A stretch of DNA of 63,872 bases, filler included, from Folioceros fuciformis (lineage: Eukaryota), in the NCBI GenBank assembly GCA_049999805.1. It is 32 parts of 32 records of this genome, joined end to end, with 100 filler letters (N's around TTAATTAATTAA, not from the genome) between each part and the next. Parts side by side here need not be neighbours in the genome. Positions count along the whole stretch, not along the records: positions 1 to 11,957 come from JBNGIO010003817.1; 31 more parts are not named here. One strand, written 5' to 3'. The translations under genes were made by a program, and so were the position numbers. How positions within the stretch are numbered: position 1 is the first letter of the stretch; each line of letters starts with the position of its first letter. Positions 1 to 63,872 of the stretch are shown piece by piece. The notes beneath the pieces were generated by a model. It was given only the letters and a program-made list of their open reading frames with translations. It was not told the origin of the DNA and ran no database searches.

Positions 1-101
1 ACTCCCGACTCCCGACTCCCGACTCCCGACTCCCGACTCCCGACTCCCGACTCCCGACTCCCGACTCCCGACTCCCGACTCCCGACTCCCGACTCCCGAC
101 T
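1..101. repeat. Perfect heptamer tandem array (GACTCCC)n, ~14 copies, truncated by window start
   Basis: Read directly; the reverse complement is (GGGAGTC)n. Confidence 0.97.
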
Positions 102-660
102 GTTGACGTCGTATAAGCCGTCCAGGCCGTACATGCAGCAGATGCTCCTCTCGCCCATCTTGCATTTCCGTTTTCCCAAATTACGAAAATGGTGCCTATA
201 AACACGAAAATACATCCACGGTACATGCGGGATGCCAAGTGCTAGTAGGACCACACCCTAGAGACGTCCATGGGTACATGGTACAGACATATGCAGAGAT
301 GGTATGTGAGGGACGTCGAGTATTCCCAAAAATATCCAGCGGGAAGGTGTCCACGTAGGGGGGTCTATCCAGGGCGCGGCCAATGAGGAGGCCGTGGCTA
401 CGCGCGCGGGGGTTTGGGTTTGGGTCCGGATCCGTGCCCACTGGAGGAACGCCAAATTGGCCAGCAGCGCAGAATCAGCACGCCAGCACTAGTACTAGGG
501 ACAGGAGCAGTAGCCAACGGCGGCAGGCCGTAGCCAGCAGCCAGCTCGCCTACACCGAGGACCCTGTCTTGTTGCTTGTGTGCTGCCCCTGAGCGCGGGA
601 TTAGCCCATGTGGGTGGCCCTGGCAGGCTGACGAGCGAACATTTTGTCAGCTCGCCAGCC

Positions 661-1548
661 ATGGCTACCGCCACGGTGACACTGCTGCCTTGTGGGGGGC
701 GGGGATTGCACAGTGGCGTACCTGTGGTGCGCACGTCGTGGGCTGGAGATGGCGGAATTGCGGGATTGCACATCCCCGGAAGCGGAGGAGGTGGAAGCGT
801 GAGCCTGATCTCGAGGACGGGGTCAAGGATCCGGTGTCGGAGGGAGAAGCTTGTAGCAGAGCCGGGATCCGAGGAGGAGGTAGAGGCGGAGGGCGGGGGG
901 GTGGAGAACGGAGCGGAGGAAGAGGCTGAGGGAGGGGAAGGGGAGAATGCGGTGCTCAGGCTGCGCGTCCTTAGGCTGCGGGCGCTCAAGCGGGCGGCGC
1001 TCATCCGGGAGATTATGGTGAGGCGGCAGCTGCTGCTGGCGTCTTCCATGGTTGTCGGGGTGACGCTGTCCACGGCGCTGGCGCCCTGGGTACCGGATCT
1101 GCACGCGGTGGCGGCGTTTCTGGAGGATATCCCCGAGCTGGCGAACGAGCGGGAGCTCCGGGGGCAGCCCTTGGCGCTGCGGGTGCCGCTTCCGGGTAGG
1201 AGCTCGGCCGCGGCGTTGGAGGACGAAGAGCCGGAGGAGGTACTGGTGATCGCGGTGAAGGTGCTGCGGGGCCGGCCGCTGCAGTTCGACGTGTTCCTCA
1301 ACCTGCCGGATGCCTCGGACCGGACGCCCTCCAGCTGCGCCGAGTACGTGGGCTCCTTCTTCAACGAGCCGCAGTCCGCGGCTCCGGACGAGTACCGGGA
1401 GGCGGTGCTGCGGCTGGGGATCACGGATACCCTGAATCAGCTGGGGCTGGGGAGGGCACCCTCCGTCGTGGTGAGCATTGTGCCTCGCGGCCAGGGCACA
1501 CCGGCCTGCCCCGTCGTCGTCAAGGGAATTAGGGTGGAGTTTGAGTGA
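661..1548 (+). CDS. Intronless protein: transit peptide + twin-Arg (Tat-like) signal + polyphenol oxidase C-terminal (PPO1_KFDV-type) domain; no tyrosinase domain
   Basis: First ATG at 661 in ORF 580-1548. The C-terminal EEVLVI..QFDVFLN..AEYVGSFFN..LRLGITD..SVVVSIVPRG..KGIRVEF matches the plant PPO KFDV domain. RRQLLL + hydrophobic stretch + ALA begins at 1021. Confidence 0.85.
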   Translation: MATATVTLLPCGGRGLHSGVPVVRTSWAGDGGIAGLHIPGSGGGGSVSLISRTGSRIRCRREKLVAEPGSEEEVEAEGGGVENGAEEEAEGGEGENAVLRLRVLRLRALKRAALIREIMVRRQLLLASSMVVGVTLSTALAPWVPDLHAVAAFLEDIPELANERELRGQPLALRVPLPGRSSAAALEDEEPEEVLVIAVKVLRGRPLQFDVFLNLPDASDRTPSSCAEYVGSFFNEPQSAAPDEYREAVLRLGITDTLNQLGLGRAPSVVVSIVPRGQGTPACPVVVKGIRVEFE

Positions 1549-1681
1549 CCTTGGATTGGATTGCCCCTTCTCGGCTTCCGGAGTGGAGATAGTGTAGGAG
1601 CGATTCACAATGCAGGAGGACAAGGGACGGGGAAGCGCATTGCGGTCCGATTGCGTACCTACTACACGTATGTATGAATTT

Positions 1682-4600
1682 CTAGTACTTGCACCAGGGG
1701 GGCTTCTTGCCCGGACCCGGGCCCGGGAGCGGGGGCAATGGCATTGACATGGAATGGGCTCTTTCCTCCTCTCCGCTATAGCCTTCCTTGAGCCGGAAGA
1801 TCTCGGATCTCAGCAGGTCTGCGTACTGGGATCCCAGGCATGGCTCTGCGCCTGCAGCTTCACCGTGGTGGTGTCCAGTTCTTCCGCAGGAGTGGACGCG
1901 GCTGGAAGGAGTCGGGGGATTGCTTGCCGCCGGCAAGGGCTCCACTTTCACGTTACAGTCTCTGGAGATCTGTACAACGCAATCCACAGGTCTGGTGTTG
2001 CTGCTCTCTTGTTCAGCTGCAACGGCGCATGTGTCGGAGCGTCTTAAGGCGCTGCCGGCGCTGTTTCTGGCACTCGCAGGTCGTCTTCTTACAGTTTGCG
2101 GGGATATGAAGCTGGAGACAGTCGTCCTGTGTCGTTTCTCAGGTGCCTGCAACTGTTTTCCAGCTTCATTCAGGGCCCTGGCCAAGTCGTTGCATACTTC
2201 CCAGATGGCGTCCAGCGACTTTTTTGCACATGATCCTCTATCGCTGAGGTGTGGGGGTCTCTGTGTATACTTGTATCTTGCATTGCCAGGCTCGTCCTTT
2301 CGATTCTGGAATTTGCAAGTGGCTGCATTTAGATGGTAGCATAAAATTCAAAGCTCCATGCAGAGAACCATGTTTTCCTTCTGAGGAGGTGGTGATATTC
2401 TTACGTTGCGATGGAGGGTCTCGAATTCGTTTGTGACCAGTCCCTGTAGGTTCCGTAGCTCCTCCTGCAGGAAGCACAACACCATCGGTTAAACTTTTGT
2501 TCACGCGACTCATGGGGCTGTGTGGTTGACCGTGTGAACAAGCCAAAGGTATTCCCAGTTTGTGCGGCAATTGTGCGCATTACCTGCAGACCCTTCAAAG
2601 CCCTGGCGGTGACGGTAGTACCGAGATTCTCCTCGTTGTGATGGAGAGCTTGCCATGATGCCTGTCTGGTTGGGTCGTGGCTTCTACCGTTGTCGAAGGT
2701 TACTGTGCTTCCAGGTGGGTGCTGCTGGTAATCAGGGCCAACTCCACTCACAGTTGCCCGTAGCCTCCCACTCGAACCCCTCGCTTGTAAACTTCTTCCA
2801 TTCTTCGTGTGCTGAGCAGGATGGATTCGCTGAACTTTCCTACCGACGTGAACCTGAACTCCAGGGGCAGAGGCCCAGTGACTTGGGTTGAACCCTTCGA
2901 GTACAGACGGTGCCCACTCTGATGTCGCAGAAGCATATTCTGCAGTTAGAATTTCGTCAGCCAGTCTTTTCTTGCCGGATCGGAGGACACTTCTGTGCCA
3001 AATGGAAAAGAAACGCTCCAAACGCCTTCTCTCTCCCACCCTGCGGATCCACCATGGAAGAGCTGCCATCAGTCCGTCTAAGGACTGCTGAGAGCACATA
3101 GCCCGTCTCTCATGTTTCTTCATCCTTGTGTAGGCGCGCCAGGCTGTTAGGACCAAAGGCAAAAGCTTGTGACTCTCAAATGAGTTCCCACCAGGAGGTG
3201 AGCTCTCCAGCGTCCTCTCCTGTTCAAGCTTCGCAACCTCCCGTGTCAAGCGCTGCTTCAATAACTCCAAACTACAAACCTGTCTGAACAACCGTTCCGC
3301 CCTGGCTGTCGCCACAGCCCACCTCCATCGCCATGTTACCCACCTTTCTCGTTCTGGTGCTGCGTTGCCAGGATCCTTCCCTCTCAACCCTATCGCAGAT
3401 TCATGTGGCCTTGGATCTTCATCCCTTCTGGACCTCACAGGCTGTCCATCTTTGTCTCGGAACAAGACCATTTGCTTCTCATCTGCTGTCAGCAGTGTCC
3501 CAGCATGGTCACCATTCCTCTCCGCAGGCTGGAATATTTCAGAGGTATGTTCCTCCTTCGTCGACTCAAACAAGCACCTGTCTGGTGGCAATGGTGCACT
3601 GGAGACGAGGTCTTGCCTCTCTTCTGGAAGAGAAACGGAGGTTCCCATGCAACGTCTGTCAACAGATTGCAACTGTGAAGTTGAAAGACCCTTCCTCGCC
3701 ACATTTACGCCCCCAAGTTTTCCATCTTCAAGGTTGCTTTGGCTTTGCACACCATGAGCTTGTATCGACTTGTGAGGAAAAACACGAGACTTCGTTGCAG
3801 CCCTTCCTTGCCTATTGCCGAAGTCGATCTTCTCACCAAGAGGTAAGCCACTCTCTAGGCTCTTACTCAGTCTGCTCCCAGGACGAGCTGAGCCATGATC
3901 CACTGTGTTTTCCAGCTCTCGCATGTGCCCTGTCAGCAGTTTCAAATGCTGTATTATCTCGGCTGCTACATTTTCTGAGGCCCTGGCATGCGTCTCTGCG
4001 GCACAGTTTATCTTCTCCTGCAGCTCCTGGTGAACGAGCAATCCAACGTGATAAGGCCAGCTGAGATACTAAATCAAGATTCAACTTCAGGAACCTTGCA
4101 TCCCCTGTCATCAGGCATGTGACCTACCTCGGCATGCCTTGATGACATATCTGCCTGTTCAGTTGCTCTTGCGAGCTCGACTACCAGGTTTTCCTTATCA
4201 CGCAACAAGCCATCGCATCTTTCCATACAAGTGGCTAGCTCCATCTGCAAATGGCTACACATAAGAAAGTGCAGAACCGAATCTTTTTTTTCAGCCACTA
4301 GCTTTGATGAAGGGCACCTTGTTGGTGCTAGAGCTCAGATCGCTGTACCTCTGCTTTAAGCTTTGCACCTACAGTCTCTTTCAGCTTCTCAGCGTTCCTC
4401 TTAACCTCTGCTACGTGCTCTGACCTAAGCACCTCCATTTGCTTCTCTTGAGAATTTTGCCGTTCCGCCATGCGAATGAGAGCAACACGAAGCTTTTCAT
4501 TCTCCTGTGACTGCGATGCAACCTCCTCATCCCTGCGAGCAAGCTGGGCCAAAGCCAACCACGTGTTAAAGATGATATGATCATCATTCTCCTTCGTGAA

Positions 4601-5745
4601 GTGGACACAGGGAACACAGTCTCTCTACGAACCAAATGACCATTGAAGCCACTTGCGGGCAAGTCACGCCTACCTGATCTAGAAGCACACGGACTTCCCC
4701 AAGAGCACCCTCTTTCTCACTCTGTAGGGTTGCAATGTCCCCACGCAGTTTGCCATCAACTCGGCGAGTTTCCTCTTCCATCATCTTTAAACTTGAACTG
4801 AGCCTCTGAATTTCGGCATTTTGGTGACGAAGTTGCTGCTCAGTCTCGGATACCTTCTGCTGTGCCTTTGCCAGGCGTTTCTGTAATTCATCAACCTGCA
4901 ATGCATTGACACCGAGCAAACTTCTTTCAATAACTCGTAAAAACAGGGTACGCCATGACATCCGAGTACACTCCAACATACATCGATGTGCTTGTCTGCC
5001 AGACTGCATCTATAGGTGTTCGAAAGTTGGGCTCGCATTTGGGCCATATCCGACATTGCTCGAGAAAGATGCAAATCTCGGGTGGCAATTTCCCGTTCCA
5101 AATTTGCAAGACATTCGTCATCGTGTTTCACCTCCCTAGTCACTTTCCTCAACTCGTGATGAAACAGTTTCTGCACGAATACACAACATTAGCAAGATCC
5201 ATGCTTCCCCCATCGGTCTTTGAAGCAAGCAGCGACCTTCCTCAAAACCCTACCTTCAATTGATACTGCCTCCACCGCTGAAAAGCCAGCACCGCTGCCA
5301 CTATCCTCACAGAATCCGTTGTCTTGCTCTGCAAATCTTGCTGAATGGTATCGGAAGATCCCGACAGAGACCATCTGTAGACAGCCATCGAATCATCTTT
5401 ACCCGGGCAAGTCCAATGCCTGACTGCTCGCTGCGCGTCATCTTTAACAGATCTGTGCAGTTTCTTGCTCTTTTTGCTCTTCGTCCGCCTGGAAACCTGA
5501 TCGTTGGTAGAGGAGCATGATGAGTTGCCTCCTCTCCGAAACTTACTCTCGGCGAACGAAACGTCTTTCTCAGACACACCACGTTCTTTTCCCGGCACAG
5601 ACTCCTTCTCGCCATGGTCAGCCGTACTGCCGGACTCCTCAGCCCTGACGGCCTGGCTGCGGGCATCCGACTTTCCGGACTCACTCTGATCCCCAACGCT
5701 CCCGCTGTGGAGGGAGGATTCTAGACCAGAAGGTCCATCCTCCAT
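1682..5745 (-). CDS. Large multi-exon coiled-coil protein with Trp-containing helical motifs (Sfi1/POC5-like, tentative)
   Basis: Successive minus-strand ORF segments are bounded by GT-AG sites (donor after 5254, acceptor before 5170; VDELQKRL.., MELATCMER.., ELQEKINC.. long exon; last exon ends at TAG 1682). The sequence has E/K/R/Q/L heptads. The start position is uncertain. Confidence 0.7.
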
Positions 5746-6730
5746 GTGTTCCACGCCCTTCTCAACTCAACCTAATTCGCCCGACCTGGCACACAAGCCA
5801 TCCCGTGCAGATGGGGAGCCCCCCGTCGAGGTGCTCCTTGAGTCTTCCCTCGGCATCTTGCGAGCATCCACATTCCTCAACCCATCCCGTGCCAAGCACG
5901 GCGACATGCTTGCGGACCCTGTCCTGCAACATGTGCCGACAGTGCTTCCTGCGACAGCTTAATTCATCCCGTGAGCTCACTCACTGCAGCTTCACATCCC
6001 TCACAGAGTGCACGACGGCAGTTGAGACGCCCATGTGGCTCAGGAGAGGGTATGCTGGAGATCGTAGGGGGCAGTTACAGGAAGGGAAGCAAAGACATCC
6101 AGACCGTAGGAGCCATGTGGCTGAGCGACCGAAATCCGAGGAGAACCCCGACACTCGAAGCAGTAGCAGGAGGAGTGATGCCTGCTCCGACCTGAAGAGG
6201 TCGAGAGTGCAGACCTATGTATGTACTACCCACTAATTCCGAGAGAGAAGGGGAAGGAGACAGTTGAGATGACAGTCCCACTTCCTGTTGTCGGGACGGA
6301 TCTTTCGCCAATAAGGATAACGGTCATGTACTCTTTAGGTGGCGGGAAACCGCGGATCCGAAACGTTATGTTAGATGAACCGTCTTTGGTAAAGAACAAT
6401 TTGCTTTGACTTCACAAACTTGGATTATGGCCATCTATGGTGGACCAACACCTGTGGGCAACTGAGTGTGTTGTCTAGAAAAAGAGCAAATACTTAAACT
6501 CGTGGAAACAAGACCTGGACATATCGAGAGCAGTTTACAGAGTTTGTCGTTTGAGAAAACGAACACCTTCAGGACGTGTGTCGTGGGACTAGCTCTGACC
6601 CTTTGCACCTTTAAGAGTACATCTCATCAAAGCAGCCCTCTCAGCTGTTGCACTGACGAATACTTGTAGAGCACGCCTGCCAGCATCCTCCAGATTGCTG
6701 CGAGGTTGAGCATATAGCACAGTGAGACAC

Positions 6731-8388
6731 TCAGCGGCTTCGTCTTCTCTTCTTAAGGCGTTCGAACACGTCGTAGATGTCGTCACTCGTGATTGCCCTT
6801 CCTGATTCAGCTATGGGTGTCTGCATAGGATCCAAACATATCAGAATCTCACGCTATTAACTACCTTCTGGGAAAGGGTGAAAGGTCGAAAAGTGCTACA
6901 ATTACTGACCAGAAATGACGTCAGTCCTGATGCCATCTCCCTGATGGCATTGATAAACTCAATTTGCTCCACATGGCCCAGGTTTTGAATGAAGTTTCGC
7001 TCAGCTCCCTCTTGCCTCTGTATGTTCTCTTCCCGTTTGATTCTTGCCATCTCCTCGTAATCGGCTATAGAATCGCCCTCCCGAAGAAGGAAATCCAGAC
7101 CTTTGGAATTGTACAAAGCAAAGCATTCAGCACACTGGCAGAGATGTGATCTCCAGCCCTTGCACAGAAAGATGGCCTTGTCTGTGCCCAACGATGGCTT
7201 CTCCTGAGCAGAAACGTTTTGTTTTAACCTACACCTCACTGCAGGCGCTGCAGCATCAGGCGATGTTGCCGCGGCAGGATGCTCTGTCGGGGTTAGCTCA
7301 TGACCCGGCGCTCCACTACCTGCCACACCGCTCCCGGCATCTGAGCCACTGTCTGCACTGACGAGTGGAGCTTCTGAACCATCCGCCACTGGCTCCTCAG
7401 GGACGGCATCAGAGGCCGGCTNNNNNNNNNNNNNNNNNNNNNNNNNNNNNNNNNNNNNNNNNNNNNNNNNNNNNNNNNNNNNNNNNNNNNNNNNNNNNNN
7501 NNNNNNNNNNNNNNNNNNNNNATACACAAGCAACTCAGGATAATTCACCAGGAAATCACATCGTAAGCGGATGCAACCCTGACAGATCACGGCCTCGAAA
7601 TCATCATCTTCCTCTTTCAGCCCCTACAAAGTAACAAGAACAAATGGCGGTCAGACAACACAGCAGAATTACGCACCAGAGAAGCGAGACTGGACAGGAA
7701 AATCACCTCTCCCGTTTCCTCCTCAGGCACTAAACCCAAGTGGGCCTCGTGAAACCAATCCTCACAGATGCAGCACTGAAGCATCTCGCCAACACTCGAC
7801 TCAGCATCGGGATCCGGATACGGCCGACGGCACGAGCAGTACGTCCCAGAAAAATTCTGATTATAGCTGTTTTCCTCATTCTCCCTCTCCTTGTGCTTGT
7901 CAAGCTTACACTCTACCCCACCAAACTTCGAGTTTCCGCAGTCGCAGCGGAAATGCCTCTTGGTCCATAGCTCCACTACCTAACCACGCACACTAAACAT
8001 TCAAATCCATGACAAAAAATCTCCAGCATCAGCCCCACCGCTGCTTCTCAACACACGCAAAACAAACCTGCCGAGTGGCACACCTGGTGTCCTTCATGGC
8101 AAGTTATGGAGCAGGCTGTGCAGCACCCAGCATTTCCTGCTGGCGTGCAGGTTAGGCACGAAAACACGGCCTGCCGCACCATATACCCTTTGCTATATGT
8201 GCAGTCCTTGCCATCGTCGGCACCAAGAACCATGTCTGCGTTCTGCACCATCCAAGGACGGCCATCAGCACAGCCCAAGACTCCTCCCACCAACAACCCG
8301 AGAACAAAATCAGCGTAGACCAACTCACAAGTTCCGCATCTATAAGCTCCTGAACTGTGAAACCGACATCGCCCTCCTCGTCGTCCAT
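6731..8388 (-). CDS. UBR7: UBR7-type E3 ubiquitin ligase (UBR-box zinc finger + PHD-like finger), ~5 exons, internal N gap
   Basis: CTYSKGYMVRQAVFSCLTC..CTACSITCHEGH / VELWTKRHFRCDCGNSKF / YNQNFSGTYCSCRRPYPDP / MLQCCICEDWFH / WRSHLCQCAEC. The last exon reads ..ITSDDIYDVFERLKRRRSR* and ends at 6731. The start may lie slightly upstream. Confidence 0.93.
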
Positions 8389-9426
8389 ATCGCCTACCGC
8401 CGGCAAGCTCTGCGAAACCGTGGTTGTCACCTCCTCCTATTTCCTACTCTAACGCCCAAACCCACCCACCGCTGGTAGATGGCAGCCCATACCTCTTCAG
8501 CCTCTGCCTGATGAGTCCGGGGGCCCGGGCACCCCTTCCGTTCAACCCGCAGCCCAGGATCCCCTTACCGCACCCTACAGGCACAGTCAGACTCTACGGG
8601 TCGAGGGTCCTCGACTTCTAGCAACGGACATGTTCAGATGGCGCGGTCCACAGCACAACCCACCAGACATGCGGCAGCTGAGGCTCGATGTGGCGGTGCC
8701 CACTCAACCAGAGTCGGCAGCACGGAACGGACAAGTAGTGTAAACAAAGACAGGTGGAGGGAAGGAGGGAGGGAAGGGGGGAAGGAGCCCGGCCCGGGAG
8801 GAGGGAAAAAATGGCGGGAAGCGATCGACGTCACGGCCCGTAGTATGTGTACACAAGCGTGGGTCTTGGGATGTGTGTGTGGGTCACGGACAAAGGGCAA
8901 AGGCCGGCCTGGGGCCCGTAACGTTCCACCCCCCGCTTCCTTTGTGTAACTTTCATGCCATGCGAAACTTTCAACTTCCCATGCTTTACCGGGAAGCTGC
9001 CTCCGCGGGGGAGCTCTGGACCCCTCGGCAGTTTTGCGCGTGTTTGATTTTTGCTAGGTTCTAACACGCGGTTTGTTGAATGAATTGAAGTCTCTCTCTG
9101 TCTCATTTTTTCGGGCTACGTGATCGCGTTTGGTGGGCTGGTTGCGGTGTGACGGGATTGTCCGCGTTGGGTGGTGAGTTTGCGCTGTGGCGAGATTGTG
9201 GGCTTCGGGTGGTTCGTTTGCGCCGTGACGAGATTTTGGGCGTTGAGGTGCATGACGCGGTGGGAATTCTTTCATGTGTTGGGTTCCTTAGAGGTGGCGT
9301 GGCTTGAATTTGGGCACACTCGTCAGCTGATAGGAGATTCCCGGTGCAAGGACGGGAGGACGTGACACAGCTCCAGTGCTCCCCGTGTGTGGATGGAGGG
9401 CTTTGGTGAAGTTCAGGAGGAAGATT

Positions 9427-11957
9427 ATGGAACGTCGGTGGAAGCAAGCCATTGCTTTGTGTCTGATGCTGACGTGTTTAGCCCTTGTGCTAGGGGGTAT
9501 CAGAAGCGAGGACGGCGGGTTTGTGCAGCGTGCTCTTTCAGGGGCATTTAGGACAGGATTTAGGAGGGGTTGCAAGTTCGTGGATTTGGATTCAAGGGAG
9601 TATTGGTCAGGGTTGTCACACATTTCTCTGGGCAGCAGGGTGCAGGTAGAGGCGGAGTTTGTGTATGCTGAGCACGTAGGGGGCAGTGATGGCAAGCAAG
9701 TGGACCCAGTTTTGGGAAGGAACAGTTCTGGTGGGCTGGACCAACGGAGCGTGATTCGTCCATCAGCATGGCTGCGTGGTTCTAGGTGGTCTGCATCGAG
9801 GAATTTGTTCTCTGAAGATTCTAGTTTATACCCTCCATCCCCATGGTCGAGACCTACGCCTTCTTCAGTGGATTATGGACTGGAGGCATCCATTTTATCC
9901 TCAGGTGACCAGCTTTTTGCAGGAGGATCTGACCCCAGGGTTCTCCTGGACATTCCTATCCCTCGTCTGCCAAATCCGTTTGATAGCTCACACTCTGCCC
10001 CGTCGCCAGGAACGCCGTCTTCCCAACTTGTTGTTTCGCCAGCAAGTTCTCCTTCCCCACCTGCAGTTGCGCCAGCAGCTTCTCTTTCCCCACCTGCTGT
10101 TTCGCCACCAAATTCTCCCTCCCCGCCTGCTGTTGCGCCACTAACCTCTCTTTCCTCACCTGCTGTTTCGCCAGCAACCTCGCCTTCCCCACCTGCTGTT
10201 TCGCCACCAACTTCTCCTTCCCCACCTGCTGTTGCGGAACCCCCTGTAGGTGGGGGTGTGAGTAATTCTCCGAGTGCTGCTCCCGGGGTCGTGGTACTAC
10301 AGGGCAGATCAACTGGTACAAGCAGTGTGACAGCAGTGGCAGTTTCAGTTCCTATTACTGTGATTGTCACCCTTGCGGCTGTGTTTTTCTTCCTCCGTTG
10401 TTATGGGAAAGCTCCCCTAGTTCAGTCTCAAGGAGCAGCAGGAGAAAAGGATGACAATCCTCTTCTTCATGCAGGTTCTTATTTTTTCAGATCTAGTCCT
10501 CTTTCAAGCCAGCACAGGTACAATGGAAGTCCCAATTCTCCCAATGCTGCTACTGCAGGGACAGCCCCGATTTCTGCAGCGACAGAGAAGATGGGGAATG
10601 ACAGCAGGAAAGGAGGAAGGAAGAATACAGCAGCTGCTGGGAATGTTCCGAATGGGGAACATTTGGGATTTGATGGAGTCAGTGGTGAAGGTCCAGAATC
10701 TCTACACAGGACAACACCTGCTTACATGAAGACCTACTCCTTGCCCGCTGCATCAATGCTCGATGTCCCAGCTAGACCTCTGCCACTTCCTCCGGAGTCC
10801 GTAGCCTCTCCTCGCCAGAAGCAGCCTAGTGTTTTTGGTAATGGATCGGTGCCTCTGCCATCTACTTTGGATGTGTCACCTCTATCAGAGTTGAAGATGG
10901 CCTCATCAGCATCCATTCCTGTCCACAACTTCGACCGCAAAGGTTCCCCTCCCGGCAGGCCTGTCTCACTGAACGGTCCCCTGTCTGGCCAGTCAGGAGC
11001 ACAACCTCTGCCTCTTACAGTCCCATCTTTCACGCCGCCGCTGGCTCCACCACCCTCTCTTCCACGCCCTCCCTCTGTGGTTTTTTCTGCAACAGCCACA
11101 GGTGCGCCACCACCTCTTCCTGGTGCTTTGCGTCCCAATGCTATCTGGCCGCCACCTGCTCCGTCTCAAGCCCTACCTGCCCCTCTGCTACCCTTGCGTG
11201 ATGGGCAACCTGCTTGGCCACCTCCTGTTCCTCCTCCAGTCCAATCCAGACCTGACCCTCCTCCTTTGCAAGCTGTCTGGCCACCTCCTGTTCCTGTAGC
11301 GGCACCTGAACCCCCACCTGCACCACTTTCTGTGCAGGCTACTTGGCCACCTCCTGCCCCTGCAGGACAAGCTCAACCCCCACCTGAACCACTTCCTTTG
11401 GAGGCTGCTTGGCCACCTGCAGCTCCTGCAGGAACAGCCCAGCTCCCTCCTCCACCCATTGCTTTGCAGGCTTTTTGGCCACCTGCTTCTCATTCATCAA
11501 CCTCACCACCACCCACTGACTTGCCCTCACATGCCGCAGGGCAGGCTGTGATGTCACAACCACCAGCTCATCCTGGTACTGCTACTGAGACTGAACTGTT
11601 TCCTCCTCCTTTGAATGCTACTGTCTCACCAGCAGCAGCAGCACCTCATCCTCCTCCTTTGCGTTCCAGTTCTTTTGCAAATGCACCCCTGCCACCACCT
11701 CCTCCTTTGCATGGAAATTCTCCAGCCCCACCACCACCACCACCTCCTCCTACCCCTCCTCTACATTTCAGTGCTGGGCCTCCACCGCCCCCTCCTCCTC
11801 TGCGTTCCAATGGTGCTGCGCCTGCTTCCTCACCATCACCTCCTCCTCCTCTACAGTCCAATGGTGTCGGGGTGCCTGCTCCACCTCTATCTCCTCCGGG
11901 GGGACGAGGTGCTCCACCCCCTCCTCCACCGCCTCCACCACCGCTTCCTTCCGGAGG
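9427..11957 (+). CDS. Class I (transmembrane) formin-like protein, 5' part; truncated by scaffold end before FH2
   Basis: Signal peptide (MERRWKQAIALCLMLTCLALVLG), Pro/Ser-rich ectodomain, TM (AVAVSVPITVIVTLAAVFFFL), post-TM DDNPLL motif as in class I formins, and poly-Pro FH1-like tracts. FH2 is not visible. Confidence 0.75.
10030..10240 (+). repeat. ~33-bp coding tandem repeats (SPPAV[AS]Pxxx, ~6 units), extensin/AGP-like ectodomain
   Basis: Recurrent CCTGCTGTTTCGCCA/CCTGCTGTTGCG units in the formin ORF. Confidence 0.85.
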
Positions 11958-12057
11958 NNNNNNNNNNNNNNNNNNNNNNNNNNNNNNNNNNNNNNNNNNN
12001 NTTAATTAATTAANNNNNNNNNNNNNNNNNNNNNNNNNNNNNNNNNNNNNNNNNNNN
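11958..12057. other. Artificial scaffold-joining linker (44N-TTAATTAATTAA-44N); first of 31
   Basis: The identical 100-bp linker has its 12-mer at 12002, 14339, 16489, 18103, 20079, 21312, 22523, 24783, 26093, 27561, 28993, 30221, 31443, 32655, 33851, 35082, 36493, 38384, 40642, 42422, 44611, 46912, 48323, 50269, 51615, 52859, 55417, 56950, 59496, 61005, 62774. TTAATTAATTAA places stops in all six frames. Confidence 0.98.
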
Positions 12058-12180
12058 CACCGTGGCGGCGAGCACCGTGGCGGCGAGCACCGTGGCGGCG
12101 AGCATCGAGGTGGAGAACATAGAGGCGGAGAGCATCGAGGTGGCGAGCATGGCCATGAAGACGGTGGCGGCAGGAACTGA
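12058..12180 (+). CDS. 3' end of a protein with (HRGGE)x6 tail: HRGGEx6-HGHEDGGGRN*
   Basis: The frame from CAC at 12058 is open to TGA at 12180. The repeat units differ only at synonymous positions (CGT/CGA/AGA, GGC/GGT/GGA, GAG/GAA, CAC/CAT). Confidence 0.75.
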   Translation, partial: HRGGEHRGGEHRGGEHRGGEHRGGEHRGGEHGHEDGGGRN

Positions 12181-13454
12181 GGGACAAAGAATGCGCAAGT
12201 CCTTGTCGAGGTAATTGTGTCAACGAAAGCATCGGATTCTCCACAGACAGCTAGAATGATGACATCGTGTTGTATCTCAAAAAATCTTCTGGTGGGTTGC
12301 TGAAGGGTGGGTAACGACAGGCAAGGGCGATTTGTCCGAACATGAGCTGCAACACGGGTGTCCGAAGGCTCATGCGGACCGCAGCGATGTGTACATCAGA
12401 CTTCAAGCAGTTGAGATGTAGATTTGTATGTAAAACTGGAAGCAGTTGAGATGTAAACTCGGCTGGCTTGCAGCCTTGCAAGCCAGCGGGTATGTACGTG
12501 TGTGCGTGTGTGAGTTTGGTTTGCCACGACCCGTTGCTTAAGATGGATTAGATCTGAGGGACTCCGGATGCAAATTGTTTCGAACTACTGGTGTCGCGAT
12601 CTGGTGTACCGAGAGCACGAGGGATCATGGCTTTGCTCTGGTTCTGCCTCTTTTATGTACAAATGCTTGTTGCAAAGTTTGTGATCTTGCTTTCCGTCGT
12701 GAAAGGACTAGAAGCATTTGTATGCAATGTCAAATCCAACTTCATATCTTTTGTCCAACTTCACGGTCGAGACGAAGCTGGAGATTTTGACACTGTGATC
12801 GTTTAAGATGGACGAACTCTTCCAGCAACAAGCCTTGTGTAAACATGTGGGAAGACCTGAGCAAGGAACTAGTTCTGAAGAAAAATCGAAATCACTTTCA
12901 TCTGGCTCTCGAATATGCCGGTGGAAGCGGTCGAATATCCCTGAGAGAAGAAATTTTGATGTGAACTAGTCAGATCATGTCTAGTTCTCTGTCTAAGTTG
13001 TAGAGTAGTATAACGGNNNNNNNNNNNNNNNNNNNNNNNNNNNNNNNNNNNNNNNNNNNNNNNNNNNNNNNNNNNNNNNNNNNNNNNNNNNNNNNNNNNN
13101 NNNNNNNNNNNNNNNNATAACGGACCATATCACACTCGAGTCTCTCTCCAGTTAACATATCCAGCGTGTAGGGAAAGGAAAAGAAATAAAATACAAGAAG
13201 ATAGCACAGAGACTGCCAGTTTCGTTTCCGATATTTCCATTTCCATCTTTATTTTTGTAAATACACTCTCGTGGCCCATCACCCAGCAAACCCTTTGTTC
13301 TGGCCAGGAGAAGGGCCACGAGGAAGACGTCGCAAACCTGTGGACCAGATGCGATTTGGAAGCACGCCAGCTTGCTGCGGCTGGAGCCAGGATCGAAGGA
13401 CTGTGGCTGTAATCTTACGCGGGCAGCTGTTTAGAATCCGATTCAGGCGTCTCG

Positions 13455-14294
13455 TCACAGCTCGGCCCACGATTGGGTTTGGGGCGACGCACGGATCGAA
13501 TTATCCCACGTAGTATCAAGCCAGTCCAGCATCTCGGTAGACTTCAAACTGGTGCAGGCATGAAAAGCGAAAGCCACGCTTAGCTCCATGGCAACCGACG
13601 CTTCCACCCATGCCCAATCCGAATTGCCCACCGGCTCCGGTTGCAGATGCAGAGACTCCACTAGGGCGGGGAAGTCCCACGGCCCTACCACCCGCTGGTC
13701 TGCAAATTCTGTCTCCCAAGTCCCTGGCTCAGGTGGCCTCAGAAAACCATCGGAATCCAGATACTCGTGCGCAAGCAGAGCCTGGTACACGGCCGCTGAA
13801 ACAGGGGCTTCCAGTCCCACGATCCGCTCTGCGAAAAAGGTGTGGTTGATGCGGAGCGGGTCGCACACAATGGCCTCCACTGGGATGCCCTTGGCACCGA
13901 GCCCTTGCATGTGACCCATCATTTCCTCGTCACTCTCTACGTCCCGGGGCATCTGCAGCCGAGCAGAGACGTTCCAACACTCGTCAGCCCATGTCCGTCA
14001 GAAAGGTGGATGCAACCACAACAAGGCAAGGCGCGGCGCTGGTGATGCTCGAGGGGCAATGCGGCAAGCCTTGAACGGGCCGATTCTGCTCACGATCACG
14101 CAACACTTACACGGATGTAGAAAACGGGAGGATAGGAGGCGGCCTGCGCGGCTTCCACGGCGGAATCCTGCCCTATGGACACCATAAAGAGCATGCCAGT
14201 GATATGCAGGTCCGAGGCGAGCGCCAGAACGCTGGCGAAGCTCCCGCCGTGCGAAACCCCCATCACCGTGAGCGGGAGGTGTTGCAGCCGTTGC
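13455..14294 (-). CDS. Alpha/beta-hydrolase fold protein, last two exons
   Basis: The upstream exon (14294-~14110) reads LPLTVMGVSHGGSFAS (GxSxG nucleophile elbow)..YPPVFYIR, followed by a GTAAG..CTGCAG intron. The last exon has MPRD (candidate Asp) and AFAFHAC (candidate His). Confidence 0.75.
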
Positions 14295-14547
14295 NNNNNN
14301 NNNNNNNNNNNNNNNNNNNNNNNNNNNNNNNNNNNNNNTTAATTAATTAANNNNNNNNNNNNNNNNNNNNNNNNNNNNNNNNNNNNNNNNNNNNGAGGGA
14401 CATCTTAATGATAAATTTGCAGTCACTGTGACAGTTGTGTCTTGTTGACATAAGTAAGTTCGATAATGTCTCGGAAGGCCCTTTGTTTTAGGGGATGGTG
14501 CACATTTAAGCTAACTTTTTCATGCTTTTTTGTTTTGGCCTTCCTAG

Positions 14548-15860
14548 GTGTTCATCAATCCGCGGCTCAGTTGCGAGCAAAGACTCTTTCTGATGGTACT
14601 ATTCCTTTCCAAGATGATGTGACTGTTGAGCTGCGTCTGTTTCCTGTATATTTTCCTGGCTAATGTGTATGATATGTTTGGGATCGAACTTGCAGTCCAT
14701 AACATCTAGAGCCCTGGGTCAATTACTATGGCAGCGTTCTTTGGACCCAAGAGTCTTGAGGTGTGTTTTTTTCTGCATGGCTGTAGCTTCTTGGTGCTGG
14801 ATATTGTGTACAGGCTCAGAGTGTGGCTAATCTTAGTGCTGTCTTGGTGATGTAGAGGGATTGTGGCGCTTGCTTGCCCGAATCAAGACACAGGCTTGCT
14901 GTTTGGATATCTGGTAAGTCTGGTGGAAGTCTGACATTGCAAATGTGTTATGGGCTTTGGGCGGCAAGTACGTGCTAACTTGACAAGCATCTGCCTTGTG
15001 ACAACTACCAGTAGCACCTCCGAGCTTGCTGGCCTCACACGTACGTTTAACTGTGATGTGCAGATGGAAGTGTTTGCCGGCTTGGTTTCCAACAGCCACC
15101 TTCAGGATCCTTCTGACGTGGAGTGTGCCACTGGTGATTCAATTGTGGCTGTTTCGTGCTCCACTCAGGTTCTGTCACCGCCTTCGTGGATGCATTTGCC
15201 GCTCTAACNNNNNNNNNNNNNNNNNNNNNNNNNNNNNNNNNNNNNNNNNNNNNNNNNNNNNNNNNNNNNNNNNNNNNNNNNNNNNNNNNNNNNNNNNNNN
15301 NNNNNNNNAGTTTCTGAAGTCATCATGCCCTGTATGGGAACAGATGGCGGAGGAGATCAAAGTTACACACACGTTGTGTCAAAATTTCTGTATAGAAGAG
15401 GTGTATGTTGCAGCTATGCCTTGCCAGGTTGGTAATGCCTTTCCACCAGAATTAGCTTCTTTCAGTGGCATTTTCCTGCTTCATGTGCCGGGAAATGGGA
15501 TCTATTGGATGACATTTCTTTTCTGAATGAATTCAGGTGAGGAAGGCGGTCCTTGGAGCCCTAGCAGGTGTTGAAGATCTGAGTGACCTTGGCTGTGGGG
15601 ATTTGGACAAGAGTTCTTCATATTGCACACCGATTTGCTGCATAACGCTGGAACCGTTGCTTTGCCCGGTGGGTACATATTCCGCTACTTCCTCTCCGAC
15701 GCTTCTTGAGGCCTTCGCTGAAAACGCTGAGCCTCTGTTTTCTGTTGTTTCCAGAACGGAGCTGTTACCTGTGATGTGGTTGCTGTGATTCAAAGAAGTC
15801 AGAAAATCCGCAAGGAACATGCTGTAAGTCCTTCGGTCCTACCACTCGCCCCTGGGGTTT
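14548..15860 (+). CDS. Internal exons of an unidentified multi-exon gene
   Basis: Short open segments flanked by (T/C)AG and GT sites (GVHQSAAQLRAKT.., FLKSSCPVWEQMAEEIK.., VRKAVLGALAGVEDL..). No family recognised. Confidence 0.35.
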
Positions 15861-16348
15861 GTATAGCACCCCCTTCCCGTCCTCTGCAAAAACTCGTGCC
15901 CCATCTTCAACATTCATTCTGTCTAGATTTGCACTGGACTTCTAACAGGCCGTTTCTGTGTTGACAGTTTCTGTACAGGGGCAGAGCTTTGTTTGCCTGG
16001 CTGGGGACATCAACAATGCCGATGCATCCCGAAACTCGGTCTCTAGTCCGGCCCACAGACATCTATCGATTATCATGATTCACTGCTTCGTTTGAAAGCA
16101 CCATTTCCTAGAATGCTGCATATTCAGAAGCTTTGTTGTACAATAGTAGTTTCAGCCATGGCTTCTAGTATCCAGGCAGGAGCAGTATTTGCAAACCATG
16201 AAATCACTATTTGGAAATTGAGCTCACGAGACACTTCTCTTGAATCCTTGCCCTGCTCTTGGCGTACCAGCACGGTTGGGACGGTCCTGAGTACAGTCAA
16301 ACCCTTTAAATTGGACGCCCGGGCTTACTCCCTCTAATTTGTAAATGG

Positions 16349-16444
16349 TAACATGTCTTCCAATGGGAACATGTCTTCCCTCTCATTTGTAAACGGTAAC
16401 ATGTCTTCCAATGGGAACATGTCTTCCAATGGGAACATGTCTTC
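16349..16444. repeat. 18-bp tandem repeat AACATGTCTTCCAATGGG
   Basis: About 5 copies of the core, running into the scaffold end. Confidence 0.85.
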
Positions 16445-19400
16445 NNNNNNNNNNNNNNNNNNNNNNNNNNNNNNNNNNNNNNNNNNNNTTAATTAATTAA
16501 NNNNNNNNNNNNNNNNNNNNNNNNNNNNNNNNNNNNNNNNNNNNGTGTCGGGCCATGACAACATCCATCCGACACACAGGTCAGGGGGCCACGCGTCCTC
16601 TGCATTTGACAGCCAGGTGCAGGGCGCGCCAAGTGGGAAGTGTCCCGACGCGGCAGGTGGTGGGTCTGCTCATCGTCCCTCTCTACAGCAGCAGGTAGGT
16701 GGTACACTGATGGCCGCTGGGTAGTTGCAGGACGGAACCGCGTAAACGGAAGGCAAGGGGAAGGGGAAGGGGTAAGCAGAAGCGGAACGGGAGTGGTGTA
16801 ACTTGCCAACACGCACACAGCCAGCACAGACATGCGTATGGATGTGTGATCTATGTAGATATGCGGCCCACTCGAGCAATAGGTGGGCTGGTCCAGCGCG
16901 CGCTGGCTGCCTCGCCATTGCCCGCTCATCAGCTGGCTGGGGTCTGGGCCCGCTGGGTTGTTTAGCATCAAGTCAAGCCGTGTACAAAATCAAATATGTG
17001 CATACACGCACACATGTAGGCGGTGAGAGGGGATGCGATCCACATGTGTTCGTTGCGATCCGCCACACGCCACAGGTGTCGCCGAAACAGCAGCAACAAC
17101 GCCAGCAGATCCAGGGGGCCAAGTTGCCAGCTAACTGTGACGGACGTCGGCTGCCCCAGCTCGACCGTGGACGGCGGTCCCAAACGGCATGCCACGTGGG
17201 CCGTCCGTGTTGCGGCTGTCGGGGATTACATAAGCATAACTTCCGCACTCGGTCGTCTCGTCTCGTCGTCGTCTCGTGTGGTCGAACCTGCCACTGTTGT
17301 TAGACCTGCACNNNNNNNNNNNNNNNNNNNNNNNNNNNNNNNNNNNNNNNNNNNNNNNNNNNNNNNNNNNNNNNNNNNNNNNNNNNNNNNNNNNNNNNNN
17401 NNNNNNNNNNNTGAAACGTTTGAATTCGAGGGAATCTCGCGAGAAGAAAACATTTGGTTAGGATTTTGAGTGAATCCGAGAGAACCAGACCTGGGAGAGG
17501 GTGTTCGTTACTAAGCAGCTGAGAAGAGGTGGTCACGTGCGGGCGCACCCCAGGTGCTTTAGAGGCTGAAGTGAATTGCGGCTCTACTTTCATGCGGTAT
17601 GTCGGTATCCTGAACTGGCCTGGACTGGCTTCATGCCTCCTGGGTGTGGGGACCGGTGAGTGTGTGTCGAGTGTTTAGGGCACGCGACAAGGGCCGAGCC
17701 GGCGAACCGAGGCGGGCGGCTCGGTTGGTGGTCCCACCCTATGATCTCAGGTGATGGTGAGCGAGCACAGTCTCTCTCTCCTCCACTGACTGTTTCGGCC
17801 TCGAGAGCCTGGGGCCCTGGGCTCGGGGCCTGGCCTGGCCTTGCCTCCTGGGTGTGCCAGAAGGAGGCGGTGGCTGCTGGCACCGGCTGGGCGCTGCCTA
17901 TAAGGCCACAGCCTCAAGCTACACCTGCCTACTCAGTTGCGCTCGCTCCGGAGCCTGCAGCAACGAGCTCTCTGCACCTGTCCCTGCCCTGCCCTCGCCC
18001 GCCTCTCTCGCCCCGCTTCCCCTGCCCTCAGCCTTGCCTTGCCTTGTTCCTCCGCTCTNNNNNNNNNNNNNNNNNNNNNNNNNNNNNNNNNNNNNNNNNN
18101 NNTTAATTAATTAANNNNNNNNNNNNNNNNNNNNNNNNNNNNNNNNNNNNNNNNNNNNGCTCTCTTGCAGTTAAGTGAGTATGCTTAAGAAAGTTTTCTT
18201 GATTGAAAATGAAGTTTTCAAGTGTGAGTGCGTCGGTCTACTAGTGCACTTCTACAATTAAGTGAGTATATGTAAGAAAATTTTCTTGAATGAAAATGAA
18301 GGAATAAAATTTTCAAGTAGATTATAGACCGACGCACTTCTACAGTTAAGTGGGAATGTTAAAGAAGGATTTCTTGATTAAAAATAGAGGTCCTAAGTTA
18401 ATAGGAGTAGAAGTCAAACCCAACACCTCCCATATTGGAAACATAGTGCCAACCACTACACCATTCCCCATTCTTATATTGCTTAATGTTATTAATAAGC
18501 TATATTAATGCTAAAAAAAATGCATGGGCCTAGGTGAGAGTGGCACACTGAATGGCACTCCTAACAAAGGGAGTGTACCATACGGAACAAGGATTGGAGC
18601 ACCATCTACACCTAGTCCTCCCGCAAAAGTGTAACATCGCGTGATAAACCAAAACAAAAAGTGTTACAAAACCATGACAAACTATGAAACAAAACTGCTC
18701 CTATTCTAGTAGTGAGCTTTTGGTGCTCTTCCCACAAGTTATCCTTAATATAATTAGTTATCATATTCTTCACTTTTGAAAGTTGTTGGCGGTCTTCAAC
18801 AAATCATCTGAAATGTAGTTACTCTCTAAAAAATAATTACTCTTTGAAAAATAATTATTCTTTAGTTTTGATAGCTTTTGCTTTTCTTCCAACGAATCCT
18901 CCGAAATGCTGTTANNNNNNNNNNNNNNNNNNNNNNNNNNNNNNNNNNNNNNNNNNNNNNNNNNNNNNNNNNNNNNNNNNNNNNNNNNNNNNNNNNNNNN
19001 NNNNNNNNNNNNNNCTTCTCCATTGTAAAATATATATTTTTAAAATTTATAAAGAAAGAATAAGTTCTTTTGAAAGAGTTTGGTCAAAAAGAAGTATAGC
19101 AAAAAAGAATCTTCTTCAAGTTCACCAACGATAAGGTTTTGTTGTGGGGTTAAAATAAAATCAGTGGAAAGGTCATATGATATAATATGCTAATGAGCAC
19201 AAGGTTTTGAAACATTAATCCAAAACCATAGATATATTCAGGAGCTCCCTAAGCGACATGAAAGAAAACAAACAATTGATTGATATATCTATAAAGTAGA
19301 GTAAAACAAAAATAGCCAAAGCATGCAGAAATCATCACAAGCTTAGATAACCTCAATGATATAGCAATCTTCACCCTAGAAAGTAGGAGAGACTCTATAT

Positions 19401-21098
19401 ATAGGTTAAGAAGAATATATATGGTTTAAGCTTTAGACTTTAGGGTTTATGGTTTACCAATATAGTTCGAAAATATAGACCATAATGTCTTTATGTAGTA
19501 GTAGGTGTTAACACATGTAAAGAGCCTTATTACCATTCAACCTAGAGCCTATGTATCTGTATCCACTCTCACTTCAATTTTAAAAAGAACCTTTCTAAAG
19601 GGGGCAATAACATATCTTAAGAGTATAAAAAAACCATAAAGGGAAAGCGATTCAAAAGGCTAGGAAGGCTACTTCTCAAATTCCAATGGTGGGGAGTGGT
19701 TTGGTCCCTATCATTGTTTTCCTTGTGGCAAAACTGGACAGCAATGGTATATGGTGGGAGTGAGCCGGCCGGAGGAAAGCTTTGCTATGGCGCATCTGGG
19801 AGCAGGTACTTGTGGTTGCAGAAAGTATTCGAACGTCCACTCACTCTAAGTTCAGGCAGAGAGAGTGGATACTTGTAGGCTTCCTCCGGCACAATGATTA
19901 ATGGGAGTACTTCTGCCCGTGGGGCAGATAAGTCTCATAAGGGTTGGGTGGCTCTTGATCATAGGGCAGTCCAGCTGTGCTCGCTTTTGCAGCTTAGATT
20001 TTGAGTCCAGGCTAAGGTATTCAGTTGCGGACGCNNNNNNNNNNNNNNNNNNNNNNNNNNNNNNNNNNNNNNNNNNNNTTAATTAATTAANNNNNNNNNN
20101 NNNNNNNNNNNNNNNNNNNNNNNNNNNNNNNNNNGCATTGCCAATTGCAATGGTAACAATGGAATTGTGTGTTTGAGAGGAACCCATTATGGGCCTCTCT
20201 AGTCTAGCAAAGGAAAACGTGTGTTGTAGAAGGAACTTTTGGAAGTAATTTCTGAAATTTTATGGGCATGCAATCTCCATTTGAAGTGTGTTGCAAACAA
20301 GTTTCTAAGAGAAACCCTTTCCTGGAATGGAAGACATAGATGAGTTTAAGGAAAATGAAGAAGATAAGCTTAAGGTTTCAACATTGTCCCAGATAACATA
20401 TGAGAATCATTGCCCATAGTGTCACAATGCTCTAAGGGGCTAGAGCCTTCCCACAATGGAGGTTTATTAACTCTTCTAACTCTTCTATCTGTCTCTATGC
20501 TTCCTACAAACACTACACTCCCAATAGATTCTATGGGACCTACACGACTCGTAGGACATGTGTATGAACCCTTAAAAGCTATAGGATACAGGATCTATGA
20601 AGAAAACCCATATGCAAAAGAAAGAATAAAAGGAAAAGGATTCAAACCAAGTGTTGTTGAGTATTTTAGAACATTAATGCCTTTAAATTGCATAAGACTT
20701 TTATATGTAGAGGGCTTTTAATGCTGCTCAATGGAAGTGGTAGCTTTCAAAAACCTATGCAGAGAAATGATTAAAGTTATTTTTGAGCTGACCTGAAAAT
20801 TAAATTTTAAAATTTCTTTCTCTTTTAAATATTTCTGAATTTATGGCATTTTATTTTTAACTAAAAAAACCTANNNNNNNNNNNNNNNNNNNNNNNNNNN
20901 NNNNNNNNNNNNNNNNNNNNNNNNNNNNNNNNNNNNNNNNNNNNNNNNNNNNNNNNNNNNNNNNNNNNNNNNNAATTAAGAAGGATGGCCTACGTCTGTG
21001 ATTGTTTACATTGAATAAAAGTTTTAATCTATCGTTGTACTATCTTCAATAAATGTACTTCGTATCTATCAAGTAGTTTTGATAGATTTGTGTATCCT

Positions 21099-21267
21099 AG
21101 TTATAGTTATAGTAATAGTTATAGTTATAGTTATAGTTATAGTTATAGTTATAGTTATAGTTATAGTTATAGTTATAGTTATAGTTATAGTTATAGTTAT
21201 AGTTATAGTTATAGTTATAGTTATAGTTATAGTTATAGTTATAGTTATAGTTATAGTTATAGTTATA
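21099..21267. repeat. (TTATAG)n microsatellite, ~28 units
   Basis: Read directly; one variant unit; terminates the scaffold. Confidence 0.97.
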
Positions 21268-24200
21268 NNNNNNNNNNNNNNNNNNNNNNNNNNNNNNNNN
21301 NNNNNNNNNNNTTAATTAATTAANNNNNNNNNNNNNNNNNNNNNNNNNNNNNNNNNNNNNNNNNNNNGAAGCACTCTTTGTTGGTCCTTGCTGCTGCCGC
21401 TTTTGTAGTCGTTGCTCTCTGCGCTTCTCCTTGCTGCCTTCCTTCCTTCCTTTCCCCTCGCCGTCCACTGCAGCTGCCTGCTCCTCTTATTCTTCTTCTC
21501 CTTCTCCTTCTCCTCTAGTGTTGCCTCTCGGGCTGATGCGCCGTTGGCCTCAGTCTCTGCCGGCAGCCAGCAGCCTACATGCTCCTCACACGCAGCAGAA
21601 GCGGAGGAGCCATCTCCCGCAGACGGCAGCAACGACAACGGCGTTCTCCACTCCTACAGCAACGAGGAGGTGTAGCACAGGAGAAACAGCGGGCAGGAGG
21701 AGGAGGTGCGCCAATTGACTCATCAGCCCCTCCCCCGCCCCCGCTCCCGCTGCGCCTCCGGTGCCTGCCTGGCCCTCCCTCCTTCCATGGCAGTGGCGGA
21801 TTCTGTGCTTGTCTTCCCCGCGGTCACAGATTGGAATTCCAGTGGCCAGGCAGGTGCCATCTTCCGTCCTCGCTTCCTGCCTGCGTGCCTGCTCCCAGTG
21901 CGGTAGTTTGCTCTAGCTAGCTTAGCTTTGCTTGTTACTATACTTTACTTACCGGGTTGGAGGCTTCACCTTGCTTGCGAGTGCTCTCAAGTCTGGAGAT
22001 GAACTGGTTTGCTTGCTGCAACGCCAGCTGCCTAAAATCGTTCTCCTTGCTTCTTCCTTTCGTGTATGCAGGAGAGCCAGCGCGCCTGGTCCAATGCTGT
22101 GTCGCNNNNNNNNNNNNNNNNNNNNNNNNNNNNNNNNNNNNNNNNNNNNNNNNNNNNNNNNNNNNNNNNNNNNNNNNNNNNNNNNNNNNNNNNNNNNNNN
22201 NNNNNGCAATCCTAAGGCTGTTGCCGCTGCAGCTGCCGGCGCCGGAGCCGCGCCCGGAGCTCTCAATCTGACGCCCAAGCCATGTGATGTCACGCTGCGC
22301 CTGAGTTGCAACAGCGATGGGGACAGCTCATCCGACAGCGATGACCGCAGCCCCAAAAACATGGCCTCTCCTACCTCCACTTCCCACTCGATTCCCATGC
22401 CCGCTCACCAATTGGAGGCTGTGTCCAGCCGGGCCTCCAGGTTGGAGCTGGAGGAGAGGCAGGCAGCTGCTGCTGCGGNNNNNNNNNNNNNNNNNNNNNN
22501 NNNNNNNNNNNNNNNNNNNNNNTTAATTAATTAANNNNNNNNNNNNNNNNNNNNNNNNNNNNNNNNNNNNNNNNNNNNAAAATACACATTAAAGATGTAG
22601 TTTTTAGCACATGGAATAGAAAGTCATTTTCCAATAGAAAAAAAAAATCTAAAAGCCATTTGTCTTAAAAACTAGGATTTCTATTTGCCACTTTTTTCAC
22701 TTTGGTTGGAGGCTCAAAGCCATTTTCTTTGAAAAATGCCCCTTTCCTTCCATGTTTTGGGGGCAAAACTGTAATGAAAAAGTGGCTTTGCCGAGGTTTG
22801 GACCACCCATCTTGCCCAGGCATGCGCTTCACCGGTGCGAGACCATCGGCTACTGCCCTTCTATCTCCCGGTTTATATATGCGAGGATGTATTGCTACTT
22901 GAGATATACATTTGAATGCAAAAATCAAATTACTTACCTCTTCAATGGCAAAGCGAACTTTCCGTGCTCGTTTCGGTCAAGAGGCCAAGAAGCAAAGTCA
23001 CGAAGCCTATGTGCTCGCTTGGGTCAAGAGACCAAGAGGCAACGTCACTAAGCATCCGTACTCACTCTGGTCAGGAGGCCACGAGGCATCGCGTGCAATA
23101 CTTTGAGAACGAGAGAAACTGGGTTTCGGGTGCGATTGGCAAGGGTGTATTGTTTTTTTTTTCTGGATTCCAGCCGTTTTCTCATCACCTCAGTTGCAGA
23201 TATTAGTCCATTATCTAATCCATACACTTGCATACCTAATCCACACAAGATCTGAGGGTTATCCATCATCATGTTGTGATCATTGTCCTTATGGTGCAGT
23301 GTGACAANNNNNNNNNNNNNNNNNNNNNNNNNNNNNNNNNNNNNNNNNNNNNNNNNNNNNNNNNNNNNNNNNNNNNNNNNNNNNNNNNNNNNNNNNNNNN
23401 NNNNNNNGTGTGACAAGATTGTTTTGTATGAGGCCTGCCCTAGTTATAATTTGAAGTTGTATGCATTTGACAATTGTGGTTATTGTGAGGAGCATCCAGT
23501 GTTCAGGAATTTGAGCTTGTGACTATGTTTGACAGTAGAAGATGCAACATGTGAGGCATGAGTTGTGGCCTTTGAACCAGCAAGGGATTTTTTGTCTATG
23601 TCACCAATTTAGTATCGTACATTGCAAATGAACAAGGAAAGTGGTGAGTTGTTGGACAAGCTAGTTAGGAAACTTTGGAGGTGTTCCTTTAGCATTATAT
23701 CTCATAGGAATGGTGGACCACCATACATTAGGGTGGATAGAGCTGAGGCAAAAGTGTGACAATAGTTGTTTCTTAGTGAGGCATTATCTCCTAAGACACC
23801 TCTCAACTAGCTTATTCTCATGGAAGCTCCTTCTTATGAACCACTAGTAGCTTGCAAAAAACCAATTCAGCATCAAGATCAAATCAAGCTATAAGTAAGC
23901 TGGAGATAAATGTTCTATGTCCAACATTATTTCTGCTTGGTTTCACTTTTGAAGCCATTACTATAGCCTTACTTGTTTTAGGCATGTTGTGGGCTTTTAG
24001 CAAATGAAATGTTAGCTAATAAAACCTTTTCCAAATTGCATGTAGTATCACTTCTTTCATTAGCAATTCAAACAACAAGTTACAACTAATGTAGAAGCAC
24101 TCACGTGCCTTGGCTACCACCTTGTTGACTACTAGATGTCTAGTTTGAAAATGTTCGTTGCTGTTGCTTTGAAAGAAGAACTTGCTAGGCCTTAAAAAAT

Positions 24201-24519
24201 TCTATAGGAAGAGCACCATCTGCAATATACCCATGACTTGGGCTTTCCTAAAATGCTAGTTTTCTTTTTAAGTAGTTATCCTCCCATATGGATGCCTTCC
24301 GGAAAAGTAGATTGTTCATAGACATCTAACTTTTGTGCTCCTAGCTTTTCAGTTTTCCTAGTGGCTTGTTGCAACAAGCATGTAATATGCTTTTCCAAGT
24401 GCGGGCATTTGTTAATAATTATGCATATTTTCTTAAATAGTACTTCCAAAACTTCACTTCTTTGGCATTTATCAATTGCATTGAGTTGCACTTATGTTTT
24501 CACTCATGGTCTTTGGTAT

Positions 24520-24738
24520 TTTTTACCTATATATTCATGATATAATGTTTTTGCTGTAATATGACTGAGAATAAGGTTAGGAAGGCCTTTAAGCTTTTTG
24601 CAATGGAGCTCTTACGCTTGGGCCTAAAAGTCAAGATTTCAAAGTGTGAGATTTGGTCTCCATCTAGTATCATTCCATCTTTACAATTTCTGGAGGGGAA
24701 CATCAATTCTCCGTTGGGGATCCGCGTCCTAGGGATCC
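24520..24738 (+). mobile_element. Degenerate non-LTR retrotransposon reverse transcriptase fragment
   Basis: A YIHD-like decayed YxDD is followed by ..LRLGLKVKISKCEIWSPS....GIRVLGI, matching RT domains 5-7. Upstream sequence is stop-riddled. Confidence 0.65.
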
Positions 24739-24838
24739 NNNNNNNNNNNNNNNNNNNNNNNNNNNNNNNNNNNNNNNNNNNNTTAATTAATTAANNNNNN
24801 NNNNNNNNNNNNNNNNNNNNNNNNNNNNNNNNNNNNNN

Positions 24839-26048
24839 TCGCTCCGCTCCATATATTCGGTGATATTCGCATCCAGATATTTCGCGATGCGATCGAGCAG
24901 GGCGCCGGCACCGCTCGCGCCATGCAGGGGGAGGCGCCGGCTCCCGATGCGATCCAACCACTGCATGTCATACCAGATCCGGTTATCGCTTTCCGGAAGA
25001 TCCTCAGCCTCGATGCGCGCGGCGGGATCTGCGGCCCGGCGCAATAGCTGCAGGTCGAGCGAGATATCCCGCAAAGCGATACTCACGCTTCGAACGAGGA
25101 CCGTTGCATCATAGCTTCGGCTCGGATGGCGCGGAATGTCGAACGCATCGTAGAATCCGCGAAGCGTCGGCACCGGGACGCCATCGTCAATGCGCTCAGC
25201 GACAGCGCAGGCGACATCCGCGAATTCCTCGACCACCCCACGAATCCAGTCATCGAGGTCTTCAAGGCCCGCCAGCTTGATCCTATGTCCCCGTTTGCCA
25301 AGGGCCGCGGAAAGCACGGTGAAAAAGAATCCTTTAAGCCGGGGCGAGGCGGCAGTGCTCGCTTCTATGCCGTTCGTCGACGGAATGATCTGGCGAACAT
25401 TGATGGTAAGCGGTCGCACTTTGGGCAGCGGCCATTTTCGCACTGCATAAAGGGCGTGGAACAAGGTTTTCGACGCATGTCCCCTCAGGGCAGGATTTTG
25501 CCGGATGTCCACGCCGTCTAGACATGCCAGTGCAAAGAGAGATTCATCGCATCGCTGCCCTNNNNNNNNNNNNNNNNNNNNNNNNNNNNNNNNNNNNNNN
25601 NNNNNNNNNNNNNNNNNNNNNNNNNNNNNNNNNNNNNNNNNNNNNNNNNNNNNNNNNNNNNCCGAGCTTCTCACCATAGTTTTTGAGGCGTTTTGGATCG
25701 AACTTGTCTAGATAGGGCAGGACGCGAACGAGGGTGGCCGGCCAGTCTTCACGCGCATTTTCGTCGTGGCGGGCTTCGATCGCCCGGCGATTGATTTCAG
25801 CGAAAATCGATTCCGCCGCGACACTGGCCGCCTCCGGAGCAAGCGCTCGTAGCAGCGAGAGCATCACCGCTGGTTGTTGCCGGGTGAGCGTGCTGCGCAA
25901 GTGCACGAGGCGATAATCGTCTTCAGTCAGTCGCAGGGTTGCCTCGACGAAACCCGCGAATTTCGACGTCTGGAATTCAGGGGCGTTGGAGATACGAACC
26001 CATAAGGAGCGCAGCTCACTTACCCGCGCGAAGTCCAGCGCGTCGAAC
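24839..26048 (-). CDS. Internal fragment of a large bacterial-type hypothetical protein
   Basis: Minus-strand reading frames are open across both contigs of the scaffold. About 60% GC, proteobacteria-like codon use, no introns. Confidence 0.55.
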
Positions 26049-26148
26049 NNNNNNNNNNNNNNNNNNNNNNNNNNNNNNNNNNNNNNNNNNNNTTAATTAA
26101 TTAANNNNNNNNNNNNNNNNNNNNNNNNNNNNNNNNNNNNNNNNNNNN

Positions 26149-27516
26149 CCCGGTGGCAATGCATCCTTGGCACCGTTTCCGCTTTCCAAATCCGGCCCTA
26201 TTATCCATCTAATAGCACCCCATTATCAAGGGCTTTCTGTCTCGAACTCCATAGTGGATTGAAGATTGAGAAGGTCTAAACCTTCCTGTACGGATAATAT
26301 AGATTTTTTTGTTTAAAAAAATTATCAAAAAATTACAGGCACGGTTTTGGTAGCTTGTCTTATTGAATGGGTTCAGTTCAATGAAGTACATCATAATGGA
26401 ATCTCCCGTTCTTATATTATGCAGTTAAGGGTTATAATATAGGGCAAGGAGTGATGAAAATTAAGAACTCGATCATACCTATCCATTAGTTACAACAACA
26501 ACTATGACGATTGATTTGTTGCAAACAAATTCACAAAATATTTATAATGAATTCATCTAAAGTATACACATAATAGTTTGTTTAAATCTGATAAGATACA
26601 TGAGTTATTTAAGGCTAATAAGGTGTATACGTTGTTCAAGAGTAATAATGTATATAAGTTATTGGATAAGAAGGCAATTCACCTTATACTCCATATATCT
26701 ATAGAAAGCATACATATGTACATATATATTGTATTTCGAATAATTCTCATTTGTATTGTTCAACGTCATCACCTCACACTCTAAATGGGTGCTCACACTT
26801 TTGGATCTATGTATGTACCTTGATCAANNNNNNNNNNCCCGGTGGCAATGCATCCTTGGCACCGTTTCCGCTTTCCAAATCCGGCCCTATTATCCATCTA
26901 ATAGCACCCCATTATCAAGGGCTTTCTGTCTCGAACTCCATAGTGGATTGAAGATTGAGAAGGTCTAAACCTTCCTGTACGGATAATATAGATTTTTTTG
27001 TTTAAAAAAATTATCAAAAAATTACAGGCACGGTTTTGGTAGCTTGTCTTATTGAATGGGTTCAGTTCAATGAAGTACATCATAATGGAATCTCCCGTTC
27101 TTATATTATGCAGTTAAGGGTTATAATATAGGGCAAGGAGTGATGAAAATTAAGAACTCGATCATACCTATCCATTAGTTACAACAACAACTATGACGAT
27201 TGATTTGTTGCAAACAAATTCACAAAATATTTATAATGAATTCATCTAAAGTATACACATAATAGTTTGTTTAAATCTGATAAGATACATGAGTTATTTA
27301 AGGCTAATAAGGTGTATACGTTGTTCAAGAGTAATAATGTATATAAGTTATTGGATAAGAAGGCAATTCACCTTATACTCCATATATCTATAGAAAGCAT
27401 ACATATGTACATATATATTGTATTTCGAATAATTCTCATTTGTATTGTTCAACGTCATCACCTCACACTCTAAATGGGTGCTCACACTTTTGGATCTATG
27501 TATGTACCTTGATCAA
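26149..27516. repeat. Twin contig: 679 bp + 10N + identical 679 bp
   Basis: Identical ORFs offset by 689 bp. Confidence 0.95.
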
Positions 27517-27616
27517 NNNNNNNNNNNNNNNNNNNNNNNNNNNNNNNNNNNNNNNNNNNNTTAATTAATTAANNNNNNNNNNNNNNNNNNNNNNNNNNNN
27601 NNNNNNNNNNNNNNNN

Positions 27617-28948
27617 AAACAAGAACGCATGTTTATTTGAGTAGGCGGCCGTTTATCTTCAATATAATCGAATTAAACGCCCATATGCCGTACCGTAACT
27701 TGGAGAATAGATCAAAGAAATTGTCGCAGTGTCCTATTCAAGAGTTCTCCATGATCCTTCTACAAATTTTACCGACTGCCAATTGCTCCTTTTGGATAAG
27801 GGGGCCGGTTCCTTTGTGCCCCAGACTTGTTGCCGCTGAGCATTGGCTGGATCATTTTGAGCAAATAGAGATCAGTTTGAGCAAAATTGAGTTGTCTGTA
27901 AGCTCGGCAACTGCTCTCCATTCGGGTGAACTCGGATTTTGACAAGCGGCGCATGTCAAAATGGCTCATTGCTCCGCTCTGCAACTAGTGATCGCGCGCT
28001 CAGGACCGATGCCCTCCAGCATCAGGCTCTGACGCATCACGAACGATATCCAGAATAGGACTCATGGATAATTAGGAGGGAATTAGCTGGGGCGGTTGTT
28101 TGTCCCTAGCCCATCACCATCGGCGGAAGGCGGCGGCGGGTTGCCGCGCCGGGACTCTGGCGCGCGGAGACCGGCGTGAAGACGCCGCCGCGAAGTGCGC
28201 GCTGGATTGTCGGTTGTCGCGTCGCGATCGGGGGCCTGTGTGTGCGGCAAGGCCGCGCGAGCCATAGTGACCAGGACNNNNNNNNNNAAACAAGAACGCA
28301 TGTTTATTTGAGTAGGCGGCCGTTTATCTTCAATATAATCGAATTAAACGCCCATATGCCGTACCGTAACTTGGAGAATAGATCAAAGAAATTGTCGCAG
28401 TGTCCTATTCAAGAGTTCTCCATGATCCTTCTACAAATTTTACCGACTGCCAATTGCTCCTTTTGGATAAGGGGGCCGGTTCCTTTGTGCCCCAGACTTG
28501 TTGCCGCTGAGCATTGGCTGGATCATTTTGAGCAAATAGAGATCAGTTTGAGCAAAATTGAGTTGTCTGTAAGCTCGGCAACTGCTCTCCATTCGGGTGA
28601 ACTCGGATTTTGACAAGCGGCGCATGTCAAAATGGCTCATTGCTCCGCTCTGCAACTAGTGATCGCGCGCTCAGGACCGATGCCCTCCAGCATCAGGCTC
28701 TGACGCATCACGAACGATATCCAGAATAGGACTCATGGATAATTAGGAGGGAATTAGCTGGGGCGGTTGTTTGTCCCTAGCCCATCACCATCGGCGGAAG
28801 GCGGCGGCGGGTTGCCGCGCCGGGACTCTGGCGCGCGGAGACCGGCGTGAAGACGCCGCCGCGAAGTGCGCGCTGGATTGTCGGTTGTCGCGTCGCGATC
28901 GGGGGCCTGTGTGTGCGGCAAGGCCGCGCGAGCCATAGTGACCAGGAC
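27617..28948. repeat. Twin contig: 661 bp + 10N + identical 661 bp
   Basis: Identical ORFs offset by 671 bp. Confidence 0.95.
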
Positions 28949-29048
28949 NNNNNNNNNNNNNNNNNNNNNNNNNNNNNNNNNNNNNNNNNNNNTTAATTAA
29001 TTAANNNNNNNNNNNNNNNNNNNNNNNNNNNNNNNNNNNNNNNNNNNN

Positions 29049-29189
29049 GTGCCCGTGTTCGTGGAAGAGACTGCGGCGGGCGAGGCCTATATTTTCGTCA
29101 ATGGCGGGCGACGGGGCCTGCAGATGAAGCTTGCTCCGGCCGACCTGTTGCGCGGGCTGGCCGCGACCACTGCCTCGTTCGCGATCTGA
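29049..29189 (+). CDS. ybaK: Bacterial YbaK/EbsC Cys-tRNA(Pro) deacylase, C-terminal fragment (second copy 29618-29758)
   Basis: Manual translation VPVFVEETAAGEAYIFVNGGRRGLQMKLAPADLLRGLAATTASFAI* contains the YbaK GGxRG motif and LAPxDL. Confidence 0.8.
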   Translation: MPVFVEETAAGEAYIFVNGGRRGLQMKLAPADLLRGLAATTASFAI

Positions 29190-29195
29190 AGCTCT

Positions 29196-29607
29196 TCACA
29201 GCAAGACATAGTCCCGTGCTTCCAGTTCCGGCGGCAAATCATCGTGCCCAGCGGCGTGGAGAAGTTCGCGCTCGACGATGCGGACTATGGCGGCAAGCGG
29301 GAGATCGTTCGCGTCGGTTCCGAACGGATCGCTCAGTTCGTCGCCCAACGCATCCAGCCCGAAGAAGGCGTAGCTGATCAGGAAGGTCGGAAGCGGGGTC
29401 CACCAGTCCAGCGTCGGGGCCAGCGCGAAAGGCAGCAGCAGGCAAAATGCATAAGCGGTGCGGTGCAGCAGCAACGAGTAGGAAAAAGGCAAGGGCGTGG
29501 TCTTGATCCGCTCGCAGCCGCCCTGGACGTGCGACAACTCGGTAAGCTGGATCTCCAGCACCGAATAATGGATCGGATCGATGGCTTCCGATTTAGCCAG
29601 CTCTCGG
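29196..29607 (-). CDS. Bacterial bestrophin-family (YneE-like) ion channel, C-terminal fragment (second copy 29765-30176)
   Basis: GGCERIKTTPLPFSYSLLLHRT..FFGLDALGDELSDPFGTDANDLPL are hallmark motifs. Confidence 0.92.
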
Positions 29608-30276
29608 NNNNNNNNNNGTGCCCGTGTTCGTGGAAGAGACTGCGGCGGGCGAGGCCTATATTTTCGTCAATGGCGGGCGACGGGGCCTGCAGATGAAGCT
29701 TGCTCCGGCCGACCTGTTGCGCGGGCTGGCCGCGACCACTGCCTCGTTCGCGATCTGAAGCTCTTCACAGCAAGACATAGTCCCGTGCTTCCAGTTCCGG
29801 CGGCAAATCATCGTGCCCAGCGGCGTGGAGAAGTTCGCGCTCGACGATGCGGACTATGGCGGCAAGCGGGAGATCGTTCGCGTCGGTTCCGAACGGATCG
29901 CTCAGTTCGTCGCCCAACGCATCCAGCCCGAAGAAGGCGTAGCTGATCAGGAAGGTCGGAAGCGGGGTCCACCAGTCCAGCGTCGGGGCCAGCGCGAAAG
30001 GCAGCAGCAGGCAAAATGCATAAGCGGTGCGGTGCAGCAGCAACGAGTAGGAAAAAGGCAAGGGCGTGGTCTTGATCCGCTCGCAGCCGCCCTGGACGTG
30101 CGACAACTCGGTAAGCTGGATCTCCAGCACCGAATAATGGATCGGATCGATGGCTTCCGATTTAGCCAGCTCTCGGNNNNNNNNNNNNNNNNNNNNNNNN
30201 NNNNNNNNNNNNNNNNNNNNTTAATTAATTAANNNNNNNNNNNNNNNNNNNNNNNNNNNNNNNNNNNNNNNNNNNN

Positions 30277-31398
30277 CAACCGTTAACTACTTTGTTAAAA
30301 AATAAAAGTAGCTCTACCAAAACAAAATTGAAAATTTATTTTATTATATTTTTGATTAACAAGAAAAAATTTGCCTTTATGGAAAAAATTTTCAATTTAG
30401 ATTAACGTAAAAATATAACTACACAGCCAAAAATCTATATTTAAACAGAAATAAGTTGACTCCTTGACTCTCTCATGGTACAATCCTCTTCCCACAGCCT
30501 CCTTACTTTCTTCTAAAGATCAAGAAGCGTAAGAAAAAAAAAAGGAAAATAACACTGATGCAAGCGGTTCAAAAGTTTAACTAACCCAGACTAACTAATA
30601 AAAGAAACTAACTTTTTTATATACTTTTGTTGGCTTAATTATTCCTATTTGTATGTAAACTTTATACTCAGATTATATCTAATATAAATATCCCTTAAAA
30701 ATGTAAGTCATCACAGAAGTTATTATCTCAGACAAGTTAACCCAATAAAAAAAGCACGAAAGTTAAATAATATTTTTGATAAAATTAATTCTTAGTCAAT
30801 TATAGTGATGATGCATAACTGCATGGATAAGCNNNNNNNNNNCAACCGTTAACTACTTTGTTAAAAAATAAAAGTAGCTCTACCAAAACAAAATTGAAAA
30901 TTTATTTTATTATATTTTTGATTAACAAGAAAAAATTTGCCTTTATGGAAAAAATTTTCAATTTAGATTAACGTAAAAATATAACTACACAGCCAAAAAT
31001 CTATATTTAAACAGAAATAAGTTGACTCCTTGACTCTCTCATGGTACAATCCTCTTCCCACAGCCTCCTTACTTTCTTCTAAAGATCAAGAAGCGTAAGA
31101 AAAAAAAAAGGAAAATAACACTGATGCAAGCGGTTCAAAAGTTTAACTAACCCAGACTAACTAATAAAAGAAACTAACTTTTTTATATACTTTTGTTGGC
31201 TTAATTATTCCTATTTGTATGTAAACTTTATACTCAGATTATATCTAATATAAATATCCCTTAAAAATGTAAGTCATCACAGAAGTTATTATCTCAGACA
31301 AGTTAACCCAATAAAAAAAGCACGAAAGTTAAATAATATTTTTGATAAAATTAATTCTTAGTCAATTATAGTGATGATGCATAACTGCATGGATAAGC
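30277..31398. repeat. Twin contig: 556 bp AT-rich non-coding + 10N + identical copy
   Basis: Direct comparison of the two halves. Confidence 0.95.
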
Positions 31399-31498
31399 NN
31401 NNNNNNNNNNNNNNNNNNNNNNNNNNNNNNNNNNNNNNNNNNTTAATTAATTAANNNNNNNNNNNNNNNNNNNNNNNNNNNNNNNNNNNNNNNNNNNN

Positions 31499-32610
31499 TC
31501 TCAGTAGCCTGCCCGTCGCCCAACTGTTGCAGCGGTACCGAAATACATCGCGCCGATGGATTTTTGCGCGAAGCGAAGGCGCCAAATCGTCTCGTGAGTA
31601 ACGAATAAAGCCTGCGAGAAATCGTACAACTCACATTCTTAGCACCCGATGATTCTTGTACGTTCCCAATCCAGGATTTACGGCTCTTATTCCCTTGGAG
31701 ATGGGCAGGAACTCAGCGACGTGAGGATATAGACACACTCCGGGGACTTTTATTGGGATCCGCTGATGATGAGCCTGGTGAATGGAATCGTCCTCTCTTA
31801 TATTTTGAGGCGCACAGCCCGCGCAATCCATGGGGCCTAGAAAAGCAAAAGCATATCGACTGCCATCTAACTCATTTCACTTGGCGCCATAAAAAGTTGC
31901 AGCAGAGCTCGCCTGTGGCTGATTTAAACGGGCGAGACCGTTTTAATTTGCCAAGCGGTCAACGGCGTCGCGATAGCGGGCAACGACAATTGCTTCATCG
32001 AATTCCCTTTCCATCTTGGACCTCCCTGCCCGCCCCATCCGGGCTTTTGNNNNNNNNNNTCTCAGTAGCCTGCCCGTCGCCCAACTGTTGCAGCGGTACC
32101 GAAATACATCGCGCCGATGGATTTTTGCGCGAAGCGAAGGCGCCAAATCGTCTCGTGAGTAACGAATAAAGCCTGCGAGAAATCGTACAACTCACATTCT
32201 TAGCACCCGATGATTCTTGTACGTTCCCAATCCAGGATTTACGGCTCTTATTCCCTTGGAGATGGGCAGGAACTCAGCGACGTGAGGATATAGACACACT
32301 CCGGGGACTTTTATTGGGATCCGCTGATGATGAGCCTGGTGAATGGAATCGTCCTCTCTTATATTTTGAGGCGCACAGCCCGCGCAATCCATGGGGCCTA
32401 GAAAAGCAAAAGCATATCGACTGCCATCTAACTCATTTCACTTGGCGCCATAAAAAGTTGCAGCAGAGCTCGCCTGTGGCTGATTTAAACGGGCGAGACC
32501 GTTTTAATTTGCCAAGCGGTCAACGGCGTCGCGATAGCGGGCAACGACAATTGCTTCATCGAATTCCCTTTCCATCTTGGACCTCCCTGCCCGCCCCATC
32601 CGGGCTTTTG
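31499..32610. repeat. Twin contig: 551 bp + 10N + identical copy
   Basis: Identical ORFs offset by 561 bp. Confidence 0.95.
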
Positions 32611-32710
32611 NNNNNNNNNNNNNNNNNNNNNNNNNNNNNNNNNNNNNNNNNNNNTTAATTAATTAANNNNNNNNNNNNNNNNNNNNNNNNNNNNNNNNNN
32701 NNNNNNNNNN

Positions 32711-32902
32711 GACCCGGTTGATGACATCGCGCATCAGCCAGGCGGTGAGTGACGTTGCGATAGCAGCGATCATCATGAACATGAATGAAATGATATAGCC
32801 ACGAGCATGAACTCGCCCTTGCTCCATTAGCAATCTCCATGCCAATGGTAACATTCTTCCAGACGAAGCTAGCTTATATCCACGTAGGAAACGAAAAAAC
32901 AT
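32711..32902 (-). CDS. N-terminus of bacterial MsbA-like ABC transporter (fused permease/ATPase); second copy 33264-33455
   Basis: ..WRLLMEQGRVHARGYIISFMFMMIAAIATSLTAWLMRDVINRV resembles the first TM of alphaproteobacterial ABC exporters. It lies in a 543-bp twin contig. Confidence 0.7.
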
Positions 32903-33906
32903 TCAGACACCAGAATGTTGGGACTGCTCCTTTCCCAAAGGAATAATCGACAATCTCAACGGAATTAAACTTCGATAGCGTATTAGCGTATGGGAGCCTT
33001 TCCTACAAAACCTAAATTCCAACAGCAGCCAATTTCGGGCTCTTTGCCAGCCGCATCGCGACCGCAAAGGCTCCGCATGGTCCTGGTGTGCTTTAACGAC
33101 AAGTCTAACCTCGTGAAATCGCAGAGCTTCTGGATCTCGGCCGAAGTATTTTCTACGCGATCTAAGGACGATTGCCCGGCGGATCGCGCCGACCCAGTTC
33201 ATTCTGTGAATCGATCGGTGTGGCAGCATTCAGGGGATCGATGAGATGCATGTNNNNNNNNNNGACCCGGTTGATGACATCGCGCATCAGCCAGGCGGTG
33301 AGTGACGTTGCGATAGCAGCGATCATCATGAACATGAATGAAATGATATAGCCACGAGCATGAACTCGCCCTTGCTCCATTAGCAATCTCCATGCCAATG
33401 GTAACATTCTTCCAGACGAAGCTAGCTTATATCCACGTAGGAAACGAAAAAACATTCAGACACCAGAATGTTGGGACTGCTCCTTTCCCAAAGGAATAAT
33501 CGACAATCTCAACGGAATTAAACTTCGATAGCGTATTAGCGTATGGGAGCCTTTCCTACAAAACCTAAATTCCAACAGCAGCCAATTTCGGGCTCTTTGC
33601 CAGCCGCATCGCGACCGCAAAGGCTCCGCATGGTCCTGGTGTGCTTTAACGACAAGTCTAACCTCGTGAAATCGCAGAGCTTCTGGATCTCGGCCGAAGT
33701 ATTTTCTACGCGATCTAAGGACGATTGCCCGGCGGATCGCGCCGACCCAGTTCATTCTGTGAATCGATCGGTGTGGCAGCATTCAGGGGATCGATGAGAT
33801 GCATGTNNNNNNNNNNNNNNNNNNNNNNNNNNNNNNNNNNNNNNNNNNNNTTAATTAATTAANNNNNNNNNNNNNNNNNNNNNNNNNNNNNNNNNNNNNN
33901 NNNNNN

Positions 33907-35037
33907 CTATAGTATTTCTAGTACTAGTTTAGTATTATCTATATCTACTATATCTAAGATAACTTAATATTTAATATATTTAACTATACTAATTTATACT
34001 AGTTCGGTTTTATATTTTACTATCTAAAAGTAAGTTCTACTAAGAGTTATTACTTCTAATAAGTATATCTTATATTATAGTAGAATTTTCTATTATTTTA
34101 TAAACTTTCTATTTATAAAGTTCTAAGTTACTTTACTATCTATAAGAGCTTTAAACTTACTTTTTCTAGGTCTAATTTTTCTATATTTATATAGATAGAA
34201 GTTATTTAAGTTTTCTTTTACTATTATAGCTAGTTTTATTATTTATAGCTAATATTTAGTATAGATCTTAGTATCTATATATTTTAGGTATTTATTATTT
34301 AGGTACTAGTACTATAGTTATTCTAGTATATATTTAATTAGTAATAGTAGTTCTAATTTAATATATACTAAGTTTTACTAGTCTTAGGTTTATACTTATT
34401 TCTACCTATATATTTTATCTAATCTAATAAAGTTAGTAATTAGGTTATTATCTATTCTTATTAGCTAGTAGTTATAAATCTTTTTAGTTAAGTAGTATAT
34501 TATATATTCTTTTTTAATATAAGATACCTAGGCTACTTTAAAGTATATAGAGTATTACTAGTTTAGTTTTTTATTATCTAATATTAAAATCTAATATCTC
34601 TATTAGTTTTATTTCTTATAGAAGTNNNNNNNNNNNNNNNNNNNNNNNNNNNNNNNNNNNNNNNNNNNNNNNNNNNNNNNNNNNNNNNNNNNNNNNNNNN
34701 NNNNNNNNNNNNNNNNNNNNNNNNNTATTATATATTCTTTTTTAATATAAGATACCTAGGCTATCTTAAAGTACGTAGAGTATTACTAGTTTAGTCTTTT
34801 ATTATCTAATATTAAAACCTAATATCTCTATTAGTTTTATTTCTTATAGAGGTCTATATATATAGAAATCTATTATTATATTACTATATAGTAGTATTAG
34901 TATTAGTCTTCTTTAGTAGTTAACTTAGTAATTTTCTTTTATATCTATTAGTCTAGGTATTCTTTAATTAGGTAGTATATCTTTTCTACTTATTTCTTAA
35001 AATAATAGAAGTTAGTTAATATTATATTATCTTTCTT
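33907..35037. repeat. RIP-mutated (fungal-type) repeat relic
   Basis: Very AT-rich and TpA-saturated; no CpA or TpG found by eye. Confidence 0.85.
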
Positions 35038-35261
35038 NNNNNNNNNNNNNNNNNNNNNNNNNNNNNNNNNNNNNNNNNNNNTTAATTAATTAANNNNNNN
35101 NNNNNNNNNNNNNNNNNNNNNNNNNNNNNNNNNNNNNTATTGTTTAGAGAAGGGCTAGGCTATATATGTTCTCTCTGTGAATCGGTGTGTGTTAGAGAGT
35201 GCAGTCTTGTGTGTCGAAAAACCACACCACAGCTAGTTAGAAGTCTAGATGCGTGGGAGCT

Positions 35262-35346
35262 ATGGCTATCACTTTTGATGTTTCCAACCACCAGGGTCTG
35301 AAGGAGCTTGATGAGTTCTTGCTCACGCAGAGCTACATCTCGTTGT
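35262..35346 (+). pseudogene. eEF1B (elongation factor 1-beta/delta) first-exon fragment
   Basis: MAITFDVSNHQGLKELDEFLLTQSYIS followed by GTAAG matches the plant eEF1B N-terminus (..GLKKLDEYLLTRSYI.G). No further exons are present. Confidence 0.75.
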
Positions 35347-36090
35347 GTAAGTCATGTCCCCACCTATCTTGGCTTTAGGGTGTATTTGGGATTGGAGGCT
35401 AACGTCATGCTCCATCGTCCAGCTCCCAAGCATCAAAGGATGATGAAGAGGTTTTTGCTGCTTTGAGGGAGAGGGAGGTNNNNNNNNNNNNNNNNNNNNN
35501 NNNNNNNNNNNNNNNNNNNNNNNNNNNNNNNNNNNNNNNNNNNNNNNNNNNNNNNNNNNNNNNNNNNNNNNNNNNNNNNTTGAGATATTGGATCTCACTC
35601 TGTCGGATTGGCAGTGTGTGTGCCCACTCTTCCGCATTTGCCTTCAGCTGGTTCCCGGAAATCTTAGTCACTTGAGAGGAAGAAATTAAGCTAGTACCTA
35701 TCAATTCACTAGGTTCTTCGGTCCAGGGATGGATTAAGCCATCCCCTCAGAGGATCCAGTTGTGCTTGCTTATTTATTGCCCCCAAAATTTCATAGAATA
35801 ACAAAAGGCCTACTGCTTAACACTGCCAATCCGACAAAGTGAGATCCAATATTTCAACCAAATCCAACCCTAGGTTCCGTATTCCCAACCTGTCGCCCGC
35901 GACCACGAGAGCACTGACGTGCCTAAACCACCGAGAGAGGTTGATATGCCCACTGGCCAGGACCTCCCTCTCCCTCAAAGCAGCAAAAACCTCTTCATCA
36001 TCCTTTGAAGCCTAGGAGCTGGACGATGGAGCATGACGTTAGCCTCCAATCCCAAATACACCCTAAAGCCAAGATAGGTGGGGACATGAC

Positions 36091-36177
36091 TTACAACGAG
36101 ATGTAGCTCCGCGTGAGCAAGAACTCGTCAAGCTCCTTCAGACCCTGGTGGTTGGAAACATCAAAAGTAATAACCAT
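36091..36177 (-). pseudogene. eEF1B first-exon fragment, inverted second copy
   Basis: MVITFDVSNHQGLKELDEFLLTRSYISL*. Confidence 0.75.
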
Positions 36178-36548
36178 AGCTCCCACGCGTCTGGACTTCA
36201 AACTAGCCGTGGTGTAGTTTTTGCGACATGCGACACTGTGCTCTCTAACACACACCGATTCACAGAGAGAACATATATAGCCTAGCCCTTCTCTAAACAA
36301 TATGATGTAGACTACGCTTACAAGGCTAAGGCTTCCCCTTTACTTGTCCTTGCTCTCGGTATTTTCGAAAAAATTTCTACGGTAGACTCTTTTGTTAGTG
36401 GAAGGTCACATGTTGTAGAGGAAAAAAACTTTCGACACTCCCATTTTGNNNNNNNNNNNNNNNNNNNNNNNNNNNNNNNNNNNNNNNNNNNNTTAATTAA
36501 TTAANNNNNNNNNNNNNNNNNNNNNNNNNNNNNNNNNNNNNNNNNNNN

Positions 36549-37880
36549 GTGTGGAACGCCTGTGCTTCCTCCTCCGCTAGGCAGTGAGTTGTTGGCGGGC
36601 GCAAGAACAGACGAAGGAGTGGGCCAAGAAGTGGTTGGAATAGTCCTTAAGGAGAGCGCAACAATTGGGGATGAGAGTGGGGAAGAAGCGTTGAAGGAAG
36701 TTGAAGCGACGCTAGAAGAAGGAAGGTGAGAGAACGTGGAAATGTAGGGAGAGGAAGAGCAGGAGGTTGCAAGGGAGGGCTGGGTGCACAAGAGGTGTCA
36801 GCAAAGGCGGTGGTAGAGCAGCGTGAGTGCGAACAAATGCAGGTTGTGGATAGTCAATGAATTGAGGGCGAGAAGCCAGCGGAAGTTGAGGAGAAGAGGG
36901 GATCTATTCTCGCACTGCAGCGCGAANNNNNNNNNNNNNNNNNNNNNNNNNNNNNNNNNNNNNNNNNNNNNNNNNNNNNNNNNNNNNNNNNNNNNNNNNN
37001 NNNNNNNNNNNNNNNNNNNNNNNNNNAGGAGAAGTCATTTGAGAAAATTGAAGGGGCTGTTAGCAAGCTCGCGGACGCGGGGGTGAAAGAAAAGAAACAA
37101 GTGGTGGCAGGAGCGGGAGCAGATAATGGCTTGTTTGAAGAATAGAAGGTGCTGAAGGTCGTGGAGGGGGTTATTCCAGCAGCGGAAGAGGAAATGGGAT
37201 TGCCAGGTGCTCCAATGTCTGGCACTAGGGCAAAATCAAGGCCCAGAAGGAGGAATTTGTTGCTGGAGTACAGTTCCTCTTCATAAGAAGGGGATAGCGT
37301 CAATAAGGAGCTGGTGGATGCTTTCGCGGCGGTTATAAAACCGTCACCTCAGTAAACGCTTTTGCGGTTATTTCCAAGCAATATCAACAACTGAAGAAGG
37401 AAGAGCAATCAGCGGGGAAAAGGAACTCTGGTGGAAGCAAGCAAAAGGTTCTAGAGACACCAAGGAAGGTGAAGGATTATCATGAGAGAGATTTGCCCAA
37501 GAGGAGCTCAAGTTATCAAGCCGAAAGAGGAAGAACCTATTGCACATGTTTTGCTAGATGGAAGGTTGGTGAGGGTGTTGTGATAGGGGATTTGCCTATT
37601 AGGTGGTCTTGGAGGTTGAATCTTGAGACATTTGCATCTGAGTCTAAACCTGTTAAAGTAGACTCAGAATCACAAAGTAGCAGCGGTGAGGGATGTGTAG
37701 TAGTATAGAGGTAGCTCATAGGTTAAATGTAGACAAAGTTTGAGTTATCTTTGTGGAAATCATCTCAGGACTGCAATGGGTTGTGATCATTTGAGCAAAC
37801 CAGGTTTGAATGATGTGTGAGAAGTTTTGCAGACCAAATTGAGCACGTTGTAGAATGTCAACCATCAAAAGAAATCACTG
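36549..37880 (+). mobile_element. Degenerate copy of an unclassified interspersed repeat with E/K-rich ORF remnants
   Basis: Homologous to 43400-44480 (DYHER.LPKRSSSY.A.RGRTY, LNLETF, downstream GTAGACAAAGTTTGA and GGTTTGAATGATGTGTGAGA). Many in-frame stops. Confidence 0.6.
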
Positions 37881-39533
37881 ATGAAGTGATTGTGGGGAGA
37901 GAAGAAGATAGTGATATCAACGGCCCACAACAATGAACATAGGATCATAAGTGTAGAAGATAAAACCTAAAACTATTTTTAAATACTTTTTCAATCTAAT
38001 AATTTTTTAATTAAATAAATACTTAAACATATATGATAGTGTAATGGAGTATTTCCTATTGGTATAAAAGGGCCAAAAGACTGTTTTTTCTTTACAAAAT
38101 ATTATCTACAAGAATTATTTTCTTGAAAGTTGGTTTCCTTGTAGCACTTTTTAGGGGTTGGTTTGAGGTTGACAACCATTTTATTGCAAGCATAAAGAAG
38201 TAATTTAAGCAATATATCATAAATTATTTATAGAATAGAAAAATACTTATGGGTTTATGGGATAGAGTAAAACATACACATTGTTGATGGAATAGGGTAA
38301 TACATACACATTGTTATGGAATAAGTAGGGTGGTGTATGNNNNNNNNNNNNNNNNNNNNNNNNNNNNNNNNNNNNNNNNNNNNTTAATTAATTAANNNNN
38401 NNNNNNNNNNNNNNNNNNNNNNNNNNNNNNNNNNNNNNNAGGCATGGCATGGCATGGCATGGCATAGGCCTGGGCAGGAAGGATTTGATTCCGCATACGG
38501 AGACGAGCGTTGAGCGTATATCACCACACGTGAGAACGTGTCGTGACATAAAATCCAGACTGTGGTTAAGTCGCTGGCAGCATGTGCTGGTGGCGGGCCC
38601 CAGGAAGGGGCTCATTAACTTTTAGCCTGGCAAAGCCGGGGCCCCTTCCACATTCCACTGTCCAGGGCACATGCTGCCTGCCACGGCCTCCACACATACA
38701 ACGGATCGCCCGCCCGTTTCAACGGGACCTCAAGTTCAAACCTGGGGTGTGGCGGGAAAGAGAGGGGGAATGGNNNNNNNNNNNNNNNNNNNNNNNNNNN
38801 NNNNNNNNNNNNNNNNNNNNNNNNNNNNNNNNNNNNNNNNNNNNNNNNNNNNNNNNNNNNNNNNNNNNNNNNNAGGCCTTGAGGCGGGCCCCTCCCTCCC
38901 GTATCGCCGCCCAACGTTTCCGGCTTGCCCGTCTATTCCCCTTGTCCATAGCCCATAGCTCAGTGTGCCCTATTTGGTCTAATGACGCGTTGGCCACCCG
39001 TTTTCCATCTCCGTCTCCTCAATGTCCGCATCTCTGTGCTCCATACATAGCTACGTCTCACGAAATTCACGCTCTCGCACTGCTGCCCCCCACACACGTC
39101 TTCCGACTAACTTTAGCCTCCACCTATTGCATTAATAGACACCCTTGTTATGAGCTCTGGATCTATTTTCTCCAATAAATGAATATGTTGATAAATTTTG
39201 TAAACAAGGGACGGCTCATCTGTTTCCGTGTGTGGGGAGTAAGGGAGTCATGAGGTCAGCAATTGCGCAATCCCAAGCAGGTAATGGGTAGCGCACTCCT
39301 AGGTCTCTAGTTTGGAAACCCTAAGAGAGGGTGGTTGTTGTTTAGGGATAGGGTTAAGATTGAATAAAAATATTAATATATAAAATAAAATATCTTTTTT
39401 TATTATTCAGAAAAATATGAAAAGTCTCATCTACTCCAAAGATACCAGGAACAATCTTGAGCAGGGTCAAAGCCCAAAAGGATACTAGTCTTTTTGTACA
39501 TTATTCTCAAAAGGTAGAGAGAGATGTGAATGG

Positions 39534-39590
39534 TAAACCTTATACCCTATACCTTATACCCTAAACCTAAAACCCTAAACCCTAAACTAA
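39534..39590. repeat. Short degenerate plant telomere-like (CCCTAAA) tract
   Basis: ..ACCCTAAACCTAAAACCCTAAACCCTAAACTAAA; TTTAGGG also occurs at ~39642 and ~46436. Confidence 0.6.
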
Positions 39591-40697
39591 AACAATTAAA
39601 TCCAAGAAGATTATTTTCTATTACTGAAAGAGAGATGGAAAGTTTAGGGTTTAGGATTCCATCCATTCCAAAGATTGTAAGAACAACCTGAGCAAGGCTA
39701 GCAACCAAAAAGGGTACTAACTCCTTTGAAGCAAACTAACTTGGAGCTCTTTCTCATGCAACAATATTAGCCTACAATTTTGTCAATAACTATCTTGTAA
39801 GTAAGTATTTCTTAGTTTGGATAGTTTACTTCAAAAAACTTACCATAGTCTATACAAGTAATAGGTGAGGAGTGCATGTTTTTGTCTTAGTATTTTAAAA
39901 CTTGGGTGAAATATGCATTTTTGAAAGTAACCTCGACTAGGCTTTTATGGCCTATATAAATGTATCAAATAATCAAACGTGTTAGGTTTGAATTATCCAT
40001 ACTTTTATTATGTAATCAAAAGTTTATTAATTTATGCTACATAGACTTGTTGTATGCAAGCACATCTAAGTAAGCATAGTGAAAGAGTCATAGAACATCC
40101 TTGGGTGTACTTATCCCATATAATCTTCCAACATATAAACATGTTTAACTATCCATTTGAAAAACAAAACTTGATTAAATTTGAAGCAAAAAAAAAAATT
40201 ATTTACCAATAACATCCTTCCAAGCAAGATGAAATGAGGTAGACCATGAGATCATGAAGCTTAAATTGATTTTACCATAAATCAAACTACCAAAACTTGA
40301 AATATCTAAAATATGTGTTCACTAATCTTTTTATACATTAATATATATATATAATTTAAAAATAAGCTATAATTATATATTAATATACTCATAATATTTT
40401 TACTCGATAGATACATAGAATGATTTTCTCACCTCACATCTATAAAGACTTTATTTTTCTTTGCATTATAAGCAACATTCTTTAATTGTATATCATAAGA
40501 GGAGTTGTTTATAATGTACAAGGAATTTAAAACGACCTAGAATATTTATTCCAGATTTTTTTTAATTATATTCAGACACTTTCTATAATAGTGTTGTNNN
40601 NNNNNNNNNNNNNNNNNNNNNNNNNNNNNNNNNNNNNNNNNTTAATTAATTAANNNNNNNNNNNNNNNNNNNNNNNNNNNNNNNNNNNNNNNNNNNN

Positions 40698-42377
40698 CTA
40701 TATCTATAATATAGTCTTTAGTAGATCTAGACTTATTTATATTTCTAGTAGACTATAAAGATATTAGTAGTAAAATACTAGTAAAATTAGCGTATACTAT
40801 AGTTTAGATAGTAGAGTCTAATTTAATTAACTAGACTATATAAGTATTCTCTAGTTCTTAGTATAATATCTAGAATTATATATATTTCTACTATAGCTAC
40901 TCTATATATATAGAAGATATTATAGTTTATTATCTATATAGAAAATAACCTTTAGAAATTCTACTATTAGACTAGCTTAGAGAGAATAGNNNNNNNNNNN
41001 NNNNNNNNNNNNNNNNNNNNNNNNNNNNNNNNNNNNNNNNNNNNNNNNNNNNNNNNNNNNNNNNNNNNNNNNNNNNNNNNNNNNNNNNNTAGACTTAGTA
41101 TTAGACTAGTAGTTTAGTATTTCTAATAAAATATTTATACTCTAGTATAATAATATATTTTTTATCTTTTAGGCTACTTTACTACTAGAAATAGTATTTA
41201 CTAGAGTAAGATTAGTTACTTAGTCTTCTTTTTTTTATTAGCTTCTCTATAATTAGTATAAAATAGAGCTTAATAATAGCTTATACCTATTTCTAAACTT
41301 TATAAGAGATAATTTTATAGTATTTAGTATCTTTAATAATAAAGTATACTAGCTTATAAGCTATTACTATTATTTAAAAGTTAAGATTAGGTAGTAGATA
41401 TAACTATAGTAGTAGGTATAACTACTAAGCTACTTTATTCGCTAGCTTATCTAATACTACTATATTAGTAATAATAAGTAAGTTACTCTATTATAAGTAA
41501 ATACTAGCTCTAGACTAACTTAATATAGACCTAACTAATACTTTAATATAGAGTAGATTAGAGAGTCTACTAAACTTATAATTAGTAAGTAAATACTTTA
41601 ATATTATAGATATTATTCTATAGCTTCTTTAATATATATTTAATATAGAATAAGTTAAAAAGTCTACTAAATTAATAATTAATAAGTAGAAAGTAGAAGT
41701 TACTTTATAGCTTTCTTAATATAAACTTAATACTATCTTAATATAAGATAGATAAAAATATCTACTATATTAGTAATAATAAGTAGGTACTTTACTACTA
41801 GTAATAGCTAAACTAAAGCTACTAGAATATAGACTTAATAAAGTCTAGATATAAAGTAGGCTAAGATATCTACTATTTTAATAACTATAAGTATTAGAGC
41901 TAGTAAAGTAATATTATATAGAGTAGAATAGAAATAAAGATACTATATAATATTTAATATTATTAAGTTCTACTTTCTAGAATTATAGAAGTATTAAGTA
42001 TAATATTATAGAAATATAGAAACTATCTTACTTTTCTTATAAGCTAGTTTATTTACTACTTAAGGTAGTATTACTAGTAAGTACTAGAGTATAGTAAATA
42101 TAAAAGAGTAATAATTTTAAAAAAAGAGTAATAGTTTTAAAAAACTATTAGTATTAAAGTAGTATAGTTAAGATTATAGATTTTAGTATTATAAGATTAT
42201 AGATCTTATTTAGTTTATATTTACTTTTTATAAATAGTAGTATAGCGTAAAAACTATTATAATCTACTACTCTAAAGCCTTTAGAGTAGAAAAGATTATT
42301 AGTAGTAATCTTAGCTACTAATCTATTAGAAGAACTAGTATAGATATTATTAGATAGAAAGATCTATATATATATAT
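40698..42377. repeat. RIP-mutated (fungal-type) repeat relic
   Basis: About 1.6 kb with no CpA or TpG found by eye; dense TAG/CTA/TAA. Confidence 0.88.
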
Positions 42378-42477
42378 NNNNNNNNNNNNNNNNNNNNNNN
42401 NNNNNNNNNNNNNNNNNNNNNTTAATTAATTAANNNNNNNNNNNNNNNNNNNNNNNNNNNNNNNNNNNNNNNNNNNN

Positions 42478-44566
42478 AAGATGAGCCAAGAATAGCCCTA
42501 GTAAAAAAAACAAATTAACCAGCAAAAACAAGAAAAACAGGAGAATTTTGGAGAAAACGAGCAGAGTGAAGGGGTGAACGGCTATGGGGGGCAAGAGGAA
42601 GGATAAGGCAAGTTTTGTAGGGTATTCTAGGGCTTGAGCTAGTGGATGTGTCAAACATAGCTCCAAGGTTCTATCACCGTGCACGCTTACGAAGGCTCAA
42701 CTTTTACAACGATATTAAGAGCAAGCTATTGAGTTGGAATAGCTCAAAGAGATCACTAATCTTAGCTTGGAGTGGTTGAAGGATGTTGTAACTCACCTTT
42801 GTGGGATGCTTGTTCTTCCTCCACCTCCATCGCTTGGTCAATTGCAAGGTTTAGGAGCAAGAGGTAGTTCAGGCCAAGAACGTTCTAAAAGGGGGGGGGA
42901 NNNNNNNNNNNNNNNNNNNNNNNNNNNNNNNNNNNNNNNNNNNNNNNNNNNNNNNNNNNNNNNNNNNNNNNNNNNNNNNNNNNNNNNNNNNNNNNNNNNN
43001 GGGAGGAGCCGATCTGTAAGTACATGAGGGAGCGGGCAAGCCGTGTGAGGGAGAGGTGGCAAGCGTGCTTCTTACCAAAGGATAGGATCAAGAAAGGGCC
43101 AAGGAGGCAGCAAGAAAGGGAGCGGATGCGGGTGTGAACGCATTTCCAACAAAGGAGCTTAGGAAGGAGTCAAAATTGATAGGAAGGCAAGGAGACGCGA
43201 GCACGAGTGCACCCCCAACAAAGAAGATTGAGGGAAAGCCAAAACCAACAAGAAAGAGAGAAGGTGCGTGCACGAGTGTGTTTTCAGCAAGGGAGTTGGA
43301 GGAGCGATCAAAATCAGCAAGAAAGGAAGTGAGTGTGGGTGCATCTTCAACGACATAGGAGGTAGAGGAGGAAGGAGAGCCCATGGGTGAGCTAGTAGTG
43401 GAGCAGTTAGAATTTTTGGGTAGCCCAGTGTGTGAGGGTGTGACACTTGTTTCAAGGTTTGGGAGCAAGCGATTTCTTGAATATAATTCCTCCTCACAAT
43501 AAGAGAGTAGTGCTAGTAAGGAGCCTGTGAGCACGTTGGTGGGTGTTATAAACCATCAATTGAAGAGGAGCTTGGACAAGGTGTTGAAACGGGGCAGGAA
43601 AGAAAAGCGAGAGAAGAAGAGGAGGAGGCTGAAGGCGCACGTGGTGCTGAGGCAAAAGAGCCTTTGGATAGCGGCGAACAATCTTTGCTAAAGTCCAAGT
43701 GGAATCTCACATAAACCCATAAGTTCAGTGATAAGGAACTTTTCAAGTTTTTGGTGCAAGTTGAGAAGGAGGTAGAGGAGATAAATGAGAACTTGCGTTG
43801 CGCACGGTAGAGAGAACCTAGTTTTCTATAGTTGTGCGGGAGTTATACGCAAAGAAAGTAAAGAAACAGCGATTGTTGGAAGACTTGCGCTCCACAAACT
43901 TGTTGCGTGGAGAAGGTGTGTCTTTTGCTTTTGGTACTCTTACAGGCCAACAATTGGATGCTGCTTTTGGAGTGATCTCTAGGCAATATCAGGAATTGAA
44001 GAAGGGAGAGCAGCAGCTGGGGAAGAGAAGTGTTGGAAGCAAACAGAAGACCCTGGAGGGACCAAAGAAGGTAGAAGATTACCACGAGAGGCATCCACCC
44101 AAGAGAAGTTCAAGTTACGAAGCTGGGAGGGGAAGAACCTATCGTACAGGCTTTGCCAGAAGAAGGTTGGTGAGGGTGCAATTATAGGGGGTCTATCAAT
44201 TAGGAGATCTCATAGGTTGAACTTAGAGACATTTGTGTTTGAGCTTATCAAAGTGGACTCAGATACAGAGGGTGGCAGTAGTGAGGAGAACACAACAGTG
44301 TAGAAATAATTTATAAGTTAAGAGTAGACAAAGTTTGATTACTTTCATGGCAGCTATTGTGGAGCTAAAGGGAAAAGCTACTGAGTTAAAATCGTTTAAG
44401 CATTCTAGGTTTGAATGATGTGTGAGAGGTTTTGCAAATCAATCAGAACACATTAAAGGTTGCTAGTCAGTGGACAAGGCCATAGTAGGAAAGTTTATAA
44501 AGAAGGGAGAATGCTCCAATCTGGTGGAAAAAGAATGTTTTTCAAAGTCGGAGTTTGAGGCTCAAT
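42478..44566 (+). mobile_element. Longer degenerate copy of the same unclassified repeat family as 36549-37880
   Basis: Interrupted E/K-rich reading frame; shared peptide and nucleotide blocks. Confidence 0.6.
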
Positions 44567-47045
44567 NNNNNNNNNNNNNNNNNNNNNNNNNNNNNNNNNN
44601 NNNNNNNNNNTTAATTAATTAANNNNNNNNNNNNNNNNNNNNNNNNNNNNNNNNNNNNNNNNNNNNTCTCAAGGATGTTATCCGATTTGACAAAACCAAA
44701 TAATAGCATCTTCCCTACAATGTGTGTTATTGTCAATTGTTATGACGTAGCACCCAATTGAATCCTAACTCACCATGATTGAAAGTCGCATGAGGCTGAG
44801 AAGTTCACCCTTCATTGCCCAACACTTAGATCGATGTAGATCAATTATCACAAAGGCATAGATAGTAGCTTCACACAAAACATTTTCCCAATCGAATCCT
44901 TGTGAATTCCTATGGTGCTTAGATGTCCCCTGAGCATNNNNNNNNNNNNNNNNNNNNNNNNNNNNNNNNNNNNNNNNNNNNNNNNNNNNNNNNNNNNNNN
45001 NNNNNNNNNNNNNNNNNNNNNNNNNNNNNNNNNNNNNATGGTGAGTGCTCATAGCTTTAATACCAAGTTAGAATTGCATGTGAAAGTGTCTTAACCAAAG
45101 AAGTTAAATAATGAAAGAAGAATAATCAAAAGTTTTTAAAGGTGGGGTTTTGCAAGTGTGCTTGAAAATTATGTCTTCTTGCTTGTCTAGTTAACTAACT
45201 ACTTTGTGTAGCTTTTTTAACCGGTTTGGTAAGCACCAAAGTGTTTTGTTATTATTTTTAACTAATATTCAACAATAACTGCATCCTTTGAAACCATACG
45301 TCAAACGGGGTTCATCTAAAATTTCTAACTAGAATTCAATACTAACTTCATCCTTTCAAACCATCCTTCAAACTTGGTCCTATTGAACCTATTTTTTAAG
45401 TTAAGTCTAGTGATCACATTCAATTAACTAATATATTAGTAATTCGTAGTGGTGATTATGATAAATAATAATAATAATAATATTGGTAGAAACGAAGCTA
45501 TTAAAACAATTATTTTATTGAAAGTTACCTAGTATGACACTAAATCAAAATGCCTTCATATAATTATATTTAAATAATAAGTTGTTATAACTTAAGAATA
45601 ACAAGGAGAATTTATTGTCATAAAACTTCATCAACTTAAGCCTATATACTTGTATAGTGATAGCCGGTGTGATAAACTTATACACTTATAAACTCTTACA
45701 CTTATACCACACAGGCAAACGCAGGTTATCAACTGTGCCTAAAGTTATGATCTTGGTATTCCTGGCGTAGGCACCCTCAGGAAACGCAGAAAGTGCATCA
45801 GGCGTTTGCTTTTCCAAACCATAGCAAACTAGAGCTGCTTATGAGGCGTAGTCAGTCTTATCTTTGGAAATCGCTGTAGTCTCACCGCTGCTGAAGCAGA
45901 GGGTGGCTGAACAGTAACTTTGGAAGGATCGCCCATGTCTTCAGCAATTATGGCTTCATACTTCTCACAAAGGGATCTCCTCTTCAAAAGCTCAGTTTTT
46001 GTAGGGCGTCTTCTCTTTCGTGGTGGCATTCACTCAGCAGCAACATCCTTGGTGCTTGAAGCATGAGAAAGTAAGGAGGACGAGACAGTTGTCATAGCCT
46101 CATGCTTCGCAAATTGACCAAGGTGGTTTCTTAGGTGCTTGCGCGCCTGAGGTGTAGAAGAAGACATGGTCACAATTGCTCTGAGAACAAGTTCGCGACC
46201 TACAACAGAGATAAAGAACAAGAGTGCAATGAAGGCACCCAACCTTATATGCGCTGGTTTTTCACAGACCTGATGCAAATAGTACAAGGTAAGGGACTGA
46301 AGAGGCGTAATAAGGAACCCGCGCCTCAGGCACACCCATACAAGCCCACTCATGATGGAGAGAGAGTACACGATGAAAACCCAAAGCATCTTCAACAAAT
46401 GAGAGTGAAGAAGGAGATACGTGCTGACGGCTCCCTAGGGTTTAGGGGTTTTATATATAACTTATCAGTTAGATAATAAGTCATTAAATAAGCATTATAT
46501 ACAGATATAAACAGTCATAGCTTTTCGTTAAGAGATGTGCCCTTAGCTTTTTGTTAAGAGATGTGCCTTTAGCCTTTCGTTAAGAAATGTGCCTTTAGCG
46601 AAAAGGCCCATCTTTAGAATAATATTTTAATATATAATTGCTATAAGAACAATTGGTCTATATAACCCTCAAATAATTTCACTATTGTACTTGCCAAAAA
46701 CCTTATTTTTCACTCTAGAATAAAACAATCATAATGTAATGGAAAAGTTGGAATATAAAACCATAGATATTATTCATATTTCATCTCAAGATAATGTTGC
46801 GAACTTGTTAACTACATACTTAGGAATTTAGCTGAATTGAAAGCATATGAAATGTTTAGGCATAATCNNNNNNNNNNNNNNNNNNNNNNNNNNNNNNNNN
46901 NNNNNNNNNNNTTAATTAATTAANNNNNNNNNNNNNNNNNNNNNNNNNNNNNNNNNNNNNNNNNNNNCATTAACACATACAACATTGGTGAGAATAACGT
47001 GCGGTTTTTTCCATAAAAAGATTCAAGTTATGCTATGACACAATA

Positions 47046-48090
47046 CCTATCTAAACACTCTTGTCTAGTAGTTTCCAAGGTCATTTGACAAGCTTGAAGT
47101 TCATGTACAAGTTGTGTGTGTAATATTTTTAATCTTTCAAACTTTTGTTTCTCTTCCATCTATAATACAAGCAAAGAAAGAAGATCAATCATTTTTCTCA
47201 ACAGACATTTCATTAGCTCATATAGGGTTTANNNNNNNNNNNNNNNNNNNNNNNNNNNNNNNNNNNNNNNNNNNNNNNNNNNNNNNNNNNNNNNNNNNNN
47301 NNNNNNNNNNNNNNNNNNNNNNNNNNNNNNNGAAAATACTTGTTGAGCTGCTAACATGCGTGCTTTGGTTTCTTCAGCTCTAGATTTTGCCAACTCTTTC
47401 TTAAGCCTTTTCACCTTAAAAAAATGTTGAAAAAAGTTAAAAGCTTTAAAATTTTGCAAGCTTGATAAAAATAATTATTCAACATAATCATCAATAAAAC
47501 AACACTACTGAAAATACTCACTTGTGTTGTTGCTGTCTCTAGAGATTTCAATGTTGTTTGAAGACGATCTTCAAGTGTTTTTGTATGAGATTGTGATGCA
47601 AATGCTTGTTCCTTGAGCTCCTGTAGATTTTGAAAAAAAATCTTTAAACTTCACTGTTATGTAATATTTATGATTCTATTGTTATGCATTTCAAGTTACA
47701 AAACCTCCATGTGTTCTTCAATCCTGTATATATCTTGTTGTCGTGCATGTAGTGTTTCCTTCCAACGTTCTTGTTCATGTTCCATCTCCAAGTTTTTTTT
47801 CTCCAATTTTCCCACAACTTCAAAATAGGGAATCTAAAACAAAATAAAGACCAATATGTTTGTGCTTTCACAACTAATTTGTATGTAGAGTTTATAAGTT
47901 AGTAAAATTGAAATTTGGTTGCATAGTTTTTAGTTCAAGGAAAGTAAAATGACCTGCTCAAAAGCAAGAGAGCCATCATGGGGAAGAACATATGTTGAGT
48001 ATATTGCACTTAATAGTTCATTTCGAATATGTCCCAAAACTCGAGAAAATGGCATACTCATTTCACATATTTCTCCCAGTAGCTGAAATT
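47046..48090 (-). CDS. Internal exons of a coiled-coil protein gene with AT-rich short introns
   Basis: AG/GT-bounded segments LLGEICEMSMPFSRVLGHIRNELLSAIYS..AFEQ; EVVGKLEKKNLEMEHEQERWKE..; ELKEQAFASQSHTKTLEDRLQ..; VKRLKKELAKSRAEE..; MEEKQKFERLKILH.. Confidence 0.6.
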
Positions 48091-48378
48091 TAAGAAATAC
48101 CATGCTCGTATTTAGTGCGAGCTATCTATTTCTGCAACATATGTGGATAATTTCATATCAGATTTTGTGAACATCTCCAAGAAAGAAAGAGAGAGAAAAA
48201 AAAAAAAGTGATTTTTGTGAATGTGAAGAAATATGGCTTAGAGTATACCTCACAGCAGACATTGGTGCGGTAAATATCNNNNNNNNNNNNNNNNNNNNNN
48301 NNNNNNNNNNNNNNNNNNNNNNTTAATTAATTAANNNNNNNNNNNNNNNNNNNNNNNNNNNNNNNNNNNNNNNNNNNN

Positions 48379-48614
48379 GTTATATGTTTCTCTAAGCAGG
48401 AAAAAGTTTATTTTAATTTGTACTTGCAGATCCACTTGCATGTTATATGTTTCTCTAAGCAGGAAAAAGTTTATTTTAATTTGTACTTGCAGATCCACTT
48501 GCATGTTATATGTTTCTCTAAGCAGGAAAAAGTTTATTTTAATTTGTACTTGCAGATCCACTTGCATGTTATATGTTTCTCTAAGCAGGAAAAAGTTTAT
48601 TTTAATTTGTACTT
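48379..48614. repeat. 63-bp minisatellite, ~3.7 copies, with degenerate relatives to ~49320
   Basis: Unit GTTATATGTTTCTCTAAGCAGG...CCACTTGCAT. Confidence 0.93.
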
Positions 48615-49925
48615 AAAAACTGACTTTCATCCATATATATGTGCAGTTAAATAAGCCTATATTCCTATTGTTGTTCCATACACAACAATTCATTAAGACA
48701 CCTATATCATTAAGACAACTATACTAGTTACATACACGTTATTAATTTTCTCTGTAAAAGACCCACATACACGTTATTGATTTTCTCTGTAAAAGAAAAA
48801 GTTGAGTTTAATTTAGACTTGAAGACCCATTTACATGTTATTGGTTTTCTCCATGAAATTTGAGTTTAATTTATACTTGAAGACAAATTTATACGTTCTT
48901 GGTCTTCTCCATGAATTTTAAGTCTAATTTAGAGTNNNNNNNNNNNNNNNNNNNNNNNNNNNNNNNNNNNNNNNNNNNNNNNNNNNNNNNNNNNNNNNNN
49001 NNNNNNNNNNNNNNNNNNNNNNNNNNNNNNNNNNNCCTATTGTTGTTCCATACACAACAATTCATTAAGACACCTATATCATTAAGACAACTATACTAGT
49101 TACATACACGTTATTAATTTTCTCTGTAAAAGACCCACATACACGTTATTGATTTTCTCTGTAAAAGAAAAAGTTGAGTTTAATTTAGACTTGAAGACCC
49201 ATTTACATGTTATTGGTTTTCTCCATGTGAAATAAAGTTAAGTTTAATTTGTACTTAAAACCCTATTACATGTTATTGCTTTTCTCTATGCAGGACAAAG
49301 CTAACCCTAATTTTAACTTAAGAACTACTTACATAGTTTTTACAGTATAAGACGAAGAGCGGGACTCAAAGTCCAATCCTTCATAAACTTGTATTCATGA
49401 TTGACAATAAAATTATTATGCGAACTGAACAATGTGAGCTCTAGAAGAAGTAAGAGTAATCTAGGCAATATAACTTCTAGAAGTAATATCGCATAATAAT
49501 TATTATCACATTAATCTAGAGTCGACACTTTAATGTCCCTAATAGATTGAAACTCATTATCGAAATAGTAAAAGAATTGATAATAATTTATACACATTAC
49601 AAAATGGCATCTTATTATAACTCCATGTACATCACAAGATATATCCTAGATTGTATCAATATCATAACATACATATTAGATTCTGGGAATATCGTAACAT
49701 AAATGTTGGATTGCTTGGATATCTTGATTTTCTTTTAGTTTAACATAATTTATAATGACCTAAAGTAGCTTTAGTTTAACATAATTTATAATGACCTAAA
49801 GTAGGCGCTACCATTGATATGGTTGTAAATACCTTTTTGTTTTTCAAAATATATAAAAGATGAAAATATGGGTCATTTTAAACCATGAATTTTGGCTTGA
49901 AGCAACTTGGAAATTAGTATATTAA

Positions 49926-50066
49926 ATATCCTATTTTCTATTCATATTCAATATCCTATTTTATATTCATATTCAATATCCTATTTTCTATTCATATTCA
50001 ATATCCTATTTTCTATTCATATTCAATATCCTATTTTCTATTCATATTCAATATCCTATTTTCTAT
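49926..50066. repeat. ~25-bp minisatellite (ATATCCTATTTTCTATTCATATTCA), 5-6 copies, between ~120-bp direct repeats
   Basis: Read directly; ~49790-49912 recurs at ~50080-50203. Confidence 0.9.
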
Positions 50067-50324
50067 GTTACGATATAAAAATGACTTAAAGTAGGCGCTG
50101 CCATTGATATGGTTGTAAATACCTTTTTGTTTTTCAAAATGTATAAAAGATGGAAATATGGGTAATTTTAAACCATGAATTTTGGCTTGAAGTAACTTGG
50201 AAAATAAAGTGCACAATACTGACTNNNNNNNNNNNNNNNNNNNNNNNNNNNNNNNNNNNNNNNNNNNNTTAATTAATTAANNNNNNNNNNNNNNNNNNNN
50301 NNNNNNNNNNNNNNNNNNNNNNNN

Positions 50325-51570
50325 AATTCGATATGGTGACATACCTATGGGAGTTTTGTATGCAGTTCTGTAGGCCCACAAAGCATCCTCTAGACGCAAG
50401 GACCAGTCCTTCCTGTTGGGGTTCACAGTCTTCTCCAATATCCCCTTAATCTGACGATTAGAGACCTCAGCCTGCCCACTAGTTTGTGGGTGATAAGGTG
50501 TAGAAACCTTATGTGTGACATCATATCTCTTCAAGAGAGCCTCAATCGTCCGATTGCAAAAATGGGATCCTCCATCACTAATGAGAACTCTAGGCATTCC
50601 AAACCTGCTAAAGATGTTAGACTTGATAAAATCTGCAACAACCTTAGAGTCATTAGTTCTAGTGGCCTTTGCTTCCACCCATTTGGAAACATAGTCCACT
50701 GCAAGTAAGATATAGAGAAACCCAAAAGATGAAGGGAAAGGTCCCATGAAATCTATACCCCAGACATCAAATATTTCAACAGTTATTATATTGGACAATG
50801 GCATTTGATCTCTAGGACCTAGATTTCCTGTTCTTTGGCACTTATCACAAGTTAAACAATAGGCATGTGCATCCCTAAATAATGTTGGCCAATAGAACCC
50901 AGACTCTAGCACCTTAAACGCAGTCTTCTTAGACCCAAAGTGNNNNNNNNNNAATTCGATATGGTGACATACCTATGGGAGTTTTGTATGCAGTTCTGTA
51001 GGCCCACAAAGCATCCTCTAGACGCAAGGACCAGTCCTTCCTGTTGGGGTTCACAGTCTTCTCCAATATCCCCTTAATCTGACGATTAGAGACCTCAGCC
51101 TGCCCACTAGTTTGTGGGTGATAAGGTGTAGAAACCTTATGTGTGACATCATATCTCTTCAAGAGAGCCTCAATCGTCCGATTGCAAAAATGGGATCCTC
51201 CATCACTAATGAGAACTCTAGGCATTCCAAACCTGCTAAAGATGTTAGACTTGATAAAATCTGCAACAACCTTAGAGTCATTAGTTCTAGTGGCCTTTGC
51301 TTCCACCCATTTGGAAACATAGTCCACTGCAAGTAAGATATAGAGAAACCCAAAAGATGAAGGGAAAGGTCCCATGAAATCTATACCCCAGACATCAAAT
51401 ATTTCAACAGTTATTATATTGGACAATGGCATTTGATCTCTAGGACCTAGATTTCCTGTTCTTTGGCACTTATCACAAGTTAAACAATAGGCATGTGCAT
51501 CCCTAAATAATGTTGGCCAATAGAACCCAGACTCTAGCACCTTAAACGCAGTCTTCTTAGACCCAAAGTG
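50325..51570 (-). mobile_element. Ty3/gypsy (Athila-type) integrase fragment, 618-bp twin contig
   Basis: [64 protein letters not shown]; intact frame; duplicated. Confidence 0.95.
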
Positions 51571-51670
51571 NNNNNNNNNNNNNNNNNNNNNNNNNNNNNN
51601 NNNNNNNNNNNNNNTTAATTAATTAANNNNNNNNNNNNNNNNNNNNNNNNNNNNNNNNNNNNNNNNNNNN

Positions 51671-52814
51671 TTGCTGACTTCCCCTGACACAGCCCGTGCC
51701 GTTGGGTGTGGGGAACTTCATGAGAAGCATGTATCCGGCGATGATGCATTTGAGCTTGTTGAGTGCCGGCCGTCCTATGATGGCGTTATACGAACTGAAA
51801 CAGTCCACAATTATAAATTCAGTATGTACCTCCGCCATACATGGACTGGAGCCGATGGTTAACCGCATGTAGTCAGAACCCAGCGGCTGAGTGATATCGC
51901 CGGAGAAGCTAAGCAATGGCTCATGGTCTTGTAGTAGTTTCTTGTTCCGCTTAAGGTTGTTGTAACAACCGCTGAATATGACATTGACAGCAGATCCGCT
52001 ATCCACCAAGATTCTTCCTACTGACCATCTGTCGAGAATGGCATCGATCAGGAATGGGTCGTCATGGGGTAGATGTACTCCGCGCTCCTCCTCCTCTGAG
52101 AAGGTGATGGGCTCCCAACCAGACTTTGGGAGTTTGGCGGATCTCTCGTAGCGGATGTTACAGACTTCCTTTGGGTGATTGGCGCGTGCGTAACGCTTTC
52201 TTGCCCTGTGAGACATGTTGGTGATTGGAGCCCCGCCNNNNNNNNNNTTGCTGACTTCCCCTGACACAGCCCGTGCCGTTGGGTGTGGGGAACTTCATGA
52301 GAAGCATGTATCCGGCGATGATGCATTTGAGCTTGTTGAGTGCCGGCCGTCCTATGATGGCGTTATACGAACTGAAACAGTCCACAATTATAAATTCAGT
52401 ATGTACCTCCGCCATACATGGACTGGAGCCGATGGTTAACCGCATGTAGTCAGAACCCAGCGGCTGAGTGATATCGCCGGAGAAGCTAAGCAATGGCTCA
52501 TGGTCTTGTAGTAGTTTCTTGTTCCGCTTAAGGTTGTTGTAACAACCGCTGAATATGACATTGACAGCAGATCCGCTATCCACCAAGATTCTTCCTACTG
52601 ACCATCTGTCGAGAATGGCATCGATCAGGAATGGGTCGTCATGGGGTAGATGTACTCCGCGCTCCTCCTCCTCTGAGAAGGTGATGGGCTCCCAACCAGA
52701 CTTTGGGAGTTTGGCGGATCTCTCGTAGCGGATGTTACAGACTTCCTTTGGGTGATTGGCGCGTGCGTAACGCTTTCTTGCCCTGTGAGACATGTTGGTG
52801 ATTGGAGCCCCGCC
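51671..52814 (-). mobile_element. Ty3/gypsy (Tat/Ogre-type) aspartic protease region, 567-bp twin contig
   Basis: PITFSEEE..PHDDPFLI..RILVDSGSAVNVI..YNAIIGRPALN..MKFPTPNG; intact frame; duplicated. Confidence 0.9.
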
Positions 52815-53419
52815 NNNNNNNNNNNNNNNNNNNNNNNNNNNNNNNNNNNNNNNNNNNNTTAATTAATTAANNNNNNNNNNNNNNNNNNNNNNNNNNNNNN
52901 NNNNNNNNNNNNNNACGTTCTACAAACCCCAAACAAAAACCTGTGAAAATGCATCATACAAAACCCCATCAGACAAACGGAAACGTATGAAAATCCATTA
53001 TACAAAACCCCATCAGAAACCTACGAAAATACATTGGAAAGAAATCATAATCTATTTAAACCCCCATCGGAAATCTATGAAAATCCATTATACAAAACCT
53101 CATTTGGAAAGAAGTTGAATTCTATTAAAACCCGTTCTACAAAGCCCCATTGGAAAGAAGTTAACACCTATGAAAGCCCATTATGGCAAAATACCCAATT
53201 TATATGTCAAAACGTACAAAACNNNNNNNNNNNNNNNNNNNNNNNNNNNNNNNNNNNNNNNNNNNNNNNNNNNNNNNNNNNNNNNNNNNNNNNNNNNNNN
53301 NNNNNNNNNNNNNNNNNNNNNNATATTGAATAGGCACAAAACCGAAAACTTATGAAAACCCATACTGCATAGCTATAAACCTAAAACTCAAGAGACCCCA
53401 TATTGCACAATGTATAACC

Positions 53420-54060
53420 CATGAGACCTATGAAAATTCACAACTACAAACCTATTGGAAAAAAGTTGAAACCTATGAAAAGTCACAACCCATAAAAACC
53501 CACACAACTATTAAAATTCATGATTACAAATCCACTGGAAAGAAGCTGAAACCTATGAAAAGTCACAACCTATGAAAAGTCACAATGACAACACAACACG
53601 CATTGGAAAGACATATCTACACAATGCATCTCAAAGTGAAACTCAATTTTGAGAAACCCAACGAAACAATACATCTATGAAACCTATAAGAAAGAAAGTG
53701 AAAAGTCATAGATATGACTATGAAATGTGAAAAGTCATAGCTATGACTATGAAAAGAAAGAAAGTGAAAAGTCATAGATATGACTATGAAGTGTGAAAAG
53801 TCATAGCTATGACTATGAAAAGTGAAAGTTTCAGATGCAACTATGAAAAGTGAAAAGTCACAACTAGAACTATGAAAAGTGAAAAGTCACAACTAGAACT
53901 ATGAAAAGTGAAAAGTCACACATGCAACTATAAAAAAGTAAAAGTCTACAATTTTAACTACAAAAAGTAAAATATTACAAATAGAACTATGAAAGGTTAA
54001 AAACTACAACCATAACTATGAAAAATGAAAAGTGATAACTATTATTATGAAATGTCATAG
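53420..54060. repeat. Degenerate tandem array of CTATGAAAAG(TGAAAAG)TCA-based units
   Basis: Many CTATGAAAAG and GAAAAGTCA motifs with variable 17-30 bp period. Confidence 0.8.
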
Positions 54061-56699
54061 CTAAAACAAACAATTCCAATGTCAAAACCCCTTACCCATA
54101 ATGCACATCATTGGTACCCATTACATTGGTATCCATTACAAAGAAGTGTATAAAACCCATAATGCACAACTACAAAAACCCAATTCCGCAATCAAACCCC
54201 TTACCCATGTGACACATCATTGGAAAGAAGTGTATAAAATCCATATGGCATATCTTCAAAAACTCAATTCAACATCAAAACCTGTCACCCATATTGCACA
54301 TCATTAGTACCCCATCAAAAAGAAGTGTATAGAAACGCATAGTGGACTGCTACAAAAACCCATTTTTTATGTCAAAACTTACAAAACCTATGGCAAAAAA
54401 GTCGATTCAAAAAACCCAAAAGCCCACATTCGAGAGCGATTTATGTTTATACCTCTACATGCACACAAAACTATCACTAAAGGAATGCTTACAACCCATA
54501 AAAACCCACATCGCATAATTGATAACTCCTATCTCTATAGTCATGAGATCATTGTTATCAAGAAGTGCAAGATGTTAGGCTCTGAAGTGGGGATAGATGA
54601 ACTTGCTAGGCTATGGAGTGGGGATGGATGATCCTGCCCTGCCCTGCCCTGCATTAAACTTGTTCAAAGTTAGAGTTTGTGTGAAGTAAGGAGAAGAGGT
54701 AATTTTTATTTCTTGTGGGGAACTATGTGCATATCTTTGAATAATCATGTGGACTACGAGTGGGGTGGGTGCATGGGACCCACCTACATGTCGACAATGT
54801 CTTTTATTCCACTTCTCAAGACAGTGAAAGATCCTATAAGAAGGAAGATGTACCACACCCCAAAAGACATCATTGGAGAGCCTACATCCAAGGGATCCCA
54901 AAAACAGTATATTATGCAAAGGGCATGAAAGGTTGAACCTACCAGAAAGATTGAACTTGCAATGTGCACCGTCTCCAAGAAGAAACTCTTGGTATCCCCT
55001 AGTTACCTCTTGGTATCCCCTAGTCACCTTTCTTTGAAGGATGAACTCTCAAAAGCATGATGTCATAATAACATTTAAATAAGTAAAATTTGAAATATTC
55101 TATTCAAGAAAAAAAACATATTTTAAAATATTCAATCTGCCCATAAGAAAGGATGCCATGTGTGTCAGACCCTTGCCGCCCATGGGAAGCGGAAAAAGCG
55201 CACCAAAAACTCATGGGCCAAATGAAGAGGGAGGGTCGTGGGGAGTGGGGGAGTGGAGGGGTAGCTACTGTTCCACAGCTATTGCGTTGACAGAAGGGAG
55301 CGAGAGACAAGAGGCCAGCTCTCTCGTTTCACTTATTTTGGCCCACTTTTGAGCTGCGGGCTAAATGGGGTGNNNNNNNNNNNNNNNNNNNNNNNNNNNN
55401 NNNNNNNNNNNNNNNNTTAATTAATTAANNNNNNNNNNNNNNNNNNNNNNNNNNNNNNNNNNNNNNNNNNNNTTTATGAGAATGAATAGAGATGGAAAGA
55501 AGACTTACTTGGCTTTAATAAAATCAAATATAATAATAATAAAAATATATGGCTAACCGTACAGTGTGCACCTCATCCTTTGAGAAATTTGACACGTGGT
55601 GATTAGCTCCTTTTTATAGTGTGTTTGGATAAGAATTAATTTTTTTAATTAATAATATTTTTTATCGAATTCTCTTAACGTTGCCCTACAGCTTGTGAAG
55701 TTTCCCATCGTGAGACAAGACGCTTGTTTCCCTAGATCTTCATGTGATACTACAACTGCAAATTTGGAATTTTTATGTATGTATAATATATGATATTTGC
55801 AAAAAACCGACATATTTTGAAGAGCACTTTCAACATAGATTGAATGCTACTACGAAAACTAAATACTAGAGTGGATAAAACAATTGAAAGAGTATTATTA
55901 TTGACTAAGAATGACTTAGTAAACCTAAGTACTTAGGTAAGTTAAGTAACAAGAGGACATTGTTTCCTTTAGGCACCCCATCTAAGTACCGGTCCAAATG
56001 GAGGATGCTTAATTTACGTGATGCTGTCCATTGGGGATAAGGCAAGATATTGATATTGATATGCAGGGATGGATATGATAAAAAGTATGGGAGGAGTTTG
56101 AAAAGTGGGAAGCATTGGTACGCCCAACGTGCGTTGTGCGGAAAGAAAGGTGGTATGTGAGTGCAATAAAATTTGTGGCAAAGAGGTGCAGATATTTGGG
56201 AAGGGGGCGGGAGAAAGGAANNNNNNNNNNNNNNNNNNNNNNNNNNNNNNNNNNNNNNNNNNNNNNNNNNNNNNNNNNNNNNNNNNNNNNNNNNNNNNNN
56301 NNNNNNNNNNNNNNNNNNNNCGGCGAAGGCGCAAACCGGGGGAGTGGGTTAGTGGTGTAATGAACTCGAGGGCAAGGTTGGGTGTATGGTCGAGCCAGTA
56401 AACGGAACGTGGCCATAAAGAAAAGTGTGTTGGGCCAGGCTTCCCGTTGCGTTGGGGATGCTAATCAGTACAGCAGATCAGAGGGAGCTGCTTAACTCCG
56501 GTACGCCAAATCGCCCAGCAAAGATTTGGGACGTGTGTTCAAGTATGTTAAAAGGAGCCATTTCTTGAACGATTAATGGCCGGCCCCCCGGACCAGTTTG
56601 AACAAGGCTAGTAGCCCCAGCCCAGTCCCAAGTCCCGGCCCAGGACCCTGCAGGACCAGAGGACCATCGGCCAAAGCGAGCTCACCCAGACAGACACCA

Positions 56700-56783
56700 A
56701 GCCAGCCAGCCAGCCAGCCAGCCAGCCGGGCGAGCGAGAGAGCCAAGCCAGCCAAGCCAGCCAGCCAGCCAGCCAGCCAGCCA
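56700..56783. repeat. (GCCA)n microsatellite, interrupted
   Basis: Read directly. Confidence 0.9.
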
Positions 56784-59551
56784 ACCTCTCTCTGGCCCCG
56801 GAGTCTAGGGACTTACACAGGACCCTCCCCATCCTGCCCGCTCTCTCCGTCCGCTCGCTCGCTCGCTGCTCTGCTCTGCTCTTCTCTTCTCTGCTCTCTG
56901 CTCTCNNNNNNNNNNNNNNNNNNNNNNNNNNNNNNNNNNNNNNNNNNNNTTAATTAATTAANNNNNNNNNNNNNNNNNNNNNNNNNNNNNNNNNNNNNNN
57001 NNNNNACCCCGCTCCCAGTAGTGGGTACTGACTTCCATCCTTCCTAACCAGGCAAAAGGGCGGTCTCCCAAGGACACAGGCAGAAAGCAGTACACCCTTT
57101 CGGCCTGGCCTGTCCTGGACTAGGTCGGCAGCGCAGCAGCCCAAGCACGCAAGCACCCCAAGCACGCTCACACACAAACAGACCAGCAGGCAGACAAGAT
57201 CAAACAGAAAAATGCACCTTTGCAGGCCACTTGGGATGCCCCTTCACTTTAGCCAGCACCAACTCCCCGATGCGCCAGTCCTGCTTCGTGGGAGCCAAAG
57301 CGACAGCCGGGAGCACTCCCCCACCCCGGCCCCTGCCTCTGCCCCTGCCTCTGCCCCTGCGGGCAGGCGCCATACTTAAGGGCCACCACCCACAAAAGCA
57401 AGGGCACCCCGGCCGCGGTCACGAGAGCTCCGCAATGCTCACCCTCCTTTGCAAGAAGGCAGGAGCTTCATCCGCCACCGCATCCAGCTCCAATTCCCCA
57501 ACCTGTGCCTCACCTCCCGATCCCACTGCTCTTGCATGGAGCAAACCCTGGCGTGGCTATGGCACCCGCACCTGCGCCCCCTCCTCCGCTGATCCTCCTC
57601 CACTTCGCCTGCGATTCGAGTGCTGCAATCGGCAACACTGCGATGCCCCGNNNNNNNNNNNNNNNNNNNNNNNNNNNNNNNNNNNNNNNNNNNNNNNNNN
57701 NNNNNNNNNNNNNNNNNNNNNNNNNNNNNNNNNNNNNNNNNNNNNNNNNNCCTCACTTCATGTGATGCCTCGTCCTGGTCCTGGTCCTGGCCCTGGCCCT
57801 GGCCTGGCCTGGCCTGGCCTATCTCGTACCGCACCTACCCTACGTCTCTACCTTAGCGCCGATATCATAATACATATATATATAAGCACAAACAAGAGCG
57901 TCTCGGCGCTTGCCACTCTCCTAATTCGGATCCCTCTGACCTCTTCTTCCCAAATACTTTCACATATCCTGTACTACGATTTCTTCGTGCATAATTACTA
58001 CCTCACTCCAACCTTTCCTTTTCTTCACTTCACTTCCCTCTCCAAGATTGGAGCCCTCTTTCTGTCCATTTGATTGGAACGTCACTCTCAACACATGCTA
58101 CCAAGGCCGGACTTGGAATATTTATGGCTCGGATCTATTGATGCACACATATGTGTCACAGATAGGGTAGCTGAAACCATACCACAATATTGTTTTTGTG
58201 TTGGATTATTGTCAGGTCGAGACTCATGGCTAGTTGTCTTTCATTGTCGGAGGAGATGGCCATGGTTAGTTGTCTTTCATTGTCAGAGGAGGCGGTCGCG
58301 CGCCCTATCATAAATGTCAAGAGAACTTTGTGTACAAATATGTGTTCAAGGTCGTTTTTGAGGACAAACTTTGTGTACAAATATGTGTTCAAGGTCGTTT
58401 TTGAGGACACGAGGTATGTACAACTGCAATGTCGTTTTTTAGGACTAGGGATTCTTTGCTGTTCAGAAGTTTTGTCCGTTGTTGTCTATTGTAGGCATTA
58501 TTCGCCGTATCTTGGTCATTCTTCCACATTGAGCATAGTGGTAGTACAGTACTTGAAGCCATAGTCGCTCTTCAAAACTGACCCTTGTCCTGATCATTCT
58601 TCCACATTCAGGTGGGTGCTGTACTGTACTTGGAGCCATCGTCACTCTTCAAAACTGTTTATATACAACACAGTCACTCTTCAAAACTGTTTATATACAA
58701 CACACACCACACGTTCACATCCAGGTCACTCTTCAAAACTGTTTATATACAACACACACCACACGTTCACATCCAGGTCGTTCTTTACAACTTGAGGTAG
58801 GTTGACGTACTCCAAACCTCTCTTCTCATAAGTGCAGTACTGTGGATAGTTGCAGGTGTATTTGTCACAAGTGCACTACATGGGACGGCTCCACAACCAC
58901 TATTCAAAACCATTCATATACACAACACATTCATATTCAAATCAATCTTCGCAACTCGAGTTAGGGTGACATCCTTCAAATCACTCTTTAAGAGCGTGTT
59001 CACATCCAGGTCGTAGGTTGACATATTCCAAATCACATTTTAGGACCATATTCACATTCAAGTCTGTCTTCACAACTTAAGGTATCACTCGAAATCACTC
59101 TTCAGGTTTCTTCATTCCCCATAACAGTTGGTAGTGCTCTTGATATATATGTGCAAGTGTACATGCCACAGATGCAAGACATGTGTACTTAGGATGGCTC
59201 TCCACACAAAGTTTGTTCGTTGATATATATGTGCAAGTGTACATGTCACAGATGCAAGACATGCGTACTTAGGATGGCTCTCAAGACAAAGTTTGTTCGT
59301 TGTTGGGAGCTAGCAGCGACTTGCAGGAATGGGTGCGTACTTAGAACATTACACATTATTAAAATGCACCATGTAAATAGTTGAGTCGTTAGAACCACTC
59401 TTTTAAGACCAAGTTGTTCATTGTTGGAGATAGTAGCAACTTAAGGCTAGGNNNNNNNNNNNNNNNNNNNNNNNNNNNNNNNNNNNNNNNNNNNNTTAAT
59501 TAATTAANNNNNNNNNNNNNNNNNNNNNNNNNNNNNNNNNNNNNNNNNNNN

Positions 59552-60960
59552 CCCGGGGGAGGAAATCCAGCAACTCTATGGGCCCGAAGAGATCGTTGTC
59601 ATGGAGCTTCCATGTCGCGAAGAGCGTGATGAGGGTGTTCGCCTGCACGTTCTGAAATTGTGTTCCGTTCGGGAAGAGCTGGAGGAAGAGCTGCACCCTC
59701 GGCCCCGCCTGCCAGGTATAGTTCCGGACGTACACCAGGGCGACGGGAAGCTGGATGTTTCCGTTGGTGGCGATGGAGATGGCGTCCGCGATGTGGCTCT
59801 CGAAGCTGCTCACCAAGGGCGCGAACAGGGAGAAGCTGGGGCTCTTGAGCCGGAGGCGGAGCGTGATGGGGAGCTTGCAGTTGCAGGCCTGGCCGGCCGC
59901 GGCCCACGAGTACTGGAACTGGCCGGGGCACGAGAGACCGCTGCACCCGCTCGGATCTCCCAGCGACGACCCGTCGGAGTCCAGGACCAGCGGGGGAAAC
60001 AAGCTCTCGTCCTTCTGGTTGCAATTTTCGGAGTTGGCGAAGCTGCCCGAACATACAGGGTTCCCGCTCAGCCAGAGCGCGATNNNNNNNNNNNNNNNNN
60101 NNNNNNNNNNNNNNNNNNNNNNNNNNNNNNNNNNNNNNNNNNNNNNNNNNNNNNNNNNNNNNNNNNNNNNNNNNNNNNNNNNNGGAGAGATGGGAGGGGG
60201 CCTAGTTCTAAGCCGCTGATGTCCTGGGAGAGGTTGTTGGAAGAGAGGTAGATGGAGGTGAGGTTGGGGAGGGCGAGCGCCGGAAGGCTGCCGGAAAGGG
60301 AGTTCTGGCTCAGATCCAATAACCTGAGGGAGGGGATGTTGCCGATGCCGGGGGGGATTTGGCCCTGGAGATGGCATCCCCGCATGCTGAGCTTGACGAG
60401 GGCCGGGAACTTTCCGGGTTGGCCGAAGGAGCTGGGGATGGGCTGCCCGGCAAAGGGGTTGTTGTCGACCTGGACAATTTCGAGAGTGGAGCTGTTGGCG
60501 AGGTCGGCGGGGATGATTCCCGTTAGCTGGTTGTTGTCCACCAGGAGATGAAGTGCGTTCGGGAGAGAGCCAATTCCTGTCGGAATGGTGCCGGAGAGGG
60601 AGTTGTTGTTGAGGTGGAGGTGCTGGATGGCCAGCAGGTTGGTGAAGGAGGTTGGAATCTGCTCGGTGAAGTTGTTCTGGTCCACCTGCAGCCGGATGAG
60701 GGTCGCTAGCCGGCCCAGTTCCGCAGGGAGCGGGCCTGTCATGTTGTTCCCGCTCAGCAGCAGGAGCTGAAGCAACGCGAGATTGCCGATGGAGGATGGT
60801 AGACTCCCCGAGATGTTGTTCCACATCAAGTCCAGCGTCACCAGGTTCGTCAGATCCCCGACCTCCGGGGCGAGCACGCCTTGCAACCCCATGCGGAAAA
60901 GACGAAGCTCAGTCACCGTCCCCACTCCCTGCGCATTTTGCTCGCAAATCACCCCCGCCC
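59552..60960 (-). CDS. LRR receptor-like kinase ectodomain, LRR-VIII-1 (At1g06840-like), partial
   Basis: Plant LRRs (LDLMWNNISGSLP, LLLSGNNMTGPLP, LQVDQN, HLHLNNNSLSGTIP, HLLVDNN, IVQVDNNPF, KLSMRGCHLQG). The juxtamembrane island has WLSGNPVC..RLKSPSFS..WQAGPRV..FGPIELLDF. Confidence 0.9.
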
Positions 60961-61348
60961 NNNNNNNNNNNNNNNNNNNNNNNNNNNNNNNNNNNNNNNN
61001 NNNNTTAATTAATTAANNNNNNNNNNNNNNNNNNNNNNNNNNNNNNNNNNNNNNNNNNNNTGCCTCCACATATGTTAACCGCGCTTTGGTGTTCAAATTG
61101 AAGTGGAAGGCAAGGTGGCATTTAAGAATATATGGACAATGCGGGCGATGCTGGACAGCGCGGGCGGTGGTGGAGAACGCGAACGGTGGTGGAGAATGCG
61201 GGCGGTGCTGGAGGTGGAAGGCCCGGTGTTTTGCCTATGGCAAAATACAAGAGATATTTGAGAGATACACTGAGGGACATACGAGGTGCGAAGGCAGGAG
61301 TTGCGCATGATTAAAATGATGGACCATCTCCGAAGCATTTACTGCTTT

Positions 61349-61454
61349 GGAGATTGAGAGGCAAATGCTTCGGAGATTGAGAGGCAAATGCTTCGGAGAT
61401 TGAGAGGCAAATGCTTTGGAGATTGAGAGGCAAATGCTTTGGAGATTGAGAGGC
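61349..61454. repeat. 23-bp minisatellite GGAGATTGAGAGGCAAATGCTT(C/T), ~4.6 copies
   Basis: Units start at 61349, 61372, 61395, 61418, 61441. Confidence 0.93.
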
Positions 61455-61996
61455 TTTGATTCCCTCACGCCGGAAGCCTTGATGACAAGGCAAATTATTT
61501 GCTGAGGTTTGACTGTATCATTGAGCTCCCACGAGCGCTGACTGTACTATTGAGTTCCAGCGAGGGCCAACTATATTATTCAGTTCCCACATTCCCTCAC
61601 GCTGCAGGCATTGAAGACACGGCAAATTATTTGCTGAGGTCCAACTATACAATCCACCCTCCCTAAATGTTACCTGTTGGNNNNNNNNNNNNNNNNNNNN
61701 NNNNNNNNNNNNNNNNNNNNNNNNNNNNNNNNNNNNNNNNNNNNNNNNNNNNNNNNNNNNNNNNNNNNNNNNNNNNNNNNACCTGTTGGGAGTAGGGCAT
61801 TGGGTAGCATGTAGGGAGGTGTAACAATAAGAGAATTCAAGTATTTATCAAAAATAAAATATTTGTATTTATTTAAAATATAGAAATGATGAAATATATT
61901 TTATATATGCTTATTTATTTTATTAAATATATAATAAGAAAATTATATTACTTAATATTATTATAACTTTATAATAAATAAAATAAGAAATAAACT

Positions 61997-62215
61997 TCAA
62001 ATTAACCTAAAAAAATTGATTATTTCTACTTGTTTCAAAAAGGACCTAACCTGTTTTAAAACTTCTTTTTCAATTTGTTGCAAATTCGTAATTGTAGACA
62101 TAGTATCATTTGGTTGTTGCTCCAAAAATATACGTATCACCCTAAGTGCATCTTCCACTTGAGCATGACCTAAAATAGGTCTTTCTTCATAATATTCTAT
62201 TGAACAGAAGCCCAT
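61997..62215 (-). mobile_element. C-terminal remnant of a pogo/Tigger (CENP-B-like) transposase
   Basis: ..VEDALRVIRIFLEQQ..LQQIEKEV..LKQVEIINFF* resembles the PIP-box-like KQxxIxxFF terminus of this family. Confidence 0.5.
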
Positions 62216-62829
62216 GTATCATATGCATCTGGAGTAGAAAAGATAGCACATGCATTTGTGACCTTATAATCAATAAATTCTTGTGAAGACATAGTAGGGG
62301 TCAATCGTGTTGTTTCAAGTCCCAAATTCCTCATTTAACAAAGAAGCATTTTGGTTTCTATGTAATCTCTATTGAATAAATCTTATGAGAGTGCCACCCA
62401 TAGGTCCATAAAAGAAGGGATGAACCCACCTAGTATTTGTAGTCTAACTCCCTCTTCACTTGTATTGTGTTGTTTTTGTAATTCTCCTTTTTATTTGAGT
62501 TTAAGAGTCTTGTTATAGTGCTCTTATTTTTGGGATTCTGCATCTTGCTTCAACTAACTTGTTTTAACCTTCTTTGAGCATGGCGGGGGTGACATCTCAA
62601 CATCTACGTATTCAATCACACTATCACTCTCACCCATTTGAAAAGAATCTACGCCTTAAGAACAAGCGATTCACAAGGCTCTTGTTCTCATACAAAGCCT
62701 CTAATTTCAGCCAAGCCTCTCTTGCTGATNNNNNNNNNNNNNNNNNNNNNNNNNNNNNNNNNNNNNNNNNNNNTTAATTAATTAANNNNNNNNNNNNNNN
62801 NNNNNNNNNNNNNNNNNNNNNNNNNNNNN

Positions 62830-63872
62830 CATTAGGCTTGGCCAGCAGAGGTATGTGGAGGAATTGTTGGAGCAGTATGGAATGGTTGATTGCAAGCCTA
62901 TTGGAACTCCTTTGAATTTAGATGTGAAGTTGTGCAAGGAGCATTGCTCCTCACGAGATGGGGAGAAGTATGAGATGAGCAACATTCCTTACAGGGCAGC
63001 AGTTGGAAGTTTGATGTGTGCCATGATAGGAAAGTTGGAAGTTTGATNNNNNNNNNNGAAAGTTGGAAGTTTGATGTGTGCCATGATAGGAAAGTTGGAA
63101 GTTTAATGTGTGCCATGATAGGAACGTGTTTTGACATTGCAAAAGCAGTGGGAGTAGTGAGCCAATTTATGCAGAATCCCAGAAAACAACATTGGATTGC
63201 AGTAAAGAGGATCATGCGATACTTGACAGGTACAAGCAACATGTGGTTGGAGTTATCAGGTGCAAACAAAGACCACAATCTTGTTGGGTATTGTGATTCA
63301 GATTGGGCAAGTCATTTAGATGATAGAAGATCAACAACCGAATACGCCTTTACCCTAGGAGAAGGTGCCATCACTTGGAACAGCAAGAAGCAACACACTG
63401 TGGCCATATCCATTGTGAAGGCTGAGTACATGGCATCTACTCAAGCCACCAAGGAGGCCGTGTGGTTGAGAAAGCTAATGGAGGACATTAGTTATAAGCA
63501 GCAACAGCCAACCACTCTTAGAAGTGATAGGCAAGGAAGTATTGCTTTGATCAAGAACTCGGTACACCATGCGAGGACAAAGCATATTGATATTCAACAT
63601 CACTTTGTGCGTGAGAAGGTGAAGCTATTGGAGGTTGCCTTTGCAAGCCTATTGGGACCCCTCAACATTTAGGTGTGAAGTTGTGTAAGGTTGACTACTC
63701 ATCAAATGATGGGGAGGAGCATGAGATGAGTAACATCCCATATAGGGCAGCAGTTGGAAGTTTGATGTATGCCATGGTAGGAACACGTCCAGACATTGCA
63801 AAGGCAGTGGGAGTAGTGAGCCAATTTATGCAAAGCCTTGGAAAGCAACATTGGATTGCGGTGAAAAGGATC
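62830..63872 (+). mobile_element. Ty1/copia RT-RNaseH fragment, degenerate and internally duplicated
   Basis: PYRAAVGSLM, AVGVVSQFMQNP..HWIAVKRIMRYL, GYCDSDWA..DRRSTT, WNSKKQ, HARTKHIDIQHHFVRE. Confidence 0.95.

Follow-up and report, generated by a model that had tools for sequence, protein, structure and literature searches.

The Folioceros fuciformis gene described here is a genuine stand-alone gene for the C-terminal domain, or lid, of polyphenol oxidase (PPO), preceded by a putative twin-arginine signal of PPO type and devoid of the catalytic domain. It is a member of a recurrently evolved and previously unrecognised class of stand-alone PPO lid proteins. The reading preferred here, to which we give a probability of roughly 0.4, is that the gene supplies a separately encoded lid that would be delivered to the lumenal side and bind PPO cores in trans. 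The window referred to below is the whole 63.9-kb stretch of DNA that was analysed.

The gene and its product

An uninterrupted, intronless open reading frame (ORF) at 661-1548 on the plus strand encodes a protein of 295 aa (P0001). The start codon at 661 stands in the context gCCATGG. GC3 of the entire ORF is 0.81, rising from 0.63 in the first 60 codons to 0.87 in the domain, in keeping with the strong bias and intact frame described in an earlier note on this DNA. The features of the locus are as follows.

445..660, plus strand: probable 5' UTR; a contig of sequencing run X1 starts at 445
661..1548, plus strand: CDS, 295 aa and stop (P0001), from translation; no joint inside the RNA-derived contig cover of 445-4025
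661..843, plus strand: transit-peptide-like N-terminus, residues 1-61; rich in Ser, Thr, Gly and Arg, disordered, pLDDT <50
844..951, plus strand: acidic stretch rich in Glu and Gly, residues 62-97, from composition; acidic character kept in the relative
952..1026, plus strand: basic amphipathic helix, residues 98-122, ending in RR at 121-122 (bases 1021-1026); part of a modelled helix at 93-131, pLDDT 72-88
1027..1083, plus strand: hydrophobic segment QLLLASSMVVGVTLSTALA, residues 123-141, from hydropathy and conservation against the relative
1084..1182, plus strand: linker, residues 142-174, homologous to the PPO inter-domain linker before the C-domain
1183..1545, plus strand: PPO1_KFDV beta-sandwich domain, residues 175-295, from Pfam, PDB sequence matches, the model and Foldseek
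1549..2400, plus strand: 3' region common to the 3' end of a convergent minus-strand gene, from the X1 contig 889-4025, followed by splicing of minus-strand pattern

A Pfam search of the protein, run to E<=10, returned PPO1_KFDV (PF12143) as the sole match (75.1 bits against a gathering score of 26, E 6.9e-21), with residues 175-294 covering profile positions 13-130 of 130. At that threshold there was no match to Tyrosinase (PF00264, the CuA/CuB domain), to PPO1_DWL (PF12142) or to MelC1 (PF06236), so that KFDV was returned by itself, as the earlier note had expected. When six full-length PPOs were searched against the whole window with tblastn, they aligned only to 994-1545, and did so through their C-domain and linker; the same search found no catalytic PPO sequence and no linked PPO gene in the window. 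The claim that the CuA/CuB catalytic part is missing therefore holds.

The closest solved sequences are the C-terminal domain of apple MdPPO1, both alone (6ELT and 6ELV) and within the pro-enzyme (6ELS), all at E ~1e-9; tomato PPO and aurone synthase come next. A structure was modelled with AlphaFold2 from an alignment of 55 KFDV-only proteins; its mean pLDDT is 72, with values of 89-98 over residues 190-295, 72-88 in the helix at 93-131 and <55 over residues 1-90. The top Foldseek match of this model is 6ELT (E 1e-8, TM 0.74 normalised to the target), next to which stand the PPO lids 6elv, 6els, 6hqj and 4z11; much further down come binding modules of general beta-sandwich type (CBMs, GOLD). 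The predicted fold of the domain is thus the beta-sandwich of the PPO C-terminal domain.

Upstream of the domain, a single acidic residue occurs among the first 60, and the arrangement of RRQLLL, hydrophobic stretch and ALA that had been described is indeed there, with RR at 121-122 and the hydrophobic stretch at 124-141 ending in ALA. The distance from ALA to the domain was put at ~40 aa in the earlier note; a short linker is present, but its length is between 19 aa (HMM envelope from 161) and 33 aa (from the Pfam start at 175). The linker before the C-domain of P0028, a full-length PPO of the hornwort Nothoceros, aligns through its residues 449-485 with residues 146-175, so the gene reads as a PPO signal fused directly to the end of the inter-domain linker. 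The sequence ‘ALA-PWVPDL’ had been considered a possible leftover of the N-terminus of mature PPO, an idea that was dropped because residues 146-175 fit the inter-domain linker better. Within the domain, QFDV replaces the canonical KFDV at 208-211 (bases 1282-1293) and NEPQ replaces the canonical NVPH at 235-238 (bases 1363-1374), which bears out the reading of Gln at the usual His position. From residue 142 on, the protein is of 154 aa and 16.7 kDa, with a pI of 4.6, one His and two Cys.

Transcript and assembly

Run X1 dates from 2017 and belongs to another study than the DNA runs X2 and X3 (2025). In the minus-strand genes alongside, X1 contigs leave out at least six short stretches with CT..AC ends (4025/4127 and 4244/4349 among them), and the DNA contigs of X2 and X3 run straight through the stretches left out. 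As these introns are missing from X1 and kept in X2 and X3, X1 must hold spliced RNA. The introns in the neighbouring genes are 83-130 nt long.

The ORF itself is covered by X1 contigs at 445-913 and 889-4025, with 0 differences and no joint. Since these contigs are colinear with the ORF, a mis-join or an intron within it is excluded, and the view that the gene is a single exon with no room for an intron or gap is upheld. The contigs give no information on RNA strand, and 889-4025 is one contig common to the convergent neighbour, so that sense transcription of the ORF at 661-1548 is likely rather than certain. Ahead of the ORF lie an in-frame TAG at 511-513 and a seven-codon, out-of-frame uORF at 608-631. 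As the TAG is inside an RNA-derived contig, neither an N-terminal extension nor an upstream catalytic exon is possible in this transcript. A related species contributes one further contig, from run X4, which is also spliced: it is 206 nt long, lies over 602-767 and has 9 differences.

It could be asked whether the catalytic domain was simply taken out of the assembly or the annotation by a deletion or mis-join. Nothing was found in favour of this; the X3 DNA unitigs break at 1096/1103, near where the earlier note had placed the point to be checked (~1100-1200). We regard such an artefact as scarcely credible. The contig from the different study spans 889-4025 with 0 differences, which excludes a mis-join or deletion in that interval, and the relative P0002 has the same architecture on contigs of its own.

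The close relative and the hydrophobic segment

A HMMER search against 1.84 billion cluster representatives matched 94 proteins at E<=1e-3, 14 at <=1e-10 and one at <=1e-30. There is a single close relative, P0002 (289 aa; variant P0096, 301 aa), which has the same architecture and is identical at 128 of 194 aligned residues (66%). The nearest named C-domains are those of the hornwort Nothoceros, P0003 (53% identity) and P0006, as would suit a hornwort gene, and an ALE2-type receptor-kinase N-domain in the window marks the DNA as that of a land plant; other stand-alone relatives are 25-45% identical to the Folioceros protein. Word-based homologue searches were swamped by low-complexity words and recovered only P0002, or P0014 together with P0002, and metagenome scans gave no relative among 596 pattern matches.

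Comparison with P0096 part by part shows very uneven conservation. Identity is 11/61 in the transit-like part, 8/36 in the acidic part, 19/25 in the basic helix, 18/19 (95%) in the hydrophobic segment, 24/33 in the linker and 68/121 (56%) in the domain, a pattern consistent with selection on the protein. Conserved residues 100-118 precede M119, the only internal Met before the signal, and translation must therefore start at the ATG at 661. The long acidic and basic region before the signal is seen only in the Folioceros protein and P0002. In a clade of fern-type stand-alone proteins, described below, the signal and the domain have identities of 11/31 and 91/132 in one comparison and of 5/31 and 67/132 in another, the lower conservation of the signal being what a cleaved signal would be expected to show. 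The Folioceros protein and P0002 reverse this pattern, their signal region being more conserved than their domain.

As far as can be judged from composition and conservation, the segment QLLLASSMVVGVTLSTALA would be either the h-region of a Tat-type signal, cleaved at the ALA motif, or a membrane anchor that is not removed. Tat-type features are RRQLLL, the h-region at 124-141 and ALA at 139-141; yet Pro142 follows at +1, the Kyte-Doolittle 19-residue maximum reaches 1.74 (at 124-142) compared with 1.0-1.4 in the PPO transfer domains of the match set, and conservation of the segment stands at 95%. These three properties count against a simple cleaved signal.

The mature protein may accordingly retain the segment and be anchored by it, either in the thylakoid membrane or, as a type II anchor, in the endomembrane system, given the reversed conservation, the Pro directly after ALA, the hydropathy in excess of that of PPO transfer domains, the eight basic residues in the 25 aa preceding it and the continuous helix modelled at 93-131. 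Carried to its conclusion, this would make the protein bitopic, with an uncleaved thylakoid anchor or a type II signal-anchor in the endomembrane system, to which bryophyte PPOs are predicted to be routed, the charged tail on the cis side and the lid on the trans side. We hold that to be distinctly unlikely. The RR-x-L-L and AxA layout is that of PPO transfer signals that are cleaved, a different cut, for instance STA|L, would avoid Pro at +1, and the contrast in conservation between segment and domain comes from one relative. A bitopic arrangement concerns anchoring and compartment, and fits either of the functional readings considered below.

Stand-alone lids in land plants

By Pfam content, the 94 HMMER matches comprise 56 KFDV-only proteins and 38 with Tyrosinase and/or DWL parts. 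For the comparisons that follow they were arranged as 99 domain rows, made up of the query and the 94 matches, three cluster mates, and the second domain from each of two tandem proteins. In 33 of the 99 rows the protein is KFDV-only and has a Met start, at least 50 residues upstream of the domain and an RR-hydrophobic signal. The other rows are 38 domains attached to catalytic parts, 25 fragments too short to be judged and three KFDV-only proteins of other form. The architecture that the earlier note proposed to seek elsewhere is found in lycophytes, ferns, gymnosperms and angiosperms, including the following stand-alone KFDV proteins.

Selaginella moellendorffii: XP_024522943 and XP_024536271, named ‘uncharacterized protein’
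Ceratopteris richardii: KAH7294253, UniRef ‘Polyphenol oxidase C-terminal domain-containing protein’
Psilotum nudum: EP00249_P032147
Wollemia nobilis: A0A0C9S718
Asimina: KAL5978416
Beta: KMT04311
Escallonia: A0AA88V7A9
Rhizophora: one stand-alone form
Mucuna: a tandem of two units

The angiosperm forms were counted from deposited gene models, in which exons may have been skipped. In the databases all the stand-alone KFDV proteins are either without a name or auto-named, and literature searches on the KFDV domain, on truncated PPO and on Anthoceros with PPO found no paper on them. An already characterised family of this architecture had been considered as grounds for setting the gene aside; the architecture proves to be widespread in databases but uncharacterised. 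The land-plant PPO survey of Tran 2012 describes dropping gene models that lacked CuA/CuB or were <1200 bp, and in rice the account in PMC12876524 treats truncated PPOs as products of birth and death and proposes them to be pseudogenes. Because surveys of the gene family filter out such genes, the recurrence of stand-alone lids has gone unremarked.

Phylogeny of the domain

Two trees of the domain were made, one of the 99 rows by a quick search with SH-aLRT support, and one, bootstrapped, of 38 rows that we chose from the 99 so as to include all non-seed-side rows and eight seed-plant rows. In the 99-row tree the Folioceros protein pairs with P0002/P0096 (SH-aLRT 89), and the pair is sister (92) to a clade (99) of Psilotum, Ceratopteris and unnamed proteins, the fern-type clade, which consists only of stand-alone forms or fragments. 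In the 38-row tree the pair has support of 99/94 and the fern-type clade 99/99, and the two are joined at 52/93. A Glu before the Pro of the V-P-H motif (as EPQ, EPR or EAE) is common only to the Folioceros pair and the fern-type clade. A common origin of pair and clade is thereby suggested, with a sisterhood that is not robust.

A single origin of all the stand-alone forms is rejected. If all 14 stand-alone rows of the 38, a group defined after the tree had been viewed, are made a single clade, the log-likelihood falls by 141.7 units (AU p 0.0003), from which it follows that the stand-alone architecture originated repeatedly. On the 99-row tree 15 changes between stand-alone and attached are required, of which well-supported branches force no fewer than 10. 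The angiosperm forms appear on these trees to have arisen separately.

Gene death is a natural alternative for a truncated PPO. The Folioceros gene would then be a decaying remnant, transcribed and functionless, like the truncated rice paralogues; truncated PPO genes are common, those of rice have been proposed as pseudogenes (PMC12876524), and many angiosperm stand-alone forms adjoin full-length PPOs in the tree, as recent deletions would. For the Folioceros gene this is nevertheless very unlikely. Its ORF is intact with a GC3 of 0.87 in the domain, the domain is confidently modelled, and a relative of 66% identity has kept frame, signal and domain while the N-terminus diverged almost completely. 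The best trees moreover group the protein with a conserved stand-alone clade.

The His-to-Gln position

At the position of Q238, His is found in 30 of the 38 catalytic-attached domains as against nine of the 33 stand-alone rows, and Gln in one and 13, respectively. With phylogenetic control five independent pairs are available, His being lost in 3.2 and gained in 0.1 of them on average (median p 0.25). The link between loss of His and the stand-alone state is therefore a lead, the association being not established after that control.

A role for the canonical His as an active-site plug was considered and rejected. The loop Leu447-Thr459 of latent tomato PPO is reported as disordered and solvent exposed (PMC6411738), and by alignment it starts at the L-P-H motif. 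Tran 2012 mentions the hypothesis of a third copper site made up of His residues that follow this motif. These residues are absent here, which disfavours a role as copper chaperone. The earlier note had drawn the analogy with MelC1, and a MelC1-like role of this kind is further weakened by the single His in the mature part and by Gln in place of the canonical His.

Proposed function

The linker aligns with that of PPOs, and the layout of RR, hydrophobic segment and AxA matches the transfer signals of PPOs as described in Tran 2012; on these two grounds descent from PPO is indicated. The gene would have originated from a PPO gene that lost everything between the thylakoid-transfer signal and the linker before the C-terminal lid. 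Its precursor would run from the transit-like N-terminus through the acidic stretch, the basic helix and the RR and hydrophobic segment to the linker and KFDV domain. By homology with PPO targeting, it would enter the plastid, with which the composition of the N-terminus agrees, and then use a Tat route taken over from PPO to cross the thylakoid membrane, placing an acidic beta-sandwich of 16.7 kDa (154 aa, pI 4.6) on the lumenal side. There the domain might be free, after cleavage near ALA141, or tethered through the unusually conserved hydrophobic helix. The lid would then dock in trans on the substrate-entry face of PPO catalytic domains, where it might hold PPO latent after processing, or adjust activation by taking the place of the lid that belongs to the enzyme itself.

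The apple enzyme offers the nearest precedent. An independently expressed C-domain of apple PPO is reported to fold like the cleaved one; the domain remains bound after self-cleavage, and latency persists until it is taken off by salt or SDS; and the pro-enzyme cleaves itself faster when free domain is supplied (PMC6563526). By analogy with these results, a free lid could either inhibit or promote PPO activation. Read in this way, the stand-alone lid as a trans-inhibitor, or as one half of a split PPO, is plausible. The departures of the Folioceros domain from the canonical sequence, QFDV and NEPQ, count against a lid acting in trans. The compartments have also to be considered. P0028, the only full-length hornwort PPO among the matches, begins with a signal of secretory type, and Tran 2012 predicts secretion for the PPOs of mosses, so lid and enzyme might not share a compartment.

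The domain may instead have been repurposed, in which case it would still be delivered to the lumen and its PPO ancestry would be mere history, its job being with another lumenal protein or a ligand. The derived E-P-(Q/R) in place of V-P-H, common only to the fern-type stand-alone clade, points this way, as does the long-term conservation of that clade, which speaks for a function of its own, and the generic binding modules (CBMs, GOLD) among the weaker Foldseek matches would suit it. Set against this, PPO lids are by far the nearest structures, the repeated origin of signal-plus-lid genes in PPO-bearing lineages is easier to understand if the ancestral partner was kept, and none of the results indicates an alternative partner. 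Repurposing is on balance somewhat unlikely.

The trans-acting lid can also be cast far more broadly. Plants of the Folioceros lineage, ferns, lycophytes, gymnosperms and angiosperms might all repeatedly have split off a lumen-targeted lid that regulates PPO latency in trans, with the His of V-P-H recurrently replaced, often by Gln. In the Folioceros subtype the conserved helix would tether the lid to the membrane, with the charged tail opposite, possibly coupling stromal conditions to lumenal PPO activity. This extended version we think unlikely.

[quoted passage not shown] A family of naturally free and separately targeted lids gives a direct handle on both, as such lids can be expressed, mixed with PPO cores, localised and knocked out. 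Should they be unrelated to PPO in function, they would constitute a new family of small lumenal or membrane proteins in non-seed plants.

Comparison with known systems

The lid of plant pro-PPO (PF12143; 6ELS, 6ELT and 6ELV) shares its family, its fold and the preceding linker with the Folioceros protein, and the targeting layout resembles that of PPO. In contrast to that lid, the Folioceros domain is unattached to tyrosinase or DWL parts, has QFDV and NEPQ, and follows a signal segment that is far more conserved. The uncharacterised stand-alone KFDV proteins are like it in having a putative twin-arginine signal followed by linker and KFDV domain, and no catalytic domain.

MelC1 of Streptomyces, as described in PMC11608171, is likewise separately encoded; it has a Tat signal and covers the active site of a tyrosinase. 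It has no relation in sequence or family to the Folioceros protein, for which Pfam gave PF12143 only. MelC1 supplies copper and is encoded in one operon, and on one mRNA, with its enzyme, whereas the Folioceros mature part offers one His, with Gln at the canonical position, in a window without a linked PPO gene; plant PPOs, furthermore, bring a signal of their own.

MicroProteins are small single-domain paralogues that regulate their multi-domain relatives, and they have evolved repeatedly. The Folioceros protein may be likened to them, being a small protein with one putative interaction domain derived from a larger protein. Known microProteins act on transcription factors in the nucleus, and we know of no microProtein that is the lid of an enzyme.

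Sequence variation among the lid domains

The protein encoded by the ORF at 661-1548 on the plus strand (P0001, 295 aa) has Gln238, in the motif NEPQ (235-238), where V-P-H carries its canonical His. In the domain alignment, this His is found in 30 of the 38 lids attached to PPO catalytic parts versus 9 of the 33 stand-alone (KFDV-only) lids, while Gln occupies the column in 13/33 stand-alone lids versus a single one of the 38 attached lids. With phylogenetic control, which leaves five independent pairs, the difference in His and Gln between stand-alone and attached lids is not significant.

Among the HMMER relatives of P0001, P0015 (234 aa) represents a second type of stand-alone lid, in which the RRQLLL signal is present and the canonical VPH is retained; it clusters with Nothoceros fragments. 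Tandem units of signal plus lid, two in each protein, occur in P0011 from Mucuna and in P0027.

Other features of the window

Base composition is strongly uneven along the whole window: GC content drops from 63% over the initial 2 kb to 20% at 40-42 kb, so that GC-rich genes lie within AT-rich surroundings. The following features were found in addition to the lid gene.

2401-5766, minus strand: neighbour convergent with the lid gene, split by five or more introns (83-130 nt each) that have GT..AG ends when read on the minus strand
about 6400-8800, minus strand: spliced gene enclosing the N run at 7422-7521
9334-12009, plus strand: single-exon ORF of 891 aa carrying tandem repeats
10019-10233 and 11250-11484: tandem repeats of 33 nt and 66 nt in the 891-aa ORF
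59496-60908, minus strand: ORF with the N-terminal domain of receptor-like kinase ALE2 (PF23180, E 2e-7)

A Pfam search gave no match for the terminal exon (555 aa) of the convergent neighbour, nor for the 891-aa ORF. The neighbour is linked with the region of the lid gene by a single RNA contig, so the 3' ends of the two genes overlap or abut. The flanks of the 100 N at 7422-7521 are separated by just 22 letters in the RNA-derived contig, so the true gap is short. At the tandem repeats of the 891-aa ORF, both RNA and DNA contigs 'go back' by 66 or 83 bases, which indicates that contigs and window differ in repeat copy number.

Positions 1-101 are occupied by a perfect microsatellite with a 7-bp unit, (ACTCCCG) x 14.4; contigs from all three sequencing runs of the organism end there, and their loose ends differ.
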